Shown in pieces: positions 1-64,000 of a stretch of DNA of 64,000 nucleotides. The notes under the pieces were generated by a model that saw nothing but the letters and a program-made list of their open reading frames with translations, was not told where the DNA came from and ran no database searches. The stretch's first letter is position 1. Each line of letters opens with the position of its first letter. The stretch is from Moniliella sp. 'wahieum' (Eukaryota), in contig RSEE01000007.1 in assembly GCA_003971905.1 (NCBI GenBank), positions 372,001 through 436,000 on the forward strand. Direction: 5' to 3'. The position numbers and the translations under genes are program-made.

Positions 1-2269
1 GGGGGGACCGGTGCGACGACGGCAGCTCGTCCGTTTCCTGCCGGGCGCGCGACTGCATCGCCTGCCGATGCGCAGCACCAGGTACGATTACCTTGCCTCC
101 GCCGCTCAGCGCGCGGGGTGTCGATCCGGCTGGATCTTCGTCGTTGTCCTGCGGCGGAGGGACAAATACATCTTTGCCCCCCTCTTCCAGCGTGGTTGCA
201 CGCGGTGAACAGGACGGAGCTGCCTCGGTAAGCGTGGGCAACGTCTCGGATGTCTGGGCCAGGGGGCTCGCATGCTCCTGGTCCGGGGCACGAGGCGGCG
301 GGGACGAGGTGCCAACGGGAGGCGTTGGGGTGGGAGGGGTGGTGGATCGGAGCAGGGCTCAGTTGGGTTGGTAGCGTGTTGGGGCAAGGAGGAAGAAGAG
401 GGAGACTCTCGTGTGGCGGCAACGTGGCGCAGGATGCGTTCGGGATGGAGGATGATGGCGAGGTACCAATGCAGATGTTCGTTGATTGGCACGACAATGT
501 ACCGTTTTTCAAATGCCAGCGGGCCCTTGGTCCACTTGCGTACCTTTTCGTACCCTTGCAACCTGTCGTTTCTCTTGGCCGAAGTCAGCTGGGAATAGAA
601 AAAGGGGGACAGGACTAGCAGGTCTTTCGCCTCCGCCCGCTTGGGCAACGGCAAGGACGCCTCGACCTGAGCATGAAGGTACTTGAGCGCAAAGTCAATG
701 ATGGTATCGTTGAGCCATTCGCCTTCGTCCAACTTCAACAAGTCGGACTTTTTCAGCGTCACACTCCCCCGGCCGCCCTGGGGCGGGAAGCGGAGGATGG
801 GCACGTCTTGTTCGGGGAAGTGTGCGTGCCTTGCGCACCATCTGGATCGCACGCTCCACCTCATCGTCCGATGAGTCGTCAACCACCGTGCGCATCCCCT
901 TGGAGGCCCTCGGGGGTTGGACCTTTCTGTAGGAGGAGGAAGCGGCCGAGGCGGGCGACGTGCCATAGAAGGAAGAGGCGGTACTGCCAAGCGTGAGTTG
1001 CGTCTGGGTCGAGCGCGGCTGGCCAAAGGCGGTGATGACCTTGGCACCGCGGGCCATGTCATCCAGCTGGCGGCGCAGCACACTGGAATCTTTGGCCAGC
1101 ATGAATTTGGGCGGGGAGATGGCACGTTGGTCCAGTCATGCAATGTGGCTATGAGCACGTCCCATTCATTGCCGGCGCTGGAGGCAAAGTGGAGCGCAAG
1201 GTCGAGAGAGGGTGTTGCGGCGGGTCTCGGAAGGCGCAGGTCGAGCTTGGGGAGGTAGCGAGGTAAGGCCTGGACACCACTCGCCTTGTTGCCGCCTTGG
1301 TTGGACTGCGAGCTTAAAGTGAATAGCAAAGTACTTCTGACTGTCTGAGAAGCAAAGGGAACAAACGTGGGGTCAGCTGCGACGCGTATATAGCGGAGCA
1401 GGGGGAGCGAGCACGCACGATTTCGATGGCTAGCACGTCCATGGGCGGATGATCCAGCCATCTTCTTTGGCCAGCGAAAGGGGGATGAGGGTGAGGTGAT
1501 GCGGGTGGCAGATCATACGTCCGGTCCTGCGCTTTTGGGCCTTCCAGACCAGGACGCGGGGGATGGTGATGCCAGTGAGAGGCAGAGCGAGCGGGAGGGG
1601 TGTGAGGAGGAGCGGATGGGGGTGCGTGTGGGGGGGGCGAGCGGGTTTCTTGGCGGCGGGCGGCGAGGGTGGGGGGGAGAGGTGATGTTTTGCGGGCGCA
1701 GAGGGAGCCGGACGGCGGCTGGGGCGAGGACCAAGGTGGTCGCGGGGCGATCGTCGTCTTCGTCTTCGCTGGAGGGGAACTTGATTGTCTTTCTGATGAG
1801 CGCGAGCGGCGGTGGGTCCGCACTGGCGTCTGCACTGGCGTCTGCACTGGCATCGGCGAAGGCACCGGTGCTGGTGTCGGCGCTGGTGTCGGCGCGGGCC
1901 GCAGGTGGAGGCTCGTCGTCGGAGAGGGGGATGGGGTGGCGGGAGCGGTAGCGGGGGCGGACGCGGGAGGGGGTGGGGGGCGCGGGCGGGAGGGGAGGGT
2001 GCGTGGCTGCATGCTGCTGGCCAGCGAGGGCGCAGCGAGGGGGCTGGGGCGGTAGGGGGACCAGTCGCCGGTGGACTCGCCGACGTGGCGGGTGGCGCCG
2101 AGGCGCTTGGGGCGCAGGGGCTTGCTGGGCAGCGGCGTGGGGCGTCGGGGGTGGTGGTGGTGGGGGTGGTGGTGGGGGGCTTCGGGGGCGGTGGGGGTGG
2201 AGCCGGAGCCGCGCTCGCGCGGGAGGTTGCGCCGCCCGGGGCATAGGGCGAGGCGGTGGAGAAGGCCAT
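1..2269 (-). CDS. Ulp2/SENP6-7-like SUMO protease (peptidase C48); 3' end lies beyond the left edge; frameshifted by probable sequencing errors
   Basis: ORF 106..1461 contains C48 motifs: SVTLKKSDLLKLDEGEWLNDTIIDFALKYL, SPFFYSQL, KVRKWTK and YIVVPINEHLHWYLAII (catalytic His). The long Pro/Ser-rich N-terminus probably starts at ATG 2269 (MAFSTASPY). Intron 1418..1345 (GTGCGT...GCTGAC...CTCAG). Confidence 0.88.
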
Positions 2270-2442
2270 GGCGGGCAGCCAGCAGACGGCGGCGGAGAGC
2301 AGACTACTACAAGCAAGCAGCGCGTCTCGCGTTTCTGGCCGTCTTTTTTCTTTTGCTGGCCGCGTGAAGCTTGAACCGCACCCCACCCGCTTACCTCAGC
2401 CACCCCCCTTGCGCGCCGCCCCCGAGCAGCCCCCCTCCCGCG
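2270..2442. promoter_or_regulatory. Compact bidirectional promoter between the SUMO protease and the NMNAT-like gene
   Basis: The two inferred start codons diverge with only 173 bp between them. Confidence 0.55.
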
Positions 2443-3301
2443 ATGGGCGCATCGATAATCGATAAGGGCCATGCCGCCCCCCGCGCTCGCCCCGCGCTCG
2501 ACGCCTTCCTCGCCGCCCCCCGGCATCCGCATCCTCTACGCCACCTGCCCCAACTGGCCCACGCCGCCGCCACGCCGCCCCCGCCCCGCCTCCACATCTC
2601 CGTCCTCGACGCCTCCTTCAACCCCCCCACCCTCGCCCACCGCGCCCTTGCCCTCGGCCCGCCCTCGGCCCACTACCATGCCCACCTCCTCCTCTTCTCC
2701 TGCCAGAACGCCGACAAGGGCCGCGGCACCGCCCACGATGCCACCCCGCTCCAGCGCCTGGAGATGATGTGCCTGCTGGCCCAAGACCTCGACGCTGCCC
2801 TCCCTCGGCGGCCGCAACGTCGCGGTCGCCGTGGTTGAGCCGCCGCTGATCATGACCAAGTCTACCCTCTGCCACCAGTTGCTCCACTCCCTCCGGCCGA
2901 CATCCCCGTCCAGCTCGACTGGTCCGTCGGCATGGATACGCTGGAACGCTTCTTTGCGCTGCGCTACTACCCTTCTCCCGCTGCGTTTCAGCAGATGGCC
3001 CACACCTTTTTTGACACCGAGCAGACCCGCCTGGTTGTGGCCGCGCGCGACCAGCGCAGCTGCCGACCAAGTCGATGGCACAGCGCAGGAGATCCTCACA
3101 CCGCTCGTGCGGGAGCGAATGGAGCGGGGCCAGGTTGAGCTGTGGGATGCAGGCTCGGTGCTGGCCCAGTGCTCGGCGACGCAGGTGCGCCAGATTTGTC
3201 GCGCGACGCAGTGCACGGAGGAGGAGCGTGCCAGGCAGTTGCAGAGCCTCGTCCTGCCCTCGATTGCGGCCTACCTACGTTCGGAAAAGGTGTACGAGTA
3301 A
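2443..3301 (+). CDS. POF1: Pof1-like nicotinamide mononucleotide adenylyltransferase (HxGH-type nucleotidylyltransferase)
   Basis: Motifs across three frames: ISVLDASFNPPTLAHRALA, LLLFSCQNADKG, RLEMM, GMDTLERFFALRYY, SATQVR, and SIAAYLRSEKVYE* (TAA 3299-3301). Confidence 0.8.
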
Positions 3302-3639
3302 CGACGAGAGCAAGACCCTCTTGGGGGATTTCCAACATCGCCTTGTGAGCATGCCCACGCACCCATCTGCTGTTTTTCTCTGTCCATCCACCGCCCGTGC
3401 CCATGTCTAGCCACGTAGTGTTCAGGCTGCCTGGCTCAGGACAGCGATTGATACAGCCCCATCCTAGCCGCCGTGTTACCTCCACCCAGTATACACTCAA
3501 CCACCTTCTCGCTGGAACAGCACATTGGTCGATGACACATCATTGGTAGATTGACATGTGACATGTGCAGTGCTTACCTCAGCGGCCGACCCTCTTTGGC
3601 TCCTGCTGGCTCGTCCGCTTCAGAATGCCAACGCCCGCC

Positions 3640-6600
3640 ATGTCCGTGCAGCCCGAGTCGATGGCCGCGGCGGACGAGCTGGCGCCGCGCTCTCGCCGAC
3701 GCAGCGGGCCGAGGAGATGGCGCGCTACAAATGCACCTCACTCCAGGACGCCCTCGCCCACAGCAATGCCGAGCGCGAGCGCCTCGCGGCCGACCCTGGC
3801 TGCTGCGCGCACCGCCGCGGCCGAGCTGCGTGCCCAGCAAGCCGCCTCTGCCTCCGCCTGCCTCCGCTGCCGCGATCCACCCCGACGCCCAGGCCGAGTG
3901 CAGCAAGTGCCGCGCACGCTGCCCGCTGCAACAAGAGCGTGATGCCGCCCTTCGTCGCGCCGACCTCCTGGCCGCTGAGCGGGACGAGGTCCGCGCCCAC
4001 GCCCAGCAGCAGGAACAAAGTTTCCTCCGCGAAGCCGAAACGCGCACCGAACTTGTCCAGCTGCTCACCGCGCGCCCGAAGCCGCCGAGGCACATGCACG
4101 CCGACTGGAGCACGAGCGCGTACCTCGGCCTCGGCGGCGGCGCCGGCGCCGGCCGAACCGCCTGCAGCCGAACCGACTACCGAACAAGCCGTTGCTCCAC
4201 CCACTGCCACACCCCCACCCCAACCCGATTCACGAAGCACGAGTGTAGCAGGCGTGTTTGCATCTCGGTGGCGGCGCAGCAAGCGTTGGGTGCGGAGCAG
4301 ACGCGGGCGACGCAGCTGGAGCAGGCGTTGAACACACTGGTGACGCAGCTGCGCGCGCGGCAGCCGACGCTGAGGCCCAAGCGCGCGAGACGAGGGTGCT
4401 ACGTACCGAGGTGAAGCAGTTGGGGCGTCGTCTGGCCCAGACGGTGCGCGAGGCCGAGGCCGAGCGCGGGCAGCTACTGCGTGCGCAGCAGCAGGCCAAA
4501 GATGCGTATGTGGGCCAGCAAGCAGCCGAGGCCCAGGTGGGCGATCTGATGCGCCAGTTGCGCACCGTCCTGTGCCGCGTCACCGTGCTCGAGGATCCTT
4601 CCGCCGAGGCGCGCATGCAGGACGACGGACTCCGTTCCCTGCCAGCGCCAGTATCGGCCTGGCCGGGCCCGACGAAGAGGCGCGGGAAGCGGTTACGCCC
4701 ACGTTCCGGTCGGTCAGCGAACTGCTGGCCCGCAACGGCGCGCTCTTGCGCCGTGTCCGCGTTCTCACCCATACCCTTCAGGACCAGCGTCAAACCCACT
4801 TAGCCGCGCTCGACGAAGAACGTGCCCGGGCAGCCCGTGCCCTGGCCTGCGCTGAAGACGCATGGGCAGACAAAACGGCATTGGACCAGGCTCGTGGCTG
4901 CGTTGGAACGCGAGCGCGACATGCTTCGTTCCCTTCGCTCCGACCCTCACTCTCCGCCGGCCGACGTACCGGAACAACTTACCCTTCTCCAAACCCACTT
5001 TGACCGCTTCAAAACCGAGACCGCTCAGGATACAGAGCTTCTCAAGCACGATCTCACCAGGCCCGCGCCGAGGCACGCAAACATGCATTGCTGGTCGCGC
5101 GGGAACGCGAGATGCGGAATGTAGTCCAAGGTATGCCCCCCCCCTTTTTCCCCTCTAGTGTGGCACGCCGCCTGACACGAGCTCCTCCAGGTCGCCTCAC
5201 CACATTACAAACTGCCTATGAAAGGCAAAAGACCGACCTGGCCGACTTGACGGCCATTATGGCTACGCTGCGCTCCAACCTGGGCAAGCGCGACGGATCG
5301 GCCGCGCGTCTGTTGTCTGACCTGGCTGAGGCCCGCTCTGACTTGGCCAGCCTCCAGCGACAACACATTGCGCTCCAGATCGACCAGGATAAGCTTACTG
5401 CCTCGCTGGCCCGCGCCGACGGGGAGAAAGCGTCGTTGCGGCAAGAACGGGACAACTTGTCGCAACTGTTGGGCAATTTGTCGCGCACGCAAAACGAGTA
5501 TGAGCGATGGGCCAAGCGACAGCTGGCCCAAGCCCAGGCGGCTGCGGCGCAAGCGCAAGACCGTGCCAACGAGGCGCACGAGCAAGCCATTGCCCACCAA
5601 ACTGAGCTGGAAACTGTGCGGGCGGATCTGACTACGCGTCTCGCCGAGCTTGACGCGTCCCATGCCACGGCCCAGAATGCCCTCGCCCAAGCACAGCAAG
5701 ACCTCCAAGCAGCCCAGGATGCGCTGCAGGCGCGCGAACACGATTTGGGCCAGGTGCGGGAGCAGCTGCAAACGCGGGAAGAAAACTGGCTGTCTTTGAG
5801 CGGCATGCCCAGGCCGCTGCCGCCGCCCTTCCGAAGCCGCAACAGCACGAGAACAAGTGCTGGAAATCACCATCGCCGACTTGCGTTCTTCGGTTCGCAG
5901 CGGGCAAGAGGAGTGTGCGCGTGCCGAATCGCGTCGGGCCGAGGCGGAGCAGCAACTAGCCCAAGCGCAAGAAGAGACCCGCCTCGCGATTACCGAGCTT
6001 GCGCAGCAAAAGGACGCTGCTGCCCTGGCTCTCGCGCAAAAGGATGAGACCTTGTCCCGGCTACAAACGACCGTGAGCGAGGCCGAGGCGGCCAAGATCG
6101 CGCTTCAGGCCGAGCTGGAACGCCTACAGGCCGTCCTGGCCGCCATGCAGACTCGCCTTGCTACCCTCCAGACCGAGCGGGACGAGCGGGAAGAAGGGGT
6201 TGCCTCAGTCGATGAGCGTGTGGCCCAAGAGACGGCCAACTGCAACAAGAAAAGCAAGACCTGGTACAGGCTGCCCAGCGCGCCCAAGATAAGTTCCAAG
6301 CAGAGGTGGTGGCGCATGCCGAGGCCGTGCGCGCGCTCAAGGCGTTGCGTGCCACAGCGCCCGCGGAGGAGTTGGCCCGGCTCCAACGCGCCCATGCTCA
6401 GCTCGAACAAGAGGTGCGCCAGCTGCGTCGGACCAGTACCGATGCCACGGGCACGGGCACGGGCACGGGCACTGGCACGGCCCAGGCCGATCCGATTGCG
6501 CGTGCGCAGCGGGCTCTGCACCTTCAAGAACTGGCGCGTTGGCGGGGCAAGGCGGAGCAGTTGGACAAGGAGCTGCGTGCGGTACGTGAGCGGCCCGAGA

Positions 6601-8331
6601 CGGGCGATGCGCGTCTACTGCAAGAGTCCAACGTGACGCTGCGGGCCGAGCTGGGCGGAGCCAAACGCACGTGCGGACGCTCGAAACGGACTTGGCCACC
6701 ACACGCACCCACCTCGCCGACACCCACACTCGCCTGACTGACACCCAGGCCCGCCTGACCCAGATGCAAGAAACCTGTTCCGATGTCCAAGCGCGCGAGA
6801 CGGAACTGCAGCGGTCCCTCGAGCACGCCCAAAAACAGGTGCAAGCCTCGAAACCAAGTTTGCCGGCGTGGACGTGGATGCAGTGGCCAAGCTGCGCGCA
6901 TTGCCGGCTGAGCTGGACGCCGTGCGCGCCACGCTCACCCAGACCCAGACCGCCTTGGCTACCGCCGAGGCCGACCTAGCTCGCCACGCCGAGGAGAACG
7001 CGGCGCTACGTACCCGTGTCGCCGAGCTCGAGGCGGGTGCGGATAAGTTGGTGGCGATGGAAGCGGCGTTGGAGAAGGCGAATGCAGCGACCGCCGAGGG
7101 CAAAGTCCGGTTCCAGACATTGAGACAACAATCGATTGATCGGCTCAAGGACGCGGGCGAAACCAAGCGCGCGCTGCAGGCGCAGATGGAGGCTTCAGGC
7201 CCAACTGACCGAGAAGGAAAGACGCTCCAGGCCCAGCTAGCTGAAAAGGAACAGGCACTCCAAACGCTCCAAACGTTGCGTTCAGCTTCTACGACCGAAC
7301 AGGCCCAACCCGATCCGGCGCAGACGGACGATGCGCAGGAGAAGCTGGCCCAGATGCAAGCCGACTTGGCCGCTGCCCAGGCGGAGAAGAAGGCACTAGA
7401 AGTACGCCTCGCTGAACTCACGTCCCATCCGGCCGCCCAGGCCGCACCCCAGCCCCAGTCTACGCCCGACGCCGAAACCCAAGACGCGGCGCAGTCTGCG
7501 CCAGATGTGCCCCTACCGGAACCGGAGTCCACGGCCGAACCACAATCTGTGGTGAAGACGAGCCTGCGGCCGAACCCGAATCGGTGGTAAAGAACAACGC
7601 TAAGGCCGAACCAGGAGCCGACCAGGGACCGATGCCGAGCCGCGGCAGGACATCGCGCGAAAGCGATGCGGACGCCCTTGCTCCCCAGCACGACGAGGCG
7701 AAGACAACGAGCGCGACGTGGGAGGCGGAGCGAGCGGCACTCGTTGCGCGCGTGGCTGAGCTGGAGCAAGCCCACACCCTGGCTTCAGAGGAGATGGTAC
7801 GTGCTCGTTGCATGGCTCGCGACAGAGGACTAACAAGTGAACAGGCACGTGTGGTGGCCGGCGGGAATCGGCGCAGCAAGCCGCACAGGGACGGGAGGAA
7901 CTGCAGACACGAGTAGAGGAACTGGAGCGGCAAGTGGCTGTGCTCGAGGCCGAGGTAGCGGCCAAGGCGGCTGAGGTGGCCGAGGTGCGTGCGCAGCTGG
8001 CGGAGCAGCAGCAGACGCAGCAGGACCTCGCTGCCGCCCACAAGAAGGCGTTGGAGGAACGTTTGAGGCGGGCAAGACGGCGGCGGGCCTGCGCTTCCAG
8101 CTGTTGGACGGGCGCAAGACGGCGCAGCTGGCAGCGCTGCAGAAGCAGGTGGAGGAGCTGCAGGCCAAGGCCCAGCCGCAGATGCAGACGCAGACGCAGA
8201 CGCAGGCGGCCACAGATGCGGATGCGCCGGCGCAGCTCGAAGAGGACGGTTCGGCGCGCCGCTCGCCACGCAAACGGGCCAACTCGAGTGCTTCAGGCCC
8301 CGACACGGACAGCAAGCGTGCCCGGCCATGA
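3640..8331 (+). CDS. MLP1: Long coiled-coil protein, probable Mlp1/Tpr nuclear-basket nucleoprotein
   Basis: About 4.7 kb of heptad-rich A/E/L/Q/R sequence over many frames. TFRSVSELLARNGALLRRVRVL and ERERDMLRSL resemble the conserved Tpr/Mlp1 blocks TFKxIxELQxQNxxLLxVVRxL and RERDMFR. Basic NLS-like tail RRSPRKR...KRARP*. Introns 5131..5190 and 7797..7844. Confidence 0.68.
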
Positions 8332-8666
8332 CACCCCAGTGCGAGAGAATGGATACACGGACCATGGGACGATGGAGCGGAGGCAGGGGGAGGAGCAAGC
8401 ACGAGATAGCGGGCCGAGATAGCGAGGCAGAGACACAATGTTGCCGTCGCCTGTCCGGCGTGGTGGGCTCATGGCCTGATCGCAGTGCATGCGTGCCGCC
8501 TAGAAGGGCAATTGTGGCAGCGCAGCCCTACACGCCCCGCCCAAGCCGGGACGTTGCACCGATCCTTCGCAGCGGAATTCGGGCCGTCATTTTCTGCTGG
8601 CCAGGGCAACTTGGCGGTCCCCGTGGGAGCCACTGGCCCACTCCACCACATCCCTGCTCCGCCGCC

Positions 8667-9851
8667 ATGAGCGCCTCGTCTGATGAGAGCGACTTTGGAG
8701 ACATGTTCCAAGAGCCTGACGGCTTCCGCCCCCCATCCCCCCCCGCACGAACACAGGCGTCGTGGGTTGTGCCCGCGCCCCTGCGCCCCTGGATCCTAGA
8801 CAGCCCTGTGCCCGCCTCCGTCGCCCGCTATGCCACGGAGCACGCCGGTCAATCGTCCGATGCGCAGGGCCCTGTGCCTGCCGCTGCTGTTGTGCCCCTT
8901 GAGCTGGTTGGATTTTCTCCCTTGTGGGGCCACCACCTGTGGAACGCGTCGGCGATTGTGTCCGAGTACCTTTTGACATACGCGCGCGAGCTCTTGTCGA
9001 CCCCACTGGCGCTGCGTGCGTCCTCGAGCTGGGCGCTGCCGCTGGCCTGCCCAGTATCGTTGCTGCCCGGTACGGGCCGTATGCTTCGGCTGCCGAGTCG
9101 GCATCGGGAAACTCGGTGGCCAAAATCAACCCCCCGCACGTGGTGGCCACCGATTACCCCGACCCCAACCTCATTTCGTGCCTCACTGATAACCTTGCCC
9201 TCAACGGCCTTATCCCCTCGGATCCCACCACGAGCGGCTCTTTTGGCTCGGCCGATGCCCAGGTGTGTACCTTTTCCCTCTCTTTCCTCTTTGATGTTTG
9301 GTTCTTACCTCTTGTTTACGGCAGGGATACATTTGGGGCGCCGATCCGACCGCTCTACTCGATACCATTTCTGACGTTGCGCCCACCACCTCGGGACGGC
9401 GACGGCGTTTTGATCTGATCATCCTTTCCGACCTGGTATTCAACCACAAGGCGCACACTGCCATGCTGCGGACATGCGAGATGTGCCTGGCCAAAGCTGG
9501 GCCTCCTCCGGAACAAGATTCGGACGAGGAGCAAGAAGCAGAGCAAACGCTGCCCAGTCTCTCTTGCCCACCTGCCTCGACTGCCTCCGAATACTTTGTT
9601 CCGCCGCGCTCCCTCTTCGTCCCAACCCGCTCCCTTGCATCCTCGTCTTCTATACCCACCACCGTCCCCACCTGGCCGGCGAAGACTTGAAATTCTTTGC
9701 TCGTGCGCGCCAGCGCGGATGGGACTGCCAAGTGGTCGCCCATCGCCATGTCGCACCCATGTTCCCCGAAGACCAAGGGGATGAACAGGTGCGCGGCACA
9801 GTGTGGGGTGGCGCATGGTCTGGAAGGGCTTCTTCCCCCACTCCACTGTGA
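8667..9851 (+). CDS. EFM7: Efm7/Nnt1-like seven-beta-strand protein methyltransferase (eEF1A N-terminal/lysine)
   Basis: MFQEPDGFRPP, LVGFSPLWGHHLWNA, motif I VLELGAAAGLPS, VVATDYPD, GYIWG, FDLIILSDLVFNH, VFYTHHRPHL and MFPED..VRGTV. Intron 9263..9324. 3' end approximate. Confidence 0.88.
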
Positions 9852-11806
9852 AGGGGGAAGAAGCACTTGTCCTGCCCCCCGGCTCTTCTCGCATTGCTCC
9901 TGCTCGGCTCGGCTCTAAATGGATTTCGTAGCTATCCCCATCCCTATCAGCCTGCCCCCTTCACCTCCCACAAGCGCCTAGATAGATGGTTTAATGGTAC
10001 AGGGGCCCATCCTGTGGCCACTCGCTTGCTTGGTAGCACTTGGGCATCAAATCGTTCCTTTTGGTCACTGGCGATGTTGTCGCTGGTACTGGCTTCGCGT
10101 CCCAGTGGCGCTATTGTTGTCATGCACCTCCGGCTAACCTTGAGATGTATACCCTCGATACACCGACCGGTAACATCGACTGAATCCGCCCCTGTAACTA
10201 GCGTTTCTCGCTTCAAGCTTCTCGCTTCTCGCTTCAAGTTTCACCCCAGCCAGACATGGGAGGGAGGTTCATGCGGCAAGTATGAAGACAAAAGCAACAC
10301 CAGATTCCAGATCCAGTCCAAGGCAGAGCTGACGGAGCAGCTGCAAGAGTTGAAGGGGAAAGCCAAGCTAGCCGAAAGTACTCGTCGTGCAGCGCATTAT
10401 CAATAGGGTGTGGTAATGACAGGACATCATGTAGCCCGTCTGCGCGCTCGTATGCATGCCCCGCAAGCGAGCTGAGCCAACTTGCGCCCAGGTTAAAAGG
10501 TGGCTCCGTACCCCCGCTGGCCTGGTGGGCTCATAGGGCGCACGCCTTGTGCCGCACTCCTTGTTGAAGAGAAGAAGGCCTCGACGGGGTGGGCACAAAA
10601 AAACGGCGCACGGGTCCCGTAAGAGGTGGGCCGCCTTGGAGGCCAAAATTACATCGCCACTTGCCTCGTGGATGTTCTGGCGGCCCTGTGGGCAGAGGGA
10701 AGAGGGATCCTTATCCGAGCCAGTTACCCACCATGTCCTCGGGAGAAATATGGGCCGTGTCTGGTGCTGTTGCTGCAGCTCCGATGGGTTTCTCCCCGGT
10801 CGTCTGACGCTGGCTGGCAGTGACCCGGCATGTTTTCATGACGGGTACATGAAGTCGTTGCAGCAGGCAACGCGCTCGTGCCTTCTGCCAAACAGATAGT
10901 CCATGCTGTGGGGGGCAGCGGTGCAGACACCATGCTGGACCTGCATACCCCAGCCCAGCCCAATCCTTCCTGCTTCCCCCATTCCCACTTGCTTGGGTTG
11001 CGCCGTAAGAACGATTTGGGACGCTACCGACTGGAGGAGAGCGCGGTGCGGGCATCAGCGAAGAGCCGGTTGGATGCCACAAGTAAACTGGGCCGGCATT
11101 TGCATCGACAGCGAGTCTGGTAGGACAGCGAAGAGGACAAGGCACGAGTCAGCATGCTGGCGTGGCGGCAGAAACATGTGCAGACAAGAGATCAGTGGGG
11201 GGCGGGGCTCTGCCGCCCAGACCTGGCGTACTCGCAAAGGCGGGGCTCGGGAAGCACCCAGTCGTGGGCGGTAGGGAAGTGGCAGCGTACCCAGCCGAGT
11301 GGCCCAGCACCCACCACCCCCATCCGCCCACGGCCAGCGCACCACACTGAGCCCACGCACCCAGCGCCTGGGCCAGCCGCCCCGCAAGGCAAGCTCGTCA
11401 CCGCCGAGGCTCAGGACAAGGATGATCGACAAGCATCATGGCATGCTGCGCACACAGCCCATTCCGGCATCCGCACGTACCGCGTGGCGCCCATGCGTCG
11501 TGTCGTCGCCAAGGGCCGGGGACTTGAACGACCACGTCGAGCGGTGCGTTGTTGGCTGCTGGCTGGCCTGCCCTCTTCTCCGAGGGGGCCCCGGCCCGCC
11601 TCCGGTTGCTTCCGCCCAGCAACGCCCAACGCAGCAGCCCGGCCCGCCTGCCCATTTCAAATCGGCCGCCGGGCAGGGGGGCAGCAGATTACCTAATGCA
11701 CGCCGTGTGCACGCTGGCATTTGACCGCCCGGTCCGCCGCTGGCCTTGCGTTCTTCCCACCACCCCTCTTCCACGCCGCCTGCCTTTGTTGCCGCCTCTG
11801 TCCACA

Positions 11807-12147
11807 ATGTCTGCTCCTTGGAAGGCTGTCATGTCGTACAACCGGTACGCCAGCGTTGCTGCCTCGGCTGTGCGCAACGCCCTCAAGCCCGAACTGCGCG
11901 TCAAGGCTGCCCGCCGCGGCGAGATGACGCTCAAGTACCAAGAGTGGAAGGCCGGCCACTCTACGGAACCGGTACGTTTGCTTGCTGGGCTTGGCTTGGC
12001 TCCCCTCCCTCGTCCCTGTTGGTGGGAACACCCCGTACTGACCGGATGCTTTTTTTCTTCTCTGTTCTCTTTGTTTCTTATTGTGCCCAGGCCCCTGTTG
12101 CCGAGGCGCTCGCCAAGGCGGCCGAGTCCAAGCCTAAGACGGCGTAA
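11807..12147 (+). CDS. ATP15: Mitochondrial F1-ATP synthase epsilon subunit (73 aa after splicing)
   Basis: Exon 1 (11807-11971) reads MSAPWKAVMSYNRYASVAASAVRNALKPELRVKAARRGEMTLKYQEWKAG. Intron 11972..12090 (GTACGT...ACTGAC...CCCAG). Exon 2 reads APVAEALAKAAESKPKTA*. Confidence 0.93.
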
Positions 12148-14057
12148 GCTATGGATGCTCTGCATGCTCGGTTCCACCCTCTCGGCCTTGGCCATGGCCT
12201 TTGCCCCGAATGGAAATGCACTTTGTTTTCCTCGGCCGTTCAGTGCGCTGGCCTTCTGCCGCCCTCGTAGACGACATAGCCACCGTTCCTGTTGGACAAA
12301 GGCAAGTGGTTCGCTTTGTCATGCTGAAAGCGTCCGAGCGTAGGCTAAAATGATTGGGAGCTGGCGTGCTCGCCTGCTTGGGAACGACGTCAACTGGGGT
12401 CAGGCTTGTGTTAGGGTCCGGACCAGGTAATAGGCAGTGGTGACTGATGATGCGCGGATGGGAGGCTGTTGACCCCATCATCCAGCCCCAAGGGAAACGT
12501 CCAACATTCACCGTCAGCTGGCCTTTGTTGCGCCAGTCATGTGCCACAGGCCGGATGGGAATGCATGCGTGGTGCTCGGCATCAGGCGGCCACCCGGCCA
12601 GCAGACATCCGGCTGATGGGTCCGGGTGATATCGGCTGTATATGTCAGGCAAGCTTTCTGGGAAGGTATGGACAAGTAAGGACAGGTGTCGACGGACAAG
12701 AGTCCTGTTAGCGTGGTGTACTTGCTGGGAGCGCCCTACAACGAACATACGGGGTGCCAAACAAGCCCGAGAAAGCCACAATGGAAACGTCGATAAGGTC
12801 CTTGGAAAAAGCAACAGTGGCTGCCCCAACTCCAGTGTACTATGAGAGACTAGAATTTGAACTAATTAGGGGCCAGCGCGAGGCGCAAAACAGAGCAGAA
12901 AGGAAACAGCGGGGAGGTAGCGTCTCAGAGACGAGTGGAACAGAAGCAAGGGAATGCAAGGGAGGCTTGAGCCTCAAATGTCAGCTGACGCTGAGGCCAG
13001 GTGGAGGTGTCGGCGTGACTCTCGGAAGAATCCTACCGTCTCGAGGCGAGGAAGCAAGGCGTTGTCGCCCGTAGGGCAGCATGCTCAGTGGTTCCCCACC
13101 GGAAAAGAACTCTCAGTTGGGAGCGGAAGCCTCTCCATCCGTCCAAAGTACCGATGTTGGGGCCAGTGAGCAACGACAGCGAGCAATAGCCCGTCGGTAT
13201 GCCCCCCAAACTTCAAGTCCGGTGGGCGGCCACCTGTGGCCGTGTGAGATCTGAGATGAGACCATCGATCACATGCACACCAGCTACCCTCACGCCGTGG
13301 CTGTACGCTTCGCTGGAGAAGCACGATCTGTGTGGATGTTCGAGGCGTGGGAACTAGGGAGAGAGTTGGGTCCGGGCTAGCACGCAACGAAGAGCTTGAC
13401 TTGAACAGTTGGGGGGAGGTTGGAGGTTGCCGGTTATGGCCCAGGATTGGTTTTGGCGACTGGGCTGCTGGCTTGCATAAGCTTCGAGGAAGGCCCGAGC
13501 GAGTCACGTGGACATGCCGCCGGAGGATGCGACGCGTGGCCGCGCCGACGCCCGCTGCCCAGAGCTGCCCCCCTGCTGCCCGTCGCGGCCCTGTGCCCAG
13601 GCTTGCTGGGGGCGGGGGGCCTGTGTCGGGTGACGCGCACGGCGCGTGTGTGCTGCATGTGTGCTGCTGGACCCAGAGCAGGGGCAGTGTGGGCCGCGGC
13701 ACTTCACATGACACATGACATGTGACATGTGACACACAGCACACAGCACACAGCACACGTCACACGCCCCCGCTGCGTCACATGTCACACTTGACGACGT
13801 GTTTGGGCCGGATAGCCGGGTTGAACGTTCAAAAGGCTGCAGCGGCAGCTCCAGTAAGCTTGCTGCTGAGGTAAGCAAACAGGCTGCTCTAACAACGCGC
13901 AGCGGGCCGCCCGCTCCTCCTCCTCGCCATCTCCACCTCTTCCCCGCCCCCGCGCCTGCCCCCCCCCACCACCACCCTCCCGCGTCCGCCCTCCCGCTGC
14001 TCGCGTCTCGGCGTGCTCGTTGCCTGTGCGGCTGCCGCTGTGTGTGCTTCCTGCGCC

Positions 14058-17000
14058 ATGCTCGCCCGCCCGCGCGCCCCACCACCCCCGAACGGGCCGC
14101 CTCGCCGCCCACACCCTCCCGGCTCCCGCTCTGGCCTCGCAGCCGCTGCGAGCTCAGCCCCGACGCGGACCTCACCGACTCCGACGCCGACGACCATCTA
14201 GGCAGACGCGCCCCGGATCCCGGCCTCGCTCTCCTCGACCCCGACCCCCCCCACGGTGCGCCTGTCGCGTCCGCGCCCACACCCATCCCCGTACCCGCGT
14301 CCGAGGTACCTGCCCGCCGCTTCGGCCCCCGTCCCGCCAGCCTATATGCCCCGCGCCGGGTCGACCCGCAGAACCTCTTTGCGCGCTTCCAGCAAGTCTC
14401 CGTCACCCCTCCCAACCCACACCCAAGCGCCACCGCCAGTGCCAGTGCCACAGCCCACGCCCACCCCTATGCGCGCAGTGCCTTCTCCTTCCCCGACCCT
14501 CCTACCCGACGTATTCCCCCACACACGGTCCAAGGCTTTTTCCCTGGAGGCCATGCCCGAGGATCTGCCGGTGCCAATGCTGGTAGCGGTGACGGGGACG
14601 CCGACGGCAGTTGTACCGGCTTGACGCGTTCTCACGCCTTCTCGGCGCTTGCTCCGCTCGCTGCCAGCGATGTGCCTACCAGCGTTAGTGCCGCCTCGAC
14701 CGCCCACTTCTCCGGATTTGCTCCCAGCCGCGGATCGTCCTTTACGGCCTTTGGCACTCGCCAGCTGCCTTCGTCTCCTTCCCTCACCACCGCCATGGGA
14801 CAGAAACAACAATACGCTGATCCCAAGGCCAGCGTGACGCTTCCTAGTAGCCAACCCACTCCTACTTTTTCGGGCCTTTTTGATGAGGCTCGCCCTCTTT
14901 CCAGCAGTTTGAAGCGAGAATCCTTTCGGCCTCCTGACTCGAACCCTTTCGCTCGGCCAATAACGGGCGATGACCCAGGGGAGAACGAAAGGAGGCAGGA
15001 CGAGGGTGGTGGCGAGAATGACGATGATGATAATGAGGACGACGACGACGACGACGATCTCTTCTCTCCTAATCGAAGTCGACCGCGAAACACAAGTCTA
15101 CCATTCTCTTCCCCTCCCGCACGCCAGATGCTTCCTCTTCCTCGATCGCTAGCGCAGCACCCCTTACTCCTGGTGGGGGCAGTCATCCTAACCGCCGTTC
15201 TTCTGCATCGTCCCGTGGTGCTTGCGGAACCACACACAAACTCCTCCTCGTCGCGGTGTCGTCGCCAGCATCGGCATCACAGGAGCAACAGCAGTTCGCG
15301 CCACACCTCCCATGGCTCTAACAAGTCGAGTATCTCCCACTCTTCCTCTCGCAGCATGGCTCTTGCTGAACTTGAAGAGCTGGTCAAGAACTCTCCAGCC
15401 AACCTGGCCGCCGCACAGGCCAAGCTCCAGTCGGCCGAATCTCTCTTCGATTTCGCTCGTCACCCCCCACCACCCGTTCCAGCTGGGGACGCACACGACG
15501 TTCTGCGTCCTCGGCTCTGTCCTCCACCGCGTCCGGTCCCTCCTTTTTGGCTGAAGGAGGGTTTGGGGCGACACCTCCACCCAAATCGGCACCTGACATG
15601 CGGCTCGCCTCGCGTGGATCCGCGTTTGTTCCCTCGATCCCTGCTTCGCGTCCACATTTCCCTGGGCTCGACTCGCTGATCCAGGCGGACCAGGCAGGTG
15701 CACCGCAGCACTCAACACCGCCCAGGGGATTGAGTCAGCGCAAGCCCCCGCCGCCGTTTGGTAAAAACCGGTTCGTTGCTTCGACACTTACCACTCCTCG
15801 GCCTGCGGCGGGATGGGGTCCGGCCAGCAGTACTGAGGAAGAGGACGCGGACCTCAATGGTTCCCCCTCTTCTCCTTCCACCAGCGCCCTTGGCGCCCTC
15901 TCTCTCGTGGACTCAAGCTCGCGTCCATGTACCACCGCCCTCCCAGTCCAGCGGGTGCGGCTCAGAACAGGGCAGCGTGCGCCACTGCTGCTAGCATGCC
16001 CATCCCCGCCTCCGGCCGACCGAAGACAGCGTGATGGACGATGCTGATGCCAGTCCTGGGGTTGGATCTGTGCTGCAGGCCAGTAAAGCGCCTGGCTCAG
16101 CACTAGGGCTGGAGCTCAATGAGTCCCCTGGACGGCTCTTTGGCGATGGAGGCGATGACAGTCCTTCGCGTCGTTATGCAAAAGATAGGGGTCCGGGCCG
16201 ATCCACCCACTCTAGTGGTGGCCATCTTCCCATTCATTCCACTTCTGCCATGGCCTTGCTCGAATCGCCCTCGAGAGCCGAGCCGATGCGACGAGCTGCT
16301 TCTTCGTCGGGGTATCTCAGCAGGAGCCATCCTGCGGAGGAGGACCCATTTTTGCCCAACCCAGGACCGGGCTTTAAAGGCGTCAAACCACTGCAAATGG
16401 CCTTCCATTCCTCGGGTCTGGTTTCGAAACGCAATCGCTCTCGTCTTGATATGAACACTTCCTACTCTCACTCTGGGCCCGGTGGCATGGCATCCACGTC
16501 TTCAGGCTTGGCACCCATCAACGTCGCATCGAGCTTGGAGGCGAGTGGCAATGATTTGGACGTTGGCACTGTGTCGGCACCGGCGGGTACGATACACACG
16601 TCCTTCTCTGCTGCCCTGGGGTCCGGCGATCGCAGCAATTCAACGCCCCCGTCTGGTGTGGAACGGGAGTCTGGAGGTAACACCTCTCTTACTGCCTCAT
16701 CGCTGGGGCTGAGAGAAGTGGTGGCGAATGCTTCGGCCCACACGTCCTCTGGCTCGCTGCATCCGCCCGCGTCGGCACCTGTCATGCCCGACACGCCCGT
16801 CAAGCGCCCCCCTCCCGGGGGCGGTTCGTTCAAGCGCCTCTCTGGTCTCGGTTTCCATCCACCACCGCCAACACCAGCCCCGCTGCAAAGTGGTAGGAGA
16901 CGCGCCCCAACGGCGGGTGCGGCCTCTTTTCCCGCGCCGGCATTGAGTAATGTTTTCCCCAATGCCAGCTTCACCAACGGGTACCCTACTTCTCCCCGCG

Positions 17001-19255
17001 CTGGTCCCAGTGGGAAGCGAGGAACACTCACTCTCCCGTCTGCCCGCATCGACACAGACGTGGACATGGCCGAATCGCCCACTCTTGCGTTGCTTTCAGT
17101 CGCGGGCACAGCCGCTGCACCCCTTGCTCTCAATCCAGACACTTCTTCTGCCTCGTTTCCTGCGCGCGAGGCGGAGCCAAGGCCCGACCCGTACCTCCCC
17201 ATGACGCGGTTGCTGCCACTCTCCAACGGAGAGAGTGCCTCGCCTCAAACGCCGCACATCAAGGCAGCGCCAGCTGCTCACGCCAAGACGCCATCCCATC
17301 TGCCAAGGCAAGAGAGAACTGGGCCCAGTGAAGGCACACCAGTCCCACAAACCCCAGTTCCAGCCTACCGCCGTCATCGTCCCTCGGGCAGCGTTCCCTT
17401 CCCTTCCTCGTCCAAACCACTGGCACCCCTGGGCCAAAGACGAGCGCAAACCCCTCGCGCGCGAAGCCAGTGCGTCCTCGGCCTTGCCCAATCCACGCTC
17501 GCGCAAACTCATGCGCCACCGTTCGCGCCCCCTCTCGGCCAATGGTTTGCAGCGCAAGGTCACCTCCTTTGGGCCCGACGCCCCTCCGGTCGGGCTGGGC
17601 TTGACCATGACGCAGCCTTCCCCTTCGGCTCTGGCGCCTTCCTCGGCGTTCGGCTCCAGAAGGAAAAGTCCCATCCTGCCTCCACCCTTGCTTCTTCCCA
17701 CATCCAATCACAGTCCGTCCAGTCCGCATGCCCTCCTGGGCTCCTCCAGTTCCTCCGCCGCCTCCCACCATAACCGCAAGTACTTTCCCTGCAAGTGGGG
17801 GTGGCTTGCGTTTGCCAGTGCCCATGACGCCGACACGAAACCCCAATTCGATCAAGTGGTTCCACATGGCCCAGTTGGTCGGCACCCCATCGCCTACCTC
17901 GTCGGGATCCGGCTCGGGTGCTCCGGGCCCGGCTAGCGCCCCAGGTTCCAGGCGGAGCGACGCTGATTTTGGGCTGGGCCGCTTCCAGCGCCAGTTCCAG
18001 GAAGAGTCGATTTGGGGTCGGGGGAGTTTAGTGAGGTGGTGCAAGCGCGCGACCGGGGCTCGGGCCAGTTGTCGGCGGTGAAGCGGATGAAGATGCCCTT
18101 CAAGGGGCAACTGGACCGCAAACGTGCACTGGAAGAGGTGGAGGTGATGCGCCATCTGCAGCAAGAAGGTGGGCACCCCAACTTGGTGCGACTTGGGATG
18201 CGTGGGAGGAAGCGGGGCACCTTTTTCTTCAGACCGAGTTGTGTCCGTTGGGCACACTGGATTTTTTTCTGTCCGAGTTTGGCGCCATGGCGGGCAACTT
18301 GGATGAGCCGCGGTTGTGGAAAGTGTTGGCTGAGCTAGGAGCCGGTGTGAACTTTATCCATCTCCATGGCGTTCTTCATCTCGATCTCAAGCCTGCCAAT
18401 GTGCTCATCACGGCCACGGGTTCGCTCAAGGTGGCTGATTTCGGTATGGCGACCCGCTGGCCTCGTGCCTCCCGCCCCCGAGCCCTCGGGCCGTTGGCCC
18501 ACCGACGCACCTTCCTCCCCGCCCCTCTTGGGCGCCCCGCGAAAACGCGGCAAGCCCATCCGCCAGGCCACGTTTGAGCGCGAAGGCGACCGGGAGTACA
18601 TTGCTCCGGAGGTACTCTCTGTTGGCCAGTACGGCCCCGAGGCCGACGTGTTTAGGTATGTCCCCCTCCTTCCACTTTCCTTCTACATTGTGTGCTAACT
18701 CTTTTCTCTCTCTGTCAGTGTGGGGCTAATCATGCTGGAAGCGGCGGGTAATGTGGTGTTGCCAGACAATGGCGAGGCGTGGCACAAGCTCCGCAACGAC
18801 GACTTTACCGATGTGGACCTCACCCACGTCAGCGATGGCCTGGTGGAGATCATCATTGCCTTGCTCGAGTCCCAACCGCTTAGCCGACCAGCATGGCGGA
18901 GATGTTGGATGCGCCGGCGCTGCACGTGGTGTGGGAGCGGATGCGCCAAGGAGTCTACTCGGACGAACTGGACCAACTGCCGGACTTGGGCCTGGTCCCC
19001 GGGCCCACCCGGTCGGCACAAGGTCCTGCCTTTGCGCGGCGCGCTGCTCCAAGAATCGGTCGCTCCCTTCCTGGCGGACGTGGCGCAGTGCGCTCCCCCA
19101 GCGTTCGCCGCCGCTTCGCTTACTTCGCGCGGCTCGGCCGCCAGCTTGGCTTCCCAACCCCTCTCGGCCTCGGGCAGCGCTCCGAGGGAAGTTTCGACTT
19201 GTCGTACACTGCCCCCTATGTCGTGGAGGGACCCGAGGCAATGGACTTGTCCTAA
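14058..19255 (+). CDS. WEE1: Wee1/Swe1-family CDK-inhibitory kinase with a long S/P-rich regulatory N-terminus
   Basis: GSGEFSEV, AVKRMK, HLDLKPANVLI, KVADFG, the Wee1 signature EREGDREYIAPE, ADVFS|VGLIMLE and LPDNGEAWHKLR. The N-terminus has KPLQMAFHSSGLVSKR and MPDTPVKR blocks. Intron 18656..18718. Start approximate. Confidence 0.92.
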
Positions 19256-22200
19256 TCCCCCTCCCCTCCCCTCTCCCCTCCCTCCTTCCCCTCCCCCCAC
19301 CCCGTTCTCCTACCGCTGCCCCGCGGCTCCCGCTGCCCCGCCGTAGAGGCCGCCCGAATGGATCACGGATGTTGCTATCGGTCTGTATCCCTATACCCTC
19401 TCTCTCCCCCCCACCCCTCTCCCCACTCTCCCCACTCTCCCCACTCTCCCCGATTTCCCCGATTTCCCCATTTCCCTTCGCCCCTCTCTCGTCTTTTCCC
19501 TTTTGCGCTGAGTTTGTTCAAACTAGGATTCGTTGTCTACCCCCCTCCCCATGTCACCCCCACCTGCTCTTATCTTGTCACAGGCATTTGTTCATTCTTT
19601 CCTGGCCTGCAGCCTGCCTGTCCTGTCCTGATCTAGCTCGGAAGGGTGTAGATTAAGGGGTGAAGAAATCTGAGATTACGAGTCTGGGTGCAGAGGGCAA
19701 ACTATTAGCACGAAAGTCCTACTACCTATCTCTTGTACCTCCTTTCTTGACTCTTGAAGCGCGCCCCACCTTCCTCCTTCTCTCACCTTCTGCCCCCGCC
19801 CCTTGCGCTGCAGCATATAACACGTTTCCCAGTTCCATCTTTTCCCACCTTCCCTCTCCCCTCTGTTACAACAGACAGTCTTAGTAGGACTAAGTAGTAG
19901 TACTACTATGTGTTTTGATATTGCTTGCCACAGTCGCGTGGTTGAGCTTTCTCACTGATCCAGGGAGATGTCCACCAACACACACTGCAGTGCCTGCAGG
20001 GGGGGACGACAGCTTCAAGTGCCCTTCGCATCAGTAGCGGCAAGTGTCCACCAGTGGAAAAACACCTTGTAACTATCGCGTATGTTGCACGCTTAAACAT
20101 TCAAGCTTCAATAAGCTTGACCAGTACCTAGTACCGGCCGTACCAGAGATTGGCTGACATGTGACATTGCATGTACTCAGTAGCCCGTCTGATTCACCAT
20201 ACAGTCAAACGGCAAAAAACGTCAATTCGCTCCCGGCTCTGCACGACACCGTGGAGTTTTTCGGTGTTTCCTTCTGCCACCATTCATTACCTCTGGCGAC
20301 AACTAGTAAGGTGAACTTTTACAATCCCCCCCCCCCCCTCAACAGGGTCTGTACCTGATTTTCCAACGCGCACCCTGTGGCTCATTCCATTCCATTTCGC
20401 CCCCTGTTTTCATCAGTTTTCGTCACCAAAGACACTATGTACATGAGGCGGATGTAAGACTTTGGGCTGGGGAGAGAGAGAGAATGCACTTTTGTTGGTT
20501 ATTGGTAGCATAATAATGATGGTGTATGGTTTCGGGCATAGCACACTGTTGGTCGAGGCATCATTAACATTGGTTGCTCTTCTTTTAGTGTGAGACGCAC
20601 ATTTCATGTGGTCCAGATCATTCCCTTATACCCGTCGCCTCAGAGGCTGGTGCAGAGTACGTCAATGATGATGCAAGTGCAATTGGCGGTGTAGGTGGCC
20701 ATTTGAACCTGCAAACCAAACGCGATGCGTCTTTCGTGTGATGTGTTGACATGTGAGGCCTGAGGCCCTTAGGCCTTAGGTGAGAACCTTGGGATGCCCG
20801 ACGAGACAACACTGCAGACGCGAATACTGTGTGGAGTATAACTAGGACATATAGCGAGATGATCGATGAGAGTGTGGTGTAACATGTAACATGTAACCTG
20901 CCATAACCACACTGACTTTTTGGGTAGAAGCACTGGAAGTATGCCCAAGGAAAACATCCCATGGCATCAGAGGTTGATCATTTCCTCTACAGCGTGGGTG
21001 TTGGGATTTCCGGCGTGACAACGATGAGATCTGAGACCACTTTGATGGACACGATCACGAGCCTGTACTTCTTTGGGGCATAGGAACCTAGTGCGGCAAA
21101 CCACAATGACTATACTCGTTCATTTCATCCCACGGAAGCCCAGCGGGAATTGAGGTCACAGCATACCTCCCTTCCCTGGTAGTAGTACTGTCACTTCTGT
21201 TGTTCGTACCTGCGGATCCTGCTTTCCGGGTGGTTCCAAGGCACCCAAAAGCGTTTGCAACCAGATATGGAAAAAGTCCCGGCATCTCATATAAAAGGTG
21301 CCCGACGGATGAACTACTATGACATATCCTCGAGAGACTAAGAAGTGGTGCGACGAACGCAAGAACACCACGGGCGAGCTTACGCACAGCTATGCGTTCA
21401 ACTACATCCGCCCTTCCCCTGTTGTGAGCTTCTGACTGACATGAGGAGCCGCATAGAGCCACCTCGTCTCTCTCTTCCTTGAATACTGGCCGATTGTGAG
21501 AAGATTGCGGCGTGGTATTGATATAGGTCTTTCGTACCCACTCGTGCTATACATGCGATTGGGAAACGAGCGGGGCAGCGGGATCAGAAACGTCCTGGCC
21601 TGCTGGACATTCCATGGACCTCCGAGTGGGGTGAGATGAGATGTGAGAGTCCGTCAGCTGTATCGGGATGGGGGCGAGATGATCGATCAGATGGATGTCG
21701 ATGAGGCCGACGAGAGGGGGACGATGGAAGGGCATGACGTAAGCACTGCGCGGGCAAAGCACCAGGTGGTTTATTCAGGCTGCGGGCGAGGCCAGCGTAG
21801 ACAGGCCCGTCACCAGCAAGTCACAGTCCGACCAGTCAGATCACGCTGGTCACTAGGCAGGAGTCACTAGGCCCTCTCGTCCAGTGCCTCGGCTAGTCTG
21901 CCGGGCTGTCAGTGACTAGCTTGACCAGTGACTAGTGGCTAGTGACTAGTGACTAGTTTGACTAGTGCTGGGGCTGCCGCGCAACCCCGGGGCAGAGCGG
22001 GAGGAGATGCACATGGTGTGCGCTATCCTCGCGGTGTGCTGCCGCAGCGGCAGCTCGCGCACACGCGTGCAGCATTCTACCCGGCTCAGGCCTCAGACTG
22101 CAAGCTGCCGAGCTTTCAGATGGCAGCTGGCTTCAGCGCGCTCACTAGTCACTGAGCTCCGCCGCCTGGGCTTTGCGCCGCCCCTGCGCAAGCACTCTGC

Positions 22201-23223
22201 CACTCTGCCGTCCAATTTCAAACCCAACCCCCCGCCCCTCCAGGCATCATGCATCAGACATCATATCTGGTGCGTAGCCTTGTCCCCGGCGAGGCCCCGG
22301 GCAGACAGCGCAGACGGAGAGGGATCTGGGGCGCTGGAGGACGGGTACCCAGCTCGCAGTGCTTCCCACGCATGGATGAGGACAGCGGCCGCGAGGCCAG
22401 TGCTCAGAGGTGGCGGCGAGAGGGCCGGGCCGCGGTGGGTGGTGTGCCCTGGGGCGCCAGGGTGCGTATGTCCGGGGTGCCACCGCCGCAGTGGCTGGCC
22501 GTGGCTGGCGGGTAGCGAGGGGCGGCCTGGCTGAGCGCTTGGCTTCGCACGCAGCCTGGCTGCTGCGTACTGCCGCCGCGCCCCCTGGCACGCGCCCAGC
22601 AGACCGCAGCGCTGCCGCCAACGCGCTAACGCGCCGACGGATGCGTGACTGCCGCACGGGGCAGCGCGGGCAGCCGGGGGCGGTGGGTGACTGCGACCGG
22701 TGAGCGCGACATGTGCCATGCGCGGTGTGACAGGCACGGGCGGACACTGGCGCGGTGGGGGCCCCCGCGGCGAGGCGAGGGCCGGCAGTCGTGCGCTGGG
22801 CTGCTGGCCCATGGCATGCGCCAGCGTCGCACTGTCCCAGCCGGCCACGAAGGAAAAAGAAGCGGCGCCCAGCCAGCGCCTGGCCTCGCCTCCTCTACGC
22901 CTCCCGCCCGGCCGCCTGCCGCCCTGCCTGCCTCCCTCGGCCTGCCCGTCTCTGCCTCTTGGTGCGGTTGCCTGCTGGGCGCTCCTGCTCTTCCCGCCCC
23001 CGCCCCCGCCCCCGCCCTCGCCCTCGCCCTCGCCGGCCTCGTCCCCATCCCCATCCCCATCCCCATCCCCGCCCCACTGCCACTGCCTGCCGCTCCCATC
23101 GCGCTTGCCGTGCTCATGTCGATGCGCCCGCTCCACCGCCCCCCATCGGCTTCAGCATTCAGTGCCCACAGCGCCCACAGTGCCCACAGCGCCCACAGCG
23201 CCCACACGGCCAGCACAGCCACC

Positions 23224-25750
23224 ATGCCCCGTCCGGACCCATGACCGACCTGGCCATTGCGCCCGCTGATCTCCTCGGCTCGGTCCCACGCGCATCCGAC
23301 TATGACCCGGCCCGCTACGCCGCCGTTTCATCATACGATCCGGCATTGCAGGACCGATACGAGCACCCGTTCCGTGCCGGTGTCTTGTCCTCGCTGATCC
23401 TCGGCCCATCAGGGGAGGCACCGGCAGACGCATCGCTGCAGTCGTCTGCGTTGCCTTTGTACGACCCCTATTTGGGCGCCTCGGAACACGGCGCCGTGTC
23501 TGCGCCCGCGCCTGCGCCCGTGCCGCCGTCGGCGTCGGCACTGGCCCCCGCCCCGCCCCCCCCGGTGCCACCCGATCCCGCACCTGCCTCGGCTGCTGCC
23601 GGCGATGCGAAGCGGCAGGACTCGTACGACCAATTCAAGCAGTTCCTCGGCCTCGACAAGGACACCCTCTTCCCCAGCGTCCAACCCCCCACCCTGCCCG
23701 ACTCGCTTGACTTTGCCCCCTTCCTCCCTACCCCGTCCATGCAGCCTCCTCCCCCGCATGACGCCTCGGCCTACGAGCACCCACACCAGCCCACCCAACC
23801 TCCACGGCCGCCCGCCCAGCCGCCGCAGCACGCCCCCCTCACCCTCACCCTCACCCTCCACCTCAGGTTCCCTACCACTCTCCGAACCCACCCACACACA
23901 CACCAGCACCAACACGTGCACGACTCCTCCCAGTCGAACCCCCCCCTTTCCCACCCTCCTGTCTCCCCCCGCTCCATCTGCCCCCGAGCCCCTCGACCAG
24001 CTCCCCGTCTCGCTTGGCCTGGACCGATTGACATTCAGCTTCGATCCCTCCGGCGCCGATCTGGCACCGCTCGTGCTTGGCAACGAGCAGTCGCTGCTGC
24101 CCCTCCCGCCCACCCAGGCAATGCCTTCCCATGCCGGCCCTTCCCACCGCTCTCGCGCCCAGCACCGGCCCAGCCCAAGCGAGGCCGAGGCCCACCCGCG
24201 TGTTGGGCCTGATGGCCACCTCACCTCCCCCCTTTCACCCCGTCTGCTGGGGGCGGGGGCAACCGCCGGCCCCATCCTTATCGATTGGACACCAATGTTC
24301 ATCGCCGTAGCCCGTCTGCCACTTCCGACCGCTCCGCGGGCCACAGTCCCGGCGCGTCCCCTGGAGGCGCTGGTACCCTCGCCACGCTTGCTCTCCCTAC
24401 CGCCTATTCACCCGGTAGCATCACCTCTCCCGTGGGATCGGAACATGGCTTGTCGCGGCCTGCCAGCGTCGCCGACTCGCGTGCCTCGGGCTCGCCCACC
24501 AGCTTGGCCAGTCCCATGTTCTGTCAGCGCCCCAGTCGGTCGCCAGTGGCAGGCTCCAACTATGGTCCCGGGTCGGGCTCAGCTCTCTGGCCCATTCGGA
24601 CGTTGGGTTGGCAGAGCTCAGTCTCGTTGATCGCCCCATTCACAATCTCAAAGTGACCACGGCCAAAACCAAGGCCGCATCCGTTTCCCGGCGGAAGGCA
24701 GCAGCGCCGTTCAAGTGCCCGGTGCCTGGGCGAAAGTTCTTTTACGCGGGCGCTCAATCTCCGAGGCCACCTGCGCTCCCATACCGATGAGCGCCGTATG
24801 CCTGTCGGTACTGTGAACGCTCCTTTGCCCGTGCGCATGATCAGCGTCGACATGAGAAACTGGTACGCTCTTTGTTCTCTCTTTCTTTTTCTTAGCTGCT
24901 GGCAACTTGGCTCGCTGACTCATCTTCTTGGCGTGATCGTAGCATCTGAACCCGCCCACGCGTGCGAATACTGTGGCAAGATGTTTGCTCGGCTTGATGC
25001 GCTCAATCGTCATCATCGCCAAGAGGGTGATACATGCATTGCCCGCCTTGATTCCACGCACAGTCACGCTGCCGCTGCCCCCAGTGCGACGCCAGCGTCT
25101 GCCTTGCCTTCGACCCCATCCCCCGTACCGGCCCAGGATCCACCTTCGCTGCCCCAGGGGTCCGGTTCCGGTTCTGGGTCTGGTGCGGGCTTGGGCTTAG
25201 GCACCGTTCCCCCTGCTTCCCAGCATCCGCCCAAGCCCCAGCCTTCTCACTTCCACCGTCCTATCTCCTCTCCATCCAAGAGCGAAAGCGCCCTCGCCAG
25301 CGTCCCAGACGGGCACGGCCCTTCCTATCGTCGTATTCGACCTCGCAATCCACTACCGTGTCTCCTTCATTACCTTGGCTCGGTTCCAGCGGCGAGCCCC
25401 TTGGTCCCTGGCCCGGCCGCGACCCCGACCAACAGGAAGGAGCCTCGCGTCCTATCCCCGAGAGGGAACTGGGGCTCCATTTGTATCCGGCCCTTGGTGC
25501 GGAAGGTCCTGGGTCGGGTGCGTCGCCAGTGTCAGGAACAGGAACGTCGGCAGGACCTGGACCGAGCCACGGCGAGTTTGATGTGGACCCTCTCTTGTTC
25601 CCTCTGGGTTCGATGGGCGAGATGCCCGGGCCCGAGGGGCCAGGCCTGGGGGGGGACTTGTCCTCTTTGTCCGCCCAGTCGAGCGGAATCAACGAAGGAG
25701 CGGTGCCAGGGCCCACCTGGACCCACCGGTTTGCCGGACACGTGCTCTGA
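23224..25750 (+). CDS. CRZ1: Crz1-like triple C2H2 zinc-finger transcription factor
   Basis: KTKAASVSRRKAAAPFKCPVPG...NLRGHLRSHTDER..ACRYCERSFARAHDQRRHEKL, intron 24863..24942, then HACEYCGKMFARLDALNRHH. This matches the basidiomycete Crz1-type finger array. Start in strong context GCCACCATG at 23224. Orthology versus paralogy is not resolved. Confidence 0.72.
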
Positions 25751-26472
25751 TACCTTTTTTTTATCTATCTCTCGTTGGGGCCGGAGTCCCGATGCAGGCG
25801 GGAGAGGGAGGAGGTACCGAAGAGGGAGGGCAAACGCAACGCACTCTGCCTTGCGTCCTTTTATTCTTTCGCCCCCTTCTCCTCTCGTCTTCGCGTGAAC
25901 CACCTCCCACGCTCCCCGTGATCCCCCTTTGCACCTTCACCTACGTTTTCTTTGTTTTTCTTTGTTTTCTTTTTCTTTCCTGCCCCCCCCCCCCCCTTCC
26001 CCCCGAGGGCCCTCCCTCCCCTATCCGTCCCCATCCTATCCACTCTCCACCCTCTCACGCCGTACCCTACCCTACCGCGCTCGCTGTACGTTGTCCATCC
26101 TTTTGACCCGGTTTCACCGTCTCTTGTTATGCTCCCCTGCACACATCCTTCCCTTGGCCTCTCTCGGGCTTCCATCGTGGTCTTGCGTATCCATGTGGCG
26201 AGCAGGGCGCTGCCCTACGCCTTACGTGTCCTCGTAGCTTGCCAGCGCCACCTAGCCCCACTTGACCCTGACCGGTGACCCTGTTGCCCTCCCCTGCTCC
26301 TGGGCCTGCTCACCTGGCACGCACGCCGCCGGATACGTAGATGGCACGGCCTTGCTTGCCTTGGGTTCGGCGTCCGCTTGCCTCGCGTGCGAGGTTGGTG
26401 CGGTACCAGGTTAGCTAGTGTGCTAGTGTACTAGGGTGCTTGTGGGCTAACGCAGGCCTGTCCTCTTGACCA

Positions 26473-26569
26473 CTGTCTACCTGTCTACCTGTCTACCTGT
26501 CTACCTGTCTACCTGTCTACCTGTCTACCTGTCTACCTGTCTACCTTCTACCTGTCTACCTGTCTACCT
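26473..26569. repeat. 8-bp tandem repeat (CTGTCTAC)n, about 12 units, decaying to the right
   Basis: Directly visible: ctgtctacctgtctacctgtctac... Confidence 0.95.
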
Positions 26570-29500
26570 ATCCACTGTCGACCTGTACCTGTCCACCTAT
26601 CCACTTGACCAGTTGTCCACGTGCCCGCTCGGGGGCCACATTACAGGCGATGATGGATGAACGCAGAACGGCTCACAACCCTGCTGCAACCCAACACCGA
26701 GGCCCGAGGCAAGTTGCCCAAGGGTATAGCGCGTGCAAGGGTGTCGCATTCGGTGCTATTGGCTCCCCAACAAGCATGGAAGGGAAACCAAGGCGAGGGT
26801 AGTATAGCGTGCCGGCCGCGGGGTGGCCGGGATCGAACCCAGTGTAACAGTTGGACGTTATGTGGCGCTGGTCCTGGTGGGAAGCCGAAGGTATAACGAA
26901 AGAGAAGACGAGCCGGATGGGGGAAGGGGGGGAGAAGAATAGAATCGATTCATCCTCCCCCCCCCCCCAACACACACACACCTTCCCTTAGGGGTATTGC
27001 ACAAGAAGGACAAATGCACGGTACTAGTAAGGGTCGAGAAACGAGGAGCAAATATACTTCTTCAGTTGCGAAACACGTCGAATGCGACTGGGACCAGATT
27101 CAAGACTCCTGGACGGACTGGTGGTCTTAACTATACCTGTATGAGAAGAGAGAAGATTGGCGCGGCAGGAATGGGGCTGTGGGACATTGGAAGGTGCACG
27201 AAACAAGCATGACATGCCCACATCTACTTAGGAACCCGGCTAATCATTCAAGGAGACACAGACTGCGTCTTACTATATATGGCGGTGTTGTATTCCGACC
27301 CAGCTTAGCCATTTTGTCTCGCACCATGAGGTGGGAGAAGGAACTGGGAAGGGGATATAATGGTCAAGATGGACGCTTTTCTCAGTAGTATAGGAGAGTG
27401 TGGACAGATCCGGGGGAGGGGGCGATGGTGGGGTATTGAAAAAGGACATTCGCTTTTGGGCATGCTTACGAGCGCATAATATGAGGCTGCATGATGAGCA
27501 TATGCCCCCCTTTTGGATGGGAACAGGCGCGGCTATTCACTCTAACCAGTTGGGATTCTGTGCCCCCGCGCGTACTGTGGCTAATGGGGTCTCAACAACT
27601 ATCCGATCCCCAACACTTTGGGTGCCCACACCGACAAATGTGTTTACATACGACGGCACAGCAACATTGTCGGATGTGTGTGGGAGAACTGTTGAGAGAA
27701 AACGGACGTAGAAGGCTACAATAATATGGCAAGTTCGCCAGGAGCATCTCGACAGCAAGTAAGCGCTCTTTAATCCCCCTAGCCATAAGATGACAACACG
27801 TGCAGGGGTACTATACCACCAGGCTGGCCAACAAGATGTTTGAGAACGCTGTGGAAGGGTCTAACTAACGAGCTTCATTACAGGAGGTGGTTCTCCTTTG
27901 AATGCCCACATGGCTACCGCACTCCCAATCAGTTCGTATCCCCCTTCTCCCTCTTGGCTTATTCGCTACACCCACAAATGAGGATGGGACGACAAGAGGT
28001 GTCATATTAGTTTGGCTGATCTCGTTCCCATTTCCGATTTCTTCGTCTAGAGCGTTTCTCGCTACTGCCTGTTCCTTCCACTTCGCACCATGTCCTCTGC
28101 TCATGCTTCTTCCCCACGAACGATTGCTACACCCCTTGGCCTAGTCCGATTCTGGTCTCCCTCGCCTTAGCCCCGACTGTGACAAGAGGCAGCAGCGGGC
28201 TGGGCACAGCCAATCAAAAAGGGGGAGTGTGCGTGATATATACTTTACTCACTGTACTCACTGCACTCACTGCAAATACTTTACGGCCGTTAAGGCGCCT
28301 TGGCCTATGGGCCGGACCCTACGGGACTGCGGGCCCCACCATACCTATAGAAACCCGATCTCAGATCTCAGATGTACTCAGAGCATAAATCAGCACTGCG
28401 GCAGGTCCATATTCAATCAAGTGGCATGTGTCTCGATAGTATCCCTAGGTCTGGCCTTAGCTTGGATCGGACCATTTCGGGTCCGCCGCAGCCCGTGACA
28501 GTCCTTTTGAGAGGTGTTGCGATGGTGACATAGGTGACTATAACTGGGTTCAACGTCGTTGATCAAGACGTTCAAGCTTCAAGCTTCAAGAGGTTCAAGC
28601 TTCGAGCTTCACCCAGGTCATGCGGTCTTGGAGCACTTCCGGCCCTATTACACCTTGGGTCTTACTGGTTACGAGTCCCGACGTAAGCCGCAGTAGCGAC
28701 TAGTATTATAGCCTTCTCTCCTTCTGTATAGCCCTCATCGACCTCATTCTGATGCTTTCTACTGCCAAAACGCCTATCTCTCGACAACAATAGATTACTC
28801 GATTACTCCGCTACTGTGTCTTATACGCTTCAAGCTTCAGGCTTCGACAGCTTCAGCGCTTCAGCCTCCATTGCGGTCTCTGGCATAGCCGGGTGAATGA
28901 GGATGCGGAACGAGGGACGTCGCTACACCAACCTTTGCGTGACAGTGTCATGCCTGTCGAGGCAGTCACATGTCATGTGACAAGTGTGACACTGATGCAT
29001 GTGACATGTGACACGAGTTGGCTTGAGGCAGACGAGCGTCACTAACTTCACTCTCTGCGTCACGAGTGACAGTCACTAGCTTGGGTTCCTTACCTAGCCT
29101 TCACCTAGCAGTCGGCAATCGTGCATTAGGCCTTAGGTATCCACTAGCACACATCCCTTCCGAGCTTCAAATTCAGAACACGGGACTGATCGATTGCGAT
29201 GATCGAGATGATGTCGATACTGTCGATGATGGCCTCTCTGCAAGCTGCATCGAGCACTATTATGCATGTCACATGTCACACAACATCTCAATGTCAACGA
29301 GATGCATCGATCAAAACCAAATTATTCCCTAGATGTTTTCCCCTAGATTTACTGGACACTATTAGCAGTCATAGTCACTTGAAGCTTGAAGCTTGACGCG
29401 CTTGACGGCAGACACTAGTCACTAGTCATTAATCATTGGCCCCAGAAGTCCTAAACGACATGTACCCTGCAGACCGGCAGCATCGTGGGCTTTAAGTGTG

Positions 29501-29853
29501 GATCTCTGATCCTTAGGGTCGCTGGGGTGTGTCTACGCTGATCTGACGCCTATACTATCGCGAGAATCGAATCGAGGATCGAGGGTCGGAGTCTACTCGA
29601 AGCGCGATGAGCTTGATGGGTTTATAGTATTGCCGAATAGTATGGTAGAAACACTTCCTAATCCATGGGATCGCGAGCAAGGGTGCCTTCGGTATAGGAC
29701 CCACTGCAGAAGATTAATAACTTGCCAGAACGAGCTCCTATGCCTCTCTGGGGGGCAAGGCATCTCGGCCAAAAAAACGGGGGGATGGACGAGAATGCAG
29801 AATGTGGGTCTACCATGCACTCTTCCAATGTGCGCGACAAAATGTGCAGTAAC

Positions 29854-30093
29854 TGTTGGCCTAGGGAGCCGGACGGGCAGAAGGATGAGGAGAAGGTGAT
29901 GGATTGGAGCCAGAGTTGGGTCTGGGTACAGAGGCATCTATATAGGAGGCTGGACTAGGCACAGGGACAGTGAGTCACACAGGAGAGAGTGCAGGGCACA
30001 GGGACAGTGACACGCAGGGACGTCAGCGTGGAAGCCGATGGAACCGAGGCGAACCTGGTCTACCGACTGGGAGCCAGAGGATCACAGTCAACA
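29854..30093 (-). repeat. LTR copy (3' LTR in minus orientation)
   Basis: TGTTGGCC...AGTCAACA, 240 bp. Contains CTATATAG, TGAGTCA and a duplicated GGCACAGGGACAGTGA. Confidence 0.92.
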
Positions 30094-30809
30094 CCCCCGC
30101 TGGCCAGGGAACCCGGAGACATCGGTTGTGGGATGAGCTCCTGCCAGTGGATGTAGAGAGGGGAGGACTTGAGTGGCAACCGGGACGAATGGCCTGGAGT
30201 TGTGCATGGCCACACGACTGGCCTACACCCGCTGTCCAGGATGACACCTGAAACGAGCCGAGCGCTTGTGGTTGGTGTATTGTGCGACCGCCAGATGCTT
30301 GTAGAAGTCTTAGAAGTAAAAGTAGTAGGGGTTGCGCCCCGAAGCGATTTGGTGGGCAAAAGTAAAAAGCACCAGTTATAGGTGTAGTGAAAGAAAATTG
30401 GGAAACTTGGAGTAAATGCGGTCCAAGGTCGTTTGGCATCAAAATTGGATGCGTTTGGTAGTTGTTTGGTTCCGCATGCCTGGTGCCAGGGGTCCATTGG
30501 GCATGGGAAATGAACGGGCGCTATGCGTCAACCGTCTTGATCTGTTTGGGTTCTCTTGTTGTTGAAAAGAGGAGTGGAAGAAGTTGGGTGACCACCCCCC
30601 CCCATCCTTTCCCCAGGTGCCCGGATGAATTGGCAATCCGGGGCGTTAGCCGTGGGTGGGGCACTTGATGAGCAGCCACCCCCGCTTTCTGCGATTCGCC
30701 TGGCCGTTTTGTCGTTGGAGGAATTTCGTCTCGTTGACGATACCCGACACGTTTTGTTCCGTCGTGTGTTGTCCCTAAAAATCATTGCCCCATCTGTGGG
30801 GGACGAGTG

Positions 30810-30890
30810 TGCCGATTGTGGCGGTAGTATGCCGATGTGGCGGTAGTATGCCGATTGTGGCGGTAAGGTGCCGATTGTGGCGGTGGTGTT
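30810..30890. repeat. Four copies of a ~20-bp unit (TGCCGATTGTGGCGGTA..) inside the element's internal domain; repeated at about 31960-32045
   Basis: Directly visible tandem units. Confidence 0.85.
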
Positions 30891-31004
30891 GTTGGGCGGG
30901 AGGACGGGTGTGTCTTGTGGGCTTGGCGGCTTAGCTTGGGCTTGTAGGCTTGGGGGTGGGCTTGCTTGAAGAGCGCCCCTTCCGGGGGGATCAGATTGTA
31001 GCTC

Positions 31005-31244
31005 TGTTGGCCTAGGGAGCCGGACGGGCAGAAGGATGAGGAGAAGGTGATGGATTGGAGCCAGAGTTGGGTCTGGGTACAGAGGCATCTATATAGGAGG
31101 CTGGACTAGGCACAGGGACAGTGAGTCACACAGGAGAGAGTGCAGGGCACAGGGACAGTGACACGCAGGGACGTCAGCGTGGAAGCCGATGGAACCGAGG
31201 CGAACCTGGTCTACCGACTGGGAGCCAGAGGATCACAGTCAACA
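31005..31244 (-). repeat. Shared central LTR copy
   Basis: Same 240-bp sequence, flanked by internal-domain sequence on both sides and lacking a TSD. Confidence 0.92.
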
Positions 31245-32160
31245 CCCCGCTGGCCAGGGAACCGGAGACATCGGTTGTGGGATGAGCTCCTGCCAGTGGA
31301 TGTAGAGAGGGGAGGACTTGAGTGGCAACCGGGACGAATGGCCTGGAGTTGTGCATGGCCACACGACTGGCCTACACCCCCGCTGTCCAGGATGACACCT
31401 GAACGAGCCGAGCGCTTGTGGTTGGTGTATTGTGCGACCGCCAGATGCTTGTAGAAGTCTTAGAAGTAAAAGTAGTAGGGGTTGCGCCCCGAAGCGATTT
31501 GGTGGGCAAAAGTAAAAAGCACCAGTTATAGGTGTAGTGAAAGAAAATTGGAAACTTGGAGTAAATGCGGTCCAAGGTCGTTTGGCATCAAAATTGGATG
31601 CGTTTGGTAGTTGTTTGGTTCCGCATGCCTGGTGCCAGTGGGGTCCATTGGGGCATGGGAAATGAACGGGCGCTATGCGTCAACCGTCTTGATCTGTTTG
31701 GGTTCTCTTTGTTGTTGAAAAAGAGGAGTGGAAGAAGTGGGTGACCACCCCCCCATCCTTTCCCCAGGTGCCCCGGATGAATTGGCAATCCGGGGCGTGT
31801 AGCCGTGGGTGGGGCACTTGATGAGCAGCCACCCCGCTTTCTGCGATTCGCCTGCGCCGTTTTGTCGTTGGAGGAATTTCGTCTCGTTGACGATACCGAC
31901 ACGTTTGTTCCGTCGTGTGTTGTCCCTAAAAATCATTGCCCCATCTGTGGGGGACGAGTGTGCCGATTGTGGCGGTAGTATGCCGATTGTGGCGGTGGGG
32001 TAGTATGCGATTGTGGCGGTAAGGTGCCGATTGTGGCGGTGGTGTTGTTGGGCGGGAGGACGGGTGGTCTTGTGGGCTTGGCGGCTTAGCTTGGGCTTGT
32101 AGGCTTGGGGGTGGGCTTGCTTGAAGAGCGCTCCCCTTCCGGGGGATCAGATTGTAGCTC

Positions 32161-32400
32161 TGTTGGCCTAGGAGCCGGACGGGCAGAAGGATGAGGAGAA
32201 GGTGATGGATTGGAGCCAGAGTTGGGTCTGGGTACAGAGGCATCTATATAGGAGGCTGGACTAGGCACAGGGACAGTGAGTCACACAGGAGAGAGTGCAG
32301 GGCACAGGGACAGTGACACGCAGGGACGTCAGCGTGGAAGCCGATGGAAACCGAGGCGAACCTGGTCTACCGACTGGGAGCCAGAGGATCACAGTCAACA
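32161..32400 (-). repeat. LTR copy (5' LTR in minus orientation)
   Basis: Same sequence apart from homopolymer indels, followed by the TSD GTAAC. Confidence 0.92.
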
Positions 32401-32549
32401 GTAACTACTAACTGGCCCCTTGCCCCCCCATCATGCAGCACGTCTCGTCCAACGCAGACCATCGATAATCGATAACCTGCGCGCCTGAGCGCTACTGTAA
32501 ACCTGTGGGGATATAATACTGATGCAGAACATGTCCCGTGTGGGAGTGA

Positions 32550-34039
32550 CTAGTGAAAGGGGTACAGAGTAGATGCTTTGCTGATATATGACATGAGCAA
32601 TTGCAGTAGAAGTACATGGGCACTTAGGCATGTGTGCATTGAAAGCACGTGATGAAGGCTGCGAGTCTTGATGTAGGAGGGGGGGGAAATGAGAAGGGAA
32701 ATAAGAAGCAGACGAAATGAGGTGGGTAGATCACGAGGAGAATAGAGTATGGGGGATGTTGAACGTTGAATTCGACGTTGAGGAGCGCAAGGCAAGGAGT
32801 GCATTAAAAGTGACGGTGCCAGTTCGCTTGCATGAGGTGGGGAATCGAAGGCCAGGGCGTAAGAGCCAGAATAACATTTGGGATCGCACACTCGCGGGTC
32901 TGCGACCATGTCGTGGGGTGTACTGGCTGGAGGCGGGGTGCTTTCGCTTGCAGAGTCGAAGGAGATGGAGGAGACGGATGATTGGCGGGAGGAGCTAAAC
33001 ATCGACTCGGAACGGGGTGTGGGGGGCGCAGAAAGTTGGAGGGGGGGCAGGTCCAGCATCATGGGCTCGGCATCGCAAACCTCACTCCGACGAGCGTAGT
33101 ACTGTCGGACCAGCCAAGCAGCAGCAAAGCGCTTCTTGTTGAGCACAGCAAGTGAGTTGCTAGCCCCTTGAGAAAGCAGCTCCTGGAGTGTCTGCACCAT
33201 CTCGACTGACGGCCCACGGACCGTCGATGCATTGGGCTCCTGGGTGAACCCGCAGATAGTCCGAGCGAGAGCGTGGCAAGCAGCAGCGACTGCGGCAGAT
33301 GAGGCACCCACGAAGGCACGGTGATAAAGCGTTAGTGACCCAGGTATGTGCCACCTGGTCCACCTCGGAAGGGTCCTGAGGGCGGCGCACTTGAACGCAA
33401 GCCAGTCATTGATACTCGGTTGGCCTAAGCTCCAGTCGAGGGTGGCGAGGATGTGGTTCATCATCTGAATGAAGGCGGGACGCTAAACGTGTGACGGCAC
33501 AGAGCACGGCACTCGCTCACAGTTGGGATGCGTGCCTTGGCGCTGTCGTACTTGCAAGCCAGCATCAGACTGCAGCAGGCGAGAAGTTGGTAGTGCTCTT
33601 GAGCACGACTCGCTTGGACATATACCGGTCGATCATATTGACGGTTGGTAAAGGACCGATTGAGATGGCAAGTCATATGATGGTGAACCTCGACCAAAAA
33701 GTCGATGAGGTAAGTACGCATGTCCCACCCAATCTCTGGCTGGGCGTCAATCAAGGGAGTCAGGAGCCGAGGCAGCCTGGATGAAGGATAAGGTCAGTCT
33801 GGGGGGTGAACCTCAGTCAACACATAAGGGGGAGAAGCGAGCAACATACCTCAATGGTAAGCATGTGGTTGATGGCTTCTTCTTGATATTCATCCTCAAA
33901 CAGCCAGTCGGGAACAGGCTGAGACTGTGGAACGAGGGAGGGAAGGTTTTGGTGGGGAGACTGGGGAGGCAGGGCAGCCGCCAGTCGGGGAGATTTGCAT
34001 CGAGTGCGAACGGGTCATTCCGACGCAAGCAGTGGCCAT
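32550..34039 (-). CDS. G1-type cyclin (Cln/Puc1-like) with a C-terminal PEST-like tail
   Basis: EDEYQEEAINHMLTIE, intron 33849..33777, IDAQPEIGWDMRTYLIDFLVEVH, EHYQLLACCSLMLACKY, HILATLDWSLGQPS and an S/P/T-rich tail. Start and stop are approximate because of frameshifts. Confidence 0.85.
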
Positions 34040-35753
34040 GGTGAGTGGTGGGGGAGTGAGAGCGGGACACGGAGGGGGTGCGAGTGCTGCTTAAGCGGCG
34101 GAGTAGTAGGAAAGCAGGCGGTGTGTGGGTGGCGTAAACAGAGAGAGGCTTGGGCGTGGGTGGGGTATAAATAAAGGTGGACGCACAGAGTATGCGAGCT
34201 CAGGTGCGCGCTGAGCGTACGAAGTGGGCGGTGTTGGAAGAGACGGAAACGGAGTGGAGAGTGGAGACAGGTGTGGTGCGGAGGCTGAGGGTGGGGCGGA
34301 GGTCAGGCGCCTGGAGGGGCTGGCCGGCGGGGTGGATGGAGAGCAGCGGCAGTGGATTCGGGACGGCTGCGGGAGCGAATGGGAACCTGTGCCCACAAGT
34401 GGAAACGGGATTGGGGCGAGGGGGAGTGGCGCGCGGTGTGTGTGACGAGTGGATAGCCAGGATGCTGGGCTGGGCGGGGCGGCCGCAAACGAGGCTGCTT
34501 GGAACAAGCCATAAGGCCTACGGCTGGCCTAAGGACAGCCAGACAGTGCCCAGGTGCCGCATCGTGCGCTGCGCCTGAAGGCTGGATGGCAGCCACGCAG
34601 GCGAGTGCTCAGCCCGAGTGCTCGCCTGCCGCCGACGGAGCGGGGCAGGCGAGCTCCCAGATCTCAGATCTGAGTCTCAGATCTCGAAACAGGCCCGAAA
34701 GCACAAGTAGGGTCCAGCGGCAATGGCTGGTACATCGCACTGCAGTGGCAACTCCGGCGGGTTCGAATATGGCTGCCGCCGTGGCTGGCCCGGGACCTGT
34801 GACCTGTGACCGGTGACTAGTGACTCTGCCCGCGGCTGCTGCGGCCAGCGGATGGATACTCTCAACGTGCATGGTGCATGGTGTGTGACATGTGATGTGT
34901 GGTGCGTGCGCATGATGCATGATTAGCATGATCCTTGAACATTGCAGATTGAACATTGAACATTGAATACTTGACTAGTAACTAGTAAATCCACGGCCAA
35001 ATAGGAACGCGGGACATCAGCGCCCATCACCCATTGCTAACCCGGCCAAATTCGAAGAGCAGCATCGGGCAGTGGAACAGTGTGCAGGGCAGGCAGCTTG
35101 CAGAGCTCGCTAGCACCTCACCAGGGCCCGGCCTGCTGCCTCGCAGCCCAGGGTCCCTGCTCAGCGCGAGGGCCCCAGCAGCGATCATTGATCATCGATC
35201 ACAGGACCACATCATGCATCATAGCATCATGCATCACTAGTCACTAACTTGATCGAGATCCCTGAGGCCCTGAGGAGACCGGAGGCCGCTGGGCCACATG
35301 TTACCCAGATCGAGAAGAGGAGACTTGTGGGAGGCGAACAAAAGGCAGGAGAAGATATGGGGATTCAATCAGGGGGAAGGCAGCCCGGGGGCACAATAAG
35401 AAGGGGGCGGAGGAACAGAGGCGGAATGGGGCCGCTCGCACAGTGATTGATGTGATAATTGTATACCTGCACCACAGCGCAACAGGCGAAACGAGGTCGC
35501 AGCATTGTCGTGGCAGCCTCTCGCACCTCGCAGTGCAAAACTCGCACTTTCTGCTACCAGCCGCCCACCTTCTCTGTAGCTTTGTACTACCTCTGTGTGC
35601 AGATCTTTCCCTTGCAATGGATGGAGGCGTATCTCTCTGTGGCCTAGTATCACAAAAACACGTGTCGCTTTCATAACACCACAATCCATCCCTACTTCTG
35701 CTTTGAATTTCCTCCATCCCCCGTCATCTTCAAACTTCGTTGTATCTGCCGCG

Positions 35754-37418
35754 ATGACCAACTCAACAGGCATCAACTGCGTCTTTGTTGATCCCCGCCC
35801 CAACCAGCCGTGCTCCGTTGAAAACGTTATATGGGTTTATCCCATGTCAGTCAAAATTCCCCTCCCATTTCACCCCCTTACCCCAAAGCAACCCCCCCTT
35901 CTCCTTTCGCATTTGATCTTCATGCTGACAGACTGTGTCACTTCCTCTCAACAGCGCTCCCTGCGTCGATCGTCGTCATACTCTTTCGGTAGCCTCAGCG
36001 CCGCTGGTGCCTCAAGGGTTCATTCGTTGGCCACGGGGTCGGTTTATGATCTGCACATCCCTCTGTTCCCTAGGTGAAATCATAGGATGGGCGTTTCGAC
36101 TGCAAAACCACTACCGCCCATTTCTGTTTCATTCGTTCACTGGCCAGATAGTGGTCCTCATCATTGCCCCGGTCTTCCTCAGTGCTTCGAATTATATTGG
36201 GTTTGACCATATCATGGCGTGTGACGGATCACACACATTCCCACAGGATGTGGGTATGATCCTTGTTCTAGATCTTCCTTGTCCCCTTTTGTGTCTCTTT
36301 CCCCTCATCACGCGTGGTCTACCGTGTGATAGCTTCTCCTTCTCCTCTGGTATATAAGGCGCCTTCCATGCAGCCTGAATGAATACCTGTCGGCATCCGA
36401 AGCAATCCCCCTCTTACAGCGTGTGTCGGGTATGAGTTTGCCCGGTTCAACAAAAAGGTGTACCTGACCTCCTTCCTTGGTACGTTTTTGAATGCCTTTC
36501 CTGTTGCTACGGCAGGTCAAGTTCTGAAAACAGACAAAACTCACACGTGCCTCGTTGTCTTCACAGTTCTAGACATCCTTTCCTTGGTGGTGCAGGGAGC
36601 GGGTGGAGGTGTAGCTGGAGGGTCGTCCAACGGTGTGAGTCTGTCATCCCCCCTTGAACGATGCGTTCTCGTATTACGGTATACATGGACTCCATTGCAC
36701 TAACGATAATGCCTTCACTTTCAGTCATCAACAGGAAATGGAGGAAAGATTGGGATGTACATTGCCCTCGGAGGAGTTGGGTTGCAAGTTCTGGTAACAT
36801 GCCTGTACCTGCTCCTCTTGTGCGACTTTCTATATCGCCATTACCGTAATTACCAGATTGAGGAGAACCGCCACGTCTCGCCTTCTGCGGTTCTTGAAGA
36901 GGACAACAAGACACCCCATTACAAGGATTATACCAGTGAAGGAACGCTTGGTCTTTCAGTGGCAGCGATGCCCCATTCGTCTCTTATGGTCGCTGGACCA
37001 AAGGGACACGCCAGTATGCCGGTGCTCTTTGTTCGCTGCTATTTGCCTGTTTACGGTGCATCTATCGAGCAGCAGAAATGAGCGCTTTTGACAACTTCTA
37101 CCGCTTCAGTCATGAATGGTACCTGTGTGTCTTTGATGGAGTACCAATTTGGCTTGCTTTGGCGGTAAGTGGCTCCTTTTCCAACTTCCTGATGAACAGG
37201 CTTCTGACATGACTGAACCAGGCCATGGCGATCTATCACCCAAGCCGTGTGCTTCCTGCTCCTTGGGCCCTGCGTCAATTTTCGTCAGAAGAAGAAAAGT
37301 ATGGCGCATGAACTGCATGAACGAGGCAAAGGGGGGAGAAGGCGTCTGCCACAAGGTGCAGTTTCGCAATCTCTTCCTCGCCTACACACACTCATTCTCA
37401 ACTCTACCACGAAGATGA
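35754..37418 (+). CDS. RTA1-like (lipid-translocating exporter family) multi-pass membrane protein, several introns
   Basis: GEIIGWAFR, QIVVLIIAPVFLSASNY, DILSLVVQGAGGGVA, IALGGVGLQV and a late DGVP...HP motif, all typical of the RTA1 family. 3' end approximate. Confidence 0.85.
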
Positions 37419-38201
37419 CCGCAGGACACGTTACAACACTTTTGTTGCCAGTACAGTTTTGCTTATTGACATTGCTTTTTTGGTTGATCTCTCGCACCAT
37501 TTCCACTTTCTCCGCTTCGAGTGTCTCGCCCATCTTTCTCAGGTTTTTGCTTCAGTCCCCCTTGCTTTTCTTTTCCCACACGGACGATGGCTATACAAAT
37601 ATAGCTCCATTACCCTTGCTTTTACCTCTCGACTGTATTGTATTGGTCACCCTTCCCTTAGCCTCTCTGGTAGTGATGCCTGTCGTTCGTCCGATACCCA
37701 CATGTATCTTTGTTGCATCCAAGATGAATCATCAACTGCGGCCTATACCATCTTTTTTCCTGCATGATTTACCCTGTGTTGAAAATGATCGGCTGATGCT
37801 CCCCCGGATTCTATCGCGGTTTCTCTTTCGTCGCCCCCGGGGGGTGTTTATTATCCTTCTCTCGCCTTTTCCACGTCGCCTTTTCCCCCTTCCTTTTTTC
37901 TGTTTTGATCCTCGGACCATATGGCTTCGTGGCTGGTTGGAACATCTCTAAACGGACTTCCCTTGATTTGCATGAGATTATATCCTCTCATCGTGGTGGC
38001 TAACTGTAGTACGGGTGTGTTTTATATAGATACGCCCCCCTTTGCCAAGTGTGGTTTCCAGCGGGGCGGAAATAGGTGCGCGGAATATTTCAGGGGTGAC
38101 ACGGTGACGCGTGACAGCGGACCTGGCGAGACGCAGCGGCCAACCCAGTCGACTCCGCTCTACATGGCAGCCGCGTCGTGGCAGGAACATTGACCGCCGC
38201 C

Positions 38202-40901
38202 ATGTCTGGCACAGGCAAAGCGGGCTGAATGCGCCCGGGCGCGTCCCTGACGCCCTCGCTGGCATCGACGGACGGGTACAACTCATCCTTGCCCAGGCGG
38301 TCAGCACCGCCAGTAAGGCTCCGCCTGACTGGGGCTCTGTTGCCGAGCTCGTTCGCCCCCACCTCCCCTCCCTCACCCTCACTCCTCGCCAGTGCGAGCT
38401 GGCGTGGCGTGCACTCATGCGCCAGCGCGGCATTGTCAAGGCCCATCTGCATCATTATGGCCACCGACCGGCTTCACGCCACGTCACGTTCAAGGCCCCG
38501 TTTGAAGTCCGCACTGACGCCCCCGCTCAACGCGCCTTGGCTGAGCTCCTGGCCGTCGAACGCATGGAGTGGCTGAAGAAGGAGCTTGTTCGGCGAGAAG
38601 TCCGGGCCAAGTGCGTATCTCCTTTCGATTGTCGACGCGTCTGCATTTGCTAGTGCTAACAGTTCTTACTCCCCCAGAGAAATCGATGTGGAACTGGCCA
38701 AGATTGCCGCCGAGGAGCGGCCGCCGCCCGATGCTACCCCTGGGGCGGCTGCTACCGTTGTTGCTCCTCCCGCTGCACCCACGTCTGCGCCGACGACGAG
38801 TTCTGCCCCTACTCCTGTCGCGCCGTCTGCTTCTCGTCCAGCCGCTCCACCTCCGGCACCACAGGTGCCTGACGCTGCCATCCAGCCTTCTCCAGCTGTG
38901 GCACCCATAACGTCAGGAGCCCCCCCGCCAGTTGGTCCCACCGCCACCACCGCAACGAACGGAACATTGCCAGACTCCATCCCGGCTCCTTCGGCCTCCC
39001 AATCCGGACCCCGCATAATTGTCACACCCTCTCAGCCAGCTACCGCCCAATCGACTGGCACGAGTGCCGCAACTTCTCCCACCACCCGGTCATCCCAGCC
39101 CCCACCCCGACAGCCGAACCTGCTCCTCCCATCGATGTCCCCCCATCTGGGGCGGCTTCCGCTGCCCCTCAAGTTGCTATCGAAAACGCTACATCTGACC
39201 AGCCAGCTACGGCGTCTAGTGCGCTCCCTGTTCCACCTGCTTCTGATTCATCCCTAGCCTCGGCCCCATCCCCGTCGCCACAGGTCGCTGTTCCTCCTCA
39301 GGAAGATGGAAAGGAGGCAGGCACTGTCTCTGCTGCTCCATCGAATGCCCCAACGGCTCCGGCGGATGCGACCATGACCCCTCCAAAGGAAACCAAGGCG
39401 CCAGACGAACCGGCAGCTACGTCATCCTCTGCCGTGGCGCCGATCCCTCCCCAAGTTAATCCGGCTATTCCAGAAGCCATCGTAGAGGGGGCCAAACCAG
39501 CTGCTGTTGAGGAGGAGGGCACGAGCAGTACCCAATCTGACTCGCAAGCCAACACCCATCCCGTCCAAGGCGGGGCGGTAGGAAGCAAGGCCGCCAAGGG
39601 ATCGACTGACTACGACTCGGACGCGACTACTTCTCCTCCTTCGAAGGAGCAAAGGCCCGACGATGGCGAGCTTGAGGTTGCCTCTTCCCAACCCCATGCG
39701 GATGTGCCGGAAGATATGTCCACTTCTCTCAAGGAGGAGGATTCCACTACCAAAGATAAGGAGAGGAAGGTGGTTGAGGACAAGACTGAGCCTCAAGAGG
39801 CTTCACCGGAGAAGATCACGAAAGAGGAGGTCACCCAAGAGGATGAGACGGCAGGTGAAGCTGTGAAGGAGACTGCCACTGAGGATGTTCCTGATGAAAA
39901 GGAACTGGCTCCACCCGAGGCCGCGACCCCTGAAGTTACCGAGCAACGACCTGCGATGCAGCAGGAAGACGAGGAGGAAGAGTTGGAAGCTATGAAAGGG
40001 GTTGAGGCCGAGACGAAAGGGGTCGAACCTGGCCACGAAACTCCCGCAGCGGAGGAGGCATCACCTGAACCGTCTCCAGAACCCACTGTGCGCACGACCC
40101 GTGCTAAAGCTCATGCCGTTGCCGAGGCCAAAGCGGCGGAAGCCGAACGCAAGTCCCGTTCGGACGCTGATGCTCATACTGAGGAGAAGAGCAAGGATGC
40201 TGAAATTCAGGCACTTAACGACGGCGAGGTTAAAGGCGCGAAACCTTACCGCAAGAAGCGGGGACGGGAGGCAGATGAGGATGAAGATGAGGAGGAGCAC
40301 GCGGATCGGCCAGAGAAGCGAACTCGACGGAGACGAGGAACGACTACCCCCGCCGAGACGGACACGGAACAGGATCCAGAAGGGAAGAGGATGAAGGTGA
40401 TGGGGATCGTGGGGATTCTCACGAGCCCGAGGGTGATGAGGGGCGTCGTCCGTCCGTCGAACGGCTAAGAACAAGACGGGCCGGGCGACATCTGCGCGAC
40501 GAACGATGCGCCGGTCTAGTGTGGCTTCCTTAGCTGGGACACACACCGATGAGGAGGAAAAACAGAAGAAGAAGCGGCAAGGGTTGCTGATGATGGTGCT
40601 GGATAACGTGGCAAGCCACAACCATGCCAACCTGTTCAACTCCCCCATACGCGCTCAAGATGCCCCTGACTACCACCAAATTGTTCACCACCCTATTGAC
40701 CTCAAAATGATTCGCCTGAAGATTCGGGATGGCACCATCTCCACTCTTGTCCAACTCAAACGGGACTTGAGCCTTATGTTTGCCAACTCGCTCATGTACT
40801 CGCGCCCGGGCACCCAGATCTACCGAATGGCTTCGGAAATGCGTGCCGCTGCCGAAGAGGTCCTACTTCGGTTTGAGATGACCCAAGCAGACCAGTGGTA
40901 A
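38202..40901 (+). CDS. BRD8/Bdc1-like protein with a single C-terminal bromodomain (putative NuA4-associated)
   Basis: N-terminal LILAQAV...DWGSVAELV...TPRQCE block, intron 38611..38677, a long P/A/E-rich linker, and the bromodomain HANLFNSPIRAQDAPDYHQIVHHPIDLKMI...RDLSLMFANSLMYS. Confidence 0.85.
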
Positions 40902-41779
40902 TGTAAAATGCCGGCAGTACCGGCGCTGTTGATACACTATCTAACCTCAGGTGTGAGCCTCAGACCTCACCTGCCTTGACGTTGTACTTCCATACTTTGA
41001 ACCGTCGAACCGATTCGCTCTGTCAAGATCCTGTAGTGGAGCGTTTAAGCTGGCTTGTTCCTCGACTTGAAGTTGAACACTCGTTCTTACACGTGGGTCC
41101 AGGAGCGGAAAATAGATGAGCGATTCGCTCTCCACCAGATGGACGATTGAGTGGGCAATCGCTGAAATGGTGTTTTTGGTAATCGTCGGTCATCAGACCG
41201 CATTGAGGGGGACCTCGTTGGGTCATCGACATGCGTGATGCTCTTGATCTTGCTCGAGTGGACAGCGGCGTGGGGATCCATGCGGTCCGTCTTTTCGGTA
41301 TTAGTCCAGCGGGGCGGCAACAATGAGCGCAGGTGAACTTGTAGTATGAATGCAGCTCGAGGACAAAAGTCTGAAGCAAATGCAGAGAGAATGAAAGTGA
41401 ACACGACAGAACGAGATCCTATATACCCGCTAGGCCAACGCCCGGCCAGACCAATGGGGCGTGCCTGTCGGCACCGCACACGTCATTGATCTCGTTGTAT
41501 CTCCACACCAGGTTCATATCCAGACCTGCTCTCATGCCACTCAGCGAGACCGGCACGCCCTCTGTCGGTCCCCCCAGTTGCAGCACCAGTCCAGGCTATT
41601 GCCGCCCCACTAGGCATAGTGGCAAACACATCAAATTGGTCAAAGGAGAAGATTTTTTTTGTTTTTTCTTTGCAAGGCATTTGAGTTTCAAAGGAGGACC
41701 AAGATCGCGGTCAGATCCGATAGAGAAGAAAAAATGTTAACATCAGGAAAGAAGAGAGAATGAAGAAACAGAATTCACA

Positions 41780-42674
41780 TCAGACAGAAGAAAAGGAGAG
41801 AGCAAAGCGAGCCTGGAAGACAGCCAAAGCCGCGCGAGTACTAGCCAACTCTGTCGCCAACCGCGCATTCTCCTCTTTGAGCTGCGAAAGCTCATTCGCC
41901 CGACGGCGGCGCGACTGACGGGCAGCAATCGTGTTTTTGTGCCTTCGTTCCAAGAGCGCAGACACAGCAGGATCCGATGAGGTGGCAGGGGCGTTGCACG
42001 GTGGCGTCTGCTCCCCTTCCTTATGCGGATGACCATAGTCTCGACGAGACGTTTGGCTTGCACCATAGTAGGTGCGTTTTTGGACAGGTGCATCCACCGG
42101 TAAAAGTTCAGATGCTTTCCGTGGGCGACGCTTGCCCTTCTTGGGAGGTGCCGTGGAAGATTCCAGATTGGGAGAGGCATCATCACTCTCCCGGGAGCTA
42201 GGAACGCCTGTAGGAGGTGGAGGTGGAGTTGGAGGTGGGGGAAGTGATGTCGAGAAAGATGGAGGCAGGAACGAAGGCAACGTAGGCAAGGGCGGGGAAC
42301 ACGGCACGAGCGAGAAGAAAAGTCGAAATCAGAGGGAACAAGAGAAGAAAATTGGGCACCTTCGACAGAACGAGGAGGGTGTGTGGGCATATCAGTAAAT
42401 GTGATTGCCGCCGGGGCTTCCACCGACTTGAGGCTCGAATCAAATGGGAAGGCGAAACTGCCCAAGAAGACATCCTCAGGATCAGCTGTTGTTACGTAGC
42501 CATCTTCGCTTTCGCGACGAGGGGATGATGTTCCACTTGAGAAGCAGGAGCGGTAACAGATGCAAGATCAAGAATGGAAGGATCGCAACTAGGGGAAAGG
42601 TCGGGATCAAGCGTGGGCATCGTCGCACTCCACATGTGATGTAGGTCTTGAACTGGGTCCGAAACACTTGCCAT
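41780..42674 (-). CDS. CPC1: Gcn4/Cpc1-like bZIP transcription factor
   Basis: Basic region RRHKNTIAARQSRRRR followed by a short zipper. The upstream block LLPVDAPVQKRTYYGASQTSRR is typical of basidiomycete Gcn4-like factors. A uORF is present in the leader. A further in-frame ATG lies at 42989. Confidence 0.72.
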
Positions 42675-42831
42675 GGAAGTGAGGGAAGTAGAATGTAACG
42701 TCGTCGGCGATACAGAGTCAGGCAATGGCGACTCGACCTTAATGTGTTGTGAAAGCTTGGCTATAGGTAGCGGCAGGGGTGCAGACGGAGTGGGAAGCGG
42801 GGTGTGGGATGCCTGCCGCGATGGCGGTGCT

Positions 42832-43023
42832 TCAGCGATTGGGGGGTGGGTCAAGGAGGTACGGGAAAGCAAGATTGCTCTTGAGGCCTCGAGAACGAGG
42901 CGCTCGGTTGGGGTAAGGTGTCCCAATTGAGGTGGGGTGCTTGGTTCGGAAGAGGCGGGGGCGGTGCACGCCCCAAGAGTTTTCCCCATAGCGGGGAATG
43001 TACTGGGAACCGAGGATAGCCAT
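42832..43023 (-). promoter_or_regulatory. Candidate 63-codon upstream ORF in the leader of the Cpc1-like gene
   Basis: GCAATGG start at 43023, reading MAILGSQYIPRY...PPPNR* and ending at 42832. It is out of frame with the main ATG. Confidence 0.5.
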
Positions 43024-43967
43024 TGCTTGTAGGACTGGTCGATGGGGATGGGCACGGAGGGGTGGGGGAGGGCACAACTGGCGTGGGCGCGAGGTGCGCG
43101 GGTGTGTGGGGGGGGAGGTGCGGGCTGGGCTGGTGAGGAGACAAGGTGGGCGAGGGAGACCGACGCGACACGGGGGACCACTGCAACCACGGGGGTGAGG
43201 CACTGGCGGGGAGCAGAGACGAGATTGGGGCTGCGTGCGTGTACGGGAGGGTGGATGGGGGAGGCGACCAACGAGGGGCTCGTCGTCGCCAGGAGGTGCA
43301 GGAGGAGGAAGGACGAAGGAGGGAGGAAGAAAGGAAGAAGCGGTGGGTGGTGGGAGAAAATAAAGCAGGTTCCAGGGCCGGCCGCAGCCTCGTCGGACTT
43401 GCGTGGGCGCCACGCAATCGTCAGTGCAACTGCGACTCCACCATGTGCTTCCAGGCATGCCTGGCAGCAGCCTGCACGGGGACAGTGTGCGAAACCCTAC
43501 GTGGCCGCAGGCTATGACTCGAGTGAATCTTAGAACGTGCGATCCGTTTCGGATCTAAGACTAAGTACTAATCGACCATCCTGAGGCCTGAGGCCTGAAT
43601 ATTGAATCCCAGAAGCCGCGGACAACCTGCTGGGCGTGCAATACGTAGGGCCAGCGCATATATGAATCAAGAGAGCTAGGGTTCGTCCGCTCCGCCCGCT
43701 TTTCTTCCCCCCTCCGTTACAGAATCTAGATCTCACATCCAGCGGCTGAAGAGACTGCGTGAGAGATCCACACCAGGGCACGCACAGGCCGGGTACCGTT
43801 CAAAGTTTCAACGTGCCCCCCTTGGCCCGATCGGTGCAAGTGACGTAAGCGTCCCGCCCCTCCCATCATTCTATCAGCCCGCCAAAAAAAATCGAGTGCG
43901 GCCATTCTCATCCGCTCCCGAAACCAACCCATACCAGCCCAACCACCACCCACGCCCCTCCTCCGCC

Positions 43968-46903
43968 ATGCCTTCGCCGGGCCATGCCGTCGTCCCGGAT
44001 CCCGAAACGGAATTGCCGGCCTTCCTGGCGATGCTGCAGACGCATCTGGGCGCCTCTACGCGTGCTGCTGCTTCGCTGCCCTCGGCCTCCGACCTCGCCT
44101 TCCACACCACTCTCGACCGCTCTCTCGCTCGCCGGAGCGACGAGGAGGCTCAGCGCATTATTCAGACCACTGACCGCATATTTGAGTGGATTGCCCATGG
44201 CGCAACCTCATCTGTTGCGGAAGAGCGTGCTGGCGGGTTGCGTCCCCAGCCCTTGACCGACTCACGTCAGCACCGCCGACGAGTTTGCGGCAACCATGGG
44301 TGATGTTGTAGATCATCTGCTGGAGCGCACTGATGCGCTGCTCGACGACTACTTGGGTCGCGCTGCAATCCAGTCTCAGTATCTGCGAGCAGCTCCAAGG
44401 CCACCTCCATGCGTGACAAGAATCTGCCTCTACCGCCCCAGATTCTGCGCGCACATCGACCCTCGACCACAGGACAGCTTTGTCGAGACTAAACCTGACA
44501 ATCGTCCCGGTGTACCATGGAGCCGCCCGTTCCGGTTTGGAAAGCCCCATGCATTGAAGCCACCCAAGGGCTGGGAGGTTCCTCTCCCTCTCGACTCAGA
44601 GGGCAGGCAGATCCCACAAGGTCGCCGGATGGGCAAGTACATTGAGGAAGATGACGCGCGCAAGAACCCTTACTACTTTGAGATCCTCTCCTTTGATCCC
44701 CCGCAGCATGCGTTTGTCCTTCCTAAAGCTGCTGATGAGAAGGAAAGGGATCGATTCTGAGCAAAAAGAAGATGAGGGAGCACCTGTTCTGCTGGAGCCC
44801 GTCCCTTTGGACCTAGACAATCCCGCTGGCGAGACGGGGGTCCCCTTTACCTGGATCTCAGACAAGGCTGGTCTCGATGCGCTCCTGGCGCACTTGCTTG
44901 AACCGAGAGTGAAGGATATTGATTGATTTGGAGCACCACAGCCTTCGTACATTCCAAGGCCTTACGTCTCTCATGCAGCTCAGCACCCGCTGGGCGACTA
45001 CATCATCGATACGCTTCAGGATGAAGTCCGTGTCCACGCCGAAATGCTGAACCAAGTCTTTTGCGACCCAAACAAGGTTAAGGTTCTGCACGGAGCTGAT
45101 GCGGATGTTCTGTGGCTCCAACGTGATTTGGGCCTGTACATCGTAGGTCTCTTCGATACGTTCCACGCTGCACGACTACTCCAGTTCCCGCAACGTGGAC
45201 TTGCTTTCCTCCTTTCCCGCTACACGGGATTTGAAGCGGACAAGCGTTTCCAGCTTGCCGACTGGCGCATCCGGCCTCTTCCAGATGAGATGCTCTTCTA
45301 CGCCCGCAGCGATACGCACAGTCTCTTGTATGTATATGACCGTCTCCGCGCCGAGCTTGCTCAGCCAAGGGATTTGATGCTATTCGCAATGTCTTCAAAC
45401 GATCAAAGTCGGTTTCCTTCAAAGTATATGCCAAGTCGGAATGGGAGGCCGACGGGTCCGGTTCGGATGGATGGGCAGGCTTGTACCGTCGTCACCTCAA
45501 CCAAGCAACTAAGTCAATCATGCTCGACTCTACTGATGAGCCTGTGGAGCAGCAAGCCCAGCGTGTTTGGCCTCTTCTCAAGACGATGTTTATTCTGCGA
45601 GAGTTACACCACTGGCGCGACAATACGGCCCGTGAAGAAGACGAGAGTAACCAGTACGTCATTGTTTTCCTATCTTTGCAGTTTATTGACCCAGATTCGA
45701 TTAGTTCCACTATGACCTCATGGAACTTGGTCCAATTAGCGCAGCAAGCGCCCATCTCCCGACAGGGAGTTATGGGGGCATTGTCGGGGAAAATGAGCCC
45801 CTTGCTCCGGCGGCATCAGGACGAGATGGCGTCTGTCATTAAAACATCAGAGGCAAAGTGGACCTCTACTGTTGAGGCAACCGTGAGCGGGGCCAAACCT
45901 ATTCCACCGGAATTTGGTAGAACAAATGGGGGCCGTTTGCAATGCCTTGGACCTGCCCGATGTTCTGCTAAAAGAAATGCTGACGGCCGCACGGGTTCAG
46001 GAAGGCTCTCCTGCCCACCCTCTCGCTCACTTTTGGCTGAACATGCCGAATCGGACCAAATCCTTGCCACCGCCCCCCTTGCTGCGGAGAGGCAGAGCGC
46101 CAGCTGGCGTTTGGTCACTGACGGCCCGCGGGTCAATCCGGCTCTCTTTACTTCGCTTGCGGGTCCTCAAACGTCTACAGCGCTCTTTTTGCCCGCCACG
46201 CCCGTCCCCCCTCGGCTGTGCAAGAGAAGCCGACCGCACCTCCCAAGTCACTCTTTGATCTTCCTCAAAACGCATTTGGATTCCCCCTCGAAGTGGAACA
46301 AGACGACGATCTACGGGACTCCCAGCCTGAAGTGTTCCACGATATCTTCGCCGATTTCGCCCAGCAAGTCGCCCCCTTGCTCTTCACCCCCTCCACAAAT
46401 ATCAATGCCAAGGAAATTCCCCACCTCGAACCGGAGAGCATCCCGTTTGTCCCTGCTGACCAGCGTGGGTCGGCGAGTGGGGGTCTAGAAGCCACTTCTG
46501 CTCCGGCTCCGACTGCGGCCACTCCGCCCCTCCCGTGGCTGCAGTAAAAGAAGAACCAGAGGTGGAGATGTTGGATGATGAAATCAAGCTCCACCAAGCC
46601 CTGGAGCGCGACGCAGTGCATGTGCGCAAGGGTGAGAAGCGCAGACAGCAACAACAGGTCAAGGGGACAAGTCGCGGCGAGGTGGCAACCCACGACTTCA
46701 GTAAGGAAACGTCCTTGCTGGATCAGCAGCGCCCGAAACAGAAGAAGCCACCTGGGGACAAGGGTAAAAAGAAAAAGGGTAATACGGATGGCAAGAAAGC
46801 CAAGTCCTCGTCTTCCTCTGCCTCTTCCAAGACACCGGCGCCAGCCCGGGCGGTGCGCAAACCGAAGGAGTTTGGATCCAAGAGCTTCACATTTACCAAA
46901 TGA
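43968..46903 (+). CDS. RRP6: Nuclear exosome 3'-5' exonuclease Rrp6/EXOSC10
   Basis: PMC2NT-like start ([10 protein letters not shown]), [67 protein letters not shown] block [15 protein letters not shown], and a basic tail KSFTFTK*. Confidence 0.95.
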
Positions 46904-48875
46904 GCAAATGGATCCCTTTCGACTCAAAAGAGTAGCTTTTGCTTTGGTCTCTCGGCATATACTAGTTTAATCATCCTAGTATAGCTCCCATTGCGGCAGG
47001 CCTAGTGTCATATAAGAGTTTTGTTATTAGGCCCCCTTCCTTCCTGTGTTCCCTCTCCCTTCTCCACTTTCACACTTCCTGAGAGCCTCACGCCGAGCCA
47101 TCAATCAGTTGATACCTTTGGTTATCGGTGTGGCGATTCTTCTTTTCATAGTCTCGTTGCCGGCACTAGCCCTGATACACCCTAGCTCCATATAGTATTA
47201 ACCACAGCGAAGTAGGCTAGTATGTCATTCAGTCGAAAGGACCTACTATATGCCTGCTGTCCGTAAAGCCCTCATCTCTGCGTGTAGTTAGAATCATTTT
47301 CACCATCCGTTACGCGTTATCCCACTATAATTTCCCAACGGTCGAAGCAGCTATCCTTACCCCGGCGTTCCAAAGGCATCGCGGTGCTCTGCATCCACCT
47401 CCTCGTACGCAGGCATCGCCGCCGGCGTTCCTGAATCCCGCAACGTGCAGCGCTTCCGGCGCTGCCTTCACCGACAGTAGTAGAATGCCACGCAGTGGAT
47501 GATAAACCACGACGGTGGAACGGTCAACCAGTGGCTACACGATGGCTCAGCTTCACCGGTGGACCTGTGGACGAGGGAATGGTGGAACGCAACTGAGCGG
47601 TGACCTGCCCCATGGCACAAAAAAGAGTTTTGTGTTCCTACAATAATCCAGGCACGTTTAGGTTATTATAGGCGCAGCCTTTCTTTGTTCCAGCCTTGAG
47701 CTGTGTCAACTATATAACTGCAATATTACCCGAAGCACAACGACAACATACTACGCGATGGCAACTGGAAGGCATTGCGTATACCCTAATGCAGCTCGTA
47801 ATTGCCCCCAAACTTTTATAATTGCAGTATTCTGAAGGCGTCATCGCGTCATTATCGGTTATCCCTGCTTGTGTTTTCCGCGTCATCTCTGTAATTTCCC
47901 CCACCCGAAACGTAGCTCTGGCCTGCGATGGAGTCCGCTCCCAACAATGCCCAAAGAAACACTCTAGTATTGCATTCATAACATTCACAGAGCTTTAAGG
48001 CTGTGGGGCATCAGAGGAAGAAACGCTACACCTAACCGGCTTATTGCAGTGCTCACCCACAAGAGCGTGTGCTGACTCAAACCAAAAAGAGGCCAAAGGG
48101 CTTTGTCTCTCCAACACGACAGTCACCGGTCAGGACTCTCTGCTCTCTCATGCCATTCGCTAGCTTCCAAGCCGAATGTAGCGCGCGTGGATACGCATGT
48201 GAGCGCCACGAAAACGTGTGCTGGTAGACATAGTATGAGCGAAATCTTCATTGACATTGCTAACGAGACTCGATCTTCACTGTCTTGAAGATTATTCTTC
48301 CAGGCACAGTCTTGAATTCAAGCGTCTTGTTTCCAGTCCTGCGGCATTATGTGTCCACATATGCTTTCGCCATCGAGGAGGTTCGCAGACGTTATGTGCT
48401 TATCGTAATAGTAGTTTCCTACTATGTATAGGGATGATTCAAGATTATGCAGATGATGCGACGTGTTCCTGAATGATGATGCAGTCTTCCAAAGCCCATA
48501 ATATAGTCAAGACGTTTTGGATGTTCGAGTTATGATGAGTGTTTGTACCTTGCGGTATAATCCTTTAGAGAAATGATGCACAGAGCTCGCGAACGCTCGG
48601 GGACCACGTGGGACGGAAACGGCCCATCATCTGCATCATCATTTTGCGCAGTATGTATGTGATTGACTTCTCTTGCTGAGCGTCAGGTATGGATAGTGCC
48701 TCTCCAGAAGTGCATAGGGAAGAGAAGAAAACTGCAGCTATAATAAGTTGGAGTGGGTTTTGACAATAAAATGGTAGTTCTTTCTCCTCTCTTTCTTGGT
48801 TTGTGCCGTCTTCTTGGTTATCTCAGGCCCCTTAAAACCACTTGTTTGTTCCCCCTTTTGGCGACATCACCGCCA

Positions 48876-51042
48876 ATGCCGACTACTGTTGACGGTACGT
48901 TTTTCGAACACCTTTTCTGTGCAACCAAAACTGATTGTTGTGTTGGGACGACCGACAGAGTTGACGTACGACCCACCCCCTTTGGCTCAATCAACCACGA
49001 AGGAGGTGGCCGCTAGTAGCCACGATCCCTCTGCTTCCAGTGACATCGAGAAGAAAGGCTTTGACGGTAATGAAACCACAACGAGGGGAGTACCGTTGAT
49101 TTGCAAGATGGCGCAACGTCATCAGTACCTACTATCGAGGAGATCCACACGCTGCGGCGCTTGCCCGCGCCGGTCCCCTGGCGGGCATACGCCGTGGCAG
49201 TGTGCGAGGGTGAGCGCTTCAGCTACTATGGGGCTACCAATGCGTTCACCAACTATATACAACAACCCAGGCCCCTTACAGTGTGGGTGGTCGTACAGGT
49301 GCAAATCGGACGAGCGGGGGAGTTACAGGTGCGTTGGGCAAGAAAAACGCGCAGCGTTTGGAATCACCACATTCAACTCGTTCTGGGTCTATTGCCCCCA
49401 TATTGGGCGCCTATCTCGCCGATTCATTCTGGGGGCGATACAACACAATCATTATTGCACTGTGCATTACAACAGTGGGGTACGTTTCTCTCATGAGAGA
49501 ACCACACACGAGTTTTCCATCTAACTCTTCAGTCTGCAAAACCCAGCCATATCATTTTGATCATCAGTGGGATCCCCTCGGTTATGGACAATATCCAAGG
49601 TTGCTTTTGGCTGCCTCATCATCGCCATCATCATCATGGGACTCGGTACAGGTTTCTTCAAAGCCACATTAGTCCACTTATTGCTGAGCAAGTCACAGAG
49701 ACCAAAATGCGTACGGCGATTTTGCCCAAGACAGGAGAGAAGGTCATCATCGATCCAAGTTTGACCTTGACCCGTCTATTCATGCTATTGTGCGTTTTGC
49801 CTTCCTCGCCCGTACATCCATGGGGATTCCGAACTGACATGTATAATGCATATGTTGATATCTTTACACAGCTATTTCTTCATCAACATTGGTGCCCTAG
49901 CGGGACAAATTGGCATGAGTTTTGCGGAGAGTACGTGTACCAAGTTCCATTTTCATCGGGGAGGTGCTCTCTATATGACACTGCGTGTTTTCGTTTGTAT
50001 ATGCAACCTGTTGACCTGATTCTCTGCAGAATATGTTGGTTTCTGGCTGGATTTACACTTCCCACCATCATTTTTCTGGGCGCTTTCCCTGTGCTGATTC
50101 TGATGAAGAATAAGTATGTCCGTAACCCTCCATCGGGTTCGCTGCTTCCGTCAGTTCTACGCATTTTGGTACTGCACGAAGCCGTGCATCTCCTGGACCC
50201 AGTCCGGACTTATAAGCATGAAGGCGGATACCTTTTGGGAGCGCGCTTGCCAAGCAAGATTGCACCCGAACTGCGTCCGGCTTGGTGTCTTTGATGACCA
50301 GTGGGTTTGGGAAACTCGCCGAGGATTCAAAGCGTGCCAAGTGTTTTGTCTACTGCCCCTGTACCAACTGGCCTATGGACAATGTCATCCAATCTCACTT
50401 CACAAGCCGCCACCATGCAGCTCCATGGTACACCCAACCAATTGTGGGCAATTTGGATCCGTTCGCCATTCTACTTCTAGCACTACACTCGACTATCTGG
50501 TCTACCCCTTCCTCCGGCGTCGGGGGGCGCATTTCAGCCCTCCCAGCGCATCGCGGTTGATTCGAGGTGGCGGCATGTGCAATGGTGTATGCAGCCGTGA
50601 CGCAGCACTTCATCTACAAAAAGTCGCCTTGCGGGCGTATGCCGGAAACGTGCGACGAGAGGGCGCCGATCAACGTCTGGGAGCAGGCGGGAGTTACTTG
50701 TTGATCGCCACGAGTGAGTTGCTGGTTAACGTTCCGGCGATGGAGTACAGAATACAGCAAGGCACACCGCGCCTGCGTAGCTTTGTCATGGCTGTGCAAT
50801 TGTTCACGTCGGCTATCAGTTCGGCACTGAATGAGGCGTTCAGCCCGATCGCCCAAGACCCCAAGTTGGTAGAAAACTATGCCATTGTCAGTGGCTTGGC
50901 AGGGGGCGGTTGGGGCGATGTGGAATCGTTCTGGATCTTCTCCGTCATCGGACAAGCAAGAGGAGCACCTCAACAACCTTGACGCGATGCCGAACGCCTT
51001 GAAGCAGAGCGTGATGCTCTGAATAAGGAGGACAGACAGTAA
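48876..51042 (+). CDS. PTR2: POT/PTR2-family di/tripeptide transporter, several introns, heavily frameshifted
   Basis: CExERFSYYG signature, PILGAYLADSFWGRYNTI, GLGTGFFKA, ISPLIAEQ, YVRNPPSGS and SFVMAVQLFTSAISSAL. Confidence 0.92.
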
Positions 51043-51500
51043 CGGGATGCTCTTCTTTTTCATCACTTTTCTCGGGGTGGCTGTTATGGCGACACCATAT
51101 ATGAGCATTGTCTTCCGGAAAAAACCCGAGACCGAGAGGATGCCATTTGTTTGATGTTCATGATGATTCTCGTCTATTCCCAGCACGTTCACCCTTGCAG
51201 TCTAGGTTGCTGGATACATAGCTTGGAGAAAAACCCGATAGGCAGGCCGTGTGAGAGGAAGGCCACATGCATACGGCTCTACCCGTAACCAATGGGCCAG
51301 AAGCGTCCGGAAGCCCCAGGAATGTGGTCCGTAGATCACATTACCCCTTGAGGGATTCGGGCACAAACGAGGCCATGGTTTGCGTATATACCGGAAGGTG
51401 TACACGAGGAAACTGCAACATGTGTTGACACCGTGGGCAGAGGAAGTGGAGCACTTAGTCACCCCATGGCAAATACGTCGTCGGGCCGACGGCGGCAAGT

Positions 51501-51598
51501 GGGCTCATGGTGTAGTGGTATCATGCCTCTTTCGGGAGTTGCCCGAGTGGTTAAGAGTTCGCTTAGAGGTGGTCGGGGTTCAATTCCCGCTGAGCCCA
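51501..51598 (+). tRNA. tRNA-Pro(CGG) with a 27-nt intron (51537-51563)
   Basis: Acceptor stem GGGCTCA/TGAGCCC. D-arm TGGTGTAGTGGTATCAT. Anticodon stem CCTCT/AGAGG with loop TT-CGG-G and the intron after position 37. T-loop GGTTCAATTCC. The T-stem is one base short, consistent with a dropped C in GCGGG. Confidence 0.88.
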
Positions 51599-51599
51599 C

Positions 51600-51604
51600 T
51601 TTTT
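51600..51604 (+). terminator. RNA polymerase III T-run terminator
   Basis: TTTTT immediately downstream of the tRNA. Confidence 0.75.
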
Positions 51605-51974
51605 GCGTGGGTTTCCATGATCCTGCTTCTAACCGCGGCCCAGGGGTCAACGTGGCAGGCGGAATTGGGAATGAATGGGTTCGACATCTGAAATGTGAGG
51701 ACTGGATGCTGGCTGGCGCTGGGCCGCAGCCGGAAGCGTCAGGCCGTGACGCGTGGCGTGTGACGCGTGACCGGTCAGGTGACCAGTGACTGCGAGCTAG
51801 TGAGCCTAGTGAGGCCAGTGAGGGCCCAGGGCCTCAGGCCCTGAGGCCTTCAACTGAGTGTACTGATTCCGCCGTTGGAGCCGTGGCACCGGGGCGGGGT
51901 GGCTGCGTAGCCCTTTGCGCTACCACCACCATCTCTGTGCCCGTATCTGCTACCTCCGTTGGCCCTGCACTGCA

Positions 51975-54900
51975 ATGGGTGCGTGGCCTTCTTCCATGCG
52001 GCTGCGCCGTGTGCTGCGACTGACATTTCTTGGCCAGGTATTCCCAAGTTCTTCCGACATGTGTCGGAACGCTATCCGATGATCTCTCAGCTGATCGAGG
52101 GCGAGAAGATCCCCGAGTTCGACAACCTCTACCTCGACATGAACGGTATCATTCACATGCTCTCATCCCAACGACGATGACGCTTCCTTCCGCCAGACAG
52201 ATGCCCAGCTCTATGGCCATTTTTGCTTACATTGAGCATCTTTTCGTCATCATCAAGCCCAAGAAACTCATGTTTATGGCCATTGATGGTGTCGCCCCAC
52301 GTGCTAAGATGAACCAGCAACGCTCTCGTCGTTTCCGCACCGCTCAGGAGGCAAAAGAGGTTAGGACAAGGCTCTCAAGCGTGGCGAGGTTCTCCCTGAG
52401 GAGGACGCGTTTGATTCGAATGCCATTACTCCTGGTACTCCCTTCATGGCCCGTCTATCTGAGCAGCTGCGCTACTTTGTCTCCAAGAAGATCTCGGAGG
52501 ATGCCGAGTGGCGCGGCGTGCAAGTTATTCTTTCCGGCCATGAGGTACCCGGTGAGGGGGAACACAAGATCATGGAGTACATTCGTCTCCACAAGGCCCA
52601 GGAAGGTTACAACCCTAATATTCGCCATTGTTTGTATGGGTTGGATGCCGACTTATCATGCTTGGACTCGTCAGTCACGACCCTCATTTTGCCCTCCTCC
52701 GTGAGGAGGTCCAATTTGGCCCAAGGCGGAAGGGCAAAGGAACGTGAGTTTCACGCTCTCTTAAACTTGATCTTGAGACGAAAAGTACTGACTCCCTTGC
52801 TTCCAGGCTCCAGAGCCAGAACTTTTTCTTGCTCCATTTATCCTTATTCCGGGAATATCTTGACCTCGAGTTCTCCGACCTCAAGTCAACTCTGCCTTTC
52901 CCTTACTCACTAGAGTCGATCATCGATGACTTCATCCTGATTTGTATTTTCGTTGGGAACGACTTTTGCCGCATCTTCCTGATTTACACATCAACGAGGG
53001 TGCCCTCGAGCTTCTGTTTGGCATCTACAAGAATATCCTCCCCACTGCGGGTGGGTACTTGAATGAGGGCGGCGTTCTTCGTGTCGATCGCCTTCAGCTT
53101 CTTCTCGGGGGGTTGAAGGAGTTTGAGCGCAACAAGCTTGAGGAGGCCGTGTCGGATGCTGGTCCTAACTTGACCCGTTCGGTGGCCAAGTCTAAGGCTA
53201 AAGCGGTCAAGAAGTCCCGCGCTCGTGGTGACCTGGTTCTCACCCCTTCTCAGAAGGACGTATTTGACCAGGTCAAGACGTTTGTTGAGGCGCAGCAGTC
53301 CAACCAAGGTACTACTCCATCCGAAGTAACGATTCCTTCGGACCAAATGGCTGCAGCAGAGGACCGGGCATTCCTCCAAAAATTGACCGAGAGTTTGCAT
53401 CTCAAGCTCTCCTTGGATGACTATGATCCTGAGACGGACGGGACGAGGACCACATCGGGATGTTGCCTGTTTGGGCTGATGGCGACTCGAGTTCAGACGA
53501 GACGGACCCCATTGCCTTGGCCGAGTCACAGGCAGCGATTAATCGTGTTCTTCAGAAGTACTCTCAAGCCACAATTGAGACGACTGCCGAAGCGGCTCAG
53601 GAGGATCTTGACAAGCAACGACAGGACAAATTGGACGCAAGTATCACTACCATCAAGACGAAATACTACAAAGAGAAGATGGGTATTGATCTCAAGGACC
53701 AAAAGGCGATCGACATGTTGGCGTATCGCTACATCGAGGGTCTGCAATGGGTGTTGTTCTATTATTACCGCGGTGTTGTTTCATGGGGTTGGTTTTACGA
53801 TTACCACTATGCACCGCGTATTAGCGACATCGCAGATGTCAGCGACATGAAGTTCAACTTCGAGCTGGGCACGCCATTCAAGCCGTTTGCACAACTAATG
53901 GGTGTGCTACCTCCCCTTTCCAAGGCGTTGGTCCCCGTTCCGTTTCAGCAGCTTATGACGGACCCCACCTCGCCGCTAATCGATTTCTATCCTATGAACT
54001 TTGAGTCGGACCTCAACGGAAAGAAGGCGAGCTGGGAGGCAGTCGTCAAGATTCCCTTCATCGAAGAGGCGCGCCTGATCGCGAGCTGGAGAAGCGCGAT
54101 GCCCTCTTAGCGACGAGGAACACCGCCGCAATTCGTCTCAACCAGCAACAAGTTTCTCGTATGATGAAGAATTTGAGCACCCCCTCTCCTCGTCGCTACC
54201 GGGGGTGTTCCCTGATCTACTCCATGCCCGGGCCAAGGCTCAGCCCTTTTATCTCCCTCCCCTCGAGTAAACAAGTTGCACACGACTTGTGCAATGGGGT
54301 ACACTTGGGTGCCAATGCTCTACCCGGCTTCCCTTCGCTAAAGACTTACCCCACGTGGCCGAGCTCGACTTCCATCAAGTGAACCTTTTCCAGCAGGACA
54401 GCCGCAATCAGTCGATGGTCATCACGATTGAGAGCCGCTATGAAGGAGCGACGACGGATGATGTGGCCAAGGCAACCATTGGAATGCGCACCTTTGTGAA
54501 CTGGCCCTTCCTTCAGGAGGCACTGGTGGTTGCCGTGAGCGATGCGTACTTCAAGCATGAGATGGGCCTGATTGGAGGCAAGCGTGCTATTGTGAGCAAC
54601 GAGCACTCGCCCGAGGCGGCCCGCGATTGGATGCGGCAAGCTCGCAAAATCGAGCATACTTACGACAAACGCTTCGGTGTTGTGATTGGCGAAGTGACTA
54701 TGCTACTCCACACCCGGCCACTCAAGGGCCTGCAGCTTATGGATGATAGCTCGTTCCTCAAAGAGTATGAGCATGACCCCAAGATGGAAGCATTGCAAGC
54801 ACTACAACTTTCTGTCTCGTCGGTCAGCCAGGAAGACTCGCGTTACATGGAGCGCAAGGCCCTGCCTCTCGACCGTGAATTTCCCGTTGGCGAACACGTC

Positions 54901-56351
54901 TTCTTCCTTGGGAAGGAACTCTATGGTGCTCCCGCCACGGTTGTGGCCTCTAACAAGACGGCAATGGCACTGGAATTGCGAGCGTTTGTGTTGCAAGCTA
55001 AAGAGAACCAAGCGCTGGCTAAAATTGTCCAGAGCCGTTCCCTGACAAGTACTTTACTTCGTCAATGGTGCCAGACTTTTCGCCCACCCGCTTGCTCTCG
55101 CTCGGGTCACATCGACTGTGCTGATTCAGTACAAGGAATCACGGGTTAACTTGGGCCTGAATCTTAAGTTTGAGGCCAAGTCGTTGAAAGTACTGGGGTA
55201 CTCGCGAAAGAACCTTCACGGCTGGGAGTTTTCCGAGAAGGCAATCGAGCTCATCAGTGAGTACAAGGCGGCATTCCGGAAGTGTTTGCTGCGCTGTCCC
55301 CGTCGCATGGCAAGGACGAGGTGCGCACGGCTGAAGACATTTTCGGAGAAAACGCGGCGTCCCGGATGGAAGCTGTCAAAGCTTGGGTCAAAGAGAAGAA
55401 AGTCCGTGACCTCGAAACAGTGCCGCTCTTTGCCGAGCAGCTCGATCGTGAGACTGTGCAGACTATCGAAGGCTTCACAGAGCGCATGGGCTGGATGCGG
55501 GCGTCGCAGGCCTCATCTTCAGACCAAGGCCAAGGCCCGACAGGGGTCAAATCGATGGTCATCAAGAACATCCCGCCAGGCAGTCCTCAAGCCGAGCCAC
55601 TCGGCCTTCCGTCTCAAGGGTCAAACGTTCTCGCTCGGGGACCGGCTTGTGGTGGTACAGGACTCGGGTTCGGTGCCTCTTGCGGCAATGGGGGTCGTTG
55701 TGGGGCTGAATGTGAGCTCGATTGACGCAGTGTTTGACTTCCCCTTCCTTGGAGGTTCTAACCTCCAGGGCCGGTGTCGCCCGCACTGTGGGGCTACAGT
55801 GCAATTCCACCAAGTGCTGAACATGACGGCGGCTCAGTTTGTCGCCGAAAGCAACTCTAAGGGCGCGGCACCCTATGTGCACCAGGACGCATTGACCCGC
55901 ACCCTGCGTGATGTTCAGACAGGCAGTGCCCGCGGGCATGGGGCCAGCACCACCACCTGACGCCCGTGGCCCGACCTTTTCGACGGGCCCGGTTTCCAAG
56001 CCGCCTTCGGGCTTCGTACCAGCCAAGGGTCCACCGCGCATTCTCTCTCGCCCGCAGGGGCAAGCGCCTGCTTCGGGGGTCCTCCCCGGCACTCCTACTC
56101 GGCCACCGCTTCAGGCGAAGCCCACCCGTCGCAGCTTCGGGCCCAGGCATCGGCTGCGGTGGATCCCCGTCTGGCCCTGTTGAACGGTGTGTCTGTTCCG
56201 CCGCTTTCGGCCGAGTCGGCGCAGATCGCGTCCAACGGCCGTGGGCGGGGCCGGGGCCGGGACCGGCGGTCCCCGTGGACGTGGACGTGGGGCCGCACCT
56301 GGACGTGGTGGCCATATCAATGTTGCTCGCCCTGGCCCTCAAGCTGAGTGA
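51975..56351 (+). CDS. XRN1: Cytoplasmic 5'-3' exoribonuclease Xrn1
   Basis: ATG G, intron 51979..52037, GIPKFFR. Then [80 protein letters not shown] and NLGLNLKFE (Xrn1-type C-terminal domains), ending in an RG-rich tail. Confidence 0.96.
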
Positions 56352-56699
56352 TCTGGTTGAAGGCCAGAGTTGGGTTTTGCTGGTTTGTATTGGCATGATG
56401 TCTGCTGTCACGTTGGACGTTATCTGTACTTGTTGCAACCTTCTGCACCATGGCTCCCATGCCACTGGAATTGTATTGTCTCGCGACTTACCAATGAAAA
56501 GTGTGAGACCAAATCATAAGCGATCGATACCTACAGGCCTCATCCTCATCCAGCCTACACTGGATTTTAACCGACATGAAGACTATTTTGGCCTGTTGTA
56601 CGAGGGAAATCCTCTATTCAATCTGGTGCATGGAGACATGGGTAGTAACGTAGGATCCTCCCACTTGGTAGGTCGGGAAAGCTACTACCGTCGCGCGGA

Positions 56700-59152
56700 A
56701 GGCGTGGAGGTCCAGCTCCAGAGCGCATATACTTTTTGTTAACAAGCAACCCAGCTGGTAGTGCATGAGCTGCACCTGGGGGTCGAAGTATCCGTGGCGG
56801 TGATGTTGTTGCAGCTGGCGATGTTCGTCCACTTGGTCACTCGACACGGATGAAGCAATTCTCCTGAACAGTGGGTCGGCTGAGCCGGGAGTGTACCGTC
56901 ATCAGAGGCGTGCTGCATGCATTGCCCAAAGACGACGGCAGCTGGGGTAGCATAGCCAATGACGGCAGAGGGAAGACTATATTTGGGACCAAGTTATCAT
57001 CGCAACGAGCTAAGCAAAGGCAATTCCTATATACTTTGCTCCATCGGATGAGAAAACTCATGGATAATGCATCACCGCCGTCCTAGTCCATGTGGGCACC
57101 GAGTGCCGAAGCAGTCCTCAATCCTAAGACCGATGCTTGTGGACCCGAGAGCGTGTCCGATCCCGAAGGAACCGAGACTGTCCGTGCACCGCCTGCCCCT
57201 AGGCCCGAAAGTCCAGCACCGCCTGCAGACGGCATGGCAACGTAGCCTGAGGGCAGTCCAGGGGGGGGAGGATGGAAGCCTTGCATGTGCGGGGAGGAAT
57301 ATCCGGAAGGGACAGGCGCGGGTGGTGCCGCGAACGATGGTCGGGCAGGAAGACGGGCGCCCCCTGGCGCCATAGGAAGGGTAGCCATTCGTGGGCCCCG
57401 GTTGGGCGGGGGAGTGAATAGCCCAAACCGTAGGAAGATGCCATGGGAACACCAGTAGCGACCCCAGGAGCGAGACTCGCGGTTGGCGGCGCAGCCTTTC
57501 CGCCTCGTGTGGGGCGGCGACTTGGGCCGTAGCGTGTCGACAACTGGGTCGTACGGCAAGACATTCGATCGGTCTTTGAGCTCGCAGCCGGGCGGATCGA
57601 CGGCAAAGTACGAGTCGTACTCAGATTTAATGTATGGGCGTGGTTCCTGCAGCGCAGGCAGGGATACGTGCGGATGAGGTGGCAGTCCGGCTCCTTCTCC
57701 TGCATCAAACGCAGCGATGATTTCAGCCTGGGTCTGTGGATGGGAGTGAAGCTCCTTCTCTGGATCGGGACCAGGCCAGCCAGGAGCGTCAGGGCCAACC
57801 GACTGGCCAACAGTCAACCACCCAGGACGGAGATTGTCGTTCGTACCAAACAACTCGATCCGCCGCGTCCCCTGACAAAAGTTTTCGATCAGCGAGTAAA
57901 GTTCGGGGGGTTTGGCTTGCATCTTTTGCCGTATAGTGCGGGCTACGCGCAGCTCGTCTTCCAGCTTGGGGTCTGCCCCGGGATTACCATGGTCCTTGGG
58001 TCCTGAAATAGGAGGGGGTGACCAGAGAATTACGTCCGTGTCAATGTTGCAGTGAACAAAGTTGGTGTCCACCGACCTGCGCACCGTCCCGCGAATGCCC
58101 ATCAGACAATGTTGGATGGTGCGAGTCAGTCCCGACGTGTGGAACTGCATCGAGGAAGCGGGCGGATCTTCTGATGTGTTGGAATCTTCGGCGCCACTGC
58201 CTACCGATACGCACACAATGTCCTCGCATCGACGGAACCCCCATTTGCTAAGAGCTCGCGCCTCTCTCTAGACCATCTGCCGCACCCGTCCCGACCCACA
58301 GAAAGACAAAGCTGAGGTAAGGGAGCGTTAGTACATACTTTGGAGGGACTCGTGGGCGTACCTTTCCTTGGCTGCTAACTGAGGGATGGGAAGTGCAGCA
58401 ATTTGCTCCCAGGACCAAAATTGGTCTTCTGGAAGTTCAAGAGGCTCCGCGCCGACACCGGACATGGGCTCGGGGAAGACGGAGCGAGCAGTAGGCAGAG
58501 ATTCCCAGTGATACGTCTCCAAGGGTGCATCGATCAATACCACATCGTACTTGACGGGAAGCAGAGCACCAAGATGGAAGAGGGAAGGTGCATCTTGTCC
58601 TGGAGGAGGGGGGCGAAGTAGAGAGGAACGCAGGTCGGCGGTGGCGTATGTGGGTGGGTGGGCATGTTGGCGCACAAGTTGCTGCTGCGCCTCAACCAGC
58701 TTGCGTAGCTTGGGGTACTCGGCAAACCGACCATTGAGGGACCCATTGCGCACCGCACCGCCAGGCAGCTCCGCACACATCGTATCGACGAAGCGCTGCG
58801 CATAGTCGTTACGCACCGTCTCCTCTTCAGGAATGAAGTTGGGCCCCAACGTAGGATGCTCATTGGAAGGAGGCAGCAGCATCAGTTCCCATCCTGCGTC
58901 GTTGTTTCCTTCTGCACATGTGAGGGAGGATAAATGGATGAAGATGGTGCCAAGTCTGCGCAATATCGCTCCCAAAGCGGTAGAGCGGATGCGCGCGGGA
59001 AGCGGGCGTTCGAACACCGCAGCAGGCCCGGGGCCTGACGATGGCTGCGGGAGAACGGCATGTCGCGCCCGAACCTGTTCCCGCAGAGCAGCCAGCTGCG
59101 CCCTCCTGTTCTGCGACACCGGCGCTGAAGCAGAAGCATTCTGAGCAGCCAT
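56700..59152 (-). CDS. KAR4: METTL14/Kar4-like non-catalytic subunit of the mRNA m6A methyltransferase (MT-A70 family)
   Basis: RNDYAQRFVDT, FAEYPKL, YDVVLIDAPL (degenerate DPPW), WSWEQI, intron 58361..58312 (TACTAAC), FVFLWVG, WGFRRCEDI, HCLMGIRGTVRRSVDTNFVHCNIDTDVI and IENFCQGTRRIELFG. The 3' end is uncertain. Confidence 0.9.
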
Positions 59153-59579
59153 CCTGTAACCACGATGGTTGGCTTGGGGTAGAGCGGGATGGGGCGGGAT
59201 AGAGGGAGGCACACGCGTAATAATCCGCTGCCCGCGTTTGACCTGGGCGGAACCTGTCACACATCCATTACCCCAAATTTTGCCAAATCCGGCCTCCTTC
59301 TCTGTCAGGTCCCTCCTCCAGCAGCTTCAAGGAACCAAAGTAAACCTAGCGATTAGCAACTAGTAACGGGCTGTCCAGATGATGCACATGTTATGCGCTT
59401 CTCCTACAGCCAGGGGGTAGCGGCACCAGTTTTGCCTGGGGTTACTGTCAACTCTGTCAAATGGAGCATTTGCGCTTATCCTAGCGCAGTTGACATGGAT
59501 GATTGTAATTGCCATGCCTGGTATGCCTTGGGTCGCCCAGCTGGACCACATCGATTACGCACGATCAGGGCGGGGAAGA

Positions 59580-60075
59580 TTACTTGGCCAGGCCAGGGTA
59601 GAGCTCCTCTTTGAGCGTAACACCAAGCTCCTTGCGCACAGGTTCGAGGACGTCAAGGTATTGCTGGTACTGCTCCTTGTTCTCTACCTTGGCCTTAAGA
59701 GCCTCGAATACACGAACAGCGGTTGGGTAGTCGTTGACCCTGCGCGCAGCGCGAATGATAGCCTCAGCGACTTCGGGCGAGGGGACCAGGTCGTATGAAA
59801 AGGAGTTGTTGAAGCCGCGCTGGACCTCGAACAGGTCTTCAGCCTCACTGAAGAACTTGACGTAGCGGGCGGTGAACTCCTCGTACGTCTCCTCCTCGTG
59901 GTGAGCGGAGTAGTTGCGAACAAAGACTGGCAGGGGGAAGGGTTAGTTGGGGGCGAGGAAGGGGGAGGATCAGGGAGAAAAAAAACGCACGAGCGGCAGG
60001 GCGGCGCGCAGCGGGAAGAGCAGCGCGCGTGGCAGCACGGGCAACAACGGCAGAGCGGACGACACCGGAAAGCAT
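59580..60075 (-). CDS. COX6: Cytochrome c oxidase subunit VI (COX5A family) precursor
   Basis: Arg/Ala-rich presequence, intron 59990..59927, then HEEETYEEFTARY, DLFEVQRGFNNSFSYDLVPSP, RAARRVNDYPTAVRVFEALKAKVEN and KELGVTLKEELYPGLAK*. Confidence 0.95.
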
Positions 60076-62708
60076 GGCGGACAGGGACAGGGACAGGGGC
60101 AGGGGCAGGACAAAGGACAAGGAGGCGGAGGGCAGAAGTTGGTGTTGCCGCCGTCCAGGCGCGAACACACCCGAGATGTGGGTGCAGCAACCCTACCGGC
60201 ACCCCACTAGCTTCTGCGATACACTGCCCCCGGCAAGAGGATGGCCGGCTTAGAAATAATTCATTTCCGTCTTCCGCTCTGCCGGCGGAATGAGAGCCAC
60301 CAATCTGCCCACTTCAGCATGGACACCGGCTCCATATATCGCTTGGTGTCAACAGAACTACTGTTGATTGAACCTTAGGGCCCAAGGCCTATCAAAGTAC
60401 AGAGTATTGAGTATGCACCTCTGCTGCTCAGCAAAGGTTTGCTTCTGCTGCACCACTTGCTGGAGGAAGGTGGTCAGGCTGTTGGTGGAAACGGGCGCGG
60501 ATACCTGGAGAACTATGGTAAACGAAAATGTATTTATCGCGGTCAATCATCTTTTGAATCCATATCATTGACAGAGCTTAAGGCTGGGACAGGGGGAACG
60601 CTACGTCTAAACCGAACCGTTCATCTTGCGGGGGTTACTTGGAAGCGCCACTAAGGTCAAGGAACCAGGGGGATCGCCAGGATATCAGGACCCTCCGGTT
60701 CTCGCCATCCGGTCCCGTACCCTAGATCATCTTTCATGAGCGGTGCATCCTCACTTTTCGATGAGATGGGTGTCGCGGGGGAAGAGGCCCAATGCAGGGT
60801 GCAGAGACTGATATAAGGAAGCTGTTGCATATGGCGCACATTCGGCAATTTTTCCTTGTTGTATTGCCTGGGTTGTATGTTTTTTTGTTATCAACTTCCT
60901 GGGCTTTTTTCATGTGTAATCACCTACTTATTCTTCTACCCTCACTCAACACAGACTTTTCCCCTCCGCATCGCAAAGTGGACAACCCCTTCTGCACACC
61001 CTGATTTCCCCCCGGCTATATGATCTTTTGGAGGGATCGCTAACGAGAAAAGAAATAGGCGAATATGGCGGGGAAATATAAGAGAGCAGAGGGAGGATCG
61101 ATCTACACATCTCCGTTGGGGAGAAGCGGTTGCTTGGCGTAGACAGTTGCTGCGGTAGCTATGGAAAGCTCTCGGAGAGGCGACTGTGTAGATAGCCCAT
61201 TCCAACATTTTGTCGCACGCATCTCGCCTTATTCACCCCCAATTTTTTTTCTTGCAGTGTGTTTGTTGGCAATGTCTTTCTCCGACTTTATTCCTCTCAC
61301 CCTTTAGCGATGTTGCCATCTTCCCGTCGTCGACTCCACATTTTGGTCTGCTCCTCGCTCAGTCTCACAACTGACATGCATGCCGTACAAAATACATCAA
61401 CCCTTCATATAAGTCATCCGGGCTGAAGGTATACCGGAAGAGGGGGTTCACAGGAAACGCGAGATAAAAGAGGGAAACTGTAGATGAATTCCATATCCTT
61501 CTGAAGGGGAAACTCGAGAGCTCAGTCCACATCGATGCATATGCGCTCCTACCATATGCCGCCTACCCTATTACACCTTGTCCCTGATTCGCATTCGATC
61601 GTTTTTTCAACCTGGCCAACCTTGGCATGCCTCTTCTCCTCAAAACTTTGGTTCTGGAGCATGGTTGGCGACGTTAACTTGGTCTGTTTAGCCTTCCTGC
61701 TCTTGATATACAGCCTTAGACCTTAGGCTTTTGGTCTTACTAAGCCTCTGGTATACAAAGCGCCTGAAAGCTTGTTGGATTCCAGTACTGACCAGGCCCG
61801 TGGCCAGTGCATGATGCCTATACGAGCACTACATAGTCTTCATGGCTTGTCGTGTGGCATATTCTACTGCGGGGCGGGGAGACGTTGCGGGGATGCTGTG
61901 TGAGTAAAATGATGATCAATGAAGGAGATCGAAGCTTGATGAAGCTTTTGCGCTTGAAGCTTGATGCAAAGTCGGGTGTTTCTTCCGATAATCGATAACT
62001 TTGTTGGTCAAGAAGATCTGCGCACGGAGAAGTACTTACTGCGGGCAGTGTGCTGGAGTGCCCGGTGCTACCCAGATCCATTGGCCTGGTAAACCTGTAA
62101 AGCTTAAAGCTTGTACACAAAGCGAACGCGTACTGCCCTCCAAGGCGCACGCTGCAATGGGGCACTGCGCAACGCACGCTCTGCCAGGAGGGCGCGAGGC
62201 TGGATAGGTGTGACATGTGACAGGTGACATTTGACATGCGACACGCGACATGTGACGTGTGGACATCACTCGGCCCCTGGCTCAGAGCGCCCCCGTGCCC
62301 CCGGCCATGCGCCAACATGGCTCAGGTCGGGGCAGCCGAACACAGCAAATCACATCAGCGCATCCTGCGCATCATGCATCGCCCATCACCCGCCACGCCT
62401 CCGCCGCAGCATCATGCATCGGCGCATCGGCGGAGAATAAAATAAAACGCGCAATTTTTGTTTTTCCCCGAGACTCGCCTCGTTCGCCTGGGACGGCGCC
62501 TGCCTGCCATTCTCAAATCCTCGTGTCTCTTGTCACCATGTCACCAACACTAGGGGACCGTAAATATGTAACTCCCCAACACTTGTACGTTAGAACAGCG
62601 GCATTGCATGCGACGGCCACGTACTCCCAACCAGCCGATCCCGGTCGCACGCACCCGTGGAAGACAGAACGACGCCACCACCATACCTTCATCTCGTCTC
62701 CATCTCAC

Positions 62709-64000
62709 ATGTCGATGCCAAGCGAAGACGCTGACACGCCTGTGCGCCCCCCTCCCTCTCGCACGGCGCCAAACGCGGAGGCCCGGACTCTGGCTCCCAT
62801 CCTGGGCCCGGTCCCGGTCTCGGCTCCGGTTTCGGCTCCGGTTCCCGTTCCGAGTCTACCTCAACCTCTACCTCAGTCTCGGCAACTCCAGCTCGTCCCC
62901 CTGCTTCTGCTTCTGCTTCCGCTTCCGGTGCCGCTCCCGCGTCTCCCACCGCTCTTCCTCCTGGGCCCGTCTCCCCTCAGCCAAAGACACACACCCACTC
63001 ACCCATTCGCCGTCTCCTCCGCGACACACATCCACCCTCTGCTCCTGCTTCTCGCGGTCGTCTGCCTTCTCTGGTTCAAGGATTTGGCTTTGCTGAACAT
63101 TATGGCACCCCTCCCCACCCCCGTGGGCGTAGTATCGAGAGGCTTTCTGGCGGACTCGGTACCTACACATTCTCTTCCACTCCAAACCGCTCTTCGCGTC
63201 CCTCTTCCCTCACTCGTCCTGCTCGTCGTGACGACGTGACGTCCAACCCAAGCCCGCGTACCAGCATTTCTGGAGCCTCCGGTGTGCCTGCCGGATACCT
63301 GGCCCCCTTACCTTCCGTTACGTCCCGGCCGAGCGGCACCGCCCACGATGGTCCATCCGACTCTCTGCCGCGTCTCCCTCCTTGTCCGCCCCCCCCACCC
63401 ATCCTAGGCATTTTTCCGCCGTTCATGTTTCCCTTTCGCCCGTTTACACGGGTAATGATGCTGAAGGTGCCCGCTACGGCCCCGTCCCCTCCTCAATTGG
63501 TCCCCAACGACGCATGACATACGCCCCAGGTTACGCCCCCGCCTACACCCCCCAATCTGCCTCCGCCAGTCGCGACTCACAGATGCATCGCTACACGCGC
63601 TCATCTTTGTCAGGCCCAACCCCAGATCGATGGCATACTTCCCGCATTCTTCTGCGTATCATGACCACCCCGTGGACTTTCCCTACCCTTCTCATCCGCG
63701 CCGCTTTCGGGATCACGACCCAACCCTTCGCGCCTCCCCTGCTGGCCTACCCTTGCCTGGTGGTGACGTTCCCCCCGGGCCTCTGATGCGATGGCAGGAT
63801 TCCGAGCCGCATATCTCACCGTTTCCGCAACAACATCATGCGGAGTCCTTGTCGTACCTGCCTTCTCCTCACCCTGGCTCTCTTATGCACGACCCTCCCG
63901 ACTCATCCAGGATTTACGCTTCGCCACATGAGCGCCTCGGATGGGCTAGCAGTTACCCAAATTTACCCTCGGGGCCATTCCCTCCCCAGCTGGCCCACCC
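62709..64000 (+). CDS. N-terminal part of an unidentified Pro/Ser-rich protein, truncated at the window edge
   Basis: Continuous low-complexity, coding-like sequence in shifting frames from ATG 62709 (MSMPSEDADTP), preceded by a promoter-like region. No domain recognised. Confidence 0.5.

Follow-up and report, generated by a model that had tools for sequence, protein, structure and literature searches.

A probable tandem, three-LTR form of a non-coding LTR retrotransposon in the basidiomycete Moniliella sp. 'wahieum'

The DNA analysed here is a 64-kb stretch of Moniliella sp. 'wahieum' (assembly GCA_003971905.1, contig RSEE01000007.1, positions 372,001-436,000 of the forward strand), called the window below; all coordinates are those of the window. 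The only long repeat within it was an array of about 2.55 kb, which lies in intergenic DNA approximately 145 bp beyond the stop of a cyclin-like open reading frame. In this array three LTRs of 240 bp each alternate with two internal domains of 911 and 916 bp, and together with the flanking GTAAC target-site duplications (TSDs) it extends from 29849 to 32405. A first-pass annotation of the same DNA had described three 240-bp TG...CA LTRs with TGTTG/CAACA termini, two internal domains of about 0.91 kb and one GTAAC duplication around the whole 2.55-kb unit. All three elements of that description were reproduced, at the following positions:

29849..29853, no strand: left TSD, GTAAC, by direct reading; matches 32401-32405
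29854..30093, plus strand (tentative): LTR1, 240 bp, TGTTG...CAACA; identical to LTR2
29939-29946, plus strand (tentative): TATATAGG within LTR1
29960-30021, plus strand (tentative): 18-bp unit, 3.5 copies, inside LTR1
30094..31004, plus strand: internal domain 1 (INT1), 911 bp, non-coding, G/T-rich (G 34.8%, T 25.2%)
30101..30118, plus strand: candidate PBS, led by TGG, 7 nt past LTR1; the counterpart in unit 2 is 6 nt past LTR2
30806..30884, plus strand: 20-bp tandem repeat, 4.0 copies, in INT1 (Tandem Repeats Finder); counterpart in unit 2 at 31957-32040
30984..30995, plus strand: candidate PPT, purine-rich GGGGGGATCAGA, separated from LTR2 by a gap of 9 nt and not adjoining the LTR
31005..31244, plus strand: LTR2, the middle LTR common to both units, 240 bp, 100% identity with LTR1
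31245..32160, plus strand: internal domain 2 (INT2), 916 bp; 0 substitutions and 23 indel events relative to INT1
32161..32400, plus strand: LTR3, 240 bp; two one-base homopolymer indels and no substitution relative to LTR1
32401..32405, no strand: right TSD, GTAAC, by direct reading

The array shows the typical marks of an LTR retrotransposon: near-identical direct LTRs, TG...CA ends with short terminal inverted repeats, and a TSD within the range of 4-6 bp. All three LTRs end in TGTTG...CAACA, which amounts to a terminal inverted repeat of 5 bp. The marks of the L3I2 form are present as well, since LTRs and internal regions alternate, the middle LTR is common to both units and there is a single outer TSD. 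Both inner boundaries are junctions of LTR and internal domain, with neither flank sequence nor an extra TSD between them. By simple arithmetic an exact flanking repeat of 5 bp is expected by chance about once in 1000 cases, and the same holds for a 5-bp terminal inverted repeat. Because the boundaries of the array had been fixed beforehand by repeat alignment, the occurrence of both features is not expected as a coincidence. A monomer of LTR, internal domain and LTR would measure 240+911+240 = 1391 bp. Neither a second copy nor a solo LTR nor a coding partner was found elsewhere in the 64-kb window.

The one match listed in a search of sequencing runs was a wastewater metagenome run (X1), with a 0.05 share of words; there were no RNA runs among the matches listed. 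When positions 29300-31004 were compared with the contigs of this run, two small contigs were found to cover 29853-30093 at an identity of at least 99%, and coverage was confined to the LTR plus the last 20 nt of the internal domain before it; the uncovered left flank and remainder of the internal domain tell neither for nor against further copies. One contig stops exactly on the final base of the LTR, 30093. The 20 extra letters on one contig equal the end of the internal domain apart from one G-to-A change, and a junction that differs by one base implies that the LTR and its junction exist elsewhere in a second version. One contig from the wastewater run is the sole sign of further copies; exact-pattern scans of a metagenome collection for two stretches of the LTR, 23 and 24 nt long, gave no match.

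LTR1 and LTR2 are the same across all 240 nt, and LTR3 is distinguished from both by GGG/GG at 29864-29866 and AA/AAA near 30042. Between one unit and the other there were 0 substitutions across 1151 aligned positions; for INT1 and INT2 this result was obtained in three of four scoring schemes, the fourth giving at most 3. RIP-like mutation is inapplicable to units without substitutions. The internal domains are distinguished by their indel events, which involve 31 bases. Homopolymer-length changes account for 17 of the 23, confirming the earlier observation that the copies differ mostly in this way, and the remaining six are GT, G, C, GGTGG, T and CT.

Whether these indels are real differences between the copies is another matter. 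The XRN1 gene in the same window (52037-56215) has at least 6 frame changes in 4.18 kb. Since the protein coordinates are contiguous or overlapping, the frame changes are not introns. They show that the assembly is prone to indels, so that most of the differences between units are probably sequencing errors and not true divergence. The contigs of the wastewater run point the same way, matching the version of LTR1, LTR2 and INT1 at all three of the indel-variable sites that they cover. Error by itself may nevertheless not be sufficient for the array, whose 23 events per 915 bp correspond to about 12.6 per kb per copy, some 8 times the density of frameshifts in XRN1. The LTRs look cleaner partly because they contain no homopolymer runs of 4 or more; INT1 contains 24. 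The proposal of a young element, of very recent origin, is supported. A practical warning for this assembly is that indels between repeat copies are not usable as divergence.

No gag, RT, RNase H or integrase was found in the array: none of its 23 open reading frames of at least 50 aa had a credible Pfam match, the sole one listed being BKRF4 (E 0.15), and the earlier failure to recognise any such gene was thus upheld. Retroelement domains were also missing from 150 of the 176 reading frames of at least 130 aa in the surrounding window. The other 26 start at 51352-63465, and five of them, scanned separately, gave XRN1 and MT-A70 domains only. No autonomous partner element was found in the window among the frames scanned. 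The label TRIM-like, used in the first-pass annotation, suits the element in its lack of coding capacity and its LTR architecture. As to length, the monomer is too long for the classical definition of a TRIM (at most 1 kb) and falls below the extended limit of <1.5 kb, which PMC13570524 attributes to Gao et al. 2016. LARDs, given as >4 kb in the same source, are far larger than a monomer of 1.39 kb.

Helenus and Cassandra are, like the Moniliella element, small non-autonomous LTR elements, and according to Kojima 2024 (PMC10886601) the fungal Helenus elements have 5-bp TSDs. Their LTRs, however, contain a module derived from tRNA or 5S RNA (PMC10886601), whereas a Rfam scan of 29700-32550 with E values up to 5 gave no tRNA or 5S match in the LTR or internal domain. 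Membership of Helenus, Cassandra or Ajax, which is defined by LTR sequence of tRNA or 5S-rRNA origin, was therefore rejected, as was a small-RNA-derived LTR in general. The scan returned four matches, RsmY three times and snoZ242 once, all far under the gathering scores. Read by eye, the end of the internal domain and the start of the LTR resemble the consensus of a tRNA A-box/D-arm. This candidate was discarded, there being no Rfam tRNA match; the variant from the wastewater run alters the stretch.

The candidate priming signals do not lie in canonical positions. The first TGG after the LTR is found at a distance of 7 nt in unit 1 and 6 nt in unit 2, and the usual offset of a PBS is 0-5 nt. 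If the complement of the candidate PBS is taken as the 3' end of a tRNA, it would call for C1:G72 as the acceptor pair, a pairing that to our knowledge is rare among eukaryotes; the sole tRNA gene in the window (51501-51598) has no match to the candidate by eye. On the plus strand GGGGGGATCAGA stops 9 nt short of LTR2, and on the minus strand GCGGGGG (30094-30100) adjoins the LTR. With PBS and PPT outside their canonical positions and a G-run abutting the LTR on the other strand, the strand assignment is tentative. RNA folding of the internal domain gave no signal relative to 20 shuffles per strand (z of +0.87 for plus and -1.16 for minus) and so is of no help on orientation. Self-priming of the Tf1 type was rejected for both orientations: no perfect complement reached 7 nt, and duplex energies were no better than those of shuffles, being equalled or bettered by 88 of 300 on the plus strand and 262 of 300 on the minus strand.

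We consider it probable that the element belongs to the non-coding, non-autonomous LTR retrotransposons and that its tandem L3I2 form is real; this judgement does not extend to the route of formation. It might be thought that a 1151-bp segment without any mobility had simply been duplicated in place, by replication slippage or unequal exchange, to give 2.2 copies, the 'LTR' being the partial third one. Any repeat of 2.2 copies would show one part three times and the remainder twice, and the non-canonical PBS and PPT fit such a segment. Yet its boundaries coincide with TG..CA, with the 5-bp terminal inverted repeat and with the exact 5-bp flanking duplication, and in the wastewater run the same 240-bp unit stops on the same final base and occurs with sequence variants. 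A local duplication is thus extremely improbable. The array might also owe its second unit to the assembler, which would have traversed the LTR-internal loop of an ordinary two-LTR element twice. This would suit an error-prone assembly, and the excess of indels per copy over the XRN1 frameshifts looks as if the array were poorly supported or polished. On the other hand, contiguity over 64 kb and errors of the indel type suggest long reads, which would easily span 2.55 kb, and L3I2 is a common natural form, with PCR confirmation from elsewhere (PMC4717578). We regard an artefact of this kind as very unlikely.

How a real tandem arose is a separate matter. Insertion of a dimer and unequal LTR-LTR recombination, the two origins named in the first-pass annotation, both agree with a tandem bounded by a single TSD, but the pair is incomplete: a third route has been shown in fungi, in which cDNA anneals at a resident copy and Rad52 is required (PMC11042837). 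In the mechanism that we favour, an autonomous element would have provided integrase in trans, which inserted a single copy and made the 5-bp duplication, and homologous recombination at the LTRs would later have added the second unit. Either sister chromatids would have exchanged unequally, the 5' LTR of one with the 3' LTR of the other, or fresh cDNA would have annealed at the resident copy by a Rad52-type reaction, by analogy with Tf1/Tf2 of fission yeast. The competing route, which differs in the mode of formation only, is the insertion of a ready-made dimer in a single step: a tandem cDNA would have come from template switching, from read-through transcription or by way of an intermediate that was multimeric or circular. 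It accounts for the single TSD around the array and for units without substitutions; recombination after insertion, however, equally leaves one TSD, and the locus does not separate the two. The route shown experimentally in fungi, according to PMC11042837, is recombination at a resident copy. Taking everything into account we think a preformed dimer rather unlikely. If the array is granted to be real, recombination after insertion becomes the likelier course, and one-step insertion would be a lesser but appreciable possibility.

The arrangement is genuine but already well known, and the element adds to it. Tandem forms have been reported from plants, Drosophila, Schizosaccharomyces pombe and Saccharomyces cerevisiae (PMC4717578, PMC11899658, PMC11042837). 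The statement in the first-pass annotation that they come mainly from plants and some animals was right for plants and Drosophila but omitted the fungi, where Tf1/Tf2 of S. pombe and Ty1/Ty5 of S. cerevisiae are examples. Among maize tandem TRIMs L3I2 is the commonest form (63 of 93, PCR-confirmed; Gao et al. 2016, PMC4717578). Zma-SMART, a maize TA-TRIM, has a monomer of a few hundred bp and a plant host (PMC4717578), compared with 1391 bp and a basidiomycete in the present case; the likeness is one of form, and none of sequence would be expected. Tandem arrays are also on record for Cassandra (PMC4717578) and LTR-11_DR (PMC10886601). In rice there are tandem LTR elements bounded by only one 5-nt TSD, and for the insertions TLI1 and TLI2 the account in PMC11899658 likewise leaves the origin undecided between complex insertion and recombination. 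The rice tandems selected in that study encode retrotransposon protein domains, unlike the Moniliella element.

The tandems of Tf1/Tf2 and Ty1/Ty5 are likewise fungal LTR retrotransposons parted by one common LTR. Tf tandems with a common internal LTR have been made experimentally by Rad52-dependent single-strand annealing and are present in wild S. pombe, as described in PMC11042837. These yeast elements have coding capacity and autonomy, and Tf1/Tf2 prime themselves (PMC11042837), whereas the Moniliella element is non-coding and has no self-priming complementarity. By analogy, the Moniliella array could have arisen in the Tf manner, by a Rad52-dependent reaction in which cDNA annealed to a copy already present. 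A more far-reaching version, which we hold to be unlikely, sees in the array a fresh natural product of such integrase-independent retrotransposition; the family, non-coding and active at present, would belong to a basidiomycete lineage that has been little sampled, and the displacement of PBS and PPT (7 and 9 nt) would reflect an unusual choice of primer and not decay.

TRIM and LARD elements have been annotated in basidiomycetes, for example in the Boletales (PMC5689174). These too are non-coding LTR elements of Basidiomycota, but they appear there as automated class counts, with no tandem forms described. For non-autonomous LTR elements in Ustilaginomycotina there was no match in the open literature searched. 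The array adds a fungal non-coding example of L3I2, a form otherwise documented for coding yeast elements and plant TRIMs; the locus opens no new question. Its importance is modest: it indicates recent activity of a non-autonomous LTR retrotransposon in a basidiomycete whose XRN1 shares only about 41-43% identity with that of the closest named relatives. Should the more far-reaching version given above prove true, the family would offer a simple natural system for tandem formation and trans-mobilisation beyond the model yeasts.

A tandem array of the L3I2 form, with three LTRs, two internal domains and a shared middle LTR, is the sole long repeat of the 64-kb window, in which no further copy of the LTR or the internal domain was found. 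The features below were defined with a repeat finder, with BLASTN searches of the window using the individual parts, and with pairwise alignments:

Features of the array (TSD, target-site duplication; INT1 and INT2, internal domains of units 1 and 2)
29849-29853: left TSD GTAAC, directly left of LTR1
29854-30093, + (tentative): LTR1, 240 bp
30094-31004, + (tentative): INT1, 911 bp
31005-31244, + (tentative): LTR2, 240 bp, identical to LTR1
31245-32160, + (tentative): INT2, 916 bp
32161-32400, + (tentative): LTR3, 240 bp, two one-base homopolymer indels and no substitutions relative to LTR1 and LTR2
32401-32405: right TSD GTAAC, directly right of LTR3

All three LTRs start with TGTTG and end with CAACA, and the inner junctions contained neither an extra duplication nor flank-like sequence. 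The TG..CA ends and the 5-bp TSD identify the locus as an integrase-mediated insertion of an LTR retrotransposon. Because the monomer (LTR-internal-LTR) measures only 1391 bp and is without an ORF to which a Pfam family could credibly be assigned (0 of the 23 array ORFs of at least 50 aa), it is non-autonomous. The first-pass annotation had described the same structure and had recognised no gag, reverse transcriptase, RNase H or integrase, and both statements are borne out. Neither these proteins nor a protease were found in the 150 ORFs scanned among the 176 of at least 130 aa in the window, and no small-RNA module was found in the array.

The firm statement about divergence between the copies is the lack of substitutions. 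Between INT1 and INT2, three of the four scoring schemes used for alignment gave none and the fourth at most three, while 23 indel events separated the two domains, 17 of which were changes in homopolymer length. This pattern resembles the errors that long-read or flow-based sequencing leaves in a consensus rather than mutation, a reading based on three lines of evidence. One is the gene for the 5'-3' exoribonuclease XRN1 (52037-56215, + strand), which shows at least six successive changes of reading frame. Across these the protein coordinates relative to three homologues are contiguous or overlapping without gaps in the DNA, indicating frameshifts and not introns; the apparent cause is assembly error of the indel type and not a pseudogene. 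Another is that contigs of X1, a wastewater metagenome run, match the LTR1/LTR2/INT1 version at all three indel-variable sites covered. Finally, homopolymers of at least 4 are absent from the LTR but number 24 in INT1, which partly explains the cleaner look of the LTRs. However, the indel density of the array (about 12.6 per kb per copy) is roughly 8-fold that of the XRN1 frameshifts (about 1.4 per kb), which counts against error alone: either the repeats were polished worse, as we infer, or a few of the differences are real.

Three routes are known that can give rise to the single TSD around LTR-I-LTR-I-LTR. Unequal exchange in which the 5' LTR of one sister chromatid or homologue recombines with the 3' LTR of the other would leave such a structure. 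So would annealing of new cDNA at a resident copy, a Rad52-dependent and integrase-independent process that has been shown experimentally for Tf1/Tf2, with such tandems present in wild isolates of S. pombe (PMC11042837). In the third route, discussed in PMC11899658, a preformed dimer is inserted as a unit. The evidence at the locus does not discriminate among them, as was likewise the case for the authors of that rice study (PMC11899658). If the array is real, priors from the yeast work would make recombination after insertion the probable origin. The main risk to the array itself is an artefactual third LTR created during assembly, which we consider very improbable.

The array is tentatively assigned to the + strand. 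The first TGG lies 7 nt after the LTR in unit 1 and 6 nt in unit 2. Taken to be complementary to the 3' end of a tRNA, a candidate primer-binding site (30101-30118) keeps the conserved C61 and implies a C1:G72 pair, which is rare in eukaryotic tRNAs. The purine-rich stretch ahead of the next LTR stops 9 nt before it. A G-run adjoins the LTR on the opposite strand, where, however, the other LTR is not followed by a TGG. Since TATATAGG in the LTR lies in a palindromic context, it does not fix the strand. Self-priming was unsupported in both orientations, and RNA folding of the internal domain gave no signal on either strand. By eye, the end of the internal domain and the start of the LTR (30996-31027, 32152-32182) resemble a tRNA A-box/D-arm; Rfam reported no tRNA there with E values allowed up to 5, and the X1 variant alters the stretch.

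The window is fungal, hence eukaryotic, DNA. Its products include a Ulp1 protease, MT-A70, XRN1, a bromodomain protein and ATP synthase epsilon; the best named matches of XRN1 were from Ustilaginomycotina and Agaricomycetes (about 41-43% identity), and two other proteins reached 51-54%. A gene for tRNA (51501-51598, + strand; Rfam 40.2 bits), at which ARAGORN, reporting no tRNA in the window, made no call, probably has an intron, given its length of 98 nt. The array occupies non-coding DNA and ends about 145 bp past the stop codon of a minus-strand ORF of 310 aa (32553-33482). This ORF itself matched no Pfam family, and the one homologue found for it in the database (54% identity across 35% of the query) has a cyclin C-terminal domain. 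The right TSD is directly followed by TACTAAC, a pyrimidine-rich stretch and CAG (32406-32440, + strand), by eye the shape of a branch point and 3' splice site, at a place where no gene was identified on the + strand. Non-coding DNA to the left carries short 7-bp tandem units TTCAAGC and inverted counterparts TTGAAGC (28563-28611, 29378-29405), which form a near-palindromic lattice. An 8-bp microsatellite, (CTGTCTAC)n, of about 15 units (26449-26583) lies within a 3.7-kb stretch (about 26.1-29.8 kb) without an ORF of at least 130 aa.

One public run, X1, shares words with the array stretch, and its contigs were compared with 29300-31004. The LTR is covered there by two short contigs of at least 99% identity (depth 2.4-3). 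One of them continues upstream of the LTR for 20 letters, which match the end of the internal domain apart from a G-to-A change, and the same contig has A-to-T at 29930; the other ends exactly at the final LTR base, 30093. A slightly different LTR and internal-domain/LTR junction thus exist outside the Moniliella assembly, which, on thin evidence, fits a mobile family. One of the two contigs, 143 nt long, forms a closed 113-nt loop joining 30093 to 29981, a position in the LTR about 40 nt downstream of TATATAGG, and the other stops at 29983; the loop may reflect either an internal duplication in a variant LTR or an artefact of the graph at low depth.

Ages were bounded by taking the substitution rate that PMC5689174 applies to fungi, 1.05e-9 per site per year, together with 3 events as the 95% Poisson bound. 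By this arithmetic the lack of differences across 1151 bp makes the duplication younger than about 1.2 million years, and their lack across 240 bp makes the insertion younger than about 6 million years. The first-pass annotation was thus right to call the array young, though the bounds are loose; its interpretation as a tandem TRIM-like element also largely stands, the finding itself being ordinary. Tandem LTR elements reportedly occur in bivalves, according to one study. They are widespread in plants and Drosophila (PMC11899658) and are also found in S. pombe and S. cerevisiae (PMC11042837); in maize, L3I2 accounted for 63 of 93 TRIM arrays, and this form was verified by PCR (PMC4717578). The monomer exceeds the size limit of classical TRIMs and falls only within the extended limit of <1.5 kb. 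TRIM and LARD classes have been argued to form a continuum (PMC13570524), and both are routinely annotated in basidiomycetes (PMC5689174). A narrow search of the open-access literature, which leaves absence unproven, found no report of non-autonomous LTR elements in Ustilaginomycotina. The element therefore belongs to an already known kind, in a host that has been little sampled.
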